Origin: an uncultured Clostridium sp.
GTDB taxonomy: Bacteria > Bacillota > Clostridia > TANB77 > CAG-508
Reading direction: 5' to 3'
Assembly: GCA_946497775.1 (NCBI GenBank)
Contig: CAMMLS010000002.1
Coordinates: 50,653 to 114,652 of the forward strand
Length of the DNA stretch: 64,000 bases
Every line of letters begins with the position of its first letter. Positions within the stretch are counted from its first letter, which is position 1. This document shows, piece after piece, positions 1-64,000 of the stretch. The notes beneath the pieces are model-generated. The model made no database searches and had not been told where the DNA came from. It saw only the letters and a program-made list of their open reading frames with translations. A program made the translations under genes and the position numbers.

Positions 1-31
1 AATAATAATTTCTGTTTCTTTTGACACATTA

Positions 32-250
32 AATAGCTTTTATTTTTACATTTGATTTTAAAAGCTTTATTTTTTTCCTTAGAAAAGAAATATAAACTTC
101 TACATTATTATACTCTGCTTCACTATTATAGCCCCAAATCTTATTGACCAATGTTTCTCTATTCATTATTTGTGTTTTATTTAGCAATAATATTTCTAAT
201 AAATCTAACTCTTTCCCATTTATAGAAATTTGGTTATCCTTGCAACTTAA
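32..250 (-). pseudogene. C-terminal winged-helix fragment of an OmpR-family response regulator (no receiver domain, no start codon)
   Basis: Reverse-strand translation gives ...NGKELDLLEILLLNKTQIMNRETLVNKIWGYNSEAEYNNVEVYISFLRKKIK..., the typical OmpR/PhoB C-terminal motif. An in-frame stop lies upstream, and the adjacent 96-aa ORF is unrelated. Confidence 0.3.
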
Positions 251-373
251 GTTTGAAAATTAGTAGTAGAATTTGCTGTTTTATTTGAATTTTCTTCTTG
301 CTCATCTTTGTTTGTATTGTCATCAGGTTCGTTTGTTTCCTCTTCATCTGCTATTGGCTCTACTATTGTTATT

Positions 374-664
374 TCAATTTGTATATTCTAATATGTTTTC
401 TCCTTCTAAAACTGTGTCATCTTCCTCTACACACATTGCTTTAAAATATTTGCTTGTGTCTAATTCTAATTGTTCTGTTACTTTTGCTGACACTTGACCA
501 GAGCTTGTTAATGTTTTTTTAATATCATGAGCAGAAACAACTTCCTCAGTTATTACTGTTTTTGTTTTACTCTCCTCAGTATTTAGTCCAATTTGTCTTC
601 CTAAAACAAAAGAACCTCCTATTAAAATTACCACTAAAAAAATTATTAAAATTTTCTTTTTCAT
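374..664 (-). CDS. small secreted/membrane-anchored hypothetical protein
   Basis: 96-aa ORF with N-terminal KKK plus a hydrophobic helix; an RBS precedes it. Confidence 0.45.
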   Translation of the reverse strand: MKKKILIIFLVVILIGGSFVLGRQIGLNTEESKTKTVITEEVVSAHDIKKTLTSSGQVSAKVTEQLELDTSKYFKAMCVEEDDTVLEGENILEYTN

Positions 665-819
665 TACTTTCCCTCCAAAATATAATTTTTAGTACGCTTA
701 TAATATAAAACATGAAGATTGAAAAATTATTGAATAAAAATAAAATATATAATTTTTTTATTTAAACATAAAAATAGCACAACTATTTTAAAGTTGTGCT
801 ATTTTCTTAATATTTTTAA

Positions 820-3030
820 TTAATATAATTTAGTATTTCTAAGCCTTAAAGCATTAAGTATTACAGTTATACTACTAAACATCATTGCAAGACTTGCAAT
901 CATAGGATTTATTGAAATTCCAAACCTAGCAAATAAGCCCATGGCTATTGGAATCATTAGGATGTTATAGAAAAATGCCCAAAATAGATTTTGTTTTATG
1001 TTTCTAACAGTTTTTTTACTTATTTTTATTAGATTTAAAATACTTACTAAATCGTTTTTAGTTAGTATTACATCTGATGAATCCATTGCTATATCTGTCC
1101 CACTATTTATACTTATACCAATATCGGCAGTAGCTAGTGCTGGGCTATCGTTTATACCATCTCCACACATCATTACATATTTGTTTTGGTTTTTTAAATC
1201 CTTTATAACCTGTGCTTTTTCAGATGGTAATACATTTGAAACAACTTGTGTTATACCTATTTCTTTTGCAATTTTTTCAGCGGTTTCTTTATTATCTCCT
1301 GTTAGCATAATTGTTTCTATTTTATTTCTATTTAAATCTTCAATAACATCTGCTAAATTTTCTCTTACAATATCATTTACTCCAATTATTGCAAGTATTT
1401 TATTTGTATTTGCTACATATACAATACTGTTTCCTTTTTTAGTAAGTTCTTCTTCGTCTTTGCTGTATACGTTTTTAATATTATATTTGTTTAAAATTTT
1501 AGAATTACCTAGTATAAATTTTTCATTATTTATTTTTCCTGTAATTCCATAGCCTGATATATTTTCAAATTCTTGAACTTCTAATTTTTCTAGGTTGTTT
1601 TCTTCTAAATAATTTTCAAAAGCTTTTCCTATTGGGTGTGTTGATTTAGCTTCTATACTTCCTACTAATTGTAATAATTTCTTTTCTTCTAGATTACTAT
1701 GATTTTTTATTTCTGCAATTTTTAATTTTCCATAAGTTAATGTACCTGTTTTATCAAATACTATTGTATCAACTTTTTGTGCATTTTCAAGTATTTCACT
1801 TTTTTTAACTAAAATTCCATTTTCTGCGCATAATCCTTCTGATACAACTATTGCAAGAGGAGTTGCTAAACCTAAGCTACATGGGCAAGCAACTACTAAT
1901 ATTGTAACAAATCTTATTAAGCTTTCAGAAAAATCATATCCCAATATTAGATAAATAATAAATGTTAAAATTGCAAGAATTATAACAGCTGGTACGAAAT
2001 ATCCTGATACAGTATCGGCAATTTTTGCTATTGGTGCTTTTGTATTACTTGCCTCTACTACTAATCTTACAATTTCAGATATTGTAGATTCTTTTCCAAT
2101 TCTTTCTGCCTTATATTCTATATATCCATCATAATTTATACTTCCAGCTATCACCTTATCTCCTATTGTTTTATTAGATGGCTTACTTTCTCCTGTTATA
2201 AATGACTCATCAAAATGTGCTGAACCTTTTAGTATTTCTCCATCAACTGCTACTTTTTCTCCTGGCTTGCAGATAACAATGTTTCCTTTATGAATTTCAT
2301 CTAGTGTTACTATTTTCTCTTTTCCATCTACTTTAATTATAGCTTTATTTGGAGTCATTTTTACTAATTTTTGAATTGCTTCTTTTGTTTTATCTTTACT
2401 TGCTCCATCTAAATATCTTCCTAATTTTATAAAGTATATAATAATTGCAGTAGATTCAAAGTATAAACTGTGTATATATTCTAAATTACCTCTTATAATC
2501 ATTATCATACTAAATACACTATATAAAAAACTACTTAATACACCAATTCCTACTAATGTATCCATATTAGGTGTTCTATGAATTAAATTTTTATAACCAT
2601 TTTTTAAAATATCAAATCCATAAATCATAAATATTATAGTAAATAAGAATAAACATATTGTATAATTTATTGGATTAATTGTAACATCTAGAAAATCAAA
2701 AATAGGAAGATTAATCATATGTCCCATAGATACATACATTAGTACAATTGCTAAAATTGTAAAAATTATAAATTTATTTTTTTCTTTTTTATTTTTGTTT
2801 TCTATATTTATTTCTTTAAACTCACCTAAGCTTTTAAAACCTGCTTGTTTTACAAATTCATCTAGTTTAGTTTTATCTAATATGTTTTCATCATAAATAA
2901 TTGTGGCATTTGCCATTACTAAATTGACATTTGCCTCAATTATTCCATTTTGTTTGTTTAAATATTTTTCTAATCCATTAGAGCAAGCAGAACAAGTCAT
3001 TCCATCTATTGATAAAATTATCTTTTTCAT
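820..3030 (-). CDS. copA: copper-translocating P-type ATPase (P1B-1)
   Basis: N-terminal HMA motif GMTCSACS, TM6 motif CPC (ACPCSLGLATP), DKTGTLT, GDGINDSPAL, TM8 motif MMFSS. Confidence 0.9.
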   Translation of the reverse strand: MKKIILSIDGMTCSACSNGLEKYLNKQNGIIEANVNLVMANATIIYDENILDKTKLDEFVKQAGFKSLGEFKEINIENKNKKEKNKFIIFTILAIVLMYVSMGHMINLPIFDFLDVTINPINYTICLFLFTIIFMIYGFDILKNGYKNLIHRTPNMDTLVGIGVLSSFLYSVFSMIMIIRGNLEYIHSLYFESTAIIIYFIKLGRYLDGASKDKTKEAIQKLVKMTPNKAIIKVDGKEKIVTLDEIHKGNIVICKPGEKVAVDGEILKGSAHFDESFITGESKPSNKTIGDKVIAGSINYDGYIEYKAERIGKESTISEIVRLVVEASNTKAPIAKIADTVSGYFVPAVIILAILTFIIYLILGYDFSESLIRFVTILVVACPCSLGLATPLAIVVSEGLCAENGILVKKSEILENAQKVDTIVFDKTGTLTYGKLKIAEIKNHSNLEEKKLLQLVGSIEAKSTHPIGKAFENYLEENNLEKLEVQEFENISGYGITGKINNEKFILGNSKILNKYNIKNVYSKDEEELTKKGNSIVYVANTNKILAIIGVNDIVRENLADVIEDLNRNKIETIMLTGDNKETAEKIAKEIGITQVVSNVLPSEKAQVIKDLKNQNKYVMMCGDGINDSPALATADIGISINSGTDIAMDSSDVILTKNDLVSILNLIKISKKTVRNIKQNLFWAFFYNILMIPIAMGLFARFGISINPMIASLAMMFSSITVILNALRLRNTKLY

Positions 3031-3031
3031 A

Positions 3032-3244
3032 TTACTCTCCTTGTATAACTTCAAATCCTAAATCATCTATTTTTTCTTCTATAACTTCTTTTTCAATTTC
3101 CTTATTAGAAAATACTATAACATCGCCTGTTTTATAGTTTGCCTCTACTTTTTCTATTCCATCTATTGTAGATAAAGCATTTTTTACTCTATTTTCGCAT
3201 CCTTCGCATACCATACCATTTACTTTTATTTTTATTTCTTTCAT
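3032..3244 (-). CDS. copZ: copper chaperone, HMA domain
   Basis: 70 aa with an MxCxxC metal-binding motif (GMVCEGCENRV). It lies immediately upstream of copA. Confidence 0.85.
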   Translation of the reverse strand: MKEIKIKVNGMVCEGCENRVKNALSTIDGIEKVEANYKTGDVIVFSNKEIEKEVIEEKIDDLGFEVIQGE

Positions 3245-3319
3245 TAAAAATCAGTCCTTCCTTTTTTATTTTATTTAATCACAAATAGTAATTAAATTAC
3301 AGACTTTTTACTATAAAAT

Positions 3320-5161
3320 TTATTTTTTTACATTTAAAGCTCTTAATGCATTTATAATTGCAATTATAGAAACACCTACATCTGCAAATACAGCTTGCCA
3401 CATAGTAGATAATCCTAATGCACTTAAAATTAGGACAAGTACTTTTATCGAAATTGCAAATACTATATTTTCTTTAACAATTCTCATTGTTTTCTTTGAT
3501 AATGAAATAGCATTTACTATTTTAGATGGTTCATCTGTCATAAGAACAACATCTGCTGCTTCTATTGCGGCATCTGAACCTAAGCCACCCATTGCTATGC
3601 CTATATCTGAAATGGCTAAAACTGGTGCATCATTTATTCCATCTCCTACAAATGCAAGTTTACCTTTTTGACTTTTTTCTTTTAATAAACTTTCTACTTT
3701 TTCTACTTTTCCATCTGGTAATAATTCTGTATAAACTTTATCTAATCCTAATTCTTTGCTAACTAATTCGCCAACTTCTTTTCTATCTCCTGTTAGCATA
3801 ATAGTTTGTTTTATGTTATTTTTCTTTAAATCTTTTATTGCCTTTTTTGAATCTTCTTTTATTTTATCTGCTATTAATATATATCCTGCGAATTTTCCAT
3901 CTATTGCAACATATAAAATAGTTCCTATATCATTGCATTTTGTAAAATCTATTTGTTTTTCGTTCATTAATTTTTCGTTTCCTACTAAAACTTCTTGATT
4001 TCCAATTGTTGCAATAACTCCACGTCCAGATAATTCTTCTGTTTTTATAATTTGTTTTTCATCAATTTCATTATTGTAGGCTTTTTTAACAGATAATGAA
4101 ATTGGATGATTTGAATAATTTTCAGCATGTGCTGTAATTTTTAATAATTCTTCTTTGCTTATATCTATTGCATTTACTTTTTGTACTTCAAATACTCCTT
4201 CTGTTAATGTTCCGGTTTTATCAAATACTATTATTTCTGTGTTAGCTAATTGTTCTAAATAGTTACTTCCCTTTATTAGTATACCCATTTTAGATGCTCC
4301 ACCTATTCCTCCAAAAAAGCTAAGTGGTATTGAAATAACTAGTGCACAAGGGCAAGATACTACTAAGAATGATAATGCTCTATATATCCATTCTGAAAAT
4401 AAAGCTCCTTCTATTACAAGTGGAGGAACAATTGCAAGAATTACTGCAATTATTACCACTATTGGTGTATAGTATGAAGCAAATTTTGTAATAAAGTTTT
4501 CTGATTTTGCTTTTTTACTACTTGCATTTTCAACTAAATCTAATATTTTACTTACTGTTGACTGTCCATATTCTTTTGTAACTTTTATTTTTATTACTCC
4601 ATTTATATTTATACTTCCACTTAATACCTCATCACCTTCTTGTATTTCTCGTGGCAAAGATTCACCTGTTAATGCTTTGGTATCTAAACTTGAACTTCCT
4701 TCTACTACATATCCGTCTAGTGGAATTTTTTCTCCTGGTTTAACTACTATTATTTCTCCAATTTTTACATCATCCGGATCTACCTTTTCAATTGTTCCAT
4801 TTCTTTGTACATTTGCAAAATCTGGTCTTATATCCATTAGGCTTGAAATTGATTTTCTAGATTTATCTACTGCAAAGCTTTGGAATAGCTCACCTATTTG
4901 ATAAAATAACATAACAGCAACTGCTTCTGGAAATTCTCCAATTGCAAAAGCGCCAAGTGTTGCAACCGTCATTAAGAAATTTTCGTCGAATACTTTGCCT
5001 CTTATAATATTTCTAAATGCCTTTCTTACAATTTCAAAGCCAACTATAATATAAGATATAATATATATACTATTATTTATCCATTCATTATTAAAATTTA
5101 TTGTAATAGCAACAATGAATAATATAAGTGCTATTATAATCTTAATACCTTTTTTCTTCAT
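3320..5161 (-). CDS. cadA: Cd/Zn/Co-type heavy-metal P-type ATPase (P1B-2) lacking an N-terminal HMA domain
   Basis: CPC motif (SCPCALVISIP), DKTGTLT, GDGINDAP, a conserved Asp in the last TM (FADVG), and a start directly in TM helices. Confidence 0.85.
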   Translation of the reverse strand: MKKKGIKIIIALILFIVAITINFNNEWINNSIYIISYIIVGFEIVRKAFRNIIRGKVFDENFLMTVATLGAFAIGEFPEAVAVMLFYQIGELFQSFAVDKSRKSISSLMDIRPDFANVQRNGTIEKVDPDDVKIGEIIVVKPGEKIPLDGYVVEGSSSLDTKALTGESLPREIQEGDEVLSGSININGVIKIKVTKEYGQSTVSKILDLVENASSKKAKSENFITKFASYYTPIVVIIAVILAIVPPLVIEGALFSEWIYRALSFLVVSCPCALVISIPLSFFGGIGGASKMGILIKGSNYLEQLANTEIIVFDKTGTLTEGVFEVQKVNAIDISKEELLKITAHAENYSNHPISLSVKKAYNNEIDEKQIIKTEELSGRGVIATIGNQEVLVGNEKLMNEKQIDFTKCNDIGTILYVAIDGKFAGYILIADKIKEDSKKAIKDLKKNNIKQTIMLTGDRKEVGELVSKELGLDKVYTELLPDGKVEKVESLLKEKSQKGKLAFVGDGINDAPVLAISDIGIAMGGLGSDAAIEAADVVLMTDEPSKIVNAISLSKKTMRIVKENIVFAISIKVLVLILSALGLSTMWQAVFADVGVSIIAIINALRALNVKK

Positions 5162-5171
5162 AGTAGCCCTC

Positions 5172-5393
5172 CTATACTTCTTCTATTGTTACATCTGGTT
5201 CTTCTTTTTTAATTACTTTTTTTACATTTTGCAATATTTCTTCTTTTCTTGCCTCATCATATTCTAGTTCCATTTTTAGTGTCATAAAGCTTATTGTTAC
5301 ACTTTCTATTCCATCTATTTTTTGTATTGCCCTTTCTAGCTCTGATGCACAATTTGCACAGTCTAATCCTTTCATTTTAAATTTACTTTTCAT
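5172..5393 (-). CDS. stand-alone heavy-metal-associated (HMA) domain protein
   Basis: 73 aa with motif GLDCANCASELE, encoded between the ArsR regulator and cadA. Confidence 0.8.
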   Translation of the reverse strand: MKSKFKMKGLDCANCASELERAIQKIDGIESVTISFMTLKMELEYDEARKEEILQNVKKVIKKEEPDVTIEEV

Positions 5394-5410
5394 AATAAAT
5401 CCCCTCCACT

Positions 5411-5773
5411 TTATTTTTTATGTTCAATATGTTCCATACCAATTTCAAAAACTTCTTTAACATGTTCATCATCTAACATGTAAAAAACCTCTTTTCCTTC
5501 TTTTCTACATTTAACAATTCCACTTCTTCTCAAAGTTCCTAATTGATGTGAAATAGATGATTTGCTCATTCCTAAAACATTCGCAATATCACATACGCAC
5601 ATTTCATTTTGATCAAGTGCAAATAAAATTCTTGCTCTTGTTGTATCTCCTATTATTTTAAAAAACTCTGCAAGCTTTATAAATGTATCCCAGTCGGGCA
5701 TTTTTTTGCTTGTATTTTCAACAACATCCTTGTGAATTATGTTGCAGTCACATATAAATTCATTTTTTGCCAT
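5411..5773 (-). CDS. cadC: ArsR/SmtB-family metalloregulator (CadC-like)
   Basis: N-terminal CDC motif, an HTH segment (MCVCDIANVLGMSKSSISHQL) and metal-sensing Cys pairs. It is the first gene of the metal operon. Confidence 0.85.
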   Translation of the reverse strand: MAKNEFICDCNIIHKDVVENTSKKMPDWDTFIKLAEFFKIIGDTTRARILFALDQNEMCVCDIANVLGMSKSSISHQLGTLRRSGIVKCRKEGKEVFYMLDDEHVKEVFEIGMEHIEHKK

Positions 5774-5799
5774 GTGTTACCTCCTTGTTTTTAATTGAG

Positions 5800-5852
5800 T
5801 ATTTATTCAATTGTTAATTATATTATATGTGAATGAGTATTCAACTGTCAAT
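5800..5852. promoter_or_regulatory. putative ArsR/CadC operator: imperfect palindromes TTGAGTATTTATTCAATTG and GAATGAGTATTCAACTG upstream of cadC
   Basis: Two related dyad-like TGAGTATT...TCAA elements lie in the promoter region of the metal operon. Confidence 0.3.
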
Positions 5853-5937
5853 ATTTTTTTAAAATTTTTTTTAAATTTTTGTATAAAAAAATTAGCACCC
5901 ACTTATTCTTTTATAAATAGGTGCTAATTTCTTAAAT

Positions 5938-6738
5938 CTAATTTTTATATTCTACATCATAAAGTATTGATTTCTCTTTTTGTCTATCTTCCGGAATTAT
6001 TGGTTCTTGTGCAGCTTTTATATATTTGTTTATAACGTCAGCAGGTGTACTATCTGGTTTATAACTAGAATTAATTGTTGTAGTCGATAATATTTCCGAA
6101 GTTGACTTTGTGCTTATTGTTTGAGTTAAATCCTCATCTAGATTTCCTAAGGATATTACAAAATTTGGATTATCAAATAATATACTTCCGTCTGGTTGTG
6201 CAAATCCAAGCAATATATAATATTCTCCAACATTTAGAAGTCCCATTCCTTCAAAAAATGAATAACTTAATTTATCTTGTTCTAAACCACCATTTTGTGC
6301 TATTTCAATATTTTCATTTGTCACAAGATTTCCATTTATATTTCGAATTACATTTACCTCATAAACAGTATATGGAGACGCAACTGTTTTTATTTCTCCA
6401 TCAATAACACTTTGCGTTGGATGTCTATATTCTGTTCGAAGTATCTTATTAACCTTTCCGATAAAAGTATAGTCAGCTATTCCGATTGCTTGTTCCGGTG
6501 TACTTGTATCATATGCATATGAAGGGCAAATATAATTTATAGGAATATCTTTATATTCTTCATAATTGTAGGATACTGAGTAAGCTGGTTCTATTTTACT
6601 CTCTGCTATGCTCTCATTATTATATTTTGCAATAGGTTCCATCTCATTGTTATGATTTAATATTAAAAATAAGCAAATCGATAATATACATAAAAGTATA
6701 CAAACTAATAATATAATAATTTTATTCTTCATAGGCAA
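5938..6738 (-). CDS. membrane-anchored extracellular hypothetical protein
   Basis: 266 aa with an N-terminal TM/signal anchor; no recognisable domain. Confidence 0.5.
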   Translation of the reverse strand: MPMKNKIIILLVCILLCILSICLFLILNHNNEMEPIAKYNNESIAESKIEPAYSVSYNYEEYKDIPINYICPSYAYDTSTPEQAIGIADYTFIGKVNKILRTEYRHPTQSVIDGEIKTVASPYTVYEVNVIRNINGNLVTNENIEIAQNGGLEQDKLSYSFFEGMGLLNVGEYYILLGFAQPDGSILFDNPNFVISLGNLDEDLTQTISTKSTSEILSTTTINSSYKPDSTPADVINKYIKAAQEPIIPEDRQKEKSILYDVEYKN

Positions 6739-7105
6739 TCCCCCTCCAATAACTTGGAATTTATATATCTTAATTTTGATTTATAACCATACTGAGTTAT
6801 CAATTACAATTTATCATATTTTTACAATTTTTTCAACACAATTACTAATAAACATAATTTTTTATATGACATTTAAAAGCACAACTTATTTTAAGTTGCG
6901 CTTTTCGCTTCTGCATTTAATTTTGTAATTGTATCTATTTCCAAGTCTATATAAAAAAGCAATTCCATTTTATATTCTTCTCCATCCTTATTACTCCATA
7001 TAAAAAAACTTTAAGCTCATATAATATCCCATAATGTTTTTAGCTATTCTTATTACATAATTATGATAAATATTTTAATAAAAAATCTAATTAGACTAAC
7101 TACTT

Positions 7106-7567
7106 TTAAGTACATTCTTTTATATAAGTATGCTCTACTTTGCCATTTTCATCAAAATCTATATTAAGGTCATAAACCTTTCGATTATATTCACTACTCC
7201 AAAAATGCTTTTTAGATATTGTTCCTGCACTATATGTATAATTTTGGGTATTATCTTTACCTATATACCTGTATCTCGGCTCTCCTAATAGTTCAATAAC
7301 TTCTTCTTCTGATAATCCTATAAGCCTTTTGTTGTCGACCATTTCATTCATTTCTATATATGAATCACTTATTATTTCATAATCATAAAAAAGAATAAAT
7401 ACACAAAATAAAGTCAATGCAATTATTATAATTTTTAATGTCTTACATATTCGTTTTGTTTTTATTAAAAATATTAAACCTATTATTATAGCAACCACTA
7501 TTAATACAGGTATTAACCATATTAAGGTTATAAATAAACCCACAAGTAAATTAGTTATCATATTCAT
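7106..7567 (-). CDS. hypothetical membrane protein
   Basis: 153 aa with two N-terminal TM helices. Confidence 0.5.
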   Translation of the reverse strand: MNMITNLLVGLFITLIWLIPVLIVVAIIIGLIFLIKTKRICKTLKIIIIALTLFCVFILFYDYEIISDSYIEMNEMVDNKRLIGLSEEEVIELLGEPRYRYIGKDNTQNYTYSAGTISKKHFWSSEYNRKVYDLNIDFDENGKVEHTYIKECT

Positions 7568-7709
7568 CCTTTCAACAAATTACTTTTTCAAACATATTAT
7601 CATAAAAGCAGATAATTAGCAACTAACTATCTGCTCTACTTATTGTAAGTTATCACTCTGATTTATATTTTATTCATTTTAAATTTCATACAAAATTTTA
7701 TCATATTTA

Positions 7710-7830
7710 TTGACTTTTTATTCATAAATAGATTATAATAATTATAGGAAATGACAATTCCACAAACGTGGTTTTGCCGAAATAGATATAAAAACTCACA
7801 TCTAAATCGTCAAATTAACAGATGTGAGCT
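7710..7830 (+). ncRNA. candidate small RNA: sigma-A-like promoter (TTGACT-N18-TATAAT) plus an ~85-nt transcript ending in a hairpin/T7 terminator
   Basis: -35 at 7710-7715, -10 at 7734-7739. Terminator stem CTCACATCT/AGATGTGAG at 7793-7823 followed by TTTTTTT. No ORF lies between them. Confidence 0.25.
7793..7830. terminator. bidirectional rho-independent terminator
   Basis: 9-bp stem flanked by an A-run on one side and a T-run on the other. Confidence 0.5.
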
Positions 7831-7834
7831 TTTT

Positions 7835-8029
7835 TTATTTATGTAGTTGCTTATCAACCCAGTTCTTATACAGAACTGCTGTCAAGGCAACGTTTAATGT
7901 TAAAGATAACATTAAGGATAATATTAAAAATAGTATCGCTTTAACCATAAACATCACCACCCCTCCTACGAAGAATCGTAAAAATTGGTGGCAAAACCAC
8001 ATCTGCTTATCATCATTTCCTATGGTCAT
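7835..8029 (-). CDS. possible small membrane protein (64 aa)
   Basis: ORF with one TM helix, ending just before the bidirectional terminator. Weak support. Confidence 0.25.
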   Translation of the reverse strand: MTIGNDDKQMWFCHQFLRFFVGGVVMFMVKAILFLILSLMLSLTLNVALTAVLYKNWVDKQLHK

Positions 8030-8162
8030 TATTCTGCAATATTCTTTTAAATTTGTCCATAATATTTAAAAATTTTCATAATTTGTTCTAAACAAAAAAT
8101 TACTATTTGTATGGATGCTTAACACAAAACACAGATAGTTTAAATTATCTGTCTTATTGTAA

Positions 8163-8650
8163 TTACCAATTTTCATATCTTTGACTTATATTAATATCTG
8201 CAATATTATTCATATCTTCTTCACTTAATTCAAAGTTAAAAATATCATAATTTTCTGCAATATGGTCTGGATTGCTTGAACCAGGAATAACTATATATCC
8301 TGCTTGTAATTGCCATCTTAATATAATTTGTGCTGATGTTTTGTTGTATTTTTCAGCTATTTCTTTAATTGTTTCATTATTAAAGATTTCAGAAGTATGA
8401 CCTCTACCACCAAACGGATACCATGATTCTATTATAATTCCATATTGACTGACATAGTCTTGTAATTCTGTATTTTGATAGTATATATGATTTTCATTTT
8501 GAATTACTGCTGGCATAATTGTTGCATAAGATAATACTTCATCTATTTCTTATTTTGTATAGTAATTTGATATTCCAATTGATTTTACCTTCTCACTTTT
8601 TCCTAATGTTTTATCCCATTCTTGACTTAAATTTAATTTTTATTCCATAA
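8163..8650 (-). pseudogene. aldo/keto reductase remnant: C-terminal half only, with an in-frame TAA
   Basis: 117-aa ORF IIESWYPFGG...IILRWQLQAGYIVIPGSSNPDHIAENYDIFNFELSEEDM is an AKR C-terminus. The upstream frame continues ...EWDKTLGKSEKVKSIGISNYYTK*EIDEVLSYATIMPAV with a stop. The N-terminal ~120 aa are absent. Confidence 0.7.
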
Positions 8651-8771
8651 TATACCTTCTTTCTTAATTATTATTTATATTTTGATGTTTATTATTCTTT
8701 AATAGTTTATTTATTATTATAACTTATCTTTTTTAAAATAGCCAATACTTATTTTGAATAATTTATCATAG

Positions 8772-9131
8772 TTGACAGGAATGATAAACCATAATAAAAT
8801 AATAGCTAAATACGGAGTTCTTCTTCGAAAAAGAGCAGAGGAAACTATTGAATCTGAATTACAAAAAACAGATGAAGTTATTGTTGGAGATATTTATATA
8901 GTTGCAACTTATAATTTAATATATAATGCCTCTTTCTTTGTTGAAGAAGGTTTTGGTTACGCTATAACTTTGAATAATTTTATAAATGCAGCACCTGATA
9001 ATAATTTATGTTTTAAACCACTTATACCAAATTTAAGAGCCAATTTAGTAATGGTTTGGAAAAAATACCAAGTTTTTTCAAAGGCTTCTCAAATATTTTT
9101 AGAAGCATTACAAAAGGAGATAAATAATTAG
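8772..9131 (+). pseudogene. LysR-family regulator remnant (C-terminal substrate-binding subdomain only; HTH absent)
   Basis: 119 aa ending ...GFGYAITLNNFINAAPDNNLCFKPLIPNLRANLVMVWKKYQVFSKASQIFLEAL, the typical LysR C-terminal signature. There is no N-terminal wHTH and no upstream coding sequence. Confidence 0.5.
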
Positions 9132-9186
9132 AAAGATTAATTATTTATCCCCTTTTACCTTTTTTCCCTAATCTACAAGATAAAAT

Positions 9187-9927
9187 CTATTGTTCAACAA
9201 CTTCTTTTATTAAATCTCTTAAATATGGTCTTTTTCTATTAGGTAAATTATCTAATTGTGCTAATGAATTTTCCTTTTTTAAAAATATAATTCTATTAAA
9301 TTCAACCTCTAAATTATTCTTAATTAAATATGCTTTATACTCTTCAAAATGCTGGTTTATCTCATCTTTTGTTTTATCAATTTCCCCTACCGCTAAAAAT
9401 CCATAACCATTTCTTCTTTTTTTAGGATATTCAATATATTCTATATTATAATTAATATCATCTAAGTTTAGATTTAGTTCTTCTTTTAACTCTCTTTTTA
9501 TGTTTAAATTAATATTAATTTCTCCATTTTCAATATCAGTAATATCAATTCCTCCACCAGGGATTTGCAAACAATATGGTACTGATGTTGTTTTATTCAT
9601 TTCTCCTATTACTAAATAATTATCTTTTGTAATAAGCAAAATTCCACCCCAAGGTGAACAACATCTATATTGTTCTTGCTTAATTCCAACTCTTTCATCA
9701 TATAAATAATGAGCATAATTAGATTTAGTAACAAGCATTTGTATATTCTCTTTGGTTTCTGTTATTGTTTCTACAACATAATATTGTCCATTATATAAAT
9801 TAGGATTTTCTTTTATGGCATTATTCCAAAACTCATCAATATTTTTTACAAGCTCATCAGGCAAGTTAATTTGTCTGTTCTCAAATTTTAATATAAAAGG
9901 TTTTTTTATTTTTGAAATATTACTCAT
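9187..9927 (-). CDS. NUDIX-like fold hydrolase (non-canonical Nudix box)
   Basis: Motif ...PGGGIDITDIENGE...NIKRELKEELNL resembles Gx5Ex7REUxEExGU but does not satisfy the spacing exactly. Confidence 0.4.
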   Translation of the reverse strand: MSNISKIKKPFILKFENRQINLPDELVKNIDEFWNNAIKENPNLYNGQYYVVETITETKENIQMLVTKSNYAHYLYDERVGIKQEQYRCCSPWGGILLITKDNYLVIGEMNKTTSVPYCLQIPGGGIDITDIENGEININLNIKRELKEELNLNLDDINYNIEYIEYPKKRRNGYGFLAVGEIDKTKDEINQHFEEYKAYLIKNNLEVEFNRIIFLKKENSLAQLDNLPNRKRPYLRDLIKEVVEQ

Positions 9928-9930
9928 TTT

Positions 9931-11292
9931 TTACCTCTTTAATTCTAACAACGTTACACACTCCACATGACTCGTGAATGGAAACATGTCTACTGGGGTT
10001 ACTTCTTTTATTTCATATTTTTCATTTAATATGGCTACATCTCTTGCAAATGTTGCTGGGTTACAGCTTATGTAGATTATTTTTGGTGGTTGCAGATTAA
10101 GTATTGTGTTTATTGTTTTTGTATCTAAGCCTTTTCTTGGGGGGTCTACAAATACTACTTCTGGTTTTATGTTGTTTTGAAAAATTATTTTTGGCAGTAC
10201 GTTTTCTACTTCACCACAATAAAATTCGGCATTTTGTATATTGTTTATTTGGGTGTTTTCTTTGGCGTCTTTTATTGCATTTTCTATTATTTCTATTCCG
10301 TAGACTTTTTTTGCTTTTTTTGATGCAAATATTCCTATTGTTCCTATTCCACAATATAGGTCTAGTATTGTTTCTGCTCCTGTTAGGTTTGCATATTCTA
10401 AGGCTTTTTCGTATAATGCTTCTGTTTGGACTGGGTTTGTTTGATAAAATGATAGTGGAGATATTTTAAATTTATAGTCTCCTAATATATCATATATATA
10501 TCCAGGTCCATATATTGTTTCGTTTTTTGTACCTAATATTACATTTGTGTTTTTTGGATTGTAATTTTTTATTATTGTTTTTATTTGCAGATATTTGCTT
10601 GTTATATATGTAATAAATTCTTTTTCTTTTTTAAAGTTATTATCGTTCATTACTAATATTAACATTATTTCTTGTGTTATTACTCCAATGCGAATTACAA
10701 TATGACGCATTGTTCCTGTTAGGTTTTGTTCATTATACACTGATATTTTATTATCTTTTATATATTCAAAAACATCTTTTGCTATTTGCTCTGATAGTTC
10801 GTTTTGTATTTGGCATTTTTCTACTGGGATTATTTCATGTGAACGTTTAGCATATACTCCCATTACTGGCTTTCCTTCTTTGTTTAGTCCTAATGGGTAT
10901 TGTAATTTATTACGATAATAAAAAGGATTACCCATGCCTATTGCTTTGTTTACTTTCATTTCTTTGCCTAATGCTTTTTTTAGGCAATTACGCACTATAT
11001 TTTCTTTTATTTCCAATGTTGCTTCATATTCTAAAAATCTTAAACTGCATCCGCCACATCTTTTATATGTTTTACAATCTTCTATTATTCTTTGTGGTGA
11101 TTTATTAAGAATTTCCAAGGCTTTTGCAAAAGCGTAGGTTTTATTCACTTTTAAAATTAATATATTTACCTTTTCTCCTTTTACTGTTTGTGGCACAAAT
11201 ATAGTAAAATTATCGATTTTGGCAATTCCTTCTCCATCTATTCCGTTATCTATAATTTCTACAATGCGCTTATCCCCTTTTTTTAATTCCAT
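9931..11292 (-). CDS. rlmD: 23S rRNA (uracil-5)-methyltransferase, RumA/RlmD type
   Basis: N-terminal TRAM domain, Fe-S Cys cluster (CGGCSLRF), SAM motif DLYCGIGTIG, and a PPRKG motif. Confidence 0.85.
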   Translation of the reverse strand: MELKKGDKRIVEIIDNGIDGEGIAKIDNFTIFVPQTVKGEKVNILILKVNKTYAFAKALEILNKSPQRIIEDCKTYKRCGGCSLRFLEYEATLEIKENIVRNCLKKALGKEMKVNKAIGMGNPFYYRNKLQYPLGLNKEGKPVMGVYAKRSHEIIPVEKCQIQNELSEQIAKDVFEYIKDNKISVYNEQNLTGTMRHIVIRIGVITQEIMLILVMNDNNFKKEKEFITYITSKYLQIKTIIKNYNPKNTNVILGTKNETIYGPGYIYDILGDYKFKISPLSFYQTNPVQTEALYEKALEYANLTGAETILDLYCGIGTIGIFASKKAKKVYGIEIIENAIKDAKENTQINNIQNAEFYCGEVENVLPKIIFQNNIKPEVVFVDPPRKGLDTKTINTILNLQPPKIIYISCNPATFARDVAILNEKYEIKEVTPVDMFPFTSHVECVTLLELKR

Positions 11293-11328
11293 TAATTATC
11301 TCCTTTTAATTACAATATTAATATAACT

Positions 11329-14300
11329 TTATCCAAATAAACTCATTTGATTGCTCTCTGGCATTCCATCTAAACATCCATTATTTCTTAATATTTCTAT
11401 TACAGATTTTCCTATTTTTGACCTTATTTGCAAATCACTAATAGACATAAATTGTCCATCTTTTTTTGCCTCTTCTATTCCTTGTGCTGCAACTGTTCCA
11501 AGACCTGGTATACTATTTAGTGGTGGTCTTATTTTTCCATCTTCTACTTGGAATTTTGTTGCATGTGATTTATACAAATCTATTGGAAGAAATGTTATTC
11601 CTCTTTCATACATTTCTAGCACAATTTCTAGAATTGCATATATTCCCTTATCTTTAACTGTTGCATCATTTCCTAGTAAATCTATTTCTTTCATTTTGTT
11701 TTTTACTTTTTCTTTTCCATGTATCATTATGTCACTATCAAATTCGTCTGCTCTTACTGTGTAAAATGCTGCATAATATGCTTCTGGTATATGTACTTTA
11801 AACCATGCTATTCTAAATGCCATTGTTACATATGCTGCTGCATGGGCTTTTGGGAACATGTATTTTATTTTTTTACATGATTCTATATACCACTCTGGTA
11901 CATTGTGTTCTCTCATTAGGGCTTCGTATTCTGCCCATTTTTCTGGATCTTTTAGTGCTTTTCCTTTACGTACTAGCTCCATTATTTTAAAAGATGGCTT
12001 TGGAGGGACTCCCATTTTTATTAAGTATAACATTATATCATCTCTTGTACATATAGCTTCTGAAAGTGTTACTACTCCTTGTTCTATTAATGTTTGTGCA
12101 TTATTAAGCCACACATCCGTACCATGTGATAATCCAGATATTCTTATTAATTCTTCGAATGTTTTTGGTCTTGTATCTACTAACATTCCTCTAACAAATT
12201 TGGTACCAAATTCTGGTATTCCATATGTTCCTACTTCTGAATTTATTTGTTGTGGCGTTACACCTAGTGCTTCTGTTGAGCTGAATATTGACATTGTTTC
12301 TTTATCGTCTAATGGTATTTTTTTAGGGTCTACACCTGTTATATCTTGTAGCATTCTTATTACAGTTGGATCATCATGACCTAGTATATCTAGTTTTAAC
12401 AAGTTTTTGTCTATTGAGTGGTAATCAAAATGTGTTGTTATTATATCTGAGTTTGGGTCATCTGCTGGGTGTTGTACTGGACAGAATTCGTATATTTCTC
12501 TATCTTTCGGTACTACTATTATTCCCCCTGGATGTTGACCTGTGGTTCTTTTTACACCAGTACAGCCAACAGCTAATCTTCCAATTTCAGCATTACTTAC
12601 TGGTATGTTTCTTTCTGCAAAATAATTTTTCACATATCCAAATGCTGTTTTTTCTGCTATTGTACCTATTGTTCCAGCTTTAAATGTTTTACCTTTTCCA
12701 AAAAGTACTTCTGTATATTTATGTGCTTTTGCTTGATATTCCCCTGAGAAGTTTAAGTCTATATCTGGTTCTTTATCTCCATCAAATCCTAAGAATGTTT
12801 CAAATGGTATATCTATTCCATCTTTATCTAGTTTATGTCCACATTTTGGACAATCTTTATCTGGAAGATCAAATCCATTTTTTATGCCATAATCTGTAAA
12901 ATCTGAATATTTACAGTTTGGACATCTATAATGTGCTTGAAGTGAATTTACTTCTGTTATTCCTGTCATGTTTGCAACAAACGATGAACCTACTGATCCT
13001 CTTGAACCAACTAAGTATCCATCTTCGTTTGATTTCCAAACTAATTTTTGAGCAATTATGTACATAACAGAGAATCCATTTTTTATAATAGAGTTTAATT
13101 CTCTTTCTAGTCTAGTTTTTACTATTTCCGGTAAATCTTCTCCATATAGTTCTTTTGCCCTTGTCATTGCAATATTTTCTATTTCTTGCTCACAACCTTC
13201 TATATGTGGTGGGCATTTATCTGGTGATATTGGTGATATTTTTTCACACATATCAGATATTTTATTTGTGTTTGTTACAACTACTTCATAAGCCTTTTCT
13301 TCACCAAGATATTCAAACTCTTTAAGCATTTCTTCTGTTGTTCTTAAATATAATGGTGCTTGCTCGTCTGCATCATCATATCCTTGTCCTGCCATTAATA
13401 TTCTTCTATATATTTCATCTTGTGGATCCATAAAGTGAACATCACATGTTGCTACTACTAATTTGTTTAATTTTTCTCCTAGTTTTATTATTTTTCTGTT
13501 TATATCTTTTAATGCTTCTTCATTTGGAAGAGTTCCATTTCTTATCATAAACTCATTATTTCCTAATGGCTGAATTTCTAAATAGTCGTAAAATTCTGCT
13601 ATTTCTTCGATTTCTTCTTCTGATTTTCCAGAAACTATTGCTCTATATAATTCTCCTGCTTCACATGCACTACCTATCATTAAGCCTTCTGAATGTGCTA
13701 AATACACACTTTTTGGAATTCTAGGTCTTTTATAAAAATAATCTAAGTGAGAATATGATATTAATTTATATAAATTCTTTAGCCCTACCAAATTTTTTGT
13801 TAAAATAATAGCATGATAACTTGGTAGATTTTTTATATTTATTTCTTTGCTAAGCTTAATATCTATTTCATCAACTGTTTTTATGCCTTGTTCTTTCAAT
13901 TTTTCAATAATAACATTAAAAACTTTTACTAATGTTAATACATCATCTAATGCTCTATGTGCCACTTCTACTTTTATTCCTAATTTTTCTGCAATTATCC
14001 CTAGTTTATATTTTTTAAAGTCTGGGAATACTTGTTTTGATAGACTTAGTGTATCAATATATGTATTATCTAATTTATATCCTAATTTTTCTGCAAAATA
14101 TCTTATAAATCCTATATCAAAATTTGCATTATGTGCAACTAGAACTGCATCTCCTAAAAAGTCTAAAAATTTTGGTAATACTTCTTCTATTGTTCCTGCA
14201 TCTTTTACCATTTCGTCTGTTATATGTGTTATTTCTACTATTTTTTCAGGAATTGGTTTTTCTGGGTTGACAAAACTTTCGAATTGGTCTATAATTTCAC

Positions 14301-16068
14301 CATTTTTTATCTTAACTGCACCAAGTTCAGTTATTTTTTCTGTTTGAAAAGATAGTCCAGTTGTTTCTATATCAAGTACAACATATTCTGTATCTATATC
14401 TTGATGTCCTGGATTATATACATTTGAGCTTTTATCTGGTACTAAATATGCTTCTACTCCATAAATAATTTTTATGTCAGATTTTTCAGCTGCATGGTTT
14501 GCTTCTGGAAATGCTTGTACTACTCCATGGTCTGTTATTGCAATAGATTTCATTCCCCATTTTATAGCTCTATTTATAAGGTCTGTTGCAGAAGTCATTG
14601 CATCCATTTGGCTCATTTGTGTATGCATATGTAGCTCAACTCTTTTGGTTTCTGCATTGTCCATTCTTATTTCTTTTTTTAGGCCCTCTGTTTCAATTAT
14701 TGTGTTTGCAACAACTGATAATTCTTTTGAAAATGTATCTAATCCTACTTTTCCAGCTAATTTTATTCCTTTTGCATTTTTTAATCTACCAATTACCTTT
14801 TTTGCGGAATCTCCGTTTGCAAAAGCTTTACATGTAAGTGTGCTTGTGCCATCATATAAATCAATACTTAGTAACACCTTTCCTGATTTTAATTCTCTAT
14901 CTTCTATTTTAATAACTTCGCCTTGTAATGCTACCATACCAGATTCAGCATTTAAGTCTACTATTTTTACAAGTGGTTCTTTTATTGTTGGAGCCATTCC
15001 TAATATAAGTGGTGTGTCTTCGTCTTCTGTTGGAAGTTTTGGCAAGTTTTCCCCTGATATTTCTATAATAGTATTCACTATTACAGTTACATCTCCTGCA
15101 AATGTATCTAGTCCTGCTTTTCCTATTGTTTTTATTGCTTCTGCTGCTTTTATTTTATCTACAACTTCTTTTCCTTCTGTTGCATCCTTGGCAAATGATT
15201 TACATGTTATTATTCCAGTCCCATCATAAATGTCAAATATTATCATTCCTTTTCCTGTTTTGGTTTCTCTACATTCACAAGTAACGACTCTTCCTTCTAT
15301 TGTTATTCTAGCATTATCCGCTGTTATATCTTTTATTTTCACCTTTCTTTCTTTTGCTTTTGAGGCTTTCCCTAAAATTATGTTTTGTTCTTGCATTTCC
15401 TCTAATTCTTCTAAATAACTTTCATTTTCCGGTATCTCTGCATATGCTGCAACTGGTATTGCTTCTTCTGTATGATGATTTTCTTTTTTTCTCATTTCCA
15501 TTTCTTGAATTAGTTTCATAGCCTCTTCTTGTAATTGAATTTCTCTTTCTCTTTCCATTTCATGCTCATGTTCTTTAGCAGCGTCTTCTTTGTAATTTAT
15601 TTTAACTTTTTTACCATATACATTGTCTATAATATTAGAAAGAGATTCATCTACATGTCTACTTTTTAAAAAATCGGCTCCCTTTACATTTAAAAAAATA
15701 TTGGCTGTATTCCCTTCTAATTCAATTTTACTATTTTTTAATATTCCAATTGTAGATGGATGCTTTTTAAATACATAACATGTAAGATTTTTCCAGTTGT
15801 CTTGTATATCTTCTATATTTTCTTCTTTATTATGTTCTATTTTTGTATCTATTTCTTCTAATTTAAATCTGTTTGATAAATATTTTTCAAAATCGTATAA
15901 ATCTTTGGCTTCTATTTTGGTGTCTGCACCTAAATTTATAGATAGTTTATTTGTTTTCTTATATAAATTTATTTCTCCAATAGAGCAATTTGAAATACTA
16001 TTTTCATTTGTATAATCTTTAAAAACATCTCTTACAGTTTTTATTTGTAACATGTTCCTGTTTTCCAT
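11329..16068 (-). CDS. polC: DNA polymerase III alpha, PolC type (Gram-positive replicative polymerase), 1579 aa with a tandemly duplicated OB-fold domain
   Basis: PHP motif VELHMHTQMSQMDA, exonuclease motif VVLDIETTGLS, and a polymerase core. Two ~125-aa OB-like repeats lie at aa ~240-365 and ~365-490. Confidence 0.95.
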   Translation of the reverse strand: MENRNMLQIKTVRDVFKDYTNENSISNCSIGEINLYKKTNKLSINLGADTKIEAKDLYDFEKYLSNRFKLEEIDTKIEHNKEENIEDIQDNWKNLTCYVFKKHPSTIGILKNSKIELEGNTANIFLNVKGADFLKSRHVDESLSNIIDNVYGKKVKINYKEDAAKEHEHEMEREREIQLQEEAMKLIQEMEMRKKENHHTEEAIPVAAYAEIPENESYLEELEEMQEQNIILGKASKAKERKVKIKDITADNARITIEGRVVTCECRETKTGKGMIIFDIYDGTGIITCKSFAKDATEGKEVVDKIKAAEAIKTIGKAGLDTFAGDVTVIVNTIIEISGENLPKLPTEDEDTPLILGMAPTIKEPLVKIVDLNAESGMVALQGEVIKIEDRELKSGKVLLSIDLYDGTSTLTCKAFANGDSAKKVIGRLKNAKGIKLAGKVGLDTFSKELSVVANTIIETEGLKKEIRMDNAETKRVELHMHTQMSQMDAMTSATDLINRAIKWGMKSIAITDHGVVQAFPEANHAAEKSDIKIIYGVEAYLVPDKSSNVYNPGHQDIDTEYVVLDIETTGLSFQTEKITELGAVKIKNGEIIDQFESFVNPEKPIPEKIVEITHITDEMVKDAGTIEEVLPKFLDFLGDAVLVAHNANFDIGFIRYFAEKLGYKLDNTYIDTLSLSKQVFPDFKKYKLGIIAEKLGIKVEVAHRALDDVLTLVKVFNVIIEKLKEQGIKTVDEIDIKLSKEINIKNLPSYHAIILTKNLVGLKNLYKLISYSHLDYFYKRPRIPKSVYLAHSEGLMIGSACEAGELYRAIVSGKSEEEIEEIAEFYDYLEIQPLGNNEFMIRNGTLPNEEALKDINRKIIKLGEKLNKLVVATCDVHFMDPQDEIYRRILMAGQGYDDADEQAPLYLRTTEEMLKEFEYLGEEKAYEVVVTNTNKISDMCEKISPISPDKCPPHIEGCEQEIENIAMTRAKELYGEDLPEIVKTRLERELNSIIKNGFSVMYIIAQKLVWKSNEDGYLVGSRGSVGSSFVANMTGITEVNSLQAHYRCPNCKYSDFTDYGIKNGFDLPDKDCPKCGHKLDKDGIDIPFETFLGFDGDKEPDIDLNFSGEYQAKAHKYTEVLFGKGKTFKAGTIGTIAEKTAFGYVKNYFAERNIPVSNAEIGRLAVGCTGVKRTTGQHPGGIIVVPKDREIYEFCPVQHPADDPNSDIITTHFDYHSIDKNLLKLDILGHDDPTVIRMLQDITGVDPKKIPLDDKETMSIFSSTEALGVTPQQINSEVGTYGIPEFGTKFVRGMLVDTRPKTFEELIRISGLSHGTDVWLNNAQTLIEQGVVTLSEAICTRDDIMLYLIKMGVPPKPSFKIMELVRKGKALKDPEKWAEYEALMREHNVPEWYIESCKKIKYMFPKAHAAAYVTMAFRIAWFKVHIPEAYYAAFYTVRADEFDSDIMIHGKEKVKNKMKEIDLLGNDATVKDKGIYAILEIVLEMYERGITFLPIDLYKSHATKFQVEDGKIRPPLNSIPGLGTVAAQGIEEAKKDGQFMSISDLQIRSKIGKSVIEILRNNGCLDGMPESNQMSLFG

Positions 16069-16087
16069 TATATACCTCCTAAGATGA

Positions 16088-16783
16088 CTATAATGTAATT
16101 ATATAAGCAATTAGTGCATAGATAAGCACTTTTAGTAATACAGAAAATAATAATTTATAGTTTACTGTTTTTACTCCAATTTTATTTAAAATATCATAAT
16201 TTCCTAATATTTCTTGCATTTCTTCTGGTTTTAGTATTTTTTCATATTTCATATATTCTCTAGCTAGATATCTAGCTTTTATTATAGCATCTGTTTCTAG
16301 GTAGCTTCTAATAAAATAACATACAAATCCCATTAAAACTAATATGTTTACTTGAAGCATTGTATCTTTAAATACTTCTAAAACTGTTAATATAATGGAA
16401 ATTATAAAATATATTAAATAAATATTAGAACATATAAAATTTGCCCATAAAATTCTTTTATCTTGCATTGAATGTAAACATTCATGTGCTACTGTTTGTA
16501 TTCTGGTAAAACTATTTTTTAAATTTGCAATACTTATTTTGTTTGTTACAATTAAATATAGGCTTGTCTTACTCTGCTTGTCCTCTTCTATTTTAACTTT
16601 TGTATTTCCAATCATAGCACAAATTTTTTTGCATATTTCTATATTTTCTGGAAATGCATCTGTTATTTTATTTAATTTTTCATTTTTAGCCAATTCTTTA
16701 ATTGTAATCATGTCTATATTTAGTATTATTCTAATTCCAATTAAAATAGTTAATGTTAATATCATAATAATAATTAAACTCAT
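16088..16783 (-). CDS. polytopic membrane protein with an HExxH motif (putative zincin-like peptidase)
   Basis: 231 aa with 4-5 TM helices and motif AHECLHSMQD. Confidence 0.4.
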   Translation of the reverse strand: MSLIIIMILTLTILIGIRIILNIDMITIKELAKNEKLNKITDAFPENIEICKKICAMIGNTKVKIEEDKQSKTSLYLIVTNKISIANLKNSFTRIQTVAHECLHSMQDKRILWANFICSNIYLIYFIISIILTVLEVFKDTMLQVNILVLMGFVCYFIRSYLETDAIIKARYLAREYMKYEKILKPEEMQEILGNYDILNKIGVKTVNYKLLFSVLLKVLIYALIAYIITL

Positions 16784-16840
16784 AACTTAATAAATCCCTC
16801 TTTTTATAGTTTTTTGAATACACAATTAAAAGATGTATTG

Positions 16841-17176
16841 TTATTGCAATACATCTTTTACTGCATCTCCGATAATTTTATTTACATCTGCTAACATTAC
16901 ATTAAATCTTACTTGTGCATCGAAGAATTTTTTTACATCTTTATTTTTTAGAAGTATTGTATATAATTCTTGTAGTTTTGCCATTTTTTGTTCATCTTGT
17001 TTTTCTCCTTGAATAGTTAACACTTGAACTTCATATTTAATTTGTTCAAATTCTTCTACTTGCTTTTTTAAATTAGGATCTGCATAAATAATATCTTTTA
17101 TTTCTTTATATTCTATATATTCTCTGCTATTTTTTAATTGTCTAGCTAACTCATGTGTTGTATCATATACTGTCAT
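16841..17176 (-). CDS. YlbF/YmcA-family regulatory protein (UPF0342)
   Basis: 111 aa, MTVYDTTHELARQLKNSREYIEYKE..., matching the YlbF family pattern. Confidence 0.65.
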   Translation of the reverse strand: MTVYDTTHELARQLKNSREYIEYKEIKDIIYADPNLKKQVEEFEQIKYEVQVLTIQGEKQDEQKMAKLQELYTILLKNKDVKKFFDAQVRFNVMLADVNKIIGDAVKDVLQ

Positions 17177-17201
17177 AATTACCTCCTACAAGTATACCGT
17201 T

Positions 17202-18494
17202 TTATGCATATGCTTGCCTTTTTTTAAATGTTAGCAAGCTTGTAATTTCACCTTCTGTACTCTTAGCCTTTTTAGCTTTTTTGGCATTTTCTTGTGCAAT
17301 TTGTTTTGCTTGTCTTTCTGCCATTGTTTCGCAGATTGCTTTTTGGTATGTAAAATATGTATCTTGTGCTATTTTGTTCCAGTTATATTCTGTTTTAACT
17401 TTTGTTTTTGCATTTTTGGTTACATTTGCACAAAGTTCAGGATTAAATAATAATTGTAAAACAGAATCTGCAATTGAATTTGGGTTACCTGCATATGTTT
17501 TCATACCATTTACACCATGTTCAATTATTTCATTTAATCCACCTATATCTGATACCACTGTTGGAATACCTGCTACCATTGCTTCTAGTGCTACTATTCC
17601 AAATGGTTCATATGTACTTGGAAATACCGCAACATCTGCACACTTATACATTTTAGCTATTTGTTTTATATCCATATAACCTGCAAAATATACTTTATTA
17701 TCTATTCCTAAATTATGAACTTCTTGCCTTAGTTCATCTATCATTCCACCTTTTCCCGCAATTACTAGTTTTGTATCATGATAATTTGCAAGTATTTTTG
17801 GCATTGCAGCAATTAAGTGTTGAACACCTTTTTCATACACAAGTCTTCCTACATATAGCACTATTTTTTCATTATCAGCAGCATATTGTCTTCTAAAATC
17901 ATAATCTTTTTCTACTCCATTAAAGTTCGTTAAATTAACACCATTTGGTACAATATTTATTTTTTCATATGGAAGTCCAAATAATCTTTGCAACTCATTT
18001 TTCATATAATTACTATTAACAATAACCTCTGATGCTTCATATGTTAAAAGCCATTCTGTATCATTAATATATCTTTGTGTTTCATCATGTATTCCGCTAT
18101 TTCTTCCTGCCTCTGTTGCATGAATTGTTGCAACTATTGGTATATTGTATGAATTTTTTAATGTTTTTGCAGCATATGCCACAAGCCAATCATGAGCATG
18201 TATTACATCGAATTCTCCTTCTTTAGCAATAATTTCACTTGCTTTTGCAACCAAATTAAAATTCATTTGCATAATCCAATCTATAAAATTATTTGGATTT
18301 ATGTTATAATTATCTACTCTATAAACTTTTACTCCTTTATCATCTTCAAAATATGGAGCATTTCCTTCTCTATATGTAACAACTGTTACATTATGTCCGT
18401 CCCTTATTAATCTTTTAGATAAATCATGAACAACCCTTGCAATTCCTCCCACAACTCTTGGTGGATATTCCCATGTTAACATTAAAATTTTCAT
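17202..18494 (-). CDS. GT4-family glycosyltransferase (glycogen-synthase-like) with a Lys-rich C-terminal tail
   Basis: MKILMLTWEYPPRVVGGIARVV..., GT-B fold motifs, and a C-terminal ...AKKAKKAKS tail. Confidence 0.85.
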   Translation of the reverse strand: MKILMLTWEYPPRVVGGIARVVHDLSKRLIRDGHNVTVVTYREGNAPYFEDDKGVKVYRVDNYNINPNNFIDWIMQMNFNLVAKASEIIAKEGEFDVIHAHDWLVAYAAKTLKNSYNIPIVATIHATEAGRNSGIHDETQRYINDTEWLLTYEASEVIVNSNYMKNELQRLFGLPYEKINIVPNGVNLTNFNGVEKDYDFRRQYAADNEKIVLYVGRLVYEKGVQHLIAAMPKILANYHDTKLVIAGKGGMIDELRQEVHNLGIDNKVYFAGYMDIKQIAKMYKCADVAVFPSTYEPFGIVALEAMVAGIPTVVSDIGGLNEIIEHGVNGMKTYAGNPNSIADSVLQLLFNPELCANVTKNAKTKVKTEYNWNKIAQDTYFTYQKAICETMAERQAKQIAQENAKKAKKAKSTEGEITSLLTFKKRQAYA

Positions 18495-18747
18495 ACTTTT
18501 CCCCTTTCAAAATTTCTTTAGTTATATTTTTAAATAAGCTGAATATTTATTTATATGCAGCTTATCTAAAATGGTGTTTCTTAACTCACTGTTTTTATTA
18601 TATTATATTTTATAAGATAATATTACAAAAGTAAACACTATTTTAGAAAAATCTTTTAAATTTTTTATATTTTTCTATTGAATTTATGATAAAAATGATA
18701 TAGTATTAATATAATATTAAAAACCGTATTAAACCAAGGAGGAAAAC

Positions 18748-19683
18748 ATGGCAAATAAAAAGAAAATAGTAGAAGATGAAGAGATCTCTACTAATAAAAA
18801 AGGCATTACCAAAGTAAATACAACAAGAACTCAAAAAATAGTTGCCAAAACTAAATCTGCTACAAAACGTACTAAAACAACAACTTCTGATGCAAAATCA
18901 AAAGAAGCAGTAGCTAAAAAATCTACAAAATCTAAGGCAAGTACTGCAACTAAGGCGACTAAATCTACTAAAACTCAAAAAAGCACTAAAACTACAAAAG
19001 TAGCAAAAAAATCTACTAAAAAGACCCCAGCTAAAAAAGCAACAGCAAAAAAGCTAACAGAAAATGACAAAATAACTTCTAAAACTGTTCTTGTTCAGGA
19101 CTTTAAAGAGCCTGAATACTACGATTTACCTTTTACCTATAATCAAACAGTTGCAAAAATTTTAGCACAAACACCTGAAATTTTATTTGTATATTGGGAT
19201 ATATCAGAAGAAGATAGAAAAAAATACTCTGAGCAATATGGTGAAAATTTCTTTAATGAAACAAAGCCTGTTTTAATTATTACAAATAAAACAATGGGAT
19301 ACTCTTTTGAAGTAGAAATAAATGACTTTGCAAATAGCTGGTATTTACATGTAAATGACGCAAAATGTGAATACAATATTGAACTTGGCAGACGTCCTAT
19401 TATTAAAACAGAAACAATACCAACAGATTATGTTTATATAGCTTCTTCAAATATAATTGAAGCTCCAAATGATCATATACTATTTGAGAAAAAGCAAAAC
19501 ATGGTTTATTTTAAAAATGTAAAAACAAATATAATATCATCAAAACCTATTACTAACTTATCTTTTATAAGTAATATGGGTAGAATTTACAATATCTATG
19601 ATATATATAAAGATATTTATAAAGATGAGGATTTTGAAGTTTCTACTAAAATTATGGGAAATTCATCTTCTGTATTTAAATAA
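18748..19683 (+). CDS. DUF4912-like protein with an N-terminal ~100-aa K/T/A-rich basic low-complexity region
   Basis: Tail segment ...LPFTYNQTVAKILAQTPEILFVYWDISEED.... It lies between the GT4 and GH57 genes. Confidence 0.55.
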   Translation: MANKKKIVEDEEISTNKKGITKVNTTRTQKIVAKTKSATKRTKTTTSDAKSKEAVAKKSTKSKASTATKATKSTKTQKSTKTTKVAKKSTKKTPAKKATAKKLTENDKITSKTVLVQDFKEPEYYDLPFTYNQTVAKILAQTPEILFVYWDISEEDRKKYSEQYGENFFNETKPVLIITNKTMGYSFEVEINDFANSWYLHVNDAKCEYNIELGRRPIIKTETIPTDYVYIASSNIIEAPNDHILFEKKQNMVYFKNVKTNIISSKPITNLSFISNMGRIYNIYDIYKDIYKDEDFEVSTKIMGNSSSVFK

Positions 19684-19700
19684 TAACAAAGGAGATTTAT

Positions 19701-21291
19701 ATGAAAAACATAAAAGGATATGTAAGTTTTGTACTTCATGCCCATCTTCCATTTGTGTATCATCCAGAAAGCGAAGATTACCTAGAAGAACAATGGCTTT
19801 TTGAAGCAATTTCTGAAACTTACATACCATTATTATTAAATTTTAAAAAATTAGAAGAGGAGCATGTTGATTTTAGAATAACAATGTCACTTACTCCTCC
19901 CCTTCTTTCTATGCTTGATAATGAGCTTTTACAAAAAAGATATATCAAGTATTTAAAAACACATATAGAACTATGTGAAAAAGAAGTTGTAAGAACAGCA
20001 TATGATGAAAGATTAAATAAGCTTTCACATTACTATTTAGAAAGATATACAAACGATTTACATGTATTTAAAGATGTATATAACTGTAATTTAATAAATG
20101 GGTTTAAACATTTTCAAGACATTGGTGTACTTGAAATAATAACATGTGGTGCAACACATGGATACTTTCCTATTTTATATGTTAATGAAAACACAATACG
20201 TGCTCAAATAGCTGTTGGTGTGCAAACATATGAGAAATATTTTGGAAGACGTCCTCGAGGAATTTGGCTTCCTGAATGTGGTTATGTACCACAAGCGGAC
20301 AAGTATTTACGTGAATTTGGAATAGAATACATATTAACAGAATCACATGGAATTCTATATGCAGACCCTACCCCACTATATGGCACATTTGCTCCAATAG
20401 TATCACCTGGCGGAATTGTTGCATTTGGAAGAGACATAGAATCTTCTAAACAAGTATGGAGTTCTATAATTGGATACCCTGGTGATTTTAATTACAGAGA
20501 ATATTATAGAGACATTGGCTTTGAAGCAGATTATGATTATATAAAGCCATATATAGCTTCAAATGGTGTTCGTGTACATACAGGTATAAAATATTATCGT
20601 ATAACTTCTAAAAGCGATTTTAAAGATTATTATAACCCAAGATGGGCAATGGATACAGCAGAAAGACAAGCTCGGTCATTTCTTAGATTCAAGAGTTGCA
20701 CAAATAAATTATCTATCTGAACATATGCATGTTCCCCCACTTGTTGTATGTCCATACGATGCTGAACTATACGGACACTGGTGGTATGAAGGACCTTATT
20801 GGTTATACATATTATTTAAAAAGATTTATTATGATGAATGTAATTTTAAACTAATAACCCCTGGCGACTATATAGACATGTTCCCAGAAATACAAGTAGC
20901 ATCTCCATGTATTTCAAGCTGGGGTAGAAATGGATATAGTGAAGTTTGGTTAAATGGAGAAAACGACTATGCTCACAAACACTTGCACGTAGCCGGAGAC
21001 AGAATGGTAGAACTTGCACACCTATTCCCTAACGAAAAAGATGAGCTAAAAAGAAAAGCACTTAACCAATGTGCCCGCGAATTGCTACTTGCTCAAAGCA
21101 GTGACTGGCTATTTATAATAACAAACGGAACCATGGTAGATTATGCAAAACGTAGAATAAAAGATCATATAGGTAGATTTACTAAACTATATGAACAAAT
21201 AAAAAATGATAAACTAGACGAAAATTATTTAAGCATGATAATGGAAAAAGATAAGATTTTTCCAGATATTGATTATATGATATACTATTAA
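19701..21291 (+). CDS. GH57-family 1,4-alpha-glucan branching enzyme, split by a -1 frameshift near 20675-20685 (poly-T)
   Basis: ORF1 carries HAHLPFVYHPE...; ORF2 starts MHVPPLVVCPYDAELYGHWWYEG. The alternative frame reads continuously as ...HFLDSRVAQINYLSEHMHVPP. Confidence 0.8.
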
Positions 21292-21325
21292 AAGTTCTAT
21301 CTATATTTAGATAGAACTTTTTTCT
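21290..21325. terminator. bidirectional rho-independent terminator
   Basis: Stem AGTTCTATCTA/TAGATAGAACT followed by TTTTTT. Confidence 0.55.
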
Positions 21326-21336
21326 TAAATCTAATT

Positions 21337-21831
21337 TTATAAAATATCATCTAATAGCATTTGTGAATCACCTATGTAGAAGTTTCTATTTCCATTTAAA
21401 TTTTTACATTTTATTATTCTAAACGTATCATACTTATATATTAGTGATCCTCCATCTTGATACATATCTTTATAAGCAATTCCATTGCTTACATCTTCTT
21501 CTACCTTTTCTATTATTTTATCAATTGTTATTCTATTACTTCTTAATGCATCCTCAAAAGAATATGTTTCTTCTCCAATAACTATACTTACATCTCCATT
21601 ATATGTATATATATCATAGTCATATTGTTCCATTTCACTTCTATCTATTATTTTATTTAATTGCTTATCTCCTCTTTTAGTAAATTTAATCTCAAAACTT
21701 ATATCTTTACTTGTGTTAACTATATTATTTTTCTCGTTATTTGTTGTATTATTATTTAAATAATACGCAAGACCTACTGTTATTACTAAAACTATACAAA
21801 TAAGTGCTATTATTAAATATTTTTTGTTCAA
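21337..21831 (-). CDS. secreted/membrane-anchored hypothetical protein (probable TTG start)
   Basis: 164 aa with a strong RBS (GGAAGGGGG) and a 0A-box promoter module upstream. Confidence 0.5.
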   Translation of the reverse strand: MNKKYLIIALICIVLVITVGLAYYLNNNTTNNEKNNIVNTSKDISFEIKFTKRGDKQLNKIIDRSEMEQYDYDIYTYNGDVSIVIGEETYSFEDALRSNRITIDKIIEKVEEDVSNGIAYKDMYQDGGSLIYKYDTFRIIKCKNLNGNRNFYIGDSQMLLDDIL

Positions 21832-21859
21832 ATTTTTCCCCCTTCCTTCTTAGTTTTTC

Positions 21860-21960
21860 TTTGACATTCTATTGTTATTTTACTTCATCTAATTATAATA
21901 TTCGACATGTGAAAGTTTTTTCCTTATTTAATTATCACCAAAATATTTCTATTTACTATG
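21860..21960 (-). promoter_or_regulatory. promoter module copy 1 with a perfect Spo0A 0A box (TGTCGAA on the coding strand, 21901-21907) followed by TATAAT/TAAAAT
   Basis: The coding-strand read is ...cacaTGTCGAAtattataattagatgaagtaaaat.... Confidence 0.55.
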
Positions 21961-22060
21961 TTAATACTACGTCGTGAACAAGTTCTAGGATTTTGTTTTT
22001 TATTTCATCAAAACTTAAAACTTTTTGCAATATATTTATATTTATTTTTATGTCAATTTA

Positions 22061-22384
22061 TTAAACAAATGCTGAAATTATATTATTAATTGCAGATACT
22101 ATAAGTATAATATAATCTTTTATTTGTTCTACTATTCCCTTTTCTTCTTTTTCTTTTGGCATTACATATACACTTGCATCTATTCCTTGTGATTCGGTAT
22201 TTTCATTTGAAGTATTTGACTCTCCTGGCTCCCTTATTTCTTCTACTCTTTCTTGGCTAGAAGTTAAGGCAATTTCTCCCCCTGCAAGTTTTTCTTCTCC
22301 TGGTTTGAAAAATACCATTGCCACGAGTACTACAGCTACAATTACTAAAACTACTGCTATCCCTATTAGTACTTTTTTCTTCAT
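22061..22384 (-). CDS. truncated paralog (N-terminal signal anchor only) of the 267/270-aa secreted-protein family
   Basis: MKKKVLIGIAVVLVIVAVVLVAMVFFKPGEEKLAGGEIALTSS closely matches MQKKILVGVVIVAIVVIGLTAMAVLKTGGEEKLVGGATAPVSS of 23680..24483. Confidence 0.5.
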   Translation of the reverse strand: MKKKVLIGIAVVLVIVAVVLVAMVFFKPGEEKLAGGEIALTSSQERVEEIREPGESNTSNENTESQGIDASVYVMPKEKEEKGIVEQIKDYIILIVSAINNIISAFV

Positions 22385-22500
22385 GTATTTTCCCCTCCTT
22401 ATTTTATTCTTCTTACGTCTTTTAACTTCATCTAGTTATATTATTCGACATAGGATAACTTTTCCCTTATTGTTTTAGCAATTTTAATTCTTTATAGCAT
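22385..22500 (-). promoter_or_regulatory. promoter module copy 2 with a 0A box at 22445-22451
   Basis: Coding strand reads TGTCGAAtaatataactagatgaagttaaaaga, nearly identical to copy 3. Confidence 0.55.
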
Positions 22501-22505
22501 GATAG

Positions 22506-23246
22506 TTATATAAATATACTTGTTTCTTCTAATTTATATGATATCATTTGTATAATGTTTTTTATACTTGGCTTTTTTAATTCTTGAAATTTAAAATATC
22601 CTTTTAATCTCTCTGATTCACAATTATAATACATATTTTCTGTTGCCCTTGCAATATTACATTTTACATTATGTACAGTCGTGTTATTAATCAAAGCAAT
22701 ATAGGGGTATATTTCTTCTTTTAAATTATTAATCTGTTCTATTTTATTTTCACTTATATATTTTATTGTTTCTATTAAATATAAAGTTCCTTTGTGTGAA
22801 ATATTATATCCTAAATATAATATTTCTTCTTTAATCTTTCTTTCTAAATTCTCATCTAAGCGAATTTGTTCTTTTTCATGAACTAATTCTAAAATTTTAT
22901 TTGTAATTTCTTCAAAAGTAAGTACTTTCTGTAATACGGCATATATCATTTCATTTTTTCTTAATTTGTTTATATATTCAACTTCTCCACTAATTACTAT
23001 ACAAGATTTTTTATACTTTTCTCTTTTTTCTTCATTAATCATGTCTAATACTTCAATTCCATTATATTTAGGAATTTTTAAATCCAATAAAAATACATCA
23101 ATATCTTCTCTATTATTTAATAGTTCAATGGCTTCTTTCCCATTTATAGTAATATTAGTAACTTTTATTTCATTACCTTTATTAATATAATCCATTAGCT
23201 TTTTAGCATAGAATATATTATCTTCTATAATTAATACATTAATCAT
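22506..23246 (-). CDS. response regulator with a Spo0A-type C-terminal DNA-binding domain (Spo0A paralog; short linker)
   Basis: REC domain (IIEDN...FLLDLKIP). The C-terminal domain aligns along its length to the Spo0A_C domain (HIKGYLYL/SHKGTLYL; LYPDIAKKFNTT/IYPYIALINNTT; KPTNSEFIAMVADKL/KPSIKNIIQMISYKL). Recognition helix is TVHNVKCNIARA versus TASRVERAIRHA. Confidence 0.75.
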   Translation of the reverse strand: MINVLIIEDNIFYAKKLMDYINKGNEIKVTNITINGKEAIELLNNREDIDVFLLDLKIPKYNGIEVLDMINEEKREKYKKSCIVISGEVEYINKLRKNEMIYAVLQKVLTFEEITNKILELVHEKEQIRLDENLERKIKEEILYLGYNISHKGTLYLIETIKYISENKIEQINNLKEEIYPYIALINNTTVHNVKCNIARATENMYYNCESERLKGYFKFQELKKPSIKNIIQMISYKLEETSIFI

Positions 23247-23337
23247 TTCTTCCCCTTCTAGTAAATATTAATATATAACTTCTTTATTTATTATACCATA
23301 TATGGTTTGTTTCTTCAATTATTATCGATTAATAGCA

Positions 23338-23372
23338 AAAAAGACAGCAATTAAAAATGCTGTCTTTTTGCT
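23338..23372. terminator. bidirectional rho-independent terminator
   Basis: AAAAAGACAGCA-loop-TGCTGTCTTTTT. Confidence 0.6.
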
Positions 23373-23462
23373 ATTAATCCATTTTCTAATTATCATTTTT
23401 TATATTCACTTTGCAATATTGAATCTAATGTTTCCAATTCACCATTTTCATTATTTTTCACC

Positions 23463-23693
23463 TTAATTGTATTCATTAGATTGCAATGATTTTGTATTTG
23501 TATTTAGTATAGCTTGATTTGTGTTTTCAATATTTGTTTCAATTTCCCTTAATCCATATTTCAAATAAGCAATTGAGTATACTCCATAATCTTCATTGTA
23601 TTTTAGATACATCAAATATGTTTTTCCATCTTGTATTTCTATATCATCAGACATTGTTTCCTTTATATATATTGTTTTTTTAATTTGAAGCAT
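23463..23693 (-). pseudogene. C-terminal fragment of a secreted-protein family paralog
   Basis: 76 aa ...GKTYLMYLKYNEDYGVYSIAYLKYGLREIETN... is homologous to the C-terminal parts of the 267- and 270-aa paralogs. It overlaps the stop of the upstream gene. Confidence 0.4.
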
Positions 23694-24483
23694 TTGACTC
23701 TTCCTCTGCTACTTTTTTTATTTGTGATAATATTGAGCTAAGTGTTGTAACACTACCAGTTCTATTATCTTTTACTTTTATTTTAGAATTATCTTTTAAA
23801 TTTAGTCCCTTAGATGTATCTATTTCTCTTAGTCCATATTTCATAAACTCTATCTCATATCTTTCAAAATCTGTGTTATATTGTAGTAACATATAATAAG
23901 TTTTTCCTTGTTCTATTAAAATATCATCAATATCAAGTTTTAATATATATTCGTCGTCTTGTGGTATCTCTTTTAAAAATTGAATTTCATTAGAGAATGT
24001 AGATGTCCCTTTTTTATACTCCGAAAAAGGAAGGTATCCTCCTGATTTTATAAATGGTATAGCTTCTTCGTCTATTTCTCCCTTTAATACTTTTTCTACT
24101 TTTATTGTACCCACAGTTTTTACAGATGAATAGTTTCCAGTAGTTGGATTATAATTTGTTCCACCTTCAATATTTTGAACTGTTCCTATAATTATAAAAT
24201 CTGTCGCATTTCCTATTTCACCAGTATCTGCTATGTCAAAAATATAACTTACTTCTATGGGTGCTCGATTTTGTATTTTTTGAATTTCTTCTAGTAATCC
24301 TTCTGGTAATGGGAATATTTTTTCTTGTGACCTTATTTTTGCGATTTGTTCTGGGCTAGAAACTGGTGCAGTTGCTCCTCCCACGAGTTTTTCTTCTCCT
24401 CCTGTTTTTAAAACTGCCATTGCTGTTAGTCCTATAACCACAATCGCTACAATTACTACTCCTACTAGTATTTTTTTCTGCAT
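23680..24483 (-). CDS. secreted/membrane-anchored protein, paralog family member B
   Basis: 267 aa with an N-terminal anchor and conserved IIGTVQNIEGGTNYNPTTGNY...YGLREI. Confidence 0.6.
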   Translation of the reverse strand: MQKKILVGVVIVAIVVIGLTAMAVLKTGGEEKLVGGATAPVSSPEQIAKIRSQEKIFPLPEGLLEEIQKIQNRAPIEVSYIFDIADTGEIGNATDFIIIGTVQNIEGGTNYNPTTGNYSSVKTVGTIKVEKVLKGEIDEEAIPFIKSGGYLPFSEYKKGTSTFSNEIQFLKEIPQDDEYILKLDIDDILIEQGKTYYMLLQYNTDFERYEIEFMKYGLREIDTSKGLNLKDNSKIKVKDNRTGSVTTLSSILSQIKKVAEEESNASN

Positions 24484-24600
24484 ATTTTTCCCTCCTTATT
24501 CTATTTTATGTCTTTTAACTTCATCTATTTATATTATTCGACAAGTAATATTTTTTCCCTTATTTTTAGTTGTTTCAATTCCCCAAAAATATTTCATTTT
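24484..24600 (-). promoter_or_regulatory. promoter module copy 3 with a 0A box at 24537-24543
   Basis: Coding strand reads TGTCGAAtaatataaatagatgaagttaaaaga. Confidence 0.55.
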
Positions 24601-24720
24601 GTCCAATGCCTCACATAATGAAAATGAACCCTCCTTATTAACACTTTTTTGTCTAATAATTTGGGTTCACTTCATAATATATCAGTGCTTTTCAGGATGT
24701 TAATTAATTTTCTTTTAATT

Positions 24721-25533
24721 TTAGTTAGTGTTTTTTATAACAGATTTAGGAATAATTGAATCTAACGTTTCATATTCTCCATTGGTATTGTTTTTTACTC
24801 TAATAGTTGTATATGCCTCATTGTTCAATATTTTTAAGTTTGCATTAAGTAAATTTTGATTTGTACTTGTTAAACTTTCTTCAACTTCTCTTAGCCCATA
24901 CTGTAAATATTCAATTGAATACCTATCATAATAATCCGAATATGCTATATACATTAAATAAGTTTTATTCTCTTCAATTTCAATATCACCAGCCATTGTT
25001 TCTTTTACATATTTATTTTCTTTATCTTCTTGTGATAAATTATTTAGCCCCATTTTTTCTAGATGCGCTTGTGGTTGTGATTTTATATATTCTCCTAATG
25101 GTACTACACCACCTAATCTAATAAATGATATTTTATCTTCATTTAGATTTCCTTTTATTACCTTATTTACTTTTATTGTCCCAACCGTTCTAGCCATTAC
25201 ATAATTTTCTGTTGTAGGATTGTAATTTGTCATTCCTTCAATACTTTCAACAGTCCCAATAATTATCCACTCGGCATCATTTGCGATAGTTGTATTATCT
25301 GACATATCTGTCAAAAAACTTCCACTACTTTCTAAATTCATATAAATCTGTTCTTCATCTAAATTTTCATTTATTGGTATTATTCTCTCCTTTTCACGTA
25401 TATTACTATTTTTAGCAACTTGTGGCTGTTCTGTGTTTTCTTTATTATTGTTAATAAGAATACATGTAATCGTAATCACAAATATTACTACAATAATTGA
25501 AAATATTATTAATAACTTTTTTTTCATAATCAT
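24721..25533 (-). CDS. secreted/membrane-anchored protein, paralog family member A
   Basis: 270 aa, IIIGTVESIEGMTNYNPTTENY...YGLREV. Starts 10 bp after the metalloprotease gene, so probably co-transcribed with it. Confidence 0.6.
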   Translation of the reverse strand: MIMKKKLLIIFSIIVVIFVITITCILINNNKENTEQPQVAKNSNIREKERIIPINENLDEEQIYMNLESSGSFLTDMSDNTTIANDAEWIIIGTVESIEGMTNYNPTTENYVMARTVGTIKVNKVIKGNLNEDKISFIRLGGVVPLGEYIKSQPQAHLEKMGLNNLSQEDKENKYVKETMAGDIEIEENKTYLMYIAYSDYYDRYSIEYLQYGLREVEESLTSTNQNLLNANLKILNNEAYTTIRVKNNTNGEYETLDSIIPKSVIKNTN

Positions 25534-25542
25534 CCACTCCTT

Positions 25543-26658
25543 TTAATATTTATATATTAATGCTTGTCTATCAATTGTTTGTGGAGTAGTAGGTACTCCT
25601 GACCTATTTATAGTTGGATACATAAGGCTACTTTTACTTATATGATGTTGTAAACCGAATGCATGTCCTATTTCATGCGCAATGGTTCCATATCTTTGAT
25701 CCGTATTCACCTGATTAGTAACCAAATATGTATCTCTATTTATAGAAACTTTTGCAAAATTCCAGCCAGTATATTCTGGATAAAGAATATTATCATGACT
25801 TGGTGTATGACATGTGGTTGCTGCTAGCCAATTATTTCCAAGTTCAGTAATGTTATCAAAATAGTCATTACCCACCTCATAAAAATCTACTGCTGTTGAA
25901 GCATTAGTTGAAGCTTGACTTAATATTATTGTTGGATTCCATCTAGATGCTCCAGTAGATATATAGCTAGAATATTGCGAAGCTGTTGAATCTACATAGT
26001 ATGTTTGATATCCGATTCCCTTAGTCATTCTATAAGGATATGCAGGGGTAGAATCTTCCAGTGCTTCAAAACTCCATAATTGATTGGCTGAACCTGTCCA
26101 TGTTGATATAAATACATTTCCATTCGAGGTAGAAGAAGTTCCTGATCCTGAACCATTTCCAGTACCATATACTGTCAGAGCTAAGTTCGGATTAGATTTT
26201 AATCGTATAGCAAATGAATCTCTACTTATTAATTGAATTATAAAGAATTGACAGTCATCATCTCCTGTTCCCCATATATCTACATTATTCCCTGATACTA
26301 TTGAACCGCTAGCACTTCCTCCTGTTCTTAGTACATCTAATACTCTGTTGCCTCCTTTACTACTACACATTGGATAAATTCTATATGCATCTTCATTTCC
26401 AGACCTATTATAATATACTACTCTAAATCTTTGTTCTTGACTTCCATCTTTAGTCCATTGTATAACATTCGTTCCATTTGCATCAGTTCCTAAATTTACA
26501 TTTAGATACTTGCCACTTGCATTGTTTTTTATATTATATATCATCCCATTTGTGATTAGTAATGTTTCAGCTGCAAAAATAGACCTATTGCCTAATAACA
26601 TTAATGTAAATACTAAAAAAGTTAAAATAAATAAAATTTTTGTTGTAATTTTTTTCAT
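25543..26658 (-). CDS. secreted ricin-B-lectin domain plus matrixin-like (metzincin) zinc metalloprotease
   Basis: Signal peptide, N-terminal beta-trefoil-like region (QxW-like repeats), HEIGHAFGLQHH motif and an SLMYP Met-turn. Confidence 0.75.
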   Translation of the reverse strand: MKKITTKILFILTFLVFTLMLLGNRSIFAAETLLITNGMIYNIKNNASGKYLNVNLGTDANGTNVIQWTKDGSQEQRFRVVYYNRSGNEDAYRIYPMCSSKGGNRVLDVLRTGGSASGSIVSGNNVDIWGTGDDDCQFFIIQLISRDSFAIRLKSNPNLALTVYGTGNGSGSGTSSTSNGNVFISTWTGSANQLWSFEALEDSTPAYPYRMTKGIGYQTYYVDSTASQYSSYISTGASRWNPTIILSQASTNASTAVDFYEVGNDYFDNITELGNNWLAATTCHTPSHDNILYPEYTGWNFAKVSINRDTYLVTNQVNTDQRYGTIAHEIGHAFGLQHHISKSSLMYPTINRSGVPTTPQTIDRQALIYKY

Positions 26659-26859
26659 ATTTACCTCCTTTTTACCATACCTTTGATTTCCAATTACATT
26701 GATTGTATGGCTTTAAAAAAATAATGTTTTATAATATAAATATCCTCCTTTCCAATTTATTTTATGTCTCTCCCTATTAATCCTGCATAGATTATATATC
26801 AAAAATACTTTTTTTCTCAAAAAGATACAAAAAGATACTTTTTGTATGATGTATCTATT

Positions 26860-26960
26860 TCTCTTAACCCATATATTTATATTGTTCGACAAAAAATATT
26901 TTTTCCATTATTTTTAATTGTTTCAATTTTGCGGACATATTTCATTTTGATTTGTGTTTG
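26860..26960 (-). promoter_or_regulatory. promoter module copy 4 with a 0A box at 26885-26891 (about 230 bp upstream of the metalloprotease gene)
   Basis: Coding strand reads tTGTCGAAcaatataaatatatggg. The upstream part of the module is conserved with copies 1-3. Confidence 0.45.
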
Positions 26961-27032
26961 AATAATATAATGTATATCTAAGTGTGTTTTGGCAGATAAT
27001 AGTTGTAGATTTTTGGAAGGAGTTTTTAAGCC

Positions 27033-27896
27033 GTGATTAAGTCTTTTTGTATTAAAACAAATAATAAGAATATTTTAAATTATCTTGTAGGCAGTTTTAA
27101 GCGTAACACTCCTAGCAATTTTTATCTGTCTAAGCATAAGTTTAAAATTTATAATAATATTATTATTCATTATACTGGAAATGATGTTACTTTGTTTTAT
27201 AACTATATTTCTAGTCTTATTCAGCATGCTATTTTGAAGTTTTACGAAGATAAAATTTTGTATAATTTTATTAATTATGATTATTTTTATTTTACAGATA
27301 CCGAAAAAGATACAATTTTTGATATTTCAAAGCAATTACTAAAAGAAAATGAATCTATATATAATTCTAGATTAAATATATTGTATCATTTATGCCATGC
27401 TTATATTAAAAGCAATAAAAGCATGATATTAGATGGGTTCGTTAATTTTAGAATTAGGGAATATTCTATTATTTTAAACGAACTTGTTGTAGAGGCAGCT
27501 AGTACTTTTACTATAAAAAAGGAATACGATGAATTTATTGAACTATTAAAATCATATGTGAATACTGCTCCTCCAACAGCTAAAGAGGTACATTTAGTTT
27601 ATTTTAGTGATGATTCTTTATTGTTAGATGAAAATAAAAATATTATTAAAATAGATAGAAATATTTCAAGTGCTAAGTATTTATCCGATATAACTTTTTC
27701 TACTAATGATTATTGCTTAAATACTTTGCTAAATATTATTCCAAAAAGAATTTATATTCATTTATTAAATGATAATAAAAATAATGAATTTTTAGATACT
27801 CTATGTGCTATTTTCGGAAAAAGAATAATCATCTGCCTTGACTGCAATATTTGCAATTTTTACAAGGCAAATGATGTTTTCAAAAAGAATAATTAA
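27033..27896 (+). CDS. hypothetical protein (287 aa; C-terminal CxxC...C cluster)
   Basis: ORF diverging from the metalloprotease operon; no confident family assignment. Confidence 0.45.
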   Translation: MIKSFCIKTNNKNILNYLVGSFKRNTPSNFYLSKHKFKIYNNIIIHYTGNDVTLFYNYISSLIQHAILKFYEDKILYNFINYDYFYFTDTEKDTIFDISKQLLKENESIYNSRLNILYHLCHAYIKSNKSMILDGFVNFRIREYSIILNELVVEAASTFTIKKEYDEFIELLKSYVNTAPPTAKEVHLVYFSDDSLLLDENKNIIKIDRNISSAKYLSDITFSTNDYCLNTLLNIIPKRIYIHLLNDNKNNEFLDTLCAIFGKRIIICLDCNICNFYKANDVFKKNN

Positions 27897-28228
27897 TTAT
27901 TAAGACCATTTTTTATTGTGTATACATTTGTGTAACATAAATCGTCTAAAATTTTAGCTGCTTTTTTGCTTCTAGCTCCTGTTTGGCAATATATAATAAT
28001 AATTTGTTCTCTATCTTTTGCTATTTTTGCTATATTATTAGCCAAATCATATACTGGTATGCAAATTGCTCCTGGTAAATGTCCTTCGTAGAATTCTTGC
28101 ACACTTCGTACATCTAGCAATATTGCATCCGAATGCTTTTTAATTATTTCCATTGCTTCTTTATATTGTATTTCTTTACTAGATGTCCTATAAAAAATTA
28201 TTCTTTTTACTTTATTTATGATATTCAT
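27893..28228 (-). CDS. single-domain rhodanese-like sulfurtransferase
   Basis: Active-site loop IIIYCQTGARSKKAA. Confidence 0.8.
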   Translation of the reverse strand: MNIINKVKRIIFYRTSSKEIQYKEAMEIIKKHSDAILLDVRSVQEFYEGHLPGAICIPVYDLANNIAKIAKDREQIIIIYCQTGARSKKAAKILDDLCYTNVYTIKNGLNN

Positions 28229-28289
28229 TTTTCATCACATCCTAAAAAAAGCACTAATATATTATATTAGTGCTTTTTTAGGATGTTAA

Positions 28290-28937
28290 TTAATTATCTT
28301 CACTTTCTTGTTTTTTTATGTCTAATAAATGATTATTCTTGTTAGCTGTGTATAATACTGCAATTCCAAGTCCAAATAAAACAGCTGGTACTATGCTTAA
28401 ATCTATCGGAAGATTAAATATTAAATATAAACTTACAATTATTGCTTGTATAATTATTATAGAAAGTATAGATTTTCCAATTACTTTTAATACTCCAAGT
28501 GAATAATATCTAATTGCCATATATGCTGTTGCTAGAACTACTGATATTGCAACTGGCCATACATATGGCATAGCAACTTCTAGGAATGTTTGTCCTGGCA
28601 TATTTAATATGTCTAAATCATCTTTTGTATATTCAAGAGAATATTTTTCATTTATTTTTGCTAAGAAACTATCTATTTGTTCATCTGTTACTTGTGGAAG
28701 AGTTATTAAAACCATCTCTCCAAAATATTCTACATCTTGAATTAAAGCTTCTTTGTTTTCAAATGTCTCATTTACTATTTGTGTAACTTCTTCTTTGTTT
28801 ACTCCTGTTTCTATATATAATCCAATTTTAGTATAACTTCCATATACATTTCCTATATTAAAGCCATGTATAAAAAATGTTACAATTCCAGCTATTAATA
28901 TAATTGCTATTATTCCATATAATATTTTATTTTTCAT
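28290..28937 (-). CDS. SecF-like protein-export membrane protein (short)
   Basis: 215 aa with an N-terminal TM, a periplasmic segment and a C-terminal TM bundle. Directly follows the SecD-like gene. Confidence 0.45.
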   Translation of the reverse strand: MKNKILYGIIAIILIAGIVTFFIHGFNIGNVYGSYTKIGLYIETGVNKEEVTQIVNETFENKEALIQDVEYFGEMVLITLPQVTDEQIDSFLAKINEKYSLEYTKDDLDILNMPGQTFLEVAMPYVWPVAISVVLATAYMAIRYYSLGVLKVIGKSILSIIIIQAIIVSLYLIFNLPIDLSIVPAVLFGLGIAVLYTANKNNHLLDIKKQESEDN

Positions 28938-28948
28938 GCTTGTTCCTC

Positions 28949-30319
28949 CTATTTCTTCATATTTGCTTTTTGTATAAACATTAATCTTGTAAATACGAAA
29001 TTATATATTAGAGAAATTATTAATCCCCAGAATAATGCAATTCCAAAGCTCTTTATAGTTTCCCATTCTGCAAATACAAAAACTATTGACATTATATATA
29101 TTGGAATTTGAACTGAAATATTTTTTATTAATTCTTTCTTTATTGCCCCATCTGCATTTGCTACATCTTCTCTTAATCTCTTAGCAATTGCTTGAACAAA
29201 AATAAATTCTAGTATAATTCCAATTCCAATTGCAGCCATAGCTTCAAGAGAAATTATTGTATCTGTAAATCTTACAACTATTAAATAAAGTGCAATATAG
29301 CCAATCATAGATAATGCAGAAATTATACCTAATGTTCTATATCTTATAATTAAATACACTACCATTAATGCCAAAATTATAACAGCTGCTATTATTATTT
29401 TATTTAGTATGTCTTGTGTTATTATAGGAGCTACATATTCGTTTGTTCCAATATCATATATAATTGGATTTATTCCATTATTTAAAACAATGGCAATTTC
29501 ACCAGATTGTACAAAATAATTTTTTAGTGTGTTTGAATCGGTTGTTGTAGTTCCTATTGTTAATGGCAATTCTCCTGTTGACATAGTTTGTCCAAAATAT
29601 GTTGTTGTTATTGTTTCATCATCTAGCTTTATTGTAACTGTTTTTGTAGTTGAATTTCCTTCTTCATCTGTTGTTTCTACATATGTTTTAGATATTTCTT
29701 CTAATTTTTGTTTTCCTTCTTCATTAAAAACAATATTTAAATATACTGTTGTGCCTGTTGTATCTGTGTAATACATTGTTTTTGCTTCTTCTATGTTTGA
29801 GTTATCTAATAAAATTTCCTCTGTATCTGTGTCTATAATTTGAAAATTACCTTGTGATAATAAGTATGCCAATATATCATCTATTCCACTATTTTCAGGT
29901 ACTTCTAGTGCAATTGTTCCTGTTGTTTTGTCTACTCTTAAATCATAGTTTATCATGTTAAATTGGTCTAGTCTTTTTTGCATTATATTTTTTGCAAGTT
30001 CATAATTTTCTTCTGTTAATACGTCTTTACTGTTTACAGGTACTTGCTCTGTATTTTCGTCTGTTGATTCATTGGTTGTTTCATCTGAGCTTCCTTCTGC
30101 TGACTCTTCTGATGTATTAGTTGCTACCTCTTTTGTTGAATCATCTACTACAAATGTAATTAATCTTGTTCCATTTAATTCTTTACTTACTAAATAATCT
30201 GGCATAATATTTTTTATCATACCACCTTGTAATCTATATATACCTATAAAAGATATTAGTGATATTAATATAATGCTTATTATTAGTATTGTCATTTTTA
30301 ATGCACTGTTCTTTTTCAC
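28949..30319 (-). CDS. SecD-like protein-export membrane protein (RND superfamily)
   Basis: N-terminal TM, large extracytoplasmic domain, and a C-terminal 6-TM region matching the SecD pattern (...LGIISALSMIGYIALYLIVVRF...AMAAIGIGIILEFIF...). Confidence 0.55.
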   Translation of the reverse strand: MKKNSALKMTILIISIILISLISFIGIYRLQGGMIKNIMPDYLVSKELNGTRLITFVVDDSTKEVATNTSEESAEGSSDETTNESTDENTEQVPVNSKDVLTEENYELAKNIMQKRLDQFNMINYDLRVDKTTGTIALEVPENSGIDDILAYLLSQGNFQIIDTDTEEILLDNSNIEEAKTMYYTDTTGTTVYLNIVFNEEGKQKLEEISKTYVETTDEEGNSTTKTVTIKLDDETITTTYFGQTMSTGELPLTIGTTTTDSNTLKNYFVQSGEIAIVLNNGINPIIYDIGTNEYVAPIITQDILNKIIIAAVIILALMVVYLIIRYRTLGIISALSMIGYIALYLIVVRFTDTIISLEAMAAIGIGIILEFIFVQAIAKRLREDVANADGAIKKELIKNISVQIPIYIMSIVFVFAEWETIKSFGIALFWGLIISLIYNFVFTRLMFIQKANMKK

Positions 30320-30343
30320 TTTATATTCCTCCTAGTTTTTTAA

Positions 30344-31003
30344 TTACAATAATTTTGTATCATTTATTATTAATTCAAACCATATGTTTAAATATTTAGC
30401 TGCATATTTACTCATCATAGTTCTTTCCATAAATATTTCAAAATAGTCAAGCATTGGGCAAATATTTGTATCTATTGTTAAATCTAATGTTACTTTTCTC
30501 TGTTCACTACTTATAGTAAGCTCTGATTTTGTAACAGCATAATTTACTTTATCATGAATATCAAAACTTGCTAAATTTTGATTTCTTACTCTACTTCTAT
30601 GAACATCAGACTTATCTGCTAATATTAATGCAGCAGAAATCTCACTTACAGAATTTCCAGTGTGTTCATCATGATTTCCTATTGCCATTAAAATTTGTAT
30701 ACAATCTTCTAATGGCATTCCCATGTCTTTTAAAATATTATATGCCAAAATTGCTCCTGAATGGGCATGGTCGACTCTGTTAATACAATTTCCAATATCA
30801 TGTAAATATCCTGCTATTCTTGCAAGTTCCACTGTTTTTTCGTCATAACCCAATGTTTGTAATATATCTCCTGCTCTTTTAGATACTATTGAAATATGTC
30901 TTATTGAATGTTCTGTATATCCAAGTGCATCTAGCTGTTGCTGTGCACCTTCAACTAATTCTCTTACCTCTATATTATTTTTTACATCACTTAATGTTAT
31001 CAA
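30344..31003 (-). CDS. HD-domain phosphohydrolase
   Basis: H...HD motif (GYLHDIGN) with additional His and Asp residues. Confidence 0.7.
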   Translation of the reverse strand: MITLSDVKNNIEVRELVEGAQQQLDALGYTEHSIRHISIVSKRAGDILQTLGYDEKTVELARIAGYLHDIGNCINRVDHAHSGAILAYNILKDMGMPLEDCIQILMAIGNHDEHTGNSVSEISAALILADKSDVHRSRVRNQNLASFDIHDKVNYAVTKSELTISSEQRKVTLDLTIDTNICPMLDYFEIFMERTMMSKYAAKYLNIWFELIINDTKLL

Positions 31004-31154
31004 TTTATGCCTCCTAAAATAATCTTTTTCAATTTTATATTAAATTTCAAAAATAATCAACTATTTTTACTAAAAATTATTAGAAATTACTATTATTTAT
31101 TATATAGAGATAAATAAGGAATATGCTATTTAAAACATATTCCTTATTTATTTT

Positions 31155-32312
31155 TTATCCTTCAATTTGGTATTTTTCTTTTATCCTATTATTTACACTT
31201 TCTCTAATTAAAGCATATATAATAGATGCAATTGGAACGCCTACTGCAATTCCAGTAATTCCCCAAATAGCGCCACCTAATGTTACTGCTACCATAACCC
31301 AAATTCCTGGAAGCCCAACAGAATTTCCAACTACTTTTGGATATATAATATTTCCTTCAATTTGTTGCAGAATTATAATATAAACAACAAATCCTACTGC
31401 AAGCATTGGATTTTGAACTGCTATCAATATAAATCCAATTCCTGCTCCAATAAAAGCTCCAAATATTGGTATAAGAGCTGTAAAGCCAATTAATACAGAA
31501 ATTGTAAGAGCATATGGCATACCAAAAATTATCATACCTATAAAGCATAATATACCTAAAATACACGCTTCTGTTACTTGACCTGTTATAAATTTAGTAA
31601 AGGCAGAATTAGCTACTGTGCATACCTTTAATACCTTTTCCGCAAATTTATTTGGCAAATATGCTACCATTAACTTCTTAAACTGGTACCCCAATTTTTC
31701 TTTTTGTAATAAAATATAAACTGCAAAAATTAATCCTATAACAAAATTAGTAACACCAGTTGCAATAGAGCCCAAAATACTAATAGAAGAACTTAAAATA
31801 TTACCAGCCCAAGTTTGCAATACCTTCATAGTTTCTTGATCTATGTTATTCCAGTCTATATTAATATTTTTTATGGTATTATTAATTTCAGGATATTTAT
31901 CTAGCATATCATATAACCAATTTTGAACATCTGTTGCAATTCCTGGTATGTATGAACTTATAGAATCAATTGTACTAATTAAACCTGGTATAACCAAAAA
32001 TATAACAAAAAATATAACCGCAAACAAAATTAGCATAGATAGAAAAATTGCAAGAGGTCTTTTTACTTTAGCCAAAACTTTATTCTTCTTTTTATTTTTA
32101 AGCCATTTATTTTCAATTAAACTGACAATAACATTAAGCACAAATGCAATACATGCACCTAAAATAAATGGTTTCAAAATACTAAAAATAGAATTAACCC
32201 CTCCAAAAATTAATCCTAAATTTTGAAGCCCCCAATAAATTAAAATACCAATAAACACTATAAAAATAATTTTCTTAGTATTTTCCTTATCTAGTTTCAT
32301 ATAATCCCTCAC
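31155..32312 (-). CDS. AI-2E family transporter (PerM/UPF0118)
   Basis: 8-TM topology; C-terminal GAIWGITGIAVGVPIASIIYALIR. Confidence 0.8.
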   Translation of the reverse strand: MRDYMKLDKENTKKIIFIVFIGILIYWGLQNLGLIFGGVNSIFSILKPFILGACIAFVLNVIVSLIENKWLKNKKKNKVLAKVKRPLAIFLSMLILFAVIFFVIFLVIPGLISTIDSISSYIPGIATDVQNWLYDMLDKYPEINNTIKNINIDWNNIDQETMKVLQTWAGNILSSSISILGSIATGVTNFVIGLIFAVYILLQKEKLGYQFKKLMVAYLPNKFAEKVLKVCTVANSAFTKFITGQVTEACILGILCFIGMIIFGMPYALTISVLIGFTALIPIFGAFIGAGIGFILIAVQNPMLAVGFVVYIIILQQIEGNIIYPKVVGNSVGLPGIWVMVAVTLGGAIWGITGIAVGVPIASIIYALIRESVNNRIKEKYQIEG

Positions 32313-32372
32313 TTTTTATATATAATCAAAAAAATAAATAATAACTACACAAAAAGGCGGAAAAATCCGCCT

Positions 32373-32618
32373 TTATTTGACTCTTAAAAAATTCTGTTTC
32401 CGAAATGCCTTAATGTTTTCAACATTCATCATTCCAGTTAAAGGATTTCCAAAGTCTGTAACATGGTCCTGTGCCTTGCACATATTAATAAGATTAATGC
32501 ATTCCTCTCTTCCACATGCCTTAACATTACCATGCTCATCAAAAACCTTATTAAACTGTTCAACCATTGCCTGTAACTTTTCCATTACATAACCCTCCTT
32601 TAAACAACATCGAGTCAA
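32373..32618 (-). CDS. small Cys-containing hypothetical protein
   Basis: 81-aa ORF followed by a bidirectional terminator AAAAGGCGG-loop-CCGCCTTT at 32348-32372. Confidence 0.35.
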   Translation of the reverse strand: MTRCCLKEGYVMEKLQAMVEQFNKVFDEHGNVKACGREECINLINMCKAQDHVTDFGNPLTGMMNVENIKAFRKQNFLRVK

Positions 32619-32686
32619 TAAAAAACTGTATTAAGATTATATAACAAAATCTGGGATTTGTCAATTATTAGTAAAGCCAGACTACT

Positions 32687-33100
32687 CTATATAATCTTCC
32701 CCACATACACCTTATGGTCATCTCTTCCTATAATTATGCTTCCATCTTTATAATCCATATAAGTTCTCACATTATCTTTACTAATTGATGTAACAATATT
32801 AATTAAAAATTCAAAAAACAAATTTTTAATTTCTGAAAAAATAAGTTGTACCGTTTTTGAAATATTGTCTATTATTCTGTCAAATGTTCCTTTTTCCTCT
32901 GGTGATTCATAATACATAATTGCCGCCCCTCCATCATCCACACAGTAAATTTTACTCTCGTTATTTGTTTCATCATTTATGTCCGAAAAATAATAAACCC
33001 CAGCAATTAAACATAAAAACGCAACTATAATAGCCAGTAATATTGTAATTACAATAAGCACATTTTTCATAAAAATTCCCCTTCCATTATGAATTTTCAT
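32687..33100 (-). CDS. hypothetical membrane-anchored protein
   Basis: 137 aa with an N-terminal TM. Confidence 0.4.
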   Translation of the reverse strand: MKIHNGRGIFMKNVLIVITILLAIIVAFLCLIAGVYYFSDINDETNNESKIYCVDDGGAAIMYYESPEEKGTFDRIIDNISKTVQLIFSEIKNLFFEFLINIVTSISKDNVRTYMDYKDGSIIIGRDDHKVYVGKII

Positions 33101-33211
33101 AATTGAAATCTCATATATGTATATCGTATTATACCAGAATATTATTTTCTTGTCATCTTTATATCAATACAAAAAGAAAGAGCCTAGATAGCTCTTTCCT
33201 TACAATTTATA

Positions 33212-34246
33212 TTATTCTTGATTAACCATCTCTACTGCTTTATTTGCATAGTAGTTATTTACAATTTCATCATATGGTGCCTTTTGTTCCAATTCTCCTG
33301 CTTCTGTCATTACTGTTTGTAATCTTTCAAAAGCTTCTTCTGATAAGTATGGTGTTTCATTCCATGCATCTATATCTTTATATTTTTGCATAACTTCTGT
33401 TAGAACTTCCAAATCTGTATCTGGGAAGAAATCAGCAATAGCTTTTGCTACATCTTCTGCGGAATTATTCTTTACCCATTGTTGACCTTTATAAATTGCA
33501 TTTACAAATCTTTGAATTAGATCTGAATTTTCCTCTATATAGCTTTTTTTAGCAAAATATGCTGTATATGGTATTTCTCCTGCTGCTTCACCTACTGAGG
33601 CAACAACATATCCTTTACCTGCACTTTCTACTTGTGAAGCAGTTGGCTCAAACAAAGTTACAAAATCTGCATTACCAGCAGAAAATGCACCTGCCATTAA
33701 ATCGAATTTTATACTATCATCTAAAACTGCCTCTGTCTCTGGGTTTAGTCCATTTTGTTTAAGCACATATTCAAAAGTCATATATGGTACTCCACCTTTT
33801 CTTCCTGGAATTATTGTTTTACCTTTTAAATCTGTCCATTCAAAATCTGGTCTTTCCTCTCTACTTACTAAAAAAGAACCATCTCTTTTAGTTAATTGAG
33901 CAAACACCTGTGTAAAATCTTCTTTTCCTTCATTATATACATAAATTGAAGCTTCTGGTCCTGCAAAACCAATATCACATTGATTTGAAAGAACTGCTGT
34001 CATAACCTGGTCTGCACCTTGACCTGTTGTAATTTCTACTTCTATTCCATTTTCTTCAAAATATCCATTTGTAATTGCAGCATACTGTGGTGCATAAAAT
34101 ACAGAACGTGCCACCTCGTTTACTTTAACTTTTGTAAGTTCTTCGCCTTCATTTTCATTTGTATTATTCATATTAGCAATTATTCCAGCTACCACTCCTG
34201 CAATAACAAGAACTATAATAATTGCATATATAACATATTTTTTCAA
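33212..34246 (-). CDS. ABC transporter substrate-binding protein, NMT1/SsuA-like
   Basis: Signal anchor plus NMT1/THI5-like fold (VFYAPQYAAITNGYF...). Confidence 0.8.
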   Translation of the reverse strand: MKKYVIYAIIIVLVIAGVVAGIIANMNNTNENEGEELTKVKVNEVARSVFYAPQYAAITNGYFEENGIEVEITTGQGADQVMTAVLSNQCDIGFAGPEASIYVYNEGKEDFTQVFAQLTKRDGSFLVSREERPDFEWTDLKGKTIIPGRKGGVPYMTFEYVLKQNGLNPETEAVLDDSIKFDLMAGAFSAGNADFVTLFEPTASQVESAGKGYVVASVGEAAGEIPYTAYFAKKSYIEENSDLIQRFVNAIYKGQQWVKNNSAEDVAKAIADFFPDTDLEVLTEVMQKYKDIDAWNETPYLSEEAFERLQTVMTEAGELEQKAPYDEIVNNYYANKAVEMVNQE

Positions 34247-34250
34247 ATTA

Positions 34251-35064
34251 TTCCCCCCTATTTACTTTGTTTTTAACAACTAATTTTTCTAGCAATACAA
34301 CAGATTGATATAAAACAGTTGCTAGAATTGCTAAAATAATTACACTAGCCATAACTAGGTCTAATTTAAATACTTGACCTCCATAAACAATTAAGTATCC
34401 GAAGTCCTCCTTTTGAAACAAGAAATTCTCCTGTAATTACACCTACTAGTGATAATCCTATGTTTATTTTTAGTGAATTAAAAAATGTTGAAATATTTGC
34501 TGGTATTACAATTTTAGTTAATACCTGCCACTTTGTGCTATTAAAACTCTTAGCCATTTTAATTTTTTCTTTATCCGTATTTTTAAATCCATTAGAAATT
34601 TCCAAAATTGTTACAATTAAAGAAATTGCAAGCCCCATAACAATTATTGCTGGCATTCCTGAACCAACCCATACAATTATTACTGGTCCAAGTGCCGTTT
34701 TTGGTAAACTATTTAAAATTACTAAAAATGGATCAAATACTTTTGAAAGAAAATTTGACCACCATAAAATAATTGCGATAATTATTCCAAGTACAGCTCC
34801 TGATAAAAATCCTACAATTGTTTCAAAACACGTAATTCCTATATGTGTTAATAATCCATTTGACGATAAATTTACCAAGGTCTCCCAAATTCTAGATGGT
34901 TGGCTCATTATAAAACTATCAATAATTTTGGCATTTGCTAAAACTTCCCATAAAATAATTAATCCAAGAACTAATGCAATTTGTACTACAATTACTGATA
35001 TTTTATCTTTTTTTAACTTTCGTAGATATTTTTTTCTATCATTTGATATGTTTTCATTTTTCAT
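34251..35064 (-). CDS. ABC transporter permease (SsuC/TauC-like), 3' end frameshifted near 34436-34445
   Basis: The ORF ends ...GEFLVSKGGLRILNCLWRSSI*. The alternative frame continues ...GYLIVYGGQVFKLDLVMASVIILAILATVLY... to a stop about 34251. Confidence 0.75.
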
Positions 35065-35826
35065 TAATCACCAAGCTCCTTCCATAATGTATCAAAATAT
35101 TTGCTAAATTTAGGGCTTTCTCTGCAATTTAGTGGTGTTCTATTTGGTATATCAAACTCTATGTTGTGTATATTTTTAATTTTGGCAGGTCTTTGACTAA
35201 GTACAATTACTCTATCTGACATACTTATTGCTTCTGATATATCATGTGTAACCATTAATGCAGTTATGTTTTCGGCTTTTAAAATGTTATATATATCTTT
35301 TGTAACATTAATTCTAGTTTGATAATCTAATGCCGAAAAAGCTTCGTCTAATAATAATATTTTTGGTCTAACAGCAAGTGTTCTAATTAGTGCAACTCTT
35401 TGCCTCATTCCTCCTGATAGTTGAGCTGGGTATTTGTCTTTAAAATCGTATAAATCATATTTTTTAAGTAGTTTGTTTACATATTCTATATTTTCTTTAT
35501 TTTTTATATGTCTAATTTCTAGCCCAAGCATAACGTTTTTATAAATAGTTCTCCATTCAAGCAGATTATCTTTTTGTAACATATAGCCCATTTTAGGTGA
35601 AATTCCATCTATTTTTTCTCCGCTGTATATATACTTCTCCTTCTGTTTTTTCCTCTAACCCTGCAATTATAGATAAAAGAGTAGATTTCCCACACCCACT
35701 TGGTCCAATTATGCTCACAAATTCTCCTTCACTTACTGTAAAGCTTATATTGTCTAGTGCATTTATTTCTCCATTTTTAGCTTGATATTTTTTACTTATA
35801 TTCTTTATTTTTAAAACCTCTTTCAA
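35064..35826 (-). CDS. ABC transporter ATP-binding protein, split by a frameshift in an A6 run near 35595-35605
   Basis: ORF1 carries Walker [10 protein letters not shown]; ORF2 carries LSGGMRQR and Walker [12 protein letters not shown]. The alternative frame reads [14 protein letters not shown] across the junction. Confidence 0.8.
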
Positions 35827-36050
35827 CTTGAAACCTCCTATAATTTATCATAGTACATTTTATGTATATTTTAGATAAATTGTTACGTTTCAAATAACAT
35901 TATGTTTACTTTAAAGCGATAATATGATATAATTGTTGCAATATTTGTTTAGTAGCTTTGTTGGCAATTGCATTCAGAGCTATTATTGAAATATAATACA
36001 TTGAAAGGAGTTATATATTAACTAATTTATTCCAAAAGGGGGATTCATCT

Positions 36051-36425
36051 ATGGTTCCAAAGCGTTATTTATGCCCTATTTGTGGAAATTGGCATGATTG
36101 GCAATCTGTTCAAAATTTAAAGCAATTTCAGTCTAGTCGCAATAGTCCAATTACTTTGCCTTGCACTGCTGAGACAAATGGTAGATATTTCAATTCATAT
36201 ATTAAATATTATTTTGAATATGGTTTTTTCAAATATGAAATATCTAAATTTATTGAAGGAAACCGTTTAGTAATTACCGGTAAATATCCTGAAAAATATG
36301 TTTTTTCAAATTTGAGAAATAATAATTTTAAAAAATGTATTATTTATATTCCAGCTAATTGGTTTCAATTAGGTAAATTAGATTTTAATGAAGATAAAAC
36401 CTTACCATTTGGTTTTAAATTTTAA
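36051..36425 (+). CDS. hypothetical protein with an N-terminal CxxC zinc-ribbon-like motif
   Basis: 124 aa, followed by a terminator at 36455-36490 (AAAGAGACCTT-loop-AAGGTCTCTTTT). Confidence 0.4.
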   Translation: MVPKRYLCPICGNWHDWQSVQNLKQFQSSRNSPITLPCTAETNGRYFNSYIKYYFEYGFFKYEISKFIEGNRLVITGKYPEKYVFSNLRNNNFKKCIIYIPANWFQLGKLDFNEDKTLPFGFKF

Positions 36426-36527
36426 ATTTATAAAATATAACTTTTAATGTATTGTATTTAAAGAGACCTTCCAAATTAAGGTCTCTTTTACTTTACTTTT
36501 CTTTGTTTTTTAAGTATAATTAATATT

Positions 36528-37418
36528 ATGAAAAAATTAGTTGTTAATAAAAAATATGATGGCAAAAAAATTGTAAATTTTTTGCTTGGAGAATTTAATA
36601 ATTTAAAGCAAAGCAGCATTTATAAAGCTCTTAGAAAAAAAGATATTATAGTAAATGATAAAAGAATTAATGAAAATATAGTTGTTCATACTGGGGATTT
36701 AATAACTATCTATATCACAGACGAGCAATTATATGGTATGCAAATTAAATTAGATATTGTTTATGAAGATGAAAATATATTAATTGTAAATAAACCTGCT
36801 GGAATTGCTGTTACAGAAAGTACACTAAATGAGCAAACTCTATACATGCTAGTTAGAGATTACTGCAAAATGGCAATGCCATGCCATAGGCTTGATAGAA
36901 ACACTTGTGGTTTAGTTATATTTGCTAAAAATGGTACTTCACGAGAAATTATAATGGAAAAATTTAGACTAAGAGAAATTGATAAATATTATGTTTGTAT
37001 TGTATATGGTATGCCTTATGAAAATGAAAAAAGATTACAGGCATATTTATTTAAAGATAATAAAAAATCTACTGTATATATTTCAGATATTCCCAAACCT
37101 GGCTATCTAACAATTATTACGCAATACAAATTACTATCTTGTAATAAAGAAAAAAATATCTCTTTACTTGAAATAAAGCTTGAAACAGGTAGAACTCATC
37201 AAATAAGGGCTCATTTAGCACATATTGGTTACCCTATTATTGGAGATGGCAAATATGGAGTAAATAAAATAAACAAAAATTTTAATGCTAAGGCTCAATA
37301 CTTAACAAGTTATAAAATGATATTTAATTTTAAAACAGATGCTGGTATATTAAACTATTTAAATGGAAAAGAATTCTCTATTTCATTTGAAAATTATACA
37401 AAATTACTTTTAGATTGA
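36528..37418 (+). CDS. RluA-family 23S rRNA pseudouridine synthase (RluD/YlyB-like) with an N-terminal S4 domain
   Basis: HRLDRNTCGLVIFAKN catalytic motif. Confidence 0.85.
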   Translation: MKKLVVNKKYDGKKIVNFLLGEFNNLKQSSIYKALRKKDIIVNDKRINENIVVHTGDLITIYITDEQLYGMQIKLDIVYEDENILIVNKPAGIAVTESTLNEQTLYMLVRDYCKMAMPCHRLDRNTCGLVIFAKNGTSREIIMEKFRLREIDKYYVCIVYGMPYENEKRLQAYLFKDNKKSTVYISDIPKPGYLTIITQYKLLSCNKEKNISLLEIKLETGRTHQIRAHLAHIGYPIIGDGKYGVNKINKNFNAKAQYLTSYKMIFNFKTDAGILNYLNGKEFSISFENYTKLLLD

Positions 37419-37531
37419 CAAAATGTATGTAGGATTATATAATAATTCTGCATATTTTTTATGTGAAAAAACATTTATTTATGTTTTTCAATTCATATGA
37501 ATCTTTTTAGGCTTATAAGGAGGGTACTACT

Positions 37532-38641
37532 ATGGAAAAAAAGATTTACAAATTTGTTTTAACTGGTGGTCCTTGTGCTGGTAAAACTACTGCACTTAGC
37601 ACAATCAACAATGTTTTTACTCAAAAAGGCTATACTGTTTTAATTATTCCAGAAACAGCAACTGAAATAATTTTAAGTGGTGTTCACCCTTGGGATAATT
37701 CACGGCAGTCCATTATGGACTTTGAGTATGCAATTACTGCAAAGCAAATTTTAAAAGAAGATTTGTATGAAAAAATTATAAAAACTATTCCAAATGATAA
37801 AATTCTTGTAATCTACGACAGAGGCATTATGGATGCAGCTGCATTCTTGCCTGGCGAAAATTTCAGTGATTTCCTTTCTCAATTCTCATTAACCAAAGCT
37901 ACTGCAATGTCAAGATATGATGCTGTTTTTCACTTAGTAACAGCCGCTAATGGGGCAATAGAGTTTTATACTCTTGCGAACAATTTAGCTCGGTCTGAAA
38001 CTCCAAAACAAGCAATTTTGGCTGATAATAGGACAATAAATGCTTGGAATGGTCACCCTCATTTTAGGGTTATAGATAACAGCACAGATTTTGCTGGAAA
38101 ATTAAACCGGCTTATTGCAGAAATATGCTCTTGTATTGGCGAACCTGTTCCCATTGAAGGTGAACGTAAATTCTTAATTGAATACCCAGATTTGGACTTT
38201 ATTTCGAAGCAGGTTAGCACTACTTGTTTAGATATTGTTCAAACATATCTGTGTTCTACTAAGCCAGATATAGAAAGGCGTATTCGCCAGAGAGGTATTG
38301 GTAATGATTTCACTTATTATTATACCGAAAAAAGGTATTTTGAAGGTGGCAAAAGAATTGAGTTTGAGAAAAAGATTTCTGTAAAAGAATATTTACAGCT
38401 TTCATTAGAAGCAGACACTTCTTTACATCAAATTATAAAGAAGAGATATTGCTTTATTTATGAAAATCAGTATTTCGAATTGGATATTTATCCGTTTTCT
38501 GATACTCATGCTATTTTGGAAATCGAATTGACTGGAATTACTCGTGAAGTTATACTTCCTGAGTTTATAAAAGTTGTTAAAGATGTAACGCTTGATCCTC
38601 GTTACAAGAATTATACTTTGGCAAAATTAGGTTCTTTATAA
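37532..38641 (+). CDS. P-loop ATPase (AAA_28/NadR-kinase-like) fused to a C-terminal CYTH-like domain
   Basis: Walker A LTGGPCAGKTT. The C-terminal half begins EGERKFLIEYPDL (a CYTH ExK opener) and ends ILEIELTGITRE. Confidence 0.55.
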   Translation: MEKKIYKFVLTGGPCAGKTTALSTINNVFTQKGYTVLIIPETATEIILSGVHPWDNSRQSIMDFEYAITAKQILKEDLYEKIIKTIPNDKILVIYDRGIMDAAAFLPGENFSDFLSQFSLTKATAMSRYDAVFHLVTAANGAIEFYTLANNLARSETPKQAILADNRTINAWNGHPHFRVIDNSTDFAGKLNRLIAEICSCIGEPVPIEGERKFLIEYPDLDFISKQVSTTCLDIVQTYLCSTKPDIERRIRQRGIGNDFTYYYTEKRYFEGGKRIEFEKKISVKEYLQLSLEADTSLHQIIKKRYCFIYENQYFELDIYPFSDTHAILEIELTGITREVILPEFIKVVKDVTLDPRYKNYTLAKLGSL

Positions 38642-38684
38642 TTTTAAAAAAGCCAGCTCATATGAACTGGCTTTTACTTTTATA

Positions 38685-39200
38685 TTATTCAGCTTTGTTT
38701 TCTTCTGCTGGTGTTACTTCTGCAACTTTTTCTACAACTTCCTCTTTAACTGTATCCATTGTTTCTACTGCTTCTGTAACAGGTGCTTCTTCTAAGGCTT
38801 CCTCTGTTTCTGGAACTAAATCTTCTTTTAAAGTTACTTCCTTAGTTTCAATTCTAGCTCCTACTTTTTCCTTAGTCTTAGCAGATTTTCCTACTCTGTC
38901 TCTTAGGTAGTATAGCTTAGCTCTTCTTGCTTTACCAACTCTTACAACCTCAACTTTTTCTGTTGATGGAGCATGTAATAAGAATGTTTTTTCAACACCT
39001 ACACCATAAGAAATTCTTCTTACTGTAAATGTTTCGTTTAATCCTCCACCTTGTTTTTTAATAATAATTCCTTCAAATACTTGAATTCTTTCTCTGTTAC
39101 CTTCTTTAATTTTAACATGAACTCTTACTGTATCTCCAACTTTTAGCATTGGAACTTTGCTTTTTAGTTGTTCATGTTCAATTGATTTTATGATATCCAT
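38685..39200 (-). CDS. rplS: 50S ribosomal protein L19 with a ~55-aa acidic C-terminal extension
   Basis: Canonical L19 core (…[22 protein letters not shown]...), then [54 protein letters not shown]. Confidence 0.9.
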
Positions 39201-39233
39201 TTAAATTTTCCTCCTTCCAAATAAAATTTTCTT

Positions 39234-39951
39234 TTATTTGCTATTTTTCATTAATTCTAGATTTAATTTATCCTCATCAGATAAATTGTTTTCTTGGATT
39301 AGGTCAGGTCGTTTAAGCAAGGTAATTCTTAAAGCCTCTTTCCTTCTCCATTTTTCAATGTTTTTGTGATGTCCGAGTAAGTAGTACTTCTGGAACTTTT
39401 TTATCCAAAAATATTTCTGGTCTTGTATATTGTGGATATTCTAGCAGACCTTCTGAAAAAGTTTCTTCTTCAATAGATTCACTGCTTAGTACTCCTTCAA
39501 CATATCTTGATACAGAGTCAATTAAAACCATTGCAGGAAGTTCTCCTCCGGTTAATACATAATCGCCTATTGATATTTCTTCATCAACTATTTTATCTAT
39601 TACCCTTTGATCAATTCCTTCGTAATGTCCACACAGAATTACAAGCTCTTTTTCTTGTGCTAATTCTTTTACTTTTGCTTGTGTAAGAGTTTTTCCTTGT
39701 GGAGACATATATATAACTTTTCCTTTATTTTTTAAAGAAGAATATGCATCGTAAACTACATCTGGTCTTATAAGCATTCCTGCTCCTCCACCATAGGGTG
39801 TATCATCAACCTTTTTGTGTTTATCTTTTGAAAAATCTCTAATATTAATTAATTCTATTTCTATTAGTTTTTTTTCCTCTGCTCTTCCTAAAATACTCGA
39901 TTTTAAAGAGTTAAACATTTCAGGGAAAAGTGTTAATACACTAAATTTCAT
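39234..39951 (-). CDS. trmD: tRNA (guanine37-N1)-methyltransferase, frameshifted near 39365-39372
   Basis: The ORF ends ...[12 protein letters not shown]. The alternative frame continues [29 protein letters not shown]... to a stop at 39234. Confidence 0.9.
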
Positions 39952-39955
39952 GTAT

Positions 39956-40459
39956 TTATACTCCTTGATTTATATCTACTACGATTTTTCCTTGCTCTAT
40001 ATCTATTTCTTTAATAACTTTTGATATTGCAGGTAGTAAAACTTGTTTTCTATCTTCTAATTCTACAACATAAACATCATTACTTCCCGTAGGGAAAATA
40101 TCTTTTAAAACACCTATTTTATTATTTTCTAGATTATAAACATCTAGTCCTATTAAGTCTGCTATAAAATATGTATCCTTTTCTAATTTCTTAGCATCTT
40201 TTCTACTTATTTTTAAATAGCAACCTTTATATTTTTCAGCATCATTTATATTATCAATGCCTTCAAATTTTAGTCTTACTAGGTTTTTAATAAATTTAAC
40301 CTCTTGTATTTTGCACTCTATTAATTGATTTTTAAAATCAATATAAACTGATTTAAGAGATTTAAACCTGTTTATGTCATCTGTAAATGGAACAACTTTT
40401 ACATGCCCTCTTAATCCATGAGTATTAACTATTTGACCTACTTCTAAATATTCTTGCAT
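39956..40459 (-). CDS. rimM: 16S rRNA processing protein RimM
   Basis: VGQIVNTHGLRGHVKV motif; operon position. Confidence 0.9.
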   Translation of the reverse strand: MQEYLEVGQIVNTHGLRGHVKVVPFTDDINRFKSLKSVYIDFKNQLIECKIQEVKFIKNLVRLKFEGIDNINDAEKYKGCYLKISRKDAKKLEKDTYFIADLIGLDVYNLENNKIGVLKDIFPTGSNDVYVVELEDRKQVLLPAISKVIKEIDIEQGKIVVDINQGV

Positions 40460-40476
40460 ACAAATATTCCTTTTAA

Positions 40477-40707
40477 TTAATCTATAAATTCTACTGTTAC
40501 TCTTTTATCTTCTTTTGCTGCTACTGCTTTTATAATTGTTCTTATAGCCTTAGCAACCTTTCCTTCTTTACCAATAACTTTGCCCATATCTTTCTCTGCA
40601 ACTCTTATTTCAAATACAATAGATTGTTCTCCTTGTACTTCATTTATAGAGATAGCTTCTGGTTCTGAAACTAAGTTTCTAATTACTGTTTCTAATATTT
40701 CTTTCAT
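40477..40707 (-). CDS. KH-domain RNA-binding protein (YlqC/UPF0109)
   Basis: 76 aa with a GKVIGKEGK motif, lying between rpsP and rimM. Confidence 0.8.
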   Translation of the reverse strand: MKEILETVIRNLVSEPEAISINEVQGEQSIVFEIRVAEKDMGKVIGKEGKVAKAIRTIIKAVAAKEDKRVTVEFID

Positions 40708-40753
40708 GTATCTTCATCCTTCCTTAATTTTTAAATCTTCATTTTAAATTTCT

Positions 40754-40987
40754 TTAATTTGCTTTTTCTATTAAAGCTTTAACTGTATCAGTTGGTTTTG
40801 CACCATTTTTTATCCATTTTTCAACTTTTTCTTTATCTAATTTTATTTCAGATGGTTCTGTCATTGGGTTATATGTTCCTAATTGTTCAATTATTTTTCC
40901 ATCTCTTGGAGATCTAGAATCAGCTACAACAATGTGATAGAAAGGAGCTTTTTTAGCACCAACTCTTTTTAATCTTATTTTTACCAT
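40754..40987 (-). CDS. rpsP: 30S ribosomal protein S16
   Basis: [30 protein letters not shown]. Confidence 0.9.
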
Positions 40988-41037
40988 AATATTCACCTCC
41001 TACAAATGCGTTGTTTTGTATATATTTTATTTAAATA

Positions 41038-51112: not shown

Positions 51113-51781
51113 TTACAATTCTCTTTCATCTTTATTATCTAATTTCTTCGAAGTAAATTTTTTTAACGCCTCTTTTTTGTTTTCTAAAATTATTTTGTAT
51201 TCATATGTGTATTGCCCTATGTTTTTTAAGTAATCATTTTCACTAAAAATAATATTATAATCTGTTGCTTGCAATTTTTCTTGTATGGCATTTACGAAAT
51301 TTATATTATAACCATAATTAGCTTTTTTAAAAGCTACATTATCTTTATGTCTTTCGCAAAATTTTCTTGTTTCTTTTTCAACTAGCCCCTCTGTATAAAA
51401 ATTAGCCATTTCTTTTTCTAATTTATTCTCAAAGTTTATTTTATCTGGTTGTATAAAATAATGGAAACATTCATGTGGTAATATTTGTTTACAATTTTCT
51501 ATAATTTCATCCATAGTTTTAAAATTTCGTACATCAGGATAAAAGTGAATTTTCCCATCATTTAAAGCCCTTCCACCATGTGCCAATGTGTTATCTTTAA
51601 AGTGACTTGGACCTTGATTTACTATCACTATTTTTTTACTTTTAATTAAGTTATCTATAAGCTGTTTCTTTTCAAGACTCATGTATTTGTAATAATCACC
51701 TTTAATAAGTACTACAATTTTGTTTGCTTCTTCATTCAATTTTGTTTCTATATAATTATAATCTCTCATTTTTCTCTCCAA
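51113..51781 (-). CDS. hypothetical protein with an HExxH motif
   Basis: 222 aa with motif LPHECFHYF. Confidence 0.35.
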   Translation of the reverse strand: MERKMRDYNYIETKLNEEANKIVVLIKGDYYKYMSLEKKQLIDNLIKSKKIVIVNQGPSHFKDNTLAHGGRALNDGKIHFYPDVRNFKTMDEIIENCKQILPHECFHYFIQPDKINFENKLEKEMANFYTEGLVEKETRKFCERHKDNVAFKKANYGYNINFVNAIQEKLQATDYNIIFSENDYLKNIGQYTYEYKIILENKKEALKKFTSKKLDNKDEREL

Positions 51782-51890
51782 TTCAAACTTTAATTACTCA
51801 ATTTCTCTATACATTATCTTATCATAAAAGATAAAAAAATCATAGATTTAAGTATAAATCTATGATTTTCACAAACTTATAAAATTCTTA

Positions 51891-52448
51891 TTACATTAAT
51901 TTCTTTCCATCACTAAATGCTTGCCCTACTTTTTTTGTCACTTCGTAATAACCATGCATAAGTGGGTCATATGCAATGGTATTCATTTTTGAAATGTCTG
52001 GTTTTCCGTTTTCGTCTAGATATTTTTCATCAATTGATAAGTTTACTATTTCTCCAAGTACTCCATATTCTCCATCAATTTCTACGGCTTTACATTCCAT
52101 GCATATTGGATATTCTTCAATTATTGGTGCATTTACATGCTCACTTTTTATTGCGTGCATTCCTGTTTTTTCGAATTTATCTTTTACATTATTTCCAGAA
52201 ACAATTCCTAAATAATCTGATTCTACAATATGGTCTTTATCTGCTAATGATACAGTAAAGCATCCTGTTCTTTTTATGTTTTTTGCTGTTTTGTGTCCTT
52301 CGCTAATATTTAGTTTGATTTGTGTGTAATCATAAGCCATTCCCCATGCTGCATTCATTACATCAACACTCCCGTCTTCATTATAAGTTGCAATCATTAA
52401 AACTGGCATTGGAAATATTGCTGGTACAATTTTTAAATCTTTTCTCAT
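51891..52448 (-). CDS. flavin reductase-like FMN-binding split-barrel protein
   Basis: 185 aa, ...PVLMIATYNEDGSVDVMNAAWG.... Confidence 0.65.
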   Translation of the reverse strand: MRKDLKIVPAIFPMPVLMIATYNEDGSVDVMNAAWGMAYDYTQIKLNISEGHKTAKNIKRTGCFTVSLADKDHIVESDYLGIVSGNNVKDKFEKTGMHAIKSEHVNAPIIEEYPICMECKAVEIDGEYGVLGEIVNLSIDEKYLDENGKPDISKMNTIAYDPLMHGYYEVTKKVGQAFSDGKKLM

Positions 52449-52573
52449 TTTACATTCCTCCTATTATTTTATTATTTCCTAAATATTACTATATATTATT
52501 TCTACTTAAACACTCCAACTCCTTGAAGCTATGTTTCTACATGTTCAAGTGCTTCTTCCTTATTTTTTACTTA

Positions 52574-53392
52574 CTATTTGAATTCAACTCTAATGTTTCC
52601 TATTCCACCATTTATTTCAATACGATTTTTTCCATCTCCAAAAATTTGATTATCTTCCATTTCTTCTCCATCAATTTTTACTGAGCCAATTCCTTTTTTA
52701 GTTTTTATTCTGTAATTTTCTTTATCTCCTTCTAATGTAATATTTAAACTTCCAATACCAGCATCTATTTCACTTTCTCCTTCAAGCATGGCAGTTAGAT
52801 TTACTTCGCCTATTCCCATTCCTAAGTCTAAGTTGTTTATTGTTCCTGCAAGGATACTAACTTTTCCTGCTCCACCTTCAATATCACATTCTCTTGATAC
52901 TTTTAAATTTCTTATTTCTGTTTCTCCTGCACCTAATTCAAATGATAATTTTTGTGTATTTAAGTTGTCTATGCTAATCTTTCCTGCCCCAGTAGTTAGT
53001 TTTACTTCTTCGAATTTTAAATTTTCTGGTATGTATATAATTAAATCTAACTCTTCGTTATTAAAAAACCAATTATGTTTTTTCTCTTTTATTTCTAATT
53101 TTTCGTTATTTTGTTTTGCAGTAATATCTGTGTTATTTGTTTCAATACTTAATACATTACCTGTTTTTATAGTTAAGTTAGTATAATTTACATCAATTTC
53201 TAATGAATTAATATTTAAATCCTGAAATGTTAAATTTTGCATTTGGCTAATATTTATTTCATTATCATTTTTTAGTCCCAAAACTCCTGATAATGCAAAA
53301 AGCCCACCTAGTATTGTTGAAATAATAGTTACTATAAGAAATATTGCAAATGCTATTGCAAAATATTTTATTATTTTTTGAGCTGTTGTCAT
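52574..53392 (-). CDS. DUF4097-type beta-strand repeat protein (YvlB-like putative adhesin)
   Basis: N-terminal TM plus repeated GAGKISI/GIGEVNL/GIGSLNI beta-helix-like repeats. Confidence 0.6.
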   Translation of the reverse strand: MTTAQKIIKYFAIAFAIFLIVTIISTILGGLFALSGVLGLKNDNEINISQMQNLTFQDLNINSLEIDVNYTNLTIKTGNVLSIETNNTDITAKQNNEKLEIKEKKHNWFFNNEELDLIIYIPENLKFEEVKLTTGAGKISIDNLNTQKLSFELGAGETEIRNLKVSRECDIEGGAGKVSILAGTINNLDLGMGIGEVNLTAMLEGESEIDAGIGSLNITLEGDKENYRIKTKKGIGSVKIDGEEMEDNQIFGDGKNRIEINGGIGNIRVEFK

Positions 53393-54072
53393 TTTATTTC
53401 AACACCTCCAAATAGGCAAGTAGCATTAACATATATTGTATGAGCTTCTGCATTTTCTTTATATTTTCTGTCATCTGAAACTCCACCAAATATTGATGAT
53501 GACTTAACTTTTACTTTTAGATTTTCAGGTACATATATATCTATTCCTCCAAATATACTACTTGTATTTATAACAGTATCTGATTCTATAATTGCTTTTC
53601 TTAAATCGCATTTTACTCCTCCAAATACTGCTGTTAAGTCTGCCCCTGTAAATGTTTCTCCATCAAAATTTACATCCTGACCTGAAAAAGTTGCACAATA
53701 TTCATGTTCTTTATTTTTCTTTGAATTAAGTTCTTTTATTTTTTCATTTACTTTTCCGCCTATTGTATCTTTAAAAATCATTGATAGTCCAATTACTACT
53801 AATATTGTTGGTAATATTAATTTCCATAGTAAATTAAAATCTAATATATCTTGGCAAGCCAAAAGTAATGCTATTCCTATTAGTAAGCCTATAATGTTTC
53901 CCGTTTTTTCTCTTTCTTTAAATAATCCTATAAAGCATGGTATTATAATTATTAAAGTCCACCATCCATCAAAGAATATCTCTATATTTGTAATTCCTAG
54001 TGCATTTCCTCCAATTATTAAACCTAAAACAATTAGAACTAATCCCCATAATATATTTCTAAATTTTTTCAT
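53389..54072 (-). CDS. LiaF-like membrane protein (DUF2154 C-terminal domain)
   Basis: 4 TM helices plus C-terminal IFGGIDIYVPENLKVKVKSSSIFGGV. Confidence 0.6.
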   Translation of the reverse strand: MKKFRNILWGLVLIVLGLIIGGNALGITNIEIFFDGWWTLIIIIPCFIGLFKEREKTGNIIGLLIGIALLLACQDILDFNLLWKLILPTILVVIGLSMIFKDTIGGKVNEKIKELNSKKNKEHEYCATFSGQDVNFDGETFTGADLTAVFGGVKCDLRKAIIESDTVINTSSIFGGIDIYVPENLKVKVKSSSIFGGVSDDRKYKENAEAHTIYVNATCLFGGVEIK

Positions 54073-54164
54073 ACTTTTCCCCCTTATATGTATTTACAAT
54101 TTATAATCATATTAACATAAACTAAGGGAAATATCAATATTAAACTAACTTGTTTTATAATGTG

Positions 54165-55997
54165 CTATTTATTTTTCTTTGTATATTCTATTTCATATTT
54201 ATTTAATAACTCTTCAAATAATTCTATTGTAATCTTTCCCTGTTTTAAGGCTTCTTCTGCTGTTATCATATCTCCGTTTTTAAAATATAATTGCACATAT
54301 TTAGTTTTTTGATTTGGATAGTAATATTCATAATTTTCATCTTCATAAAATTTATATTCTCCATCTGCGATTCTGGATTTATCGAACTCTTCTAGCATGG
54401 TATAGTCTATTAATCTTGGTCCATCTGTTTCTTCTCTTTTTTCTAGTATATCGCTATTGTCTACTTTTAGAGCAAAATATGGATTTTCTGAATTTGCTTC
54501 TTGCATAAATAATATAAATGTATCTTGAAAAAAGCAATATCTTGGCTCGTTTGAAAATTCCAAATATTCAGTTACCATTGTGGATTTGCTAGATAGGTTG
54601 CAACCTTTTTCATTTAATGAAAAATTTACATTTTGTATTACTTCATAAATATAAAGTCCATTTGAATTTTTTATTTCTTTGCCATATAGTTCATTATAGC
54701 TAATCATTCCATTTATTTTTATGTATGGAACTCTTAACTCATCTTTTTCTGAAAAATTGGTATCTTCTTTATATGTATTTGATTTGTTTTTTATGTCTTG
54801 ATAATATTCGTCAAATGATTTTTTGTCATCTGTTCTATAAAGTATTATTTCGTCACCTTCTTTGGTGTTTAGTTTTATTGCAAAATCATTACTAAGCCAA
54901 GGGGTGTCTTGCATTCTATTATAGAAAAGTATTTCCACATTTTTATTCATCTTTTCTGGGCTAGCATTATTTATTCCAAAATATTTAATAAATTCGTCTC
55001 CATCTCCAAATTTCCATGCATAATCATCACTAAAATTATCAAATGATTCTAAGAAATGTAGTTCTTTATTTAGTGTAGCATCTATTTTGTATCCATTTGT
55101 AAGTGTCCTTTCTACATTTATATTATAATCTTCTGAGTCTAGCATTTCTTTTGTAAAGGTGCTTGAATTTAAGTCGTTTGCAATTTGTAAATTTTCGCCT
55201 CCTAATTCTATTTTATCTTTTCCTAGTTTTTCTTCTAAATCTTTCCATGCTAAATCTAATGTGCCAACCCATAAATTATTTATGGTGTTTTCATCTAGTG
55301 TGCTTTGATATGTCGGATTCATTGTTAAGGTGCTGAATTGTTTATAAATTTGTGTTACTGCATAAACTATTCCGCTTAAAGCAACAGTTGCAACTATTAG
55401 AATAATTACTACTTTTGATACTTTATTCATTCTATCAAATCCTTTCTTTAGCAGGATTTTTCTTAATTGCTTTTTCCCTCTATGTACAAGTGTTTTTGTA
55501 TTTTGGAGAGTTTGTCCTAATATTTTAGATGTTTCTTCATATGATAGTCCTTCAATATTTACTAAGTATATAGCATTTTTATATTTATCATCTAATTCTT
55601 CTATTGCAATTAGTAACTCTTTTTTAGTTTCTTCTCTTGTTATAATTTCTAGAATATCCTCGTCAGTTCTTTCATTGTCGTTTAAAATGTATTGTTCATT
55701 AATCTCGTTTCTTCTTTTTTCTACATTTATTTCATTGTAAGCTTTGCTTTTTGCAACTAGATATATGTAATATTTAAAAGAACTATTTTCACGTATTTTA
55801 TTCTTCATAATATATATAAAAGTTTCTTGTGTTAAGTCTTCTGCTTTTTCATAGTCTTTTACTATGTTAAAAATAAAATATTTAATTCTATTTTTATATT
55901 TGTTATAAAGATATTCAAAGGCTTGTTTTTCTCCGTTTAAATAATCATTATATAATTTTTTATCTAAATCTCTCTCCATTTTTCTACCTGCTTTCAT
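54165..55997 (-). CDS. ECF sigma factor fused in one polypeptide to a TM helix and a ~400-aa extracytoplasmic domain
   Basis: Sigma region 2 (…AEDLTQETFIYIMKN) and region 4 (LSYEETSKILGQTLQNTKTLVHRGKKQLRK), then a VVIILIVATVALSGIVYAV TM helix, then a large C-terminal domain. Confidence 0.65.
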   Translation of the reverse strand: MKAGRKMERDLDKKLYNDYLNGEKQAFEYLYNKYKNRIKYFIFNIVKDYEKAEDLTQETFIYIMKNKIRENSSFKYYIYLVAKSKAYNEINVEKRRNEINEQYILNDNERTDEDILEIITREETKKELLIAIEELDDKYKNAIYLVNIEGLSYEETSKILGQTLQNTKTLVHRGKKQLRKILLKKGFDRMNKVSKVVIILIVATVALSGIVYAVTQIYKQFSTLTMNPTYQSTLDENTINNLWVGTLDLAWKDLEEKLGKDKIELGGENLQIANDLNSSTFTKEMLDSEDYNINVERTLTNGYKIDATLNKELHFLESFDNFSDDYAWKFGDGDEFIKYFGINNASPEKMNKNVEILFYNRMQDTPWLSNDFAIKLNTKEGDEIILYRTDDKKSFDEYYQDIKNKSNTYKEDTNFSEKDELRVPYIKINGMISYNELYGKEIKNSNGLYIYEVIQNVNFSLNEKGCNLSSKSTMVTEYLEFSNEPRYCFFQDTFILFMQEANSENPYFALKVDNSDILEKREETDGPRLIDYTMLEEFDKSRIADGEYKFYEDENYEYYYPNQKTKYVQLYFKNGDMITAEEALKQGKITIELFEELLNKYEIEYTKKNK

Positions 55998-56033
55998 AGA
56001 TATATAACAGTAACTATGAAAAAAGTTTCAATT

Positions 56034-57128
56034 TTATATCTTATCTGGTAATTCTATATAAAATTCTATAAATTCGTTATCATTTTTAGCATATATTGTT
56101 CCACCATGTAATTCGATTATTTGTTTTGTAATTGCTAGTCCTAATCCTGAGCCTCCTGTGCTAGTGGTTCTTGATTCATCTGCTCTATAAAATTTATCGA
56201 ATATTTTTTCTAGTTTGTATTCTGGTATTTTGTCTCCTTTGTTTTTGAATATGATTTTTATTTTATTTTCATCTTCTTTTACTTCTATTTGTATATTTGT
56301 GCTTTCATAGCTGTAACTAATTGCATTTTTTAGTAAGTTTCCAAATGCTCTTGCAAGTTTGTCTCCATCTCCTAGAAATGGGATTGTTTTTGGTGTATTT
56401 AATAAACATTTTAAGTTTTTTTCTTGTAGCATTGGATAAGATTCTTCTATAAGTTGTTCTAATAGAAATACTAAATCTATATTTTGTTTTGTTATAGGCA
56501 TTGATTGTAGATTATATCTTGTTATATCAAAAAACTGATTTGTTAATTCTTCTACTCTTAATGCTTTTTTTAATGCTATGTTTATATATTTTTCTTGTAA
56601 ATCTTTTGGTATTTCTTTTTCGTCTGTAAGCAATGTTAAATATCCAATTATAGATGTAAGTGGTGTTTTTAAGTCGTGTGCCATATACATAATTAAATCA
56701 TTCTTTTTTTGCAGTGCTTCTTTTGCTTTGTTTTGGTTTGATATTAAATCTACTCTTATATTATTTAGTCTATTTTCTAAAATTACTAAATTATCTGATA
56801 GTTTTACTTGTTTTTCTGGATTTTTTAATATTTCGTCCATTGCAGATATTATTTCTACCATGTTATTATTAGAATTTCTTATAACTATATATGAAATAAT
56901 TACAAAAATAAATAAATATGTTAATCCTATTAATAATATTTTATTTGCTACACACCAATGATACAAGTTATAATTAAAATTTGCTATACTCTCTGCTAAT
57001 TCGTCATTGTATATGCCATCTATTAATATAGATACAATTATAGAGGCTATTACGCTATATATTATTATTTTAACAATTGCTTTAATTGCTAAACTACTTT
57101 TTAACTTTTCAAATTCTTCATTTTTCAA
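56034..57128 (-). CDS. sensor histidine kinase
   Basis: H-box HDLKTPLTSIIGY; G-boxes in the HATPase domain. Confidence 0.85.
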   Translation of the reverse strand: MKNEEFEKLKSSLAIKAIVKIIIYSVIASIIVSILIDGIYNDELAESIANFNYNLYHWCVANKILLIGLTYLFIFVIISYIVIRNSNNNMVEIISAMDEILKNPEKQVKLSDNLVILENRLNNIRVDLISNQNKAKEALQKKNDLIMYMAHDLKTPLTSIIGYLTLLTDEKEIPKDLQEKYINIALKKALRVEELTNQFFDITRYNLQSMPITKQNIDLVFLLEQLIEESYPMLQEKNLKCLLNTPKTIPFLGDGDKLARAFGNLLKNAISYSYESTNIQIEVKEDENKIKIIFKNKGDKIPEYKLEKIFDKFYRADESRTTSTGGSGLGLAITKQIIELHGGTIYAKNDNEFIEFYIELPDKI

Positions 57129-57801
57129 TTTTATATCCCACTCCCCATACTGTTTTAATAAATTTTGGATTTCTGGTATCTTCTTTTAATTTTTCTCTTA
57201 TTCTTCTTATATGAACCATTACTGTGTTATTATTGTCTAGATATTTTTCTTTCCATACTTTTTCAAATAGCTCCTCTGAACTTACTACTTTTCCTTTGTT
57301 ATTTGCTAAATATAGTAATATATCAAATTCTAATGGAGTAAGTTCAACTTCTTTATCATATAATAAGCATTTATGAGTTTGTTTATTTATTTCTAGTCCA
57401 TCTATATATATGCTTTCTTCTTCTCTTTTTTCATTGTATTTCGTGTATCTTCTAATTGCTGATTTTACTCTTGCAACTAATTCAAGTGGATTAAATGGTT
57501 TGGTAATATAATCATCTGCTCCTAGGGTTAATCCTGTTATTTTATCTTTGTCTTCTATTTTTGCAGTAAGCATAATTACTGGAAAATTTAGATTCTTTTC
57601 TCTTATATATTTACAAATTTCAAATCCATCTTTCCCTGCAATCATTACATCTAATATTGCTAAGTCTAGTTTTGTAGTATTTATACAATTTATTGCTTCT
57701 TCGGAAGTATAGAATTTATATACATTATAGTTTTCATTTTTTAGATATAGCTCAACTAAATCTGCTATTTCTTTTTCATCATCTAATACTAAAATATCCA
57801 T
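57118..57801 (-). CDS. OmpR-family response regulator
   Basis: REC domain (LVLDDE...LDVMIAGKDG) plus a winged-helix C-terminus. Confidence 0.9.
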   Translation of the reverse strand: MDILVLDDEKEIADLVELYLKNENYNVYKFYTSEEAINCINTTKLDLAILDVMIAGKDGFEICKYIREKNLNFPVIMLTAKIEDKDKITGLTLGADDYITKPFNPLELVARVKSAIRRYTKYNEKREEESIYIDGLEINKQTHKCLLYDKEVELTPLEFDILLYLANNKGKVVSSEELFEKVWKEKYLDNNNTVMVHIRRIREKLKEDTRNPKFIKTVWGVGYKIEK

Positions 57802-57960
57802 GTTTTCCCTTCTTTCGTTTAGATTATAGCATATTTATATGTATTTTTCATTCTTTATTTGCAATGTAAGGAAAATTTAAGATTTTGTTAATTCTTTCTT
57901 AAAACTCTTTTTGCTTTTTATTTGTATAATAAAGCTAGATTTTAAGGAGTTGATTTATAA

Positions 57961-58717
57961 ATGGCAAAAAAAATGAAAAAATTAAGTATAAAAAAAATTA
58001 TATTGTTTTTGTTTATTATAATTTTTATAGTTTATTTCATGGATAAAAATCAAATGTTTGAAAATTTCGAATATATTAAGATTGATAAACCTTCTAGTTA
58101 TAAGACAATTAAATTAGACGAAAACAAAAATTATTTAGGAATTGGTCAAGAAAAGGTGAAGAATAAAGATGGATATTTTACCACTTTTACAACTGATGGA
58201 AAATATCAAAAAACATATATAGAATATAAACAAAATGGTGATTCTTCTTGGAGTCAAAAACAATATTGGGGTTCTACTATGGCAGAAAAAGGATGTGGCA
58301 TAACTGTTATGTCTATTATACTGAGTGGTTATGGTAAAAATTATACTCCTGAAAATTTAAGAGAAAAATACTATCCAGTAATGAATTATGAAAATTTATC
58401 TAACGAATTATATGAAACATTTGGAATAAAAAATTCCGATTTTTATTATGATTCTGTACATTTGTCTAATAAGTCTATAATTGAGCATTTAAAATCTGAT
58501 AGGCCAATTATTGTATGTGTCTGGGATAAGCCAACTGATAATAGATGGACAACCGCTTCTCATTATATGGTTTTACTTGCCACTGATGATAATAATATGG
58601 TTTATGTTTCAAATCCAAATCGGTGGCGAAAATGATAGTAAAAGTTCTGGTTGGTATGATATTGATGAGATTTCTCCTTATATTGCTAAGGCTTTATATA
58701 TTCAAAGTTATAAGTAA
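57961..58717 (+). CDS. membrane-anchored C39-like papain-fold cysteine peptidase, frameshifted near 58628-58635
   Basis: Catalytic segment EKGCGITVMSIIL and C-terminal His (HYMVLL). ORF1 ends ...YVSNPNRWRK*; the alternative frame continues GGENDSKSSGWYDIDEISPYIAKALYIQSYK. Confidence 0.55.
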
Positions 58718-58914
58718 TAATTACTTGTCTGTATCTAATGCTGAAAGTGTAGCAAGTGTATCTCCGAAGTTGTGTAAAAAGGGCTGATAATATATTTAAT
58801 TCTTCCGGGGTTTTATCTTTTGCAATACTACATGCTAAAATAGAAATAAAAGTTACAAATTCACAATTTTTCATATATTAATACCTCATATTATTATATG
58901 AAAAATTGTGAATT

Positions 58915-59889
58915 TTAGTTCATATAATTTATTTGTTGCTTTTCAATTAAATTATAAATAGATAATTCATTTTTACTTTTTTCTTTTTCTGTCATTTTTA
59001 TTGCTGTAATCTGGCTATTTGTATATGTTTTATAATAATATATTCCTTTACTTGTATTCATGCAACAAGAATACGTAGTAATATCGCTTTTATTTTCTTC
59101 GGTAATTGTTGAACCTTGAACCATTGTAACAGAATCTAATATATGAAAAAATTGGGTTACTGAGCTTTCTTCATCTTCTTTTGAACGTGAATTTAATTTA
59201 TTAAATGCTGCTCTTATAAATCTTGATGCTGACGAATTATCTCCTGGCAAACCTATTGCTCCCATCCCTTGGCAATATTGTAATAAATTAATTCTATTTG
59301 AAAATTTGCTTTTTTCATAATATGGAGACAAATTACTATAATTATTTATATTCATTAGATGATAGTAAAATGGTGGATTGTTTGTAAGAACCCCTATTGG
59401 ATTATCGTATATTTTTAGTCCGTCTTTCATTTGTTCTACTACTATGCATTGTTTTCCGTCGCTCATCATCCAATGAAGGTCTGTTATTGGTAGATTTTTT
59501 GCAAATGGTATGTTTGTAATATTTAAATTTTGAATAATTAGCTTTATTTCTTCTATGCTTGAATATAAGCCTAAAAAATATGGAATTAGTTCATAAGGTG
59601 CCAAATTTAGTTTTGAGTTATTCTCGTTAAAAAAGTATGCATTTTTAGGGAAATATAATCCTGCTATTGATAATCCTTTTTCATTTGTAGCTTCTGCATA
59701 TAAAGGATAATTGTTAATTACTGTTGCCATTCCTATTATAGAATATTTAGTATTGATTATATTTCCGTTTTTTAATTTAAACTCGTAATTTCTTGGTGTT
59801 ATTACAACTTTTTCATTAAATCTATATTCTAAATCAAGTGTTCTACCAAAATAATTATCTTTGGTTTTAAAATCTATACATGTACACAT
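58915..59889 (-). CDS. choloylglycine hydrolase / linear amide C-N hydrolase (Ntn hydrolase; bile-salt-hydrolase family)
   Basis: N-terminal MCTCIDFK (Cys2 nucleophile) plus family-typical motifs. Confidence 0.8.
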   Translation of the reverse strand: MCTCIDFKTKDNYFGRTLDLEYRFNEKVVITPRNYEFKLKNGNIINTKYSIIGMATVINNYPLYAEATNEKGLSIAGLYFPKNAYFFNENNSKLNLAPYELIPYFLGLYSSIEEIKLIIQNLNITNIPFAKNLPITDLHWMMSDGKQCIVVEQMKDGLKIYDNPIGVLTNNPPFYYHLMNINNYSNLSPYYEKSKFSNRINLLQYCQGMGAIGLPGDNSSASRFIRAAFNKLNSRSKEDEESSVTQFFHILDSVTMVQGSTITEENKSDITTYSCCMNTSKGIYYYKTYTNSQITAIKMTEKEKSKNELSIYNLIEKQQINYMN

Positions 59890-59952
59890 ATTAAATTTCC
59901 TTTCTTTTTTAGTTAAATACAGAAAAATACTAGTCATGTAAATTTAGTTAAA

Positions 59953-61530
59953 TTATATTCTTAATTTAAATGTTTTTGGAGCATATTTATATGCAATAAA
60001 CAAAGATATTATGCTATATGCAATGCAGAATATAATCATTGCAATTCCAAATGGTAGTGTTGCTAGCTTTATTTGTATCATGTACCAGCTTACAAAATAT
60101 GTTAAACCTTGAACTACCCTATAAGTACTACTTTTCATTTCTGTATTCACATTATAAGGTTGTAACAAATAATACATTACTAAATAATGAACAGAAAAGA
60201 AAATGCTCATTGCTATAATTGAGAAAAATAATACAAAATAGTTTAATACATTACTTGTGCCACCTGTAATATATAATAATATTGCTAGGCCTCCTCCAAT
60301 TATTAAAGATGGTATCATATTTATTTTTATTAGTGTTTTTAATCTTTCTTTAAATATACCTAATATTACTTTTGGTGTTCTATATATTCTATATGTTAGC
60401 ATACTATGATCACAGTTCATAAACATTGCTTGGGTAAGCGTAGTTCCCCTATTTAATATATACATAATAAATACAAAATATGGTAGATATGATAAAAGTA
60501 ATTCATTTGTTTTAACTTTAAAATCGTTATTTATAGAAACACCAATTATTATAACAATTAAAATTAAAAGTATTACAACACTTTGTTTTTTTACAGCTTC
60601 GGTTAAAATCTTTTTATGTCTTTTTACAAATAAATCATGAAAATATGCAAATCCAGACTTATTACTTGTATAGTTTTTGTCTAACTCTATTTGTTTTAAG
60701 CTATTTTCTTTTATAACTTCTGTTGATGATTGGTTACTAACCATATATACATTTTTTTCAGTTAATAATTGTTTATACATTATTTTATAATCATTAAATT
60801 TGTTTATAGTTATAAAGCTATATATTCCTAATAATAAACTGATTATAAAAATCACTATAAAAATAGTAGAGTTTATTGTTATATTTAGCGCTGGTAGTCC
60901 ATAACTTATTAATACTAAAATAGCTATTGCAGTCCATAAAATTTTTGTAGGTAAATTTTCATTTTTAGCCTTTCTAGTTTTTTGAAAATCTTTTATGCAA
61001 TAACAACTAAATATTAATTTTGCCATTACTACAAAAATTGGAAGTATTAAACAAATCCATAATGGTAGACCTGCAATTGTTCCAAATATTATAGTAAATG
61101 GTAAAAATCCTATAATTAATTTTATTAATTGATAATAGTAATTTGACAATGTATATTTTTTTGCATTCATGTTCATAATTACCATTGCATAATATTTATC
61201 TTTGGTTGGATTAAACATATACGTGTTTAATAATCCACCACACACTGTTAGAAAAGTAAAAATATGTAGGAATGTATCTGCACTATTAGTTTTGTATAAT
61301 TGTAACATTGCAAAAATCATTAATAAAACATATAAAAACTTGCCTATAAATATATTAAATATCTCTATTAGTATGCTAATTATATTTGCAAAGATTTTCA
61401 ATCCCTTGCTTTTATATAAACTATTTGGTAATAATTTTTTTATAATGGGAAGTTGCTTTATAGAATAAATAATACTATTTACTCTATATGTATTTTTCAA
61501 TTTGAATGATATTACAAATGATTCTAGCAT
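59953..61530 (-). CDS. large polytopic ABC-type permease
   Basis: 525 aa with more than 10 TM helices; 2-bp gap from the ABC ATPase gene. Confidence 0.5.
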   Translation of the reverse strand: MLESFVISFKLKNTYRVNSIIYSIKQLPIIKKLLPNSLYKSKGLKIFANIISILIEIFNIFIGKFLYVLLMIFAMLQLYKTNSADTFLHIFTFLTVCGGLLNTYMFNPTKDKYYAMVIMNMNAKKYTLSNYYYQLIKLIIGFLPFTIIFGTIAGLPLWICLILPIFVVMAKLIFSCYCIKDFQKTRKAKNENLPTKILWTAIAILVLISYGLPALNITINSTIFIVIFIISLLLGIYSFITINKFNDYKIMYKQLLTEKNVYMVSNQSSTEVIKENSLKQIELDKNYTSNKSGFAYFHDLFVKRHKKILTEAVKKQSVVILLILIVIIIGVSINNDFKVKTNELLLSYLPYFVFIMYILNRGTTLTQAMFMNCDHSMLTYRIYRTPKVILGIFKERLKTLIKINMIPSLIIGGGLAILLYITGGTSNVLNYFVLFFSIIAMSIFFSVHYLVMYYLLQPYNVNTEMKSSTYRVVQGLTYFVSWYMIQIKLATLPFGIAMIIFCIAYSIISLFIAYKYAPKTFKLRI

Positions 61531-61531
61531 T

Positions 61532-64000: not shown

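Follow-up and report, generated by a model that had tools for sequence, protein, structure and literature searches.

Spo0A reportedly occupies neighbouring 0A boxes as a tandem dimer. More generally, response regulators activate transcription from direct repeats that are arranged in tandem and adjoin the -35 element, as at the class II promoters of PhoB and OmpR and for Spo0A at spoIIG. The heptamer TGTCGAA is also found in promoters of sigma-H (Spo0H, the transition-phase sigma factor), whose motif consists of AGGA and GAAT separated by spacers of 17-18 nt (PMC12456013). The C. difficile SigH promoters collected in Table 3 of PMC7438776 include those of spo0A (AGGAATATAATTTTGGAGTGTCGAATAT), lplA (AGGAGTTTTTATATTATTGTCGAATTATAA), ssuA (…AGTGTCGAAGAT) and cwp27 (AAAGGAAAATATTCTTTTATGTAGAATTATAAT). 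Together with sigA2 they follow the layout -35 AGGA(A/T)3, 17-18 nt, -10 (T)GT(A/C)GAAT, and in the experimentally supported promoters of spo0A, lplA and ssuA the -10 is exactly TGTCGAA (PMC7438776). In vitro, the boxes of these three genes are bound by the Spo0A DNA-binding domain (PMC3485338).

The block described here lies in a 64-kb window (the whole stretch of DNA analysed). What is observed directly is its sequences and how they repeat, the domains they encode and the associations seen across relatives; every assignment of regulation is computational. As a whole explanation we lean, with modest confidence, towards a chromosomal island that belongs to an uncultured low-GC lineage of gut Clostridia, evolves fast and encodes secreted and membrane-anchored proteins. 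Its transcription would have two separate control layers: sigma-H-type cassette promoters copied with the duplicated genes, and a Spo0A-like regulator acting on a tandem repeat.

The repeated cassette and its TGTCGAA boxes

As described in the earlier note, exact TGTCGAA heptamers occur on the minus strand at four sites (21901-21907, 22444-22450, 24537-24543 and 26885-26891, the second starting at 22444 rather than 22445), followed after 3 nt by the TATAAT-like hexamers TATAAT, TATAAC, TATAAA and TATAAA, respectively. Elsewhere in the window the heptamer appears just once, at 47806 on the plus strand. Enrichment in the island holds numerically, with four boxes in the 5.6-kb block against 0.16 expected (Poisson P = 2.4e-5, valid only if the boxes are independent) and, by our arithmetic, ~3.6 per kb over ~1.1 kb of non-coding DNA against an intergenic density of 0.32 per kb in 24 related loci. 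However, the boxes are not independent, all four being embedded in a common repeated block of about 55-90 nt.

This cassette is composed of AGGN, 17 nt, GAAT and then a conserved leader, with a -35 block AGG(A/G)AAA in the copies preceding p164, p107 and p267. The AGGN-to-GAAT spacing is exactly 17 nt in all seven copies (four in the window, three in L084). Among the five intact copies, identity is 96 % in the 15-nt TGTCGAAnAnTATAA segment, against 62 % in the spacer and 69 % in the -35 block; the leader of ~20 nt (TAGATGAAGTTAAAAGAC) is 82 % identical among cassette copies. This conservation pattern is promoter-like. On the minus strand, and in the order of the boxes, cassette P164 (21874-21925) reads as a candidate sigma-H-type promoter, AAGGAAAA-N10-TGTCGAATATTATAAT, followed by the conserved leader; P107 (22417-22468) carries AAGGGAAAA-N9-TGTCGAATAATATAAC and the leader TAGATGAAGTTAAAAGAC, and P267 (24510-24561) AAGGGAAAA-N9-TGTCGAATAATATAAA and the conserved leader. 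The fourth copy (26861-26909; AATGGAAAA...TGTCGAACAATATAAA) is degenerate, with both sigma-H core elements mutated (ATGG, GAAC), and is probably a decayed promoter. The cassette is confined to the window and its 79 % relative.

With a SigH weight matrix trained on 29 of the C. difficile promoters in Table 3 (PMC7438776), P164 is the top hit of the 64-kb window (20.2; training median 20.6), and ranks four and five go to P267 and P107 (17.7 each). The cassettes thus fit the C. difficile layout with scores inside the training range; the matrix is weak, since maxima in shuffled windows are similar (median 17.8, maximum 20.5), and its ranking, not significant alone, is simply consistent with sigma-H. 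A promoter scan of the island identified no acceptable sigma-A -35/-10 pair at the cassettes and no usable -35 partner for the TATAAT-like hexamers. An identical AGGAAAA-N10-TGTCGAATAATATAA is present upstream of dnaG-sigA operons on three distinct low-GC contigs, where the spacers differ.

These observations point to a sigma-H-type promoter. The p164, p107 and p267 units would each be driven by a copy of one cassette, in which the "perfect 0A box" would be the upstream edge and core of the sigma-H -10 (tGTCGAAT). The cassette would have multiplied together with the paralogous genes, leaving the decayed fourth copy upstream of the protease operon. The copies differ from the C. difficile promoters in being multiplied within one island, in carrying AGGG in place of AGGA in two cases and in their ~20-nt conserved leader, and they are known here from sequence alone. 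The invariance of TGTC and of the leader exceeds the needs of a sigma-H -10 and reflects in part recent duplication or the binding of an additional factor. Neither sigH nor a canonical spo0A was found within the 64-kb window.

Alternatively, the boxes could be genuine Spo0A~P operators on weak sigma-A promoters, most likely repressing from the spacer/-10 region with no involvement of sigma-H. The heptamer is the exact consensus, non-coding DNA of the lineage contains it at ~5 times the density of coding DNA, it is ~3.2-fold over expectation, and the C. difficile Spo0A DNA-binding domain binds such boxes (PMC3485338). Moreover, a canonical Spo0A probably exists, since L006, L007 and L013 carry tandem 0A boxes with the classic spacing of 10 bp. 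As a replacement for sigma-H this appears unlikely: it leaves unexplained the invariant AGG 17 nt upstream of GAAT and the T following TGTCGAA, the sigma-A -35 is absent, and the full cassette architecture also precedes the dnaG-sigA operons elsewhere. The two readings can be compatible, and genuine Spo0A~P may bind the sigma-H-type cassettes in addition, by analogy with the C. difficile promoters.

The Spo0A-like regulator and its predicted operator

The orphan response regulator (22506-23246, minus strand) pairs a receiver (Pfam Response_reg, 45.6 bits) with a DNA-binding domain of divergent Spo0A_C type (37.4 bits) that, as previously noted, aligns along the full profile (positions 1-104 of 104). 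It belongs to a paralog family of 56 clusters in which D9, D55 and K107 are invariant. Like Spo0A of B. subtilis and C. difficile (PDB 1LQ1, 1FC3; TIGR02875), it combines a receiver with a Spo0A_C domain matched end to end, has no adjacent kinase and conserves the phospho-acceptor residues. However, it is only ~25 % identical to B. subtilis Spo0A, and some genomes have several copies of its family, including a number of instances with two in one MAG or at one locus. Comparison with 1LQ1 shows that the recognition helix, SRVERAIRHAIE in Spo0A, is replaced by HNVKCNIARATE, where an invariant Lys substitutes for the Spo0A Glu and the positions aligned to E-R-x-x-R read K-C-x-x-A. The family's neighbours are variable secreted-protein and ECF-sigma genes, in contrast to spoIVB-recN at Spo0A. 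A bona fide Spo0A was ruled out by the TIGR02875 equivalog score (71.5 bits, where the cutoff is 200), the rewritten helix and the multiple copies in some genomes; judged by these features, the protein is a diverged Spo0A paralog.

The predicted sigma-A promoter of the regulator gene (TTGAAG-17-TG-TATAAT, 23290-23318, minus strand) includes neither TGTCGAA nor the tandem repeat described below, so that the box does not mark every promoter of the island as had been stated. Upstream of it, a hairpin followed by a T-run (23337-23369, minus strand), read directly from the sequence and not called by a simple terminator scan, probably terminates the upstream unit. In L090, a 61 % relative, the regulator gene is preceded by a TTGCAA-17-TATGAT promoter with TGTCGAA, lacking AGGA, ~9 nt upstream. 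This box has the appearance of a genuine 0A box of the activator type and is a point against the sigma-H reading of TGTCGAA.

Across ~25 family loci, what accompanies the regulator gene is a T-rich tandem 10-bp repeat, (G/T)TATCTTTTT x2, located beside sigma-A promoters that serve genes for secreted proteins. Allowing at most two mismatches, 20 matches were identified in 305 kb, compared with ~1.5 in shuffles. Fourteen of these are no more than 150 nt away from a regulator gene, in zones that together amount to 2.2 % of the sequence, and the remaining matches are mostly inside islands. The 8-mers enriched de novo in regulator flanks are pieces of the same repeat, and the association was recovered in the unseen loci L110, L111, L113 and L115. 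Several family members (L009, L012, L112) have no detectable repeat, and a simple residue-to-base covariation test failed in two of three new cases. Nearly all genes downstream of the repeat encode signal-peptide proteins or the regulator itself.

The sole copy in the window (GTATCTTTTT GTATCTTTTT, 26819-26838, minus strand) abuts the -35 of the protease-p270 operon promoter. This predicted sigma-A promoter (TTGAGA-18-TATAAT, 26791-26820, minus strand) is the top sigma-70 match of the island (11/12) and has the fourth box 41 nt upstream of it; this promoter, rather than the degenerate cassette, is the best promoter candidate for an operon that had been assigned a box-linked one. Because the repeat tracks the regulator gene, it is predicted to be its operator, and the regulator most likely reads the T-rich tandem repeat in front of the secreted-protease operon. 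It would bind (G/T)TATCTTTTT x2, head to tail with a 10-bp period as in Spo0A targets though different from TGTCGAA, as a phosphorylation-dependent tandem dimer abutting the -35 of sigma-A promoters, and its target within the window would be the promoter of the ricin-lectin metzincin protease and p270. As at PhoB/OmpR class II promoters and for Spo0A at spoIIG, there are at least two direct repeats with a 10-bp period, and at 9 of 19 sites they stop 22-23 nt short of the -10, roughly covering -35 to -54. The family differs from OmpR and PhoB in its DNA-binding fold, the spacing is bimodal rather than fixed, with a second class at 17-18 nt, and binding is here a prediction. We infer from these arrangements which sigma factor or regulator binds where, and the direction of regulation.

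The earlier note had proposed a paralog-specific mini-regulon of the four units. In such a model the paralog itself would bind the four TGTCGAA boxes, with the TATAAT-like hexamers 3 nt further on as the -10 elements of sigma-A promoters. The boxes are indeed co-located with the regulator and strongly enriched, its Spo0A_C fold is full length, and in L090 TGTCGAA precedes both the regulator gene and a p270-family gene. We nevertheless consider this proposal improbable: the E-R-x-x-R positions are rewritten, only 3 of 19 family regulators have TGTCGAA in their 200-nt flanks, its frequency shows no clear trend with distance from them, and the cassette is restricted to one clade. In addition, the box lies in the spacer (~-16 to -22) of a promoter without -35, which is not an activator position, it fits a sigma-H -10, and it is the tandem (G/T)TATCTTTTT repeat that tracks the regulator.

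Secreted proteins and evolution of the island

All genes of the block are on the minus strand. p164 (164 aa, 21337-21831) has an N-terminal hydrophobic anchor or signal and matches no Pfam or NCBIfam family above cutoff; its family is conserved in the islands of relatives (45-56 % identity in L086, L088 and L090). The secreted metalloprotease (25543-26658) is of the ricin-B-lectin and metzincin type (RicinB_lectin_2, 61 bits; Peptidase_M10, 31 bits), with the motif HEIGHAFGLQH and the Met-turn SLMYP. The second gene of its operon encodes p270 (24721-25533), which has an N-terminal transmembrane helix and a beta-barrel domain of predicted NTR/TIMP-like (OB) fold; p267 (23680-24483) is a membrane-anchored paralog with 41 % identity. 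p270 is possibly an inhibitor or immunity partner of the protease, by comparison with the TIMP/NTR modules paired with matrix metalloproteinases (TIMP-1, -2, -3; agrin NtA; C345C). The resemblance is distant (9-15 % identity, Foldseek E 1.5e-3 or worse, TM ~0.5). Unlike TIMP, p270 has neither the N-terminal Cys nor the disulfide framework, its sole Cys being in the membrane helix, and it is membrane-anchored with a domain beginning near residue 60. An inhibitory function is purely hypothetical.

Duplication, deletion and decay are ongoing in the island, as illustrated by p107, p76 and the fourth cassette. p107 (22061-22384) is, as had been recognized, a truncated or internally deleted p267-type paralog: its residues 1-51 and 55-107 correspond to the two ends of a 310-aa homolog in L084. 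p76 (23463-23693) is the C-terminal remnant of another p270-type paralog; it matches p270 residues 171-241 and is 76 % identical to L084 7525-7740, where the counterpart is intact (265 aa). Such turnover, together with the fact that every box copy is a paralogous segment, could suggest that the boxes are functionless, a chance heptamer that arose once and was carried along in promoter-plus-gene duplications. We give this even less credence, since the 96 % identity of the box segment against 62 % in the adjacent spacer, and the survival of the box in L084 copies with otherwise diverged flanks (AGGT...TGTCGAAT), indicate purifying selection on the box. Least probable of all is a reading of the cassette by another alternative sigma factor such as the ECF-like protein with a long C-terminal extension (54165-55997): its relatives are often encoded beside family regulators (ECF-type genes adjoin them in L110, L111, L113, L114 and L115, the neighbour in L115 being 64 % identical over the sigma domain), but the GGAAA-like to GTC-like distance in the cassette is ~11-12 nt by our count, where typical ECF promoters have 16-17 nt, and the cassette agrees with sigma-H in both words and spacing.

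The orphan REC-Spo0A_C regulator is co-conserved with the p267/270 and p164 families, all secreted or membrane-anchored, in relatives down to 61 % regulator identity, and more distant family members also adjoin signal-peptide proteins, proteases and ricin-lectin proteins. The self-contained module proposed earlier therefore stands as an association of regulator and secreted proteins, which these comparisons support; a 0A-box mini-regulon of the paralog, with TGTCGAA as its operator, does not find such support. With sigma-H-type cassettes in front of p164, p107 and p267, and possibly genuine Spo0A~P on their boxes, the island would be switched on, or modulated, as cells enter stationary phase or sporulate.

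The island and its TGTCGAA boxes

The window is a normal chromosomal stretch (GC 24-31 %) from an uncultured member of the Clostridia; among its genes are those for PolC, SecDF and P-type ATPases, glycogen genes and ytxC. The island (21337-26960, minus strand) contains seven ORFs flanked by a GH57/branching-enzyme gene pair and ytxC, and several metagenome contigs carry identical copies of it. Its ORFs encode p164 and p107 (named, like those that follow, by length in amino acids), a 246-aa response regulator (22506-23246), p76, p267, p270 (24721-25533) and a 371-aa protein combining a ricin-B lectin with a metzincin protease (25543-26658). p267 and p270 are paralogs (41 % identity), p107 is a paralog copy with an internal deletion, and p76 is the C-terminal remnant of another p267/p270-type copy, of which a relative has the intact version. 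Relatives whose regulator is as little as 61 % identical still have it together with members of the p270 and p164 families, in islands that differ in gene order, copy number and promoters.

Two further features of the region recur in L084, the locus of a relative with 79 % identity. The GH57 catalytic part (339 aa, 19701-20720, plus strand) and the branching-enzyme C-terminal domain (188 aa, 20725-21291, plus strand) are separate ORFs with a 4 nt gap; this split is also called in L001 and L084 and is therefore a conserved trait, not a frameshift from sequencing. Between the stop codon of p270 and the promoter block preceding p267 (24600-24680, minus strand), and again at 5400-5440 in L084, there is a conserved inverted repeat, GTGAACCC...GGGTTCAT, whose loop measures about 32 nt; it is unlike a canonical terminator.

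The earlier note had described four exact minus-strand copies of TGTCGAA, the 0A box recognized by Spo0A, each followed after 3 nt by a TATAAT-like hexamer. Both observations hold, with boxes at 21901, 22444, 24537 and 26885 among five in the window. Enrichment in the 5.6-kb block was likewise confirmed (0.16 expected, 4 seen), and the rest of the window has one box for 1.55 expected. In non-coding DNA the island reaches about 3.6 boxes per kb versus 0.32 per kb in 24 related loci, and the whole C. difficile 630 genome has 102 perfect 0A boxes (PMC3485338). The enrichment is thus real. The boxes are nevertheless not independent, all four lying within one repeated block, and the claim that every promoter of the island carries one was too strong: the regulator promoter (TTGAAG-17-TG-TATAAT) has none, and for the protease operon a far better promoter (TTGAGA-18-TATAAT, 11/12) lies 41 nt downstream of the fourth box. 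Nor is their placement that of typical Spo0A operators, in which more than one box, commonly as a tandem with 10-bp spacing, precedes or overlaps the -35 element or else follows +1. Each block has a single box that overlaps the -10 element or the spacer.

The fifth box (47806, plus strand) has a TGTCGTA 30 nt upstream (region 47776-47812). The pair lies 5' of an LtaS-type sulfatase-domain gene (45790-47751, minus strand), in the orientation opposite to that gene, and is a possible genuine Spo0A site.

A repeated cassette, probably a sigma-H-type promoter

The repeated block reads AATAAGG(G/A)AAAA-N9/10-TGTCGAATAWTATAAnTAGATGAAGTTAAAAGAC, and the copies before p267 and the protease operon have a further ~40 nt upstream in common. 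Counting four copies in the window and three in L084, all seven have an AGGN tetramer position exactly 17 nt upstream of the GAAT position. The -35 block, to be compared with the AGGA(W)3 of sigma-H promoters, is AGGAAAA before p164 (P164) and in L084b, AGGGAAA before p107 and p267 (P107, P267), AGGTAAA in L084a and L084c, and ATGGAAA in the degenerate fourth copy before the protease operon, which is mutated in both core elements (ATGG, GAAC). The five intact copies all have the -10 region TGTCGAAT, which agrees with the sigma-H form of GAAT preceded by (T)GT(A/C). Identity among them is 96 % in the TGTCGAAnAnTATAA segment, 62 % in the spacer, 69 % in the -35 block and 82 % in the leader. A conserved -35 element, a variable spacer and a conserved -10 element constitute a promoter signature.

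This signature was compared with known promoter classes. An ECF-type reading was rejected on spacing, and a sigma-70 scan at the cassettes found no acceptable -35/-10 pair. The sigma-H motif consists of AGGA and GAAT separated by 17-18 nt (PMC12456013). In C. difficile, where a SigH promoter set was defined by combining TSS mapping with sigH-mutant transcriptomics (PMC7438776, Table 3), the spacing is 17 nt in 13 promoters and 18 nt in 15; the cwp27 promoter of that set is nearly superimposable on P164, and three others (spo0A, lplA and ssuA) have a -10 that is literally TGTCGAA. A two-block weight matrix built from 29 of these promoters ranks P164 first in the window (20.2) and P267 and P107 fourth and fifth (17.7 each), all inside the training range. 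Shuffled windows attain equal maxima (median maximum 17.8, overall maximum 20.5), so that the matrix was dropped as a significance test and serves as a consistency check only. No sigH gene lies within the 64-kb window.

The pattern AGGNAAA-N10-TGTCGAAYAWTATAA was matched at 18 loci when JGI metagenome contigs were scanned. Some, in contigs of high GC, are evident chance matches. In those of low GC the motif is found immediately before genes, and in three distinct sequences it directly precedes dnaG followed by sigA, with different spacers and identical boxes. These dnaG-sigA operons, from other low-GC Firmicutes (L092, L095/L096 and L097), have AGGAAAA-N10-TGTCGAATAATATAA in front of them, a sigma-H-type promoter with a perfect 0A box as its -10 element. 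A sigma-H promoter (P3) is a classical feature of the B. subtilis sigA operon. In C. difficile, sigA2 is SigH-dependent (PMC7438776).

The '0A boxes' of the island are therefore best explained, as far as sequence comparison goes, as -10 elements within a promoter cassette of sigma-H type that has been duplicated. The reading of the same heptamers as Spo0A sites is not wholly separate from this one. The Spo0A DNA-binding domain bound the perfect 0A boxes of C. difficile spo0A, lplA and ssuA in vitro (PMC3485338), and as these are also SigH -10 elements the two readings overlap in known biology. A sigma-H -10 of the TGTCGAA type can thus, by this comparison, double as a Spo0A site, and true Spo0A may additionally bind the cassette boxes.

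Downstream of the cassette -10 is a leader of about 20 nt, TAGATGAAGTTAAAAGAC (21874-21890, 22417-22435 and 24510-24528, minus strand), which is more conserved than the spacer. Searches of Rfam identified no known RNA element in it, nothing coming near any gathering score. It could be an operator, an RNA-level signal or merely the mark of recent duplication.

A canonical Spo0A/sigma-H system is probably present elsewhere in the genome, given the sporulation genes of the lineage (ytxC in the window, yabP and yqfD in L090, the locus of a relative with 61 % identity), the over-representation of TGTCGAA in lineage loci (3.2-fold over expectation) and the presence of tandem boxes. The density of TGTCGAA in non-coding DNA is about five times that in coding DNA. 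The 3.2-fold excess reflects this difference, not closeness to a regulator: a supposed gradient toward regulators of the family was discarded (0.45, 0.32, 0.37 and 0.25 per kb of non-coding DNA across distance bins, on tiny counts). Classic tandem 0A boxes with 10-bp spacing occur in distant family loci, in L006 (~6900, minus), L007 (7311, plus), L013 (~13010, minus) and L011 (~12989, minus); their sequences include TGTCGAAaggTGTCGAc, TGTCGAAggaGTCGAA, TGTCGAAatgTGTCGg and a run of TTGTCAT-like repeats. The spo0A gene, which the earlier note had proposed to locate, was sought by tblastn with B. subtilis Spo0A in the window, where only the paralog and an unrelated OmpR-type receiver were recovered.

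In L090 a segment of about 80 nt is duplicated at 9886 and 13055 (plus strand), before the regulator gene and before a p270-family gene. It contains a terminator hairpin, TGTCGAA and then TTGCAA-17-TATGAT. This TGTCGAA has no AGGA partner and occupies an activator-like, sigma-H-independent position upstream of the -35 element.

A Spo0A-like regulator and its candidate operator

The regulator matches Pfam Response_reg (45.6 bits) and Spo0A_C (37.4 bits, cutoff 25), the latter over profile positions 1-104 of 104, so that the alignment along the full length of the domain reported earlier was borne out. The Spo0A equivalog TIGR02875 scores 71.5 bits against a cutoff of 200 (positions 3-256 of 262), and identity with B. 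subtilis Spo0A is 25 % (the Spo0A sequence used is 100 % identical to 1LQ1). The recognition helix SRVERAIRHAIE of 1LQ1 aligns with HNVKCNIARATE in the regulator. Three residues of the Spo0A helix, E, R and R, reportedly make base contacts in the Spo0A-DNA complex of Zhao et al. 2002. K195, a lysine of the recognition helix, is invariant in the regulator family. Because of the sub-cutoff equivalog score, the 25 % identity and the altered helix, the regulator is, by these sequence measures, not Spo0A.

The family comprises 56 clusters (37-94 % identity), all from uncultured Clostridia. The phospho-acceptor residues D9, D55 and K107 are invariant among 22 members; no kinase gene was found near the regulator. 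Family loci can be paired in a single MAG (L009 with L014; L017 with L018), L010 and L013 each have two regulator copies within a 5 kb stretch, and L111 and L115 have extra ones. The members are thus neither single orthologs nor embedded in a conserved sporulation neighbourhood, and are surrounded by variable secreted-protein genes. In surveys of sporulation pathways (PMC6136694), Spo0A_C is treated as a domain that marks Spo0A and nothing else. Our literature search turned up no described Spo0A paralogs, an absence that is not proof. Short stand-alone proteins without a receiver, Spo0A_C-like or annotated as such by Pfam, are found in a 143-aa ORF of L097 (after sigA, ~3.3 kb downstream of the promoter), in L111 (5291-5647) and in L115 (276-1022), which points to further diversification of the Spo0A_C fold.

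A second motif, a direct repeat with a 10-bp period (GTATCTTTTT GTATCTTTTT), emerged from intergenic regions of the closer relatives. Allowing up to 2 mismatches, it has 20 matches in 20 loci (305 kb) for about 1.5 in shuffles. Fourteen of these are at most 150 nt away from a regulator gene (such flanks cover 2.2 % of the sequence), either just past the stop codon or, divergently, about 55 nt upstream of the start; the others are mostly inside islands. An unbiased search for 8-mers enriched in regulator flanks yielded fragments of the repeat (best P ~4e-6 before multiple-test correction), and TGTCGAA is present in 3 of 19 flanks. Among six family loci fetched later, the motif or a close variant (TTTAC, TGAAC units) occurs in the regulator cluster in four (L110, L111, L113 and L115). 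The family regulators lacking the motif (L009, L012, L014-L016) gave weak hints of alternative tandem repeats, such as GAAACTTTTTT in L014 and L016.

The repeat unit is (G/T)TATCTTTTT, with positions 2-10 conserved to at least 87 %. At 9 of 19 sites a TATAAT-like -10 element follows the end of the repeat after 22-23 nt, which places the repeat at roughly -35 to -54; in a second group the distance is 17-18 nt. Nearly all downstream genes start with a signal peptide (proteases, PepSY-like proteins, small secreted proteins and exported proteins of 740-790 aa); the repeats of L005 and L007 precede the regulator gene itself. The window has a single copy (26819-26838, minus strand), which abuts the -35 element of the protease-p270 operon promoter. 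In L086, L088 and L090 the p164 homolog lies downstream within a unit headed by a tandem-repeat promoter; in the window p164 has, it appears, acquired the sigma-H-type cassette instead.

The predicted target of the regulator is the T-rich repeat (GTATCTTTTTGTATCTTTTT), not TGTCGAA. From its conserved proximity only, we infer that the tandem repeat is the operator, and its location suggests that the regulator would be an activator acting from a class-II-like position. A residue-to-base covariation seen in the first 13 loci (Arg or Lys at the position of window R200 with G-initial repeats, Asn with TTATC) was rejected, since new loci broke it: P0021 combines Asn with GTATC and P0046 Lys with TTTAC.

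ECF-type sigma genes lie directly beside Spo0A-like regulators in L110, L111, L113, L114 and L115, often with long C-terminal, anti-sigma-like or DUF4179 extensions, and L113 has an apparent operon of a sigma gene, a 275-aa gene and the regulator. The window encodes a 610-aa sigma-like protein (54165-55997, minus strand) that is 64 % identical over the sigma domain to the regulator-adjoining sigma of L115. Its gene is 31 kb away from the regulator and adjoins LiaF-like and DUF4097 genes and an OmpR-type two-component system.

Exported proteins and implications

The protease has the sequence HEIGHAFGLQH at residue 328 followed by SLMYP, that is, an HExxHxxGxxH motif with a Met-turn; its Peptidase_M10 match (31.3 bits, cutoff 24) covers profile positions 111-139 only. 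The model of p270, a confident one (pLDDT 85.3), has a membrane helix followed by a beta-barrel, and p270 and its paralog p267 are predicted to carry an NTR/TIMP-like OB barrel behind a membrane anchor. The p270 family is small (39 clusters) and unannotated. In TIMPs the N-terminal Cys1 chelates the catalytic zinc and disulfides are conserved, whereas p270 has one Cys, inside the N-terminal membrane helix, and its barrel domain is away from the mature N-terminus. TIMP membership is not claimed, since these hallmarks are absent. An inhibitor or immunity role is nevertheless an attractive hypothesis because p270 shares an operon with a matrixin-like metzincin, and on the modelled fold the two may form a bacterial protease/inhibitor or immunity pair. 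If they truly do so as protease and inhibitor, a gut commensal would have a bacterial counterpart of the MMP/TIMP pairing.

The earlier interpretation thus stands in part: a module of regulator plus secreted proteins is retained, but the boxes are better read as sigma-H-type -10 elements than as its wiring. The Spo0A-like paralog most likely reads the T-rich tandem repeat and, in the window, would govern the protease/p270 operon only.

Tentatively, and with slightly more doubt than confidence, we propose the following for the wider family. Gut Clostridia would carry multi-copy, Spo0A-derived orphan response regulators whose recognition helix has come to target a T-rich tandem repeat with 10-bp units. 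Under their control would be small, fast-turnover islands that encode exported proteins, among them secreted proteases and TIMP-like membrane proteins, frequently along with ECF-type sigma/anti-sigma modules, and the islands would also be wired to the ancestral sigma-H/Spo0A transition-phase circuit through TGTCGAAT-type promoters. Spo0A_C would then not be unique to Spo0A.

Since the -10 element of sigma-H promoters shares sequence with the 0A box, searching genomes for '0A boxes' will pick up both, and a perfect TGTCGAA in a low-GC Firmicute is not readable as a Spo0A site until the DNA 17-18 nt upstream has been checked for AGGA. A REC-Spo0A_C family that is diverged, multi-copy and has another predicted operator would moreover cause mis-annotation of Spo0A in metagenome-assembled genomes. 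If the proposal is true, a master developmental regulator has been duplicated and repurposed for local control of the secretome, and the family would be a tractable case of specificity re-targeting after such a duplication.

Follow-up and report, generated by a model that had tools for sequence, protein, structure and literature searches.

Copies of a putative sigma-H-type promoter cassette in a strain-variable gene island from an uncultured gut Clostridium

SigH-dependent promoters, including those of spo0A, spoIIAA and C. difficile cwp27 and lplA, combine a −35 element AGGAWWW with a −10 element (TGT)MGAAT in a 21-nt register, and in Bacillota they are A/T-rich after GAAT and followed by a short leader. 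Among C. difficile SigH promoters with mapped starts, those of spo0A, lplA, ssuA and cwp27 share this architecture, and many carry TGTAGAA or TGTCGAA as the −10 element (PMC7438776 Table 3). Two other kinds of described system bear on the locus reported here. Tandem paralog arrays, as found in toxin/immunity and surface-protein islands, combine paralogs of 40-70% identity with truncated remnants and variable copy number. Spo0A acts at 0A boxes (TGNCGAA), of which TGTCGAA is the canonical form, and usually binds two or more of them.

We analysed a 64-kb stretch of metagenome-derived DNA (the window) from an uncultured gut Clostridium and found, in a small and fast-changing gene island, four copies of a promoter module. 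We consider it probable, on the sequence, that the module is a sigma-H (Spo0H)-type promoter cassette that has been copied within the strain-variable island. It has the elements, register, A/T-rich downstream sequence and short leader of SigH promoters and scores in their mid-range; it is unlike typical ones in the AGGG of two copies, in its multiplicity and in that its sigma-H dependence is predicted, and the likeness is limited by the genes it would drive, which lie in a variable island and code for secreted or membrane proteins instead of sporulation or division functions. Every copy shares TGTCGAA with 0A-box operators, but as a single box that coincides with the putative sigma-H −10 element. 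The island has the features of a tandem paralog array, except that the promoter cassette has also moved alone, before an unrelated gene.

Four homologous modules and their setting

The modules (c1-c4, ~65-95 bases) all lie on the minus strand, 5′ of four minus-strand gene units, where the original prediction had placed four homologous upstream regions. Features of the island are as follows.

21337-21831, minus strand: 164-aa membrane-anchored protein from outside the paralog family
21866-21929, minus strand: module copy c1; candidate −35 AGGAAAA at 21918-21924, candidate −10 CGAAT at 21900-21904 within TGTCGAAT
22061-22384, minus strand: 107-aa remnant of a 'B' paralog, internally deleted relative to the 312-aa gene of related locus L006
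22413-22490, minus strand: module copy c2; core AGGGAAA-N13-CGAAT at 22443-22467
22506-23246, minus strand: 246-aa orphan response regulator, a divergent Spo0A paralog (Pfam Response_reg receiver and Spo0A_C DNA-binding domains)
23290-23318, minus strand: sigma-A-type promoter of the regulator, TTGAAG-17-TATAAT with TG
~23338-23371: hairpin terminator, just 5′ of the regulator promoter
23463-23693, minus strand: 76-aa ORF, C-terminal remnant of a third ('C') paralog
23680-24483, minus strand: 267-aa 'B' paralog
24498-24601, minus strand: module copy c3; core AGGGAAA-N13-CGAAT at 24536-24560
24602-24697, minus strand: long stem-loop separating c3 from the protease operon
24721-25533, minus strand: 270-aa membrane-anchored 'A' paralog, second gene of the protease operon
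25543-26658, minus strand: 371-aa secreted metalloprotease; ricin-type lectin domain, matrixin-like zinc site HEIGHAFGLQH
26791-26841, minus strand: a second, different promoter module, AAAGTATCTTTTTGTATCTTTTTGAGAAAAAAAGTATTTTTGATATATAAT; sigma-A-type TTGAGA-18-TATAAT, 11/12 consensus matches
26856-26949, minus strand: module copy c4, degenerate; core ATGGAAA-N13-CGAAC at 26884-26908

The metalloprotease matched Pfam RicinB_lectin_2 (1.7e-16) and Peptidase_M10 (2.3e-07), and the AlphaFold model of the A paralog (pLDDT 85) gave weak matches to NTR/TIMP-like folds. The 267-aa B paralog shares 68-69% identity with the 310-312-aa genes of L001 and L006 and 41% with the A paralog. No Pfam family was found for the 164-aa protein, whose homologs (40-56% identity) adjoin the regulator in L004, L093 and L095 without the module. 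The stem-loop at 24602-24697 (minimum free energy −28 kcal/mol, z = −3.95, 0/200 shuffles as stable) is conserved in sequence in L001 and is probably an operon terminator or insulator.

The exact 15-mer TGTCGAAYAWTATAA occurs four times in the 64 kb and never outside the modules, against an expectation of 0, and was absent from 100 dinucleotide-preserving shuffles; the composite AGGRAAA-N13-CGAAT was found three times in the window, against 0.03 expected. A repeat search of the window grouped the copies into one family (D2: 4 copies, 62 nt, 66-100% identity) and joined c3 and c4 in another (D4: 80 nt, 85%). The near-exact match predicted for c2 and c3 is borne out by TGTCGAATAATATAA[C/A]TAGATGAAGTTAAAAGA, in which a single base differs. 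Alignment ruled out mere low-complexity AT similarity: conserved columns include TGTCGAA, AGG and GATGAAG, and the intact copies are 75-91% identical over a 55-nt core while their flanks are at background level. The module is confined to the island, has one orientation, and in c1-c3 lies 60-76 nt upstream of a start codon, in keeping with the earlier description of a promoter/leader module and not an interspersed repeat; from c4 to the ATG of the metalloprotease gene the distance is 233 nt. The same prediction had a far-upstream stretch common to all four copies. This holds only for the proximal portion, which in coding-strand sense reads AATAAGG(G)AAAA; the distal AATTGAAACAAyTAAAAAT and the farther-upstream AAATGAAATAT are common to c3 and c4, recur loosely in c2 and are missing from c1.

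Fit to a sigma-H promoter

The conserved blocks would correspond to a −35 element AGG(A/G)AAA and a −10 element (TGT)CGAAT. Counted from the A of AGG, the G of GAAT lies 21 nt away, with GTCGAATA in c1-c3. When compared with the −35 consensus AGGAWWW, c1 (AGGAAAA) is exact, c2 and c3 (AGGGAAA) have one mismatch and c4 (ATGGAAA) fails; c1-c3 also conform to the −10 consensus (R)NNGAAT(W) at a spacing of 21-22 nt, whereas c4 has GAAC. The conserved box TGTCGAAT is best read as the −10 element of a sigma-H-type promoter. The far-upstream part, for which an UP element or a second operator had been suggested, can be reread as largely the sigma-H-type −35 element AGGAAAA and need not be either. An UP element would be an A/T-rich stretch at −40 to −60 contacted by the RNA polymerase alpha subunit; the sequence 5′ of AGG is A/T-rich, as is the whole genome (27% GC), and its conservation is limited to c3 and c4 and, in part, c2.

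A SigH PWM built from 34 C. difficile promoters (spacing 21 nt in 15, 22 nt in 19) gave 16.3, 14.9, 14.2 and 3.0 bits for c1-c4, respectively; because it discriminates poorly in a 27% GC genome, with maxima of 13.9-19.7 bits in shuffled 64-kb sequences, the 14.2-16.3 bits of c1-c3 denote compatibility and not proof. Real SigH promoters had a leave-one-out median of 16.2 bits, and spo0A promoters scored 13.8-22.3. Among all positions in the window, c1-c3 ranked 3rd, 6th and 9th. Most of the other matches whose location was checked lay within genes or on ribosome-binding sites, and one comparable intergenic match was found elsewhere (52526, minus strand, 14.8 bits). The low-scoring copies, c4 (3.0) and L001_3184 (7.4), are exactly those with a second promoter close behind that is able to take over. 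No sigH, spo0A or known SigH-dependent gene was present among the scanned window ORFs as an in-genome control. The same architecture, TGTCGAAT included, does occur 60-80 nt 5′ of genuine spo0A genes in four related loci (L041, L044, L049 and L054), whose products score 382-419 bits on TIGR02875, the Spo0A equivalog model (cut-off 200).

From this fit we infer sigma-H dependence and predict that transcription starts ~8-11 nt past CGAAT, placing minus-strand 5′ ends at ~21889-21892, 22432-22435 and 24525-24528. Copy c1 would drive the 164-aa gene, c2 the 107-aa remnant and c3 the 267-aa paralog, each behind a short (~45-60 nt), unstructured, purine-rich leader. The folding minimum free energy of these leaders is 0 kcal/mol, and an Rfam search of them for structured RNA returned only noise even at E = 1. 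The three units would be switched on as growth slows, alongside the early sporulation programme. Phosphorylated Spo0A could conceivably also modulate the module, since the −10 element also spells the 0A box TGTCGAA. As for c4, it is probably a decayed copy (AGG to ATG, GAAT to GAAC), with the metalloprotease and the A paralog driven as an operon not by c4 but by the adjacent repeat-containing sigma-A-type promoter. The module stays conserved up to ~20 nt past the predicted start (TAGATGAAGTTAAAAGAC), and a TATAAn hexamer is among the conserved bases. Neither feature is demanded by a sigma-H element as such; explaining them calls for recent common descent or for a second factor.

Copy boundaries and gene turnover

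Promoter-plus-gene duplication, which had been proposed for all four copies, applies to c2 and c3 alone. Their alignment (262 nt, 75%) is continuous from the leader into the coding region, and promoter and gene were duplicated together. In contrast, c1 and c4 stand before unrelated genes: c3 and c4 align over 95 nt that cover the module only, and homology of c1 to the other copies stops at module and leader. From a c4-like copy to c3 the promoter alone, with some upstream flank, was probably copied, and the c1 promoter was probably captured by, or replaced another before, the unrelated 164-aa gene. Comparison with related loci shows c2 to be 96.6% identical to its orthologous copy in L006, while the core of c3 is 91% identical to its L001 ortholog and the downstream proteins only 68%. 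At the ytxC-proximal site the window has module subtype 'a' and L001 has subtype 'b'; the promoter cassette has apparently been exchanged between sites.

The genes themselves turn over. Related contigs differ in how many paralogous genes they carry at the shared ytxC/GH57 site, and two remnants survive in the window. The 107-aa gene aligns with the 312-aa gene of L006 in two blocks, its residues 1-51 with residues 1-51 and its residues 34-106 with residues 237-310, and the 76-aa ORF is 76% identical to residues 169-240 of the product of L001 7021-7818. Gain, loss and remnants of this kind fit the birth-and-death array originally proposed.

The island regulator and alternative readings

The island's response regulator resembles genuine Spo0A in its receiver and Spo0A_C domains and in having the conserved phospho-acceptor Asp, Asp and Lys, but its linker is shorter, and the stretch that corresponds to the sigma-A-contacting part of Spo0A is different and shorter by 3 residues. 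On TIGR02875 it scores 71.5 bits. Its recognition helix, HNVKCNIARATE, differs from the SRVERAIRHAIE that is invariant in the three genuine Spo0A proteins aligned, and in place of Spo0A E213, R214 and R217 it has K, C and A. The regulator is therefore unlikely to read TGTCGAA. The motif associated with its family, which comprises ~275 clusters at 50% identity, is instead nTA(T/A)CTTTTT. Arrays of this GTATCTTTTT type, with 2-4 phased units, adjoin the regulator gene in many related loci: 14/24 lie within 200 nt of it, although such zones make up 7.2% of the sequence (p ~1e-10). Like tandem 0A boxes, the likely sites are phased direct repeats. In the window, 10-bp-phased GTATCTTTTT repeats overlap the sigma-A-type promoter at 26791-26841, directly following c4. 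The metalloprotease operon is likely transcribed from this promoter, which is most likely the target of the island's Spo0A-like regulator.

The module itself could be an operator through which the same regulator activates or represses, acting at the 0A-like box TGTCGAATAA or at the post-start segment, GTCTTTTAAC on the opposite strand, but this is decidedly unlikely. The regulator gene does sit amid the four copies and encodes a Spo0A_C domain, GTCTTTTAAC resembles one GTATCTTTTT unit, binding there would account for conservation past the start site, and next to the L031 regulator (41% identical) the arrays, AAAGTCGAAAAAAGATAAAAAAA, mix 0A-like and GATAAA half-sites. Against this, motif and regulator do not co-occur across related genomes: the module is confined to loci whose regulator is ≥79% identical and is missing from L093 (70%), L095 (65%), L004 (61%) and L098 (59%), all of which keep the phased arrays, and the first three of which keep essentially the window's recognition helix (L098 differs at two positions). 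The module also offers one weak half-site where family arrays have several units, ~15 occurrences of GTCTTTT are expected in the window by chance, and the K, C and A residues argue against a helix that reads TGTCGAA as Spo0A does. Genuine phosphorylated Spo0A is the most obvious candidate to bind the box in a different, unlikely arrangement: a sigma-A promoter with TATAAT/TATAAA as its −10 element and a poor −35, controlled by an activator or repressor at TGTCGAA in the spacer. TATAA is invariant in the intact copies, straight after TGTCGAAyAw, and the match to the canonical 0A box supports such control. Spo0A-type boxes do recur in this kind of island, as L004 has tandem 0A-like boxes, TGTAGAAtaaTGTCGAA, 10 bp apart and 5′ of a sigma-A-like promoter at its regulator and paralog genes. 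However, TGTCGAA, exact in all four copies and present five times in the window, stands alone in each module, with no second 0A box at ±10-11 nt, and its commonness as a SigH −10 element means that it need not be a Spo0A site. A single box at −24 to −18 is not a position from which Spo0A is known to activate sigma-A promoters. Furthermore, TATAAn is preceded at 17 nt by the hexamer AAAAAC or AAAAAA and lacks a TG extension, the consensus scan reported no sigma-A promoter there, and the AGG block at the exact sigma-H distance is left unexplained.

It is very improbable that the copies reflect descent only, with a promoter carried along in recent segmental duplications and gene conversion, no shared regulatory meaning, and a sigma-H resemblance that is a chance feature of one ancestral sequence. 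Copies of one sequence do count as one event and not four matches, the PWM reaches similar scores in shuffled sequence, and other promoter and terminator cassettes are likewise duplicated in these islands. Yet the match of c1 to the other copies, like that of c3 to c4, breaks off sharply at the promoter edges with unrelated genes beyond, the c3 core has outlasted the similarity of the proteins behind it, and the copies mutated at key positions are those backed by another promoter.

The sigma-H reading, which we favour, makes the cassette resemble an ordinary promoter of stationary phase and sporulation onset, a real but fairly ordinary finding. A wider and rather doubtful proposal is that the island forms a two-input circuit around a re-specified Spo0A paralog. 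The changed recognition helix of the regulator family would read the 10-bp-phased nTA(T/A)CTTTTT repeats, for which tandem 0A boxes are a possible origin, and through them switch on the secreted matrixin-like metalloprotease, while sigma-H-type cassettes, moving between genes by duplication and gene conversion, would separately switch on the membrane-anchored paralogs with TIMP/NTR-like folds. If so, these paralogs could be protease inhibitors or immunity proteins.

Four copies of a promoter module

The window is chromosomal (27% GC) and also encodes PolC, Ffh and glycogen-synthesis genes. Since the minus strand carries every gene between 21337 and 26658, the four upstream regions of the original prediction, described there as a ~100-bp promoter/leader module duplicated together with its downstream genes, have to be read as reverse complements. 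A repeat search recovered them as a family of four 62-nt copies, and additionally linked copies 3 and 4 as an 80-nt pair (85%).

Module copies and neighboring genes (positions in the window, all on the minus strand)
21870-21931: copy 1 (62 nt); downstream, a 164-aa membrane-anchored protein with no family assignment
22413-22474: copy 2 (62 nt); downstream, a 107-aa ORF, an internally deleted B gene
22506-23246: 246-aa response regulator with a Spo0A_C DNA-binding domain, between the copy 3 unit and copy 2
24506-24567: copy 3 (62 nt); downstream, a 267-aa protein (B), then an overlapping 76-aa ORF
26854-26915: copy 4 (62 nt); downstream, 233 nt away, a 371-aa metalloprotease with a ricin-type lectin domain and a matrixin-like HEIGHAFGLQH site, then a 270-aa protein (A)
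24721-25533: paralog A
23680-24483, 22061-22384 and 23463-23693: the other paralogs
26791-26841: second module, AAAGTATCTTTTTGTATCTTTTTGAGAAAAAAAGTATTTTTGATATATAAT, directly downstream of copy 4

In the 64 kb there are four exact matches to the 15-mer TGTCGAAYAWTATAA, all at module copies, and none appeared in 100 shuffles. Copies 2 and 3 are identical over TGTCGAATAATATAAnTAGATGAAGTTAAAAGA save at n. The homology among the four regions and the near-exact sharing between copies 2 and 3 are therefore real, and the similarity is not of a low-complexity, AT-rich kind. In DNA alignments, copies 2 and 3 match over 262 nt (75%), spanning the module, the leader and ~150 nt of coding region, whereas copies 3 and 4 match over 95 nt (83%) of module only, and copy 1 matches copy 2 or 3 over 64-109 nt of module and leader only. 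Duplication of promoter plus gene, proposed for the whole array, thus applies to a single pair; copies 1 and 4 have the promoter alone in common with the others. A scan of JGI metagenomes for a 26-mer found no further copies.

BLAST comparisons among the island proteins and their relatives on related contigs divide the paralogs into three branches, A, B and C; a Pfam match for the family was not found. The 270-aa gene belongs to branch A and the 267-aa gene to branch B. In the related locus L006, a 312-aa gene has counterparts to both halves of the 107-aa ORF, at residues 1-51 and 237-310; the 76-aa ORF retains only the C-terminal end of a C gene (76% identity to 7021-7818 of locus L001). For a confident model of the A paralog (pLDDT 85), the best PDB matches were all NTR/TIMP-fold domains (agrin NtA, TIMP-1/2, complement C345C), at a weak level of similarity (E about 1e-3; TM 0.26 and 0.5 for query and target length, respectively). 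In its operon the A gene comes after that of the matrixin-like protease, so the modeled protein could conceivably act as an inhibitor or immunity protein. The protease operon and copy 3 are separated by a long, stable stem-loop (24602-24697, minus strand; -28 kcal/mol, z = -3.95), probably a terminator or insulator, that shows sequence conservation with L001 and has a U-rich tail after its inner stem, GUGAACCC/GGGUUCAU. Ahead of copy 1, ~200 nt upstream of the 164-aa gene, a near-consensus sigma-A match (TTGACA-16-TATATT, 11/12; 22029-22056, minus strand) may be either a second promoter or coincidental.

Contigs whose regulator is 79-100% identical to that of the window share the island's location, with ytxC on one side and a GH57 branching-enzyme gene on the other, but not its content. 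The L087 island is the same as that of the window; in L006 the B1/C-remnant unit is missing and the regulator is followed by an intact 312-aa B gene; in L001 the order is protease-A-B-C-regulator, with no gene after the regulator; and in L002 the protease and most of A have been lost. The island of the window is also present on contigs such as ENA ERZ2790584 NODE_1234. These differences bear out the idea of a birth-and-death array. The segment AAATGAAATATGTCC is part of the ytxC-proximal intergenic region even in L093, a locus without the module, yet it is carried by the copy 3 lineage too, which suggests that copy 3 was copied from the copy 4 position, flank included. The module subtype at the ytxC-proximal site differs between the window and L001, suggesting exchange between copies. 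The branching-enzyme gene is itself split (19701-21291, plus strand) into overlapping ORFs of 339 aa (GH57 domain) and 188 aa (BE_C domain) in different frames, as it is in L001 (8755-10345), L003 and L087. Possible explanations are a frameshift that has been conserved, a gene that is truly split, and an assembly error shared by the contigs.

A sigma-H-like architecture

The intact copies share AGG(A/G/T)AAA, followed after 13 nt by CGAAT with TGT before it. The same architecture is found 60-80 nt upstream of four genuine spo0A genes among the loci fetched with the regulator (e.g. GGGAGGAATACATTATCATTTGTCGAATAC); against a cut-off of 200, the Spo0A equivalog model gives these genes 382-419 bits. 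TGTAGAAT or TGTCGAAT serves as the -10 element in many C. difficile SigH promoters whose start sites have been mapped (PMC7438776 Table 3), and the cwp27 SigH promoter of that organism (CATAAAGGAAAATATTCTTTTATGTAGAATTATAAT...; PMC7438776) closely resembles the module. On a two-block matrix built from 34 promoters of PMC7438776 Table 3, copies 1, 2 and 3 score 16.3, 14.9 and 14.2 bits, beside a leave-one-out median of 16.2 for the real promoters and 13.8-22.3 for the four spo0A promoters; since shuffled A/T-rich sequences reach 13.9-19.7 bits and genome-wide significance is not achieved, these scores represent a good fit and not statistical proof. The two decayed copies, copy 4 and its equivalent in L001, score 3.0 and 7.4 bits, and each has another promoter close downstream.

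Read in this way, the far-upstream stretch, seen in the original prediction as a possible UP element or second operator, would largely be the -35 element, and the "box" would be the -10 element. Start sites predicted 8-11 nt after CGAAT, from offsets in the SigH promoter set, would give leaders of ~45-60 nt; a sigma-A promoter would place the 5' ends only about 5 nt beyond these positions. The only other comparably scoring match found in intergenic DNA facing a gene (14.8 bits, AAGGAGTT...AGTAGAAAT; 52482-52526, minus strand) is upstream of a 185-aa gene at 51891-52448. This gene was considered as frr, an in-window positive control, and is flavin-reductase-like instead.

Several other readings of the module were rejected. 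The leaders of copies 1-3 are unstructured and the hairpin after copy 4 is weak (z = -0.85), which disfavors a structured leader or attenuator; an Rfam search of the leaders returned only noise at E up to 1. A leader mini-ORF at ATGAAGTTAAAAGAC would encode MKLKD..., with no ribosome-binding site and with lengths of 2, 7, 10, 10 and 15 codons, the stop after 2 codons being that of copy 1. In a comparison by eye with consensus sequences, none of the SigD, SigB, SigE/K/F/G, ECF or TcdR-like promoters fits. The window encodes a 610-aa protein with N-terminal ECF-type sigma regions 2 and 4 and a long extension (54165-55997); a LiaF-like and a DUF4097 'toastrack' gene come next (cluster 52574-55997, minus strand). 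This sigma fusion protein has no evident link to the module.

Taken together, the module looks like a sigma-H-type promoter, with the sequence features of the class in three of the four copies. As judged from sequence, it is a sigma-H-like promoter, of a kind already known, in a multi-copy cassette within a variable island.

The Spo0A-like regulator and its candidate sites

The island regulator scores 71.5 bits on the Spo0A equivalog model, against a cut-off of 200. It is an orphan response regulator that keeps the conserved phospho-acceptor residues and whose C-terminal domain spans about residues 130-246; a sigma-A-type promoter of its own (TTGAAG-17-TATAAT, TG-extended) precedes the gene. 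The recognition helix is HNVKCNIARATE in the island regulator and SRVERAIRHAIE in Spo0A, the latter invariant in an alignment of three genuine Spo0A proteins and the 1LQ1 and 1FC3 structures. At an E-value cut-off of 1e-30 the family comprises 275 representatives (clusters at 50% identity), almost all of them from gut metagenome bacteria. Some Clostridiales genomes are described as having two or three spo0A paralogs; a literature search found no characterised Spo0A-like paralog with its own motif, and the family appears to be an uncharacterised one with a candidate motif of its own. CLAU_1957 (PMC12335938), considered as a relative, is an unrelated winged-helix regulator.

Two minor rivals to the sigma-H reading involve Spo0A-type control: the module could be a sigma-A promoter governed by Spo0A, or the local regulator could bind it. 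The "box" is identical to a Spo0A 0A box, which may be functional or incidental. Both rivals are kept alive by three observations. Conservation of the module runs ~20 nt beyond the predicted start (TAGATGAAGTTAAAAGAC), TATAAn included, which recent descent may explain, a second factor being the other option. In locus L031, three arrays of AAAGTCGAAAAAAGATAAAAAAA, in this or the reverse-complement orientation, surround the regulator and a paralog gene (8650-8680, 9660-9685 and 9900-9925), two of them inside a duplicated ~85-nt cassette. Finally, L004 (regulator 61% identical, at another chromosomal site) has a ~90-nt terminator-plus-promoter cassette duplicated before the regulator gene and a paralog gene, with tandem 0A-like boxes TGTAGAAtaaTGTCGAA at 7860-7900 and 11030-11070. 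The L031 arrays combine two kinds of half-site, one 0A-like and one GATAAA, a hint that 0A boxes were the ancestors of the regulator family's sites. With respect to the local regulator, the module is present only at loci where it is at least 79% identical; where it is 70%, 65% or 61% identical the helix is essentially unchanged and the module absent, and in L098 (59%) two helix positions differ and the module is again absent. The regulator probably acts elsewhere than on the module. The only other TGTCGAA in the window (47770-47812, plus strand), with TGTCGTA ~30 nt before it, is intergenic, upstream of the minus-strand gene at 45790-47751 for an LtaS-like sulfatase-family protein.

A better candidate for the regulator's binding site is the second module, between copy 4 and the metalloprotease gene. 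It consists of 10-bp-phased repeats (GTATCTTTTT in this clade) overlapping a near-consensus sigma-A promoter; in general, 2-4 direct units of nTA(T/A)CTTTTT or close variants lie just upstream of a TATAAT-like -10. It recurs in L001 (3213, 6925), L006 (395, 4679), L004 (8719), L093 and L095. Arrays adjoin the regulator gene in L007, L009, L010, L012, L013, L016, L018, L023, L025, L030, L032, L033, L036, L043 and L098; many loci with such an adjoining array have regulators only 35-52% identical. Fourteen of 24 arrays fall within 200 nt of a regulator-family gene, versus 7.2% of the sequence (p about 1e-10, or about 1e-6 allowing 15%). Covariation of the regulator helix with the repeat unit followed no clear rule among 33 loci. 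The phased array is likely to be the regulator's site, and the metalloprotease operon should be under its control in the window.

Implications

A multi-copy sigma-H-like promoter would not surprise a specialist. More unusual are the Spo0A-like regulator family and the paralogs, weakly resembling TIMP/NTR domains in the modeled structure, that lie beside a matrixin-like protease. If these readings are correct, a ready-made alternative-sigma promoter has been copied before different genes, rewiring the timing of their expression, and its copies decay after another promoter takes over. Gut Clostridia would also harbor an uncharacterised branch of the Spo0A family with its own candidate DNA motif and target genes, a concrete start for asking what a duplicated sporulation master regulator does after divergence.

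What the first reader, a model, noticed from the sequence alone, without database searches (positions are those of the whole stretch)
22506..23246. The Spo0A-like regulator has a rewired recognition helix
Aligned to the Bacillus Spo0A C-domain, the NTT turn and flanking helices are conserved. The base-contacting positions of the recognition helix are all replaced: B. subtilis TASRVERAIRHA (Glu213/Arg214/Arg217) becomes TVHNVKCNIARA here. The REC-to-C-domain linker is also much shorter than in Spo0A. This argues for a paralog with altered DNA specificity rather than the sporulation master regulator. Which protein reads the adjacent TGTCGAA boxes is therefore an open question.
Basis: partly seen in the sequence, partly recalled or inferred. 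Interest (0 to 1): 0.6.

Follow-up and report, generated by a model that had tools for sequence, protein, structure and literature searches.

The report
Spo0A-like regulator with its own operator
This gene encodes a stand-alone response regulator that keeps the fold of the sporulation master regulator Spo0A but has a different DNA-reading helix. It belongs to a large uncharacterised family in gut clostridia that appears to bind its own tandem repeat (GTATCTTTTT x2) in front of secreted-protein genes, not the Spo0A box.

Summary
ORF 22506-23246 (-) is a 246-aa REC + Spo0A_C protein. It aligns to B. subtilis Spo0A with TTVHNVKCNIARA opposite TTASRVERAIRHA, and its linker is 18-19 residues shorter.

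It is not a Spo0A orthologue: it scores 71.5 bits on TIGR02875 against a cut-off of 200. It belongs to a separate family of at least 543 clusters at 50% identity, with a conserved helix signature x-[H/N]-N-[I/V]-K-[C/S/N/T]-x-I. The modelled C-domain matches only Spo0A structures (TM 0.82-0.89).

New here: in 13 of 14 independent family loci, a period-10 tandem repeat lies beside the regulator or its cargo genes. It usually sits 22-23 nt upstream of a TATAAT. The window has one perfect site, 26819-26838 (-), ahead of a lectin-metalloprotease operon. The repeat core changes with the residue at the Spo0A-R214 position: Cys goes with GTATC, and Asn, Thr, Ser and Val go with other cores.

The four nearby TGTCGAA boxes sit inside AGG(G/A)AAA-N11-GTCGAAT promoters. 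These match mapped C. difficile sigma-H promoters, three of which, including spo0A's, use TGTCGAA as their -10. So the boxes are most simply read by sigma-H RNA polymerase, possibly also by the true Spo0A, and not by this paralogue.

DNA binding, the input kinase and the presence of a true spo0A in this organism remain untested.

The parts
22506..23246 (-). Gene for the 246-aa orphan response regulator (REC + Spo0A_C paralogue).
   Evidence: ORF. Pfam PF00072 and PF08769. TIGR02875 scores 71.5 against a cut-off of 200. 56 homologues of 37-94% identity by BLASTP, all about 240 aa with the same two domains.
22893..23237 (-). Receiver domain, residues 4-118. The phospho-acceptor is D55; E8/D9, S86 and K107 are also present.
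   Evidence: Pfam. D55 is invariant in A1/A2 and is Asp in 121 of 144 REC-bearing family members. Residue numbering.
22530..22835 (-). Spo0A_C-type DNA-binding domain, residues 138-239.
   Evidence: Pfam match over model positions 1-104 of 104. AF2 C-domain model with pLDDT 92.6. Foldseek hits only 1LQ1/1FC3, TM 0.82-0.89.
22641..22682 (-). Recognition helix TTVHNVKCNIARAT, residues 189-202.
   Evidence: Alignment to 1LQ1. Codons read from the sequence. Family column composition: N193 in 174/205, K195 in 188/205, I198 in 188/205, C196 in 115/205.
23290..23318 (-). The regulator's own sigma-A-type promoter: TTGAAG-N17-TATAAT with TG before the -10.
   Evidence: Consensus scan, 10 of 12 with TG. 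Sequence.
23338..23369 (-). Hairpin plus T-run (aaaaagacagca...tgctgtcttttt) between the 76-aa ORF and the regulator's promoter. It is a likely terminator that makes the regulator a separate transcription unit.
   Evidence: Read directly from the sequence. The scan did not report it, because the stem has too few G-C pairs.
26819..26838 (-). Candidate operator: the perfect tandem repeat GTATCTTTTT GTATCTTTTT, period 10. Its 3' end overlaps the -35-like TTGAGA.
   Evidence: The only perfect match in 64 kb; 0.12 matches expected at up to 3 mismatches. The same 20-mer or near-copies lie next to family regulators in L001, L004, L096, L098, L132, L164 and L006.
26791..26820 (-). Sigma-A-type promoter served by the repeat: TTGAGA-N18-TATAAT. 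A third, degenerate unit GTATTTTTGA lies at 26799-26808.
   Evidence: Best sigma-70-like match in 21300-27100, 11 of 12. The repeat-to-TATAAT spacing of 22-23 nt recurs in seven other sites.
25543..26658 (-). First gene of the putative target operon: a secreted ricin-type lectin + M10-like zinc metalloprotease (371 aa, HEIGHAFGLQH motif).
   Evidence: Pfam RicinB_lectin_2 (1.7e-16) and Peptidase_M10. Homologues lie beside the regulator in L001, L100 and L011.
24721..25533 (-). Second gene of the putative operon: a 270-aa membrane-anchored protein with no Pfam match ('family A').
   Evidence: ORF. No Pfam hit. Paralogues and orthologues in the window, L001, L004 and L098.
26882..26910 (-). Sigma-H-like promoter 4, a weaker match (TAATGGAAA-N11-GTCGAACAA), containing TGTCGAA box 26885-26891. 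It is distal to the repeat promoter.
   Evidence: Same register as the other three.
24534..24562 (-). Sigma-H-like promoter 3 (TAAGGGAAA-N11-GTCGAATAA), containing box 24537-24543. It precedes the 267-aa family-A gene 23680..24483.
   Evidence: PWM score 16.4, tied 7th-8th in the window.
22441..22469 (-). Sigma-H-like promoter 2 (TAAGGGAAA-N11-GTCGAATAA), containing box 22444-22450. It precedes the 107-aa remnant ORF 22061..22384.
   Evidence: PWM score 16.4.
21898..21926 (-). Sigma-H-like promoter 1 (TAAGGAAAA-N11-GTCGAATAT), containing box 21901-21907. It precedes the 164-aa family-C gene 21337..21831.
   Evidence: PWM score 18.0, rank 3 in the window. Family C is also next to the regulator in L004, L096 and L098.
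21337..24483 (-). The rest of the island's cargo around the regulator. It holds a 267-aa family-A gene (23680..24483), a 76-aa family-A fragment (23463..23693), a 107-aa deletion derivative (22061..22384) and a 164-aa family-C gene (21337..21831). All have N-terminal hydrophobic anchors.
   Evidence: Translations. No Pfam families. All-against-all BLASTP clustering.

Best explanation
The ORF encodes an orphan, phosphorylation-competent response regulator whose output domain has the Spo0A_C fold. It belongs to a large family that is separate from the sporulation master regulator.

Proposed mechanism:
- An unidentified kinase phosphorylates D55 (inferred).
- The protein dimerises and its two C-domains bind head-to-tail to a pair of 10-bp-spaced units, GTATCTTTTT GTATCTTTTT. 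This is the geometry Spo0A uses on tandem 0A boxes (inferred).
- The site abuts or overlaps a weak -35 and lies 22-23 nt upstream of a TATAAT. The bound dimer would therefore activate sigma-A RNA polymerase from a class-II position, as Spo0A does at spoIIG (inferred).
- In this window the single site at 26819-26838 controls a secreted lectin-metalloprotease plus a membrane-anchored protein.
- Specificity is set by the rewired helix, in particular the residue at the Spo0A-R214 position (Cys196 here).

The four TGTCGAA boxes are not its operator. They are the -10 elements (GTCGAAT) of sigma-H-type promoters, AGG(G/A)AAA-N11-GTCGAAT. These tie the other island genes to the transition-state network, and the true Spo0A could additionally bind them.

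Shown by computation: the architecture, the fold, the conserved catalytic residues, family-wide conservation of the altered helix, co-location of the repeat with the family, co-variation of repeat and helix, and the match of the box promoters to mapped sigma-H promoters.
For: - Architecture and fold.
- Not Spo0A: TIGR02875 scores 71.5 against 200. B. subtilis Spo0A scores 36.8 bits on the family profile, while members score above 109.
- Selection on the altered helix: N193, K195 and I198 are conserved in at least 85% of 205 sequences. The same columns are nearly invariant in A1/A2.
- Receiver competence: D55 is invariant in A2, and D9, S86 and K107 are nearly so.
- Operator, uniqueness: there is one perfect 20-mer in the window, at the head of the island.
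- Operator, association: a rule-based scan for a period-10 T-tract repeat followed 18-26 nt later by a TATAAT-like hexamer found 12 sites within 4 kb of the regulator in 14 independent loci (110 kb). It found 2 sites in 89 kb of more distant sequence, and one of those is the L001 island promoter. Seven loci have the site within 80 bp of the regulator gene.
- Operator, shared gene: the regulator is the only gene shared by all these loci.
- Operator, reverse search: of 107 loci fetched by the bare 20-mer, two carry a family regulator, each within about 100 bp of the repeat.
- Core conservation: GTATC is kept across regulators of 43-94% identity, while the spacer to the -10 is not conserved.
- Co-variation: all 9 loci with K-C that have a repeat show GTATC-type cores. 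K-N goes with GTGRC, K-T with TTATC, K-S with TGAAC and K-V with TTTAC.
- Promoter context: TTGAGA-18-TATAAT is the best sigma-70-like site in the island.
- Sigma-H reading of the boxes: AGGNAAA-N11-GTCGAAT occurs 3 times against 0.00 in shuffles. Mapped C. difficile SigH promoters of spo0A, ssuA and lplA use TGTCGAA as their -10 (PMC7438776). A PWM built from 28 of those promoters ranks three island promoters 3rd, 7th and 8th in the window, within the training score range.
- The boxes do not travel with the family: they are absent from L096, L098, L100 and more distant loci.
Against: - There is no binding, transcription-start or expression data.
- Co-variation rests on one locus per non-Cys variant, and the unit table was assembled by eye from printed intergenic sequences.
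- One Cys-type locus (L011) has no obvious repeat.
- The 20-mer is not exclusive to the family. 105 of 107 loci recovered by the reverse search have no family regulator in the stored stretch, and many are unrelated minisatellites.
- Phased T-tracts can stimulate promoters without any factor.
- L210 carries three different period-10 repeat promoters within 5 kb, so such repeats may be a more general promoter style in these genomes.
- In the window the -35 (TTGAGA) is already good, so the bound protein could repress rather than activate.
- TGTC is invariant in all 7 box promoters, which exceeds what a sigma-H -10 needs. A second reader of the boxes is therefore not excluded.
- sigH and the true spo0A were not seen, because they lie outside the window.
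Confidence: 0.6

Rival explanations
1. The tandem GTATCTTTTT repeats are not the paralogue's operator. They would be factor-independent phased T-tracts (curved DNA or UP-like elements), or the site of some other protein. The paralogue's true target sequence would remain unknown.
For: The unit is half T-tract with exact helical phasing. The 20-mer occurs in many unrelated contexts. L210 shows three different repeat types close together. L011 lacks a clear repeat.
Against: The non-T core GTATC is conserved across loci whose flanking DNA cannot be aligned, which bending alone does not require. The core changes where the recognition helix changes. Sites are strongly concentrated next to the regulator, 12 near against 2 far. 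The regulator is the only gene common to the loci.
Confidence: 0.2
2. The paralogue still reads the TGTCGAA boxes, or an extended version of them. It would directly control the four box-bearing promoters around its own gene.
For: Four perfect boxes cluster within 5 kb around the gene, all in the same orientation upstream of genes. TGTC is invariant in 7 of 7 copies although the spacers have diverged. L004, whose regulator is 61% identical, also has TGTCGAA upstream of the regulator gene.
Against: All three positions equivalent to the Spo0A base-contact residues are replaced. Loci with the same helix (L096, L098) have no TGTCGAA nearby, yet they have the GTATC repeat. The boxes sit in the exact register of a sigma-H -10, paired with an AGGAAAA -35 at 11 nt. 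The same arrangement is experimentally sigma-H-dependent in C. difficile.
Confidence: 0.1
3. The protein is this organism's actual, highly divergent Spo0A, the sporulation master regulator.
For: It has the same two-domain architecture, and Spo0A_C is usually treated as diagnostic of Spo0A (PMC6136694). The best NCBIfam hit is spore_0_A. No other spo0A lies in the window.
Against: The score is 71.5 bits against a cut-off of 200. The recognition helix, invariant in true Spo0A from Bacillus to Clostridium, is replaced. The family forms its own high-scoring cluster, with stand-alone and four-domain variants. The gene sits in a variable island and, in L011, on a conjugative element. Some loci carry two family genes. 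Spo0A paralogues are already recorded in Clostridiales.
Confidence: 0.03
4. DNA binding is secondary. The receiver would mainly act as a phosphate sink or decoy that competes with Spo0A for orphan sporulation kinases.
For: It is an orphan regulator with an intact acceptor pocket. Spo0A receiver structures are among the best PDB matches to the N-domain.
Against: The C-domain, and especially the exposed face of the recognition helix, is among the most conserved parts of the family. 25 of 204 members are stand-alone C-domains with no receiver. NtrC1 matches the receiver at least as well as Spo0A does.
Confidence: 0.05

Closest known systems
Spo0A, the sporulation master response regulator (B. subtilis P06534; structures 1LQ1 and 1FC3; TIGR02875)
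   Same: REC + Spo0A_C architecture. The C-domain has the same helical fold (TM 0.82-0.89, rmsd 2.0 A, about 30% identity). The NTT turn and helix core positions are conserved, as is the acceptor Asp pocket. The predicted binding site is a pair of units with 10-bp period next to the -35, the same geometry as tandem 0A boxes (7 + 3 bp). The repeat-to-TATAAT spacing of 22-23 nt recalls the 22-bp -35/-10 spacing of the Spo0A-activated spoIIG promoter (from general knowledge).
   Different: It fails the equivalog cut-off (71.5 against 200). The helix reads HNVKCNIAR instead of SRVERAIRH. The linker is 18-19 residues shorter and is modelled as one continuous helix (H110-143). It lies in a variable island with secreted-protein cargo, not with sporulation genes. 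The candidate operator is TGTATCTTTT, not TGTCGAA.
'spo0A paralogues' counted in Clostridiales genomes (Galperin et al. 2022, bioRxiv 10.1101/2022.02.25.481979)
   Same: Extra COG5801/Spo0A_C genes besides spo0A occur in clostridial genomes: 10 genomes have two, and Anaerostipes hadrus has three.
   Different: That work only counts them. No function, operator or helix analysis was found in the searched literature. Whether those paralogues belong to this exact family was not checked.
Truncated spo0A homologues of human-gut phages (Schwartz et al. 2023, PMC10294663)
   Same: Stand-alone Spo0A_C domains without a receiver. 25 of 204 sequences in this family have that form.
   Different: No member of this family was found in IMG/VR by pattern and tblastn. 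The phage collection gave only hits of 23-27% identity. The window gene has a full receiver and is chromosomal.
Sigma-H (Spo0H) dependent promoters of C. difficile (Soutourina et al. 2020, PMC7438776) - closest match for the TGTCGAA boxes
   Same: -35 AGGAWWW, an 11-12 nt spacer, and -10 RNNGAATWW. The spo0A, ssuA and lplA promoters use TGTCGAA(T) as their -10. Those same three are bound by the Spo0A DNA-binding domain in vitro (PMC3485338).
   Different: Two of the four promoters here have AGGG instead of AGGA, and one has ATGG and GAAC. No transcription-start or sigH-mutant data exist for this organism.

Membership tests
Spo0A orthologue (NCBIfam TIGR02875 spore_0_A, equivalog) | Whole-protein score at or above the curated cut-off of 200 bits. 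| tested here: not met
   71.5 bits over residues 2-240.
Spo0A orthologue (NCBIfam TIGR02875 spore_0_A, equivalog) | Conserved recognition helix TASRVERAIRHAIEVAW, with the residues taken to contact bases (E213, R214, R217). | tested here: not met
   The aligned positions are K195, C196 and A199. True Spo0A proteins keep these residues from Bacillus to C. difficile.
Spo0A orthologue (NCBIfam TIGR02875 spore_0_A, equivalog) | REC + Spo0A_C two-domain architecture. | tested here: met
   PF00072 and PF08769.
Spo0A orthologue (NCBIfam TIGR02875 spore_0_A, equivalog) | Long, poorly conserved hinge between the domains. | tested here: not met
   The linker is 18-19 residues shorter. It is modelled as one helix spanning residues 110-143.
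Spo0A orthologue (NCBIfam TIGR02875 spore_0_A, equivalog) | Binds 0A boxes (TGTCGAA) and is required for sporulation. | not testable with these tools
   This needs EMSA or genetics.
Pfam Spo0A_C (PF08769) domain superfamily | HMM score above the gathering threshold over the whole model. | tested here: met
   37.4 bits against 25, model positions 1-104 of 104.
Pfam Spo0A_C (PF08769) domain superfamily | All-helical fold with the HTH of the Spo0A effector domain. | tested here: met
   C-domain model with pLDDT 92.6. Its only significant PDB matches are 1LQ1 and 1FC3, TM 0.78-0.89.
Phosphorylatable receiver domain (PF00072) | Acidic pair, acceptor Asp, Ser/Thr and Lys of the active site. | tested here: met
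   E8/D9, D55, S86 and K107 are present and conserved in the family.
Classical two-component pair | Cognate histidine kinase gene adjacent to the regulator. | tested here: not met
   No HK lies within 16-34 kb of the window or next to the regulator in any related locus. The only HK in the window (56034..57128) is paired with an OmpR-type regulator.
Sigma-H-dependent promoter (for the TGTCGAA boxes) | -35 AGGAWWW and -10 RNNGAATWW separated by 11-12 nt. | tested here: met
   Three promoters fit AGGNAAA-N11-GTCGAAT, against 0.00 expected in shuffles. The fourth fits with two substitutions. PWM scores of 16.4-18.0 fall within the 11.9-22.8 range of 28 mapped C. difficile promoters.
Sigma-H-dependent promoter (for the TGTCGAA boxes) | Transcription start downstream of the -10, and dependence on sigH. 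| not testable with these tools
   No transcriptome is available, and sigH is not in the window.
Spo0A binding site (0A box) | 7 of 7 match to TGTCGAA upstream of a gene, more often than chance. | tested here: inconclusive
   There are perfect matches at four promoters. The window count is 5 against 1.82 expected, which 4 of 100 shuffles reached. The copies are paralogous, so they are not independent.

The most novel reading that the evidence does not exclude
The Spo0A effector fold has radiated in gut clostridia, so it is not a one-protein domain. The result is a large family of at least 500 clusters at 50% identity. It includes REC-linked, stand-alone and four-domain forms whose members each read their own 10-bp-phased tandem repeat. 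One helix position, the equivalent of Spo0A R214, acts as the main specificity switch: Cys goes with GTATC, Asn with GTGRC, Thr with TTATC, Ser with TGAAC and Val with TTTAC. These regulators would switch on mobile or variable cassettes of secreted lectin-proteases and surface proteins. The cassettes are also wired to the sigma-H/Spo0A transition-state network.
Probability: 0.4. Interest if true: 0.72.

Novelty: new variant of a known kind. Interest (0 to 1): 0.6.

Why it matters
- Annotation: Spo0A_C is widely used as a marker that 'uniquely distinguishes Spo0A' (PMC6136694). Its presence is used to infer sporulation potential in genomes and metagenomes. A large family of non-Spo0A proteins with this domain means such calls can be wrong or double-counted.
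- DNA recognition: the family gives a natural series of specificity variants on a solved protein-DNA scaffold (1LQ1). With predicted operator/helix pairs, it becomes a directly testable model for how a master-regulator fold is re-targeted.
- Biology: the predicted regulon is made of secreted lectin-metalloproteases, amidases, trypsin-like proteins and unknown surface proteins in uncultured human-gut clostridia. This points to a signal-controlled cell-surface or host/glycan-interaction module.
- Scanning caution: a perfect TGTCGAA in a clostridial promoter can simply be a sigma-H -10 element. This matters for in-silico Spo0A regulon predictions.

Tried and rejected
- The genome-contig scan with the full-length alignment was wasted.
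- The IMG/VR scan with the C-domain alignment found nothing. tblastn against plasmids and phages gave only hits of 23-27% identity.
- The reverse search of the exact 20-mer in JGI metagenomes and IMG/VR returned 107 loci. Only 2 carry a family regulator. Most of the rest are unrelated minisatellites or sequences of other GC content, so the bare 20-mer is not a usable family marker.
- Rfam and tRNA scans of the window were empty, so no known RNA element explains the conserved leaders.
- I considered an ECF-type reading of the box promoters (GGAAA ... CGAA) and rejected it. The spacing is about 13 nt, where ECF promoters typically have 16-17 (typical value from general knowledge).
- A sigma-I-type reading (-10 CGAA) was also rejected, because the C-rich -35 is missing (from general knowledge).
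- A relaxed sigma-H regular expression was too permissive to be informative in the distant loci.
- The full-length fold search was dominated by receiver domains and said nothing about the C-domain, so I modelled the C-domain separately.
- Literature searches found no functional study of non-Spo0A Spo0A_C regulators and no mention of the repeat.
- I could not confirm in the held papers which Spo0A residues contact which bases.
Full report
**1. What is at the coordinates**

The interval 22506..23246 on the minus strand is exactly one ORF of 246 aa. Pfam finds a receiver domain (residues 4-118, 45.6 bits) and a complete Spo0A_C domain (residues 138-239, model 1-104 of 104, 37.4 bits against a gathering score of 25). 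It finds no other DNA-binding family.

NCBIfam's best model is the Spo0A equivalog TIGR02875, but at 71.5 bits against a cut-off of 200. phmmer against PDB aligns the C-terminal half to the B. subtilis Spo0A effector domain bound to DNA (1LQ1, E 5.7e-5). That alignment puts NTTVHNVKCNIARA opposite NTTASRVERAIRHA.

With full-protein numbering this gives E213->K195, R214->C196, R217->A199, S210->H192 and R211->N193. The turn and the buried helix positions are kept. The inter-domain linker is 18-19 residues shorter.

The one thing I could not verify here is which Spo0A residues touch bases. The held literature only states that Spo0A makes specific contacts to G2, C4 and G5 of TGTCGAA (PMC3485338).

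**2. Fold and chemistry**

An AlphaFold2 model of the whole protein, built on 48 homologues, has mean pLDDT 91.7. It shows receiver helix alpha-5 running on as one long helix (residues 110-143) into the C-domain.

A separate C-domain model has pLDDT 92.6 and pTM 0.86. It matches only the Spo0A effector domain in the PDB (1LQ1 and 1FC3: TM 0.78-0.89, rmsd about 2.0 A, about 30% identity). The next hit has E about 1. So no other HTH family competes.

The receiver keeps the acidic pair (E8/D9), the acceptor D55, S86 and K107. D55 is invariant in the 48-sequence alignment and is Asp in 121 of 144 receiver-bearing relatives. The protein should therefore be controlled by phosphorylation.

No histidine kinase gene lies next to it in the window or in any related locus. 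It is an orphan regulator.

**3. It belongs to a distinct, large family**

A word-indexed search found 56 relatives of 37-94% identity. Nearly all are about 240 aa with the same two domains, come from gut metagenome assemblies, and are named at most 'response regulator [Clostridia bacterium]'.

A profile of the C-domain, searched against 1.84 billion cluster representatives, found 2334 proteins at E <= 1e-3, 543 at E <= 1e-10 and 58 at E <= 1e-30. The best 150 all score above 109 bits. B. subtilis Spo0A scores 36.8 bits on the same profile. The family is thus well separated from true Spo0A.

Among the 204 relatives retrieved in these two searches:
- 144 are REC + C-domain.
- 25 are stand-alone C-domains.
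- 31 have another or a shortened N-terminus.
- 2 carry four C-domains in tandem.

The 'rewired' helix is a family signature and not decay: x-[H/N]-N-[I/V]-K-[C/S/N/T]-[N/R/S]-I-x-[R/N/K]-A-T. Counted over those 204 relatives plus the window protein, Asn (Spo0A R211) occurs in 174 of 205, Lys (E213) in 188 of 205 and Ile (I216) in 188 of 205.

The literature records extra 'spo0A paralogues' in Clostridiales genomes but does not characterise them (10.1101/2022.02.25.481979). Another study uses the Spo0A_C domain as uniquely diagnostic of Spo0A (PMC6136694). Gut phages carry receiver-less spo0A homologues (PMC10294663). I found no member of this family in IMG/VR. The phage and plasmid collections gave only hits of 23-27% identity.

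**4. Genomic setting**

The window is chromosomal. It carries polC, a glycogen gene cluster, ytxC, rplS-trmD-rimM-ffh and a bile-salt hydrolase.

The regulator sits in a 5.5-kb island between the GH57 gene and ytxC. In transcription order on the minus strand, the island holds:
- a secreted ricin-lectin/M10-type metalloprotease (371 aa),
- a 270-aa and a 267-aa membrane-anchored protein with no Pfam match ('family A'),
- a 76-aa family-A fragment,
- the regulator,
- a 107-aa deletion derivative of a family-A gene,
- a 164-aa anchored protein ('family C').

The same protein sequence occurs on nine metagenome contigs with the same neighbours. Relatives of 60-79% identity occupy the same chromosomal neighbourhood (ytxC side) but with shuffled cargo. 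That cargo includes lectin-M10 protease, lectin-amidase, a trypsin-like protein, and families A, C, D and E. One relative lies on a conjugative element (L011).

Related contigs carry gpr, yabP and yqfD. These organisms are therefore probably spore formers, which by the cited survey always have a true spo0A. For this organism that remains an inference.

**5. The TGTCGAA boxes**

All four boxes near the gene lie on the coding strand, 54-70 nt before a start codon for three of them and 227 nt for the fourth. Each is embedded in a conserved bipartite element, A(G/T)G(G/A)AAA - 11 nt - GTCGAA(T/C).

The two blocks are conserved while the 11-nt spacer has diverged. The syntenic locus L001 has three more copies with AGGAAAA or AGGTAAA at the same spacing. 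The strict form AGGNAAA-N11-GTCGAAT occurs three times in the window, against 0.00 in 100 shuffles.

This is the sigma-H promoter architecture. In the experimentally mapped C. difficile SigH regulon the promoters read AGGAwww-N11-12-(G/A)nnGAAT. Three of them (spo0A, ssuA, lplA) have TGTCGAA as their -10 (PMC7438776 Table 3). Those are the very three promoters shown to bind the Spo0A DNA-binding domain through a 'perfect 0A box' (PMC3485338).

A weight matrix built only from 28 of those C. difficile promoters ranks three island promoters 3rd, 7th and 8th among all positions of the window. Their scores are 18.0, 16.4 and 16.4, and the training range is 11.9-22.8.

The boxes do not travel with the regulator family. 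Loci with the same recognition helix (L096, L098) have none.

I conclude that the boxes are most simply the -10 elements of sigma-H-type promoters. TGTC is invariant in 7 of 7 copies, which exceeds what sigma-H needs. This leaves room for the true Spo0A as a second reader.

In L004 a different arrangement precedes both the regulator gene and a family-A gene. There, TGTAGAATAATGTCGAA (two 0A-like boxes with 10-bp period) lies 9 nt upstream of TTGCAA-N17-TATGAT. This again suggests a link to the Spo0A network.

**6. What the paralogue more likely reads**

I printed the intergenic regions of all loci side by side. A different element appeared: a tandem direct repeat of period 10, GTATCTTTTT GTATCTTTTT, followed 22-23 nt later by TATAAT. 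It occurs in these places:
- before the lectin-protease gene in the window and in L001,
- before a family-A gene in L001,
- before the first cargo gene in L004, L096 and L098,
- divergently from the regulator gene in L006,
- also in L132 and L164, the two loci recovered independently by searching metagenomes for the 20-mer.

In the window there is exactly one perfect copy, at 26819-26838 (-), with 0.12 matches expected at up to 3 mismatches. Its last two T's begin TTGAGA-N18-TATAAT, the best sigma-70-like site in the island.

A rule-based scan looked for a period-10 repeat with at least 9 of 10 identity containing a T-tract, then 18-26 nt, then a TATAAT-like hexamer. It finds 12 sites within 4 kb of the regulator in 14 independent loci (110 kb). 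It finds 2 sites in the remaining 89 kb, one of which is the L001 island promoter. Seven loci have the site within 80 bp of the regulator gene. The regulator is the only gene common to all these loci.

The -35 hexamers next to the repeat are mostly poor, with 3-4 of 6 matches. That fits an activator-dependent promoter. In the window the -35 is good (5 of 6), so repression cannot be excluded there.

**7. Co-variation**

Nine of the ten loci whose regulator has Lys-Cys at the Spo0A E213-R214 positions have GTATC-type cores; the tenth, L011, has no obvious repeat. This holds although the regulators are only 43-94% identical and the surrounding DNA cannot be aligned. The four loci with another residue there have another core:

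| Helix pair | Locus | Repeat core |
|---|---|---|
| Lys-Cys | nine loci | GTATC-type |
| Lys-Asn | L100 | TGTC / GTGGC / GTGAC |
| Lys-Thr | L008 | TTATC |
| Lys-Ser | L009 | TGAAC |
| Lys-Val | L208 | TTTAC |

In every case the core is followed by the T-tract and keeps the 10-bp period (assembled).

The argument has weaknesses:
- There is one locus per variant.
- The units were read by eye.
- L011 has no obvious repeat.
- L210 has three different repeat promoters within 5 kb. That could mean several paralogues per genome, or a more general promoter style.
- The bare 20-mer also occurs in 105 unrelated loci, many of them minisatellites.

**8. Mechanism proposed**

An unidentified kinase phosphorylates D55. 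The regulator dimerises, and two C-domains bind head-to-tail on the two 10-bp-spaced units. That is the geometry of Spo0A on tandem 0A boxes (7 + 3 bp), as recalled from 1LQ1 and the abrB site. From a position overlapping the -35 it activates sigma-A polymerase, as Spo0A does at spoIIG (general knowledge).

The output is a set of secreted or surface proteins. The regulator itself is made from its own TTGAAG-N17-TGn-TATAAT promoter, downstream of a hairpin terminator. The other island genes are driven by sigma-H-type promoters. The whole cassette would therefore come on at the transition to stationary phase, with the lectin-protease operon additionally gated by the regulator's signal.

- Shown by computation: the architecture, fold, conserved residues, family signature, co-location, co-variation and promoter matches.
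- Inferred: phosphorylation, dimer binding, activation, and the identity of the regulon.

**9. Verdict**

The finding is a new variant of a known kind. It is a response regulator with a known output fold, in an uncharacterised and unexpectedly large family, with a concrete and testable operator prediction.

Noticed in passing
window 19701-21291 (+); also L001, L003, L093: The GH57 glucan-branching enzyme gene is split into a 339-aa ORF (GH57 domain) and a 188-aa ORF (BE_C domain), separated by 4 nt. The same split appears in three related metagenome contigs, so it is not a private assembly error. It could be a real split gene or recoding.
   Followed up: partly
window 22061-22384 (-) and 23463-23693 (-): The 107-aa ORF is the N-terminal 51 aa joined to the C-terminal 53 aa of the 310-aa family-A protein seen in L001. 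The 76-aa ORF is a C-terminal fragment of a family-A gene. The island therefore holds decaying paralogues, and the 107-aa remnant keeps an intact sigma-H-type promoter.
   Followed up: partly
window 54165-55997 (-); L009 6858-8663; L208 3379-5016: A 610-aa protein has Sigma70_r2 and r4_2 at its N-terminus and a long unknown extension. Similar 601-aa and 545-aa sigma-fusion proteins lie directly beside, or overlap, regulator paralogues in two distant loci. ECF-type sigma genes are also near the regulator in L006 and L008.
   Followed up: no
L004 5870-5900 and 9040-9070: TGTAGAATAATGTCGAA, two 0A-like boxes with 10-bp period as at abrB, lies 9 nt upstream of TTGCAA-N17-TATGAT. It occurs once before the regulator gene and once before a family-A gene, so the true Spo0A may control the paralogue in that lineage.
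   Followed up: partly
L100 6497-6565; L208 6416-6480; L008 5929-5949 and 6741-6770: The tandem repeats occur as inverted pairs between divergent genes, or right after the regulator's stop codon. They could serve two promoters, or form long hairpins.
   Followed up: no
proteins P0138, P0164, and about 25 short proteins such as P0058 and P0079: The family includes proteins with four Spo0A_C-like domains in tandem (439-454 aa) and stand-alone C-domains of about 115-130 aa. L208 and L009 each carry a second family gene near the regulator.
   Followed up: partly
L210 218-237, 3745-3766, 4872-4902: Three different period-10 tandem-repeat promoters lie within 5 kb: TGCAACTTTT/TGCTACTTTT, TGTGACTTTT x2 and TGTATnTTTT x3. 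The last is upstream of the regulator gene itself. This suggests several paralogue/operator pairs per genome, plus autoregulation.
   Followed up: no
window 47775-47812 (+): A fifth TGTCGAA has a TGTCGTA about 30 nt upstream of it. Both lie in the intergenic region between two minus-strand genes (a sulfatase-like gene, 45790..47751, and a 436-aa gene with no Pfam match), on the opposite strand to those genes.
   Followed up: no
window 26660-26790 (-) and the equivalent leaders in L001, L004, L098, L100: Transcripts from the repeat promoters would have long leaders with a conserved AAGGAGG about 50 nt after the -10 and 70-100 nt before the real ribosome-binding site. This could be a small upstream ORF or a leader element. 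Rfam finds nothing there.
   Followed up: no
window 58915-59937 (-): A choloylglycine (bile-salt) hydrolase family gene. Together with the human-gut sample sources of the related contigs, it points to a gut clostridial origin for the window.
   Followed up: no
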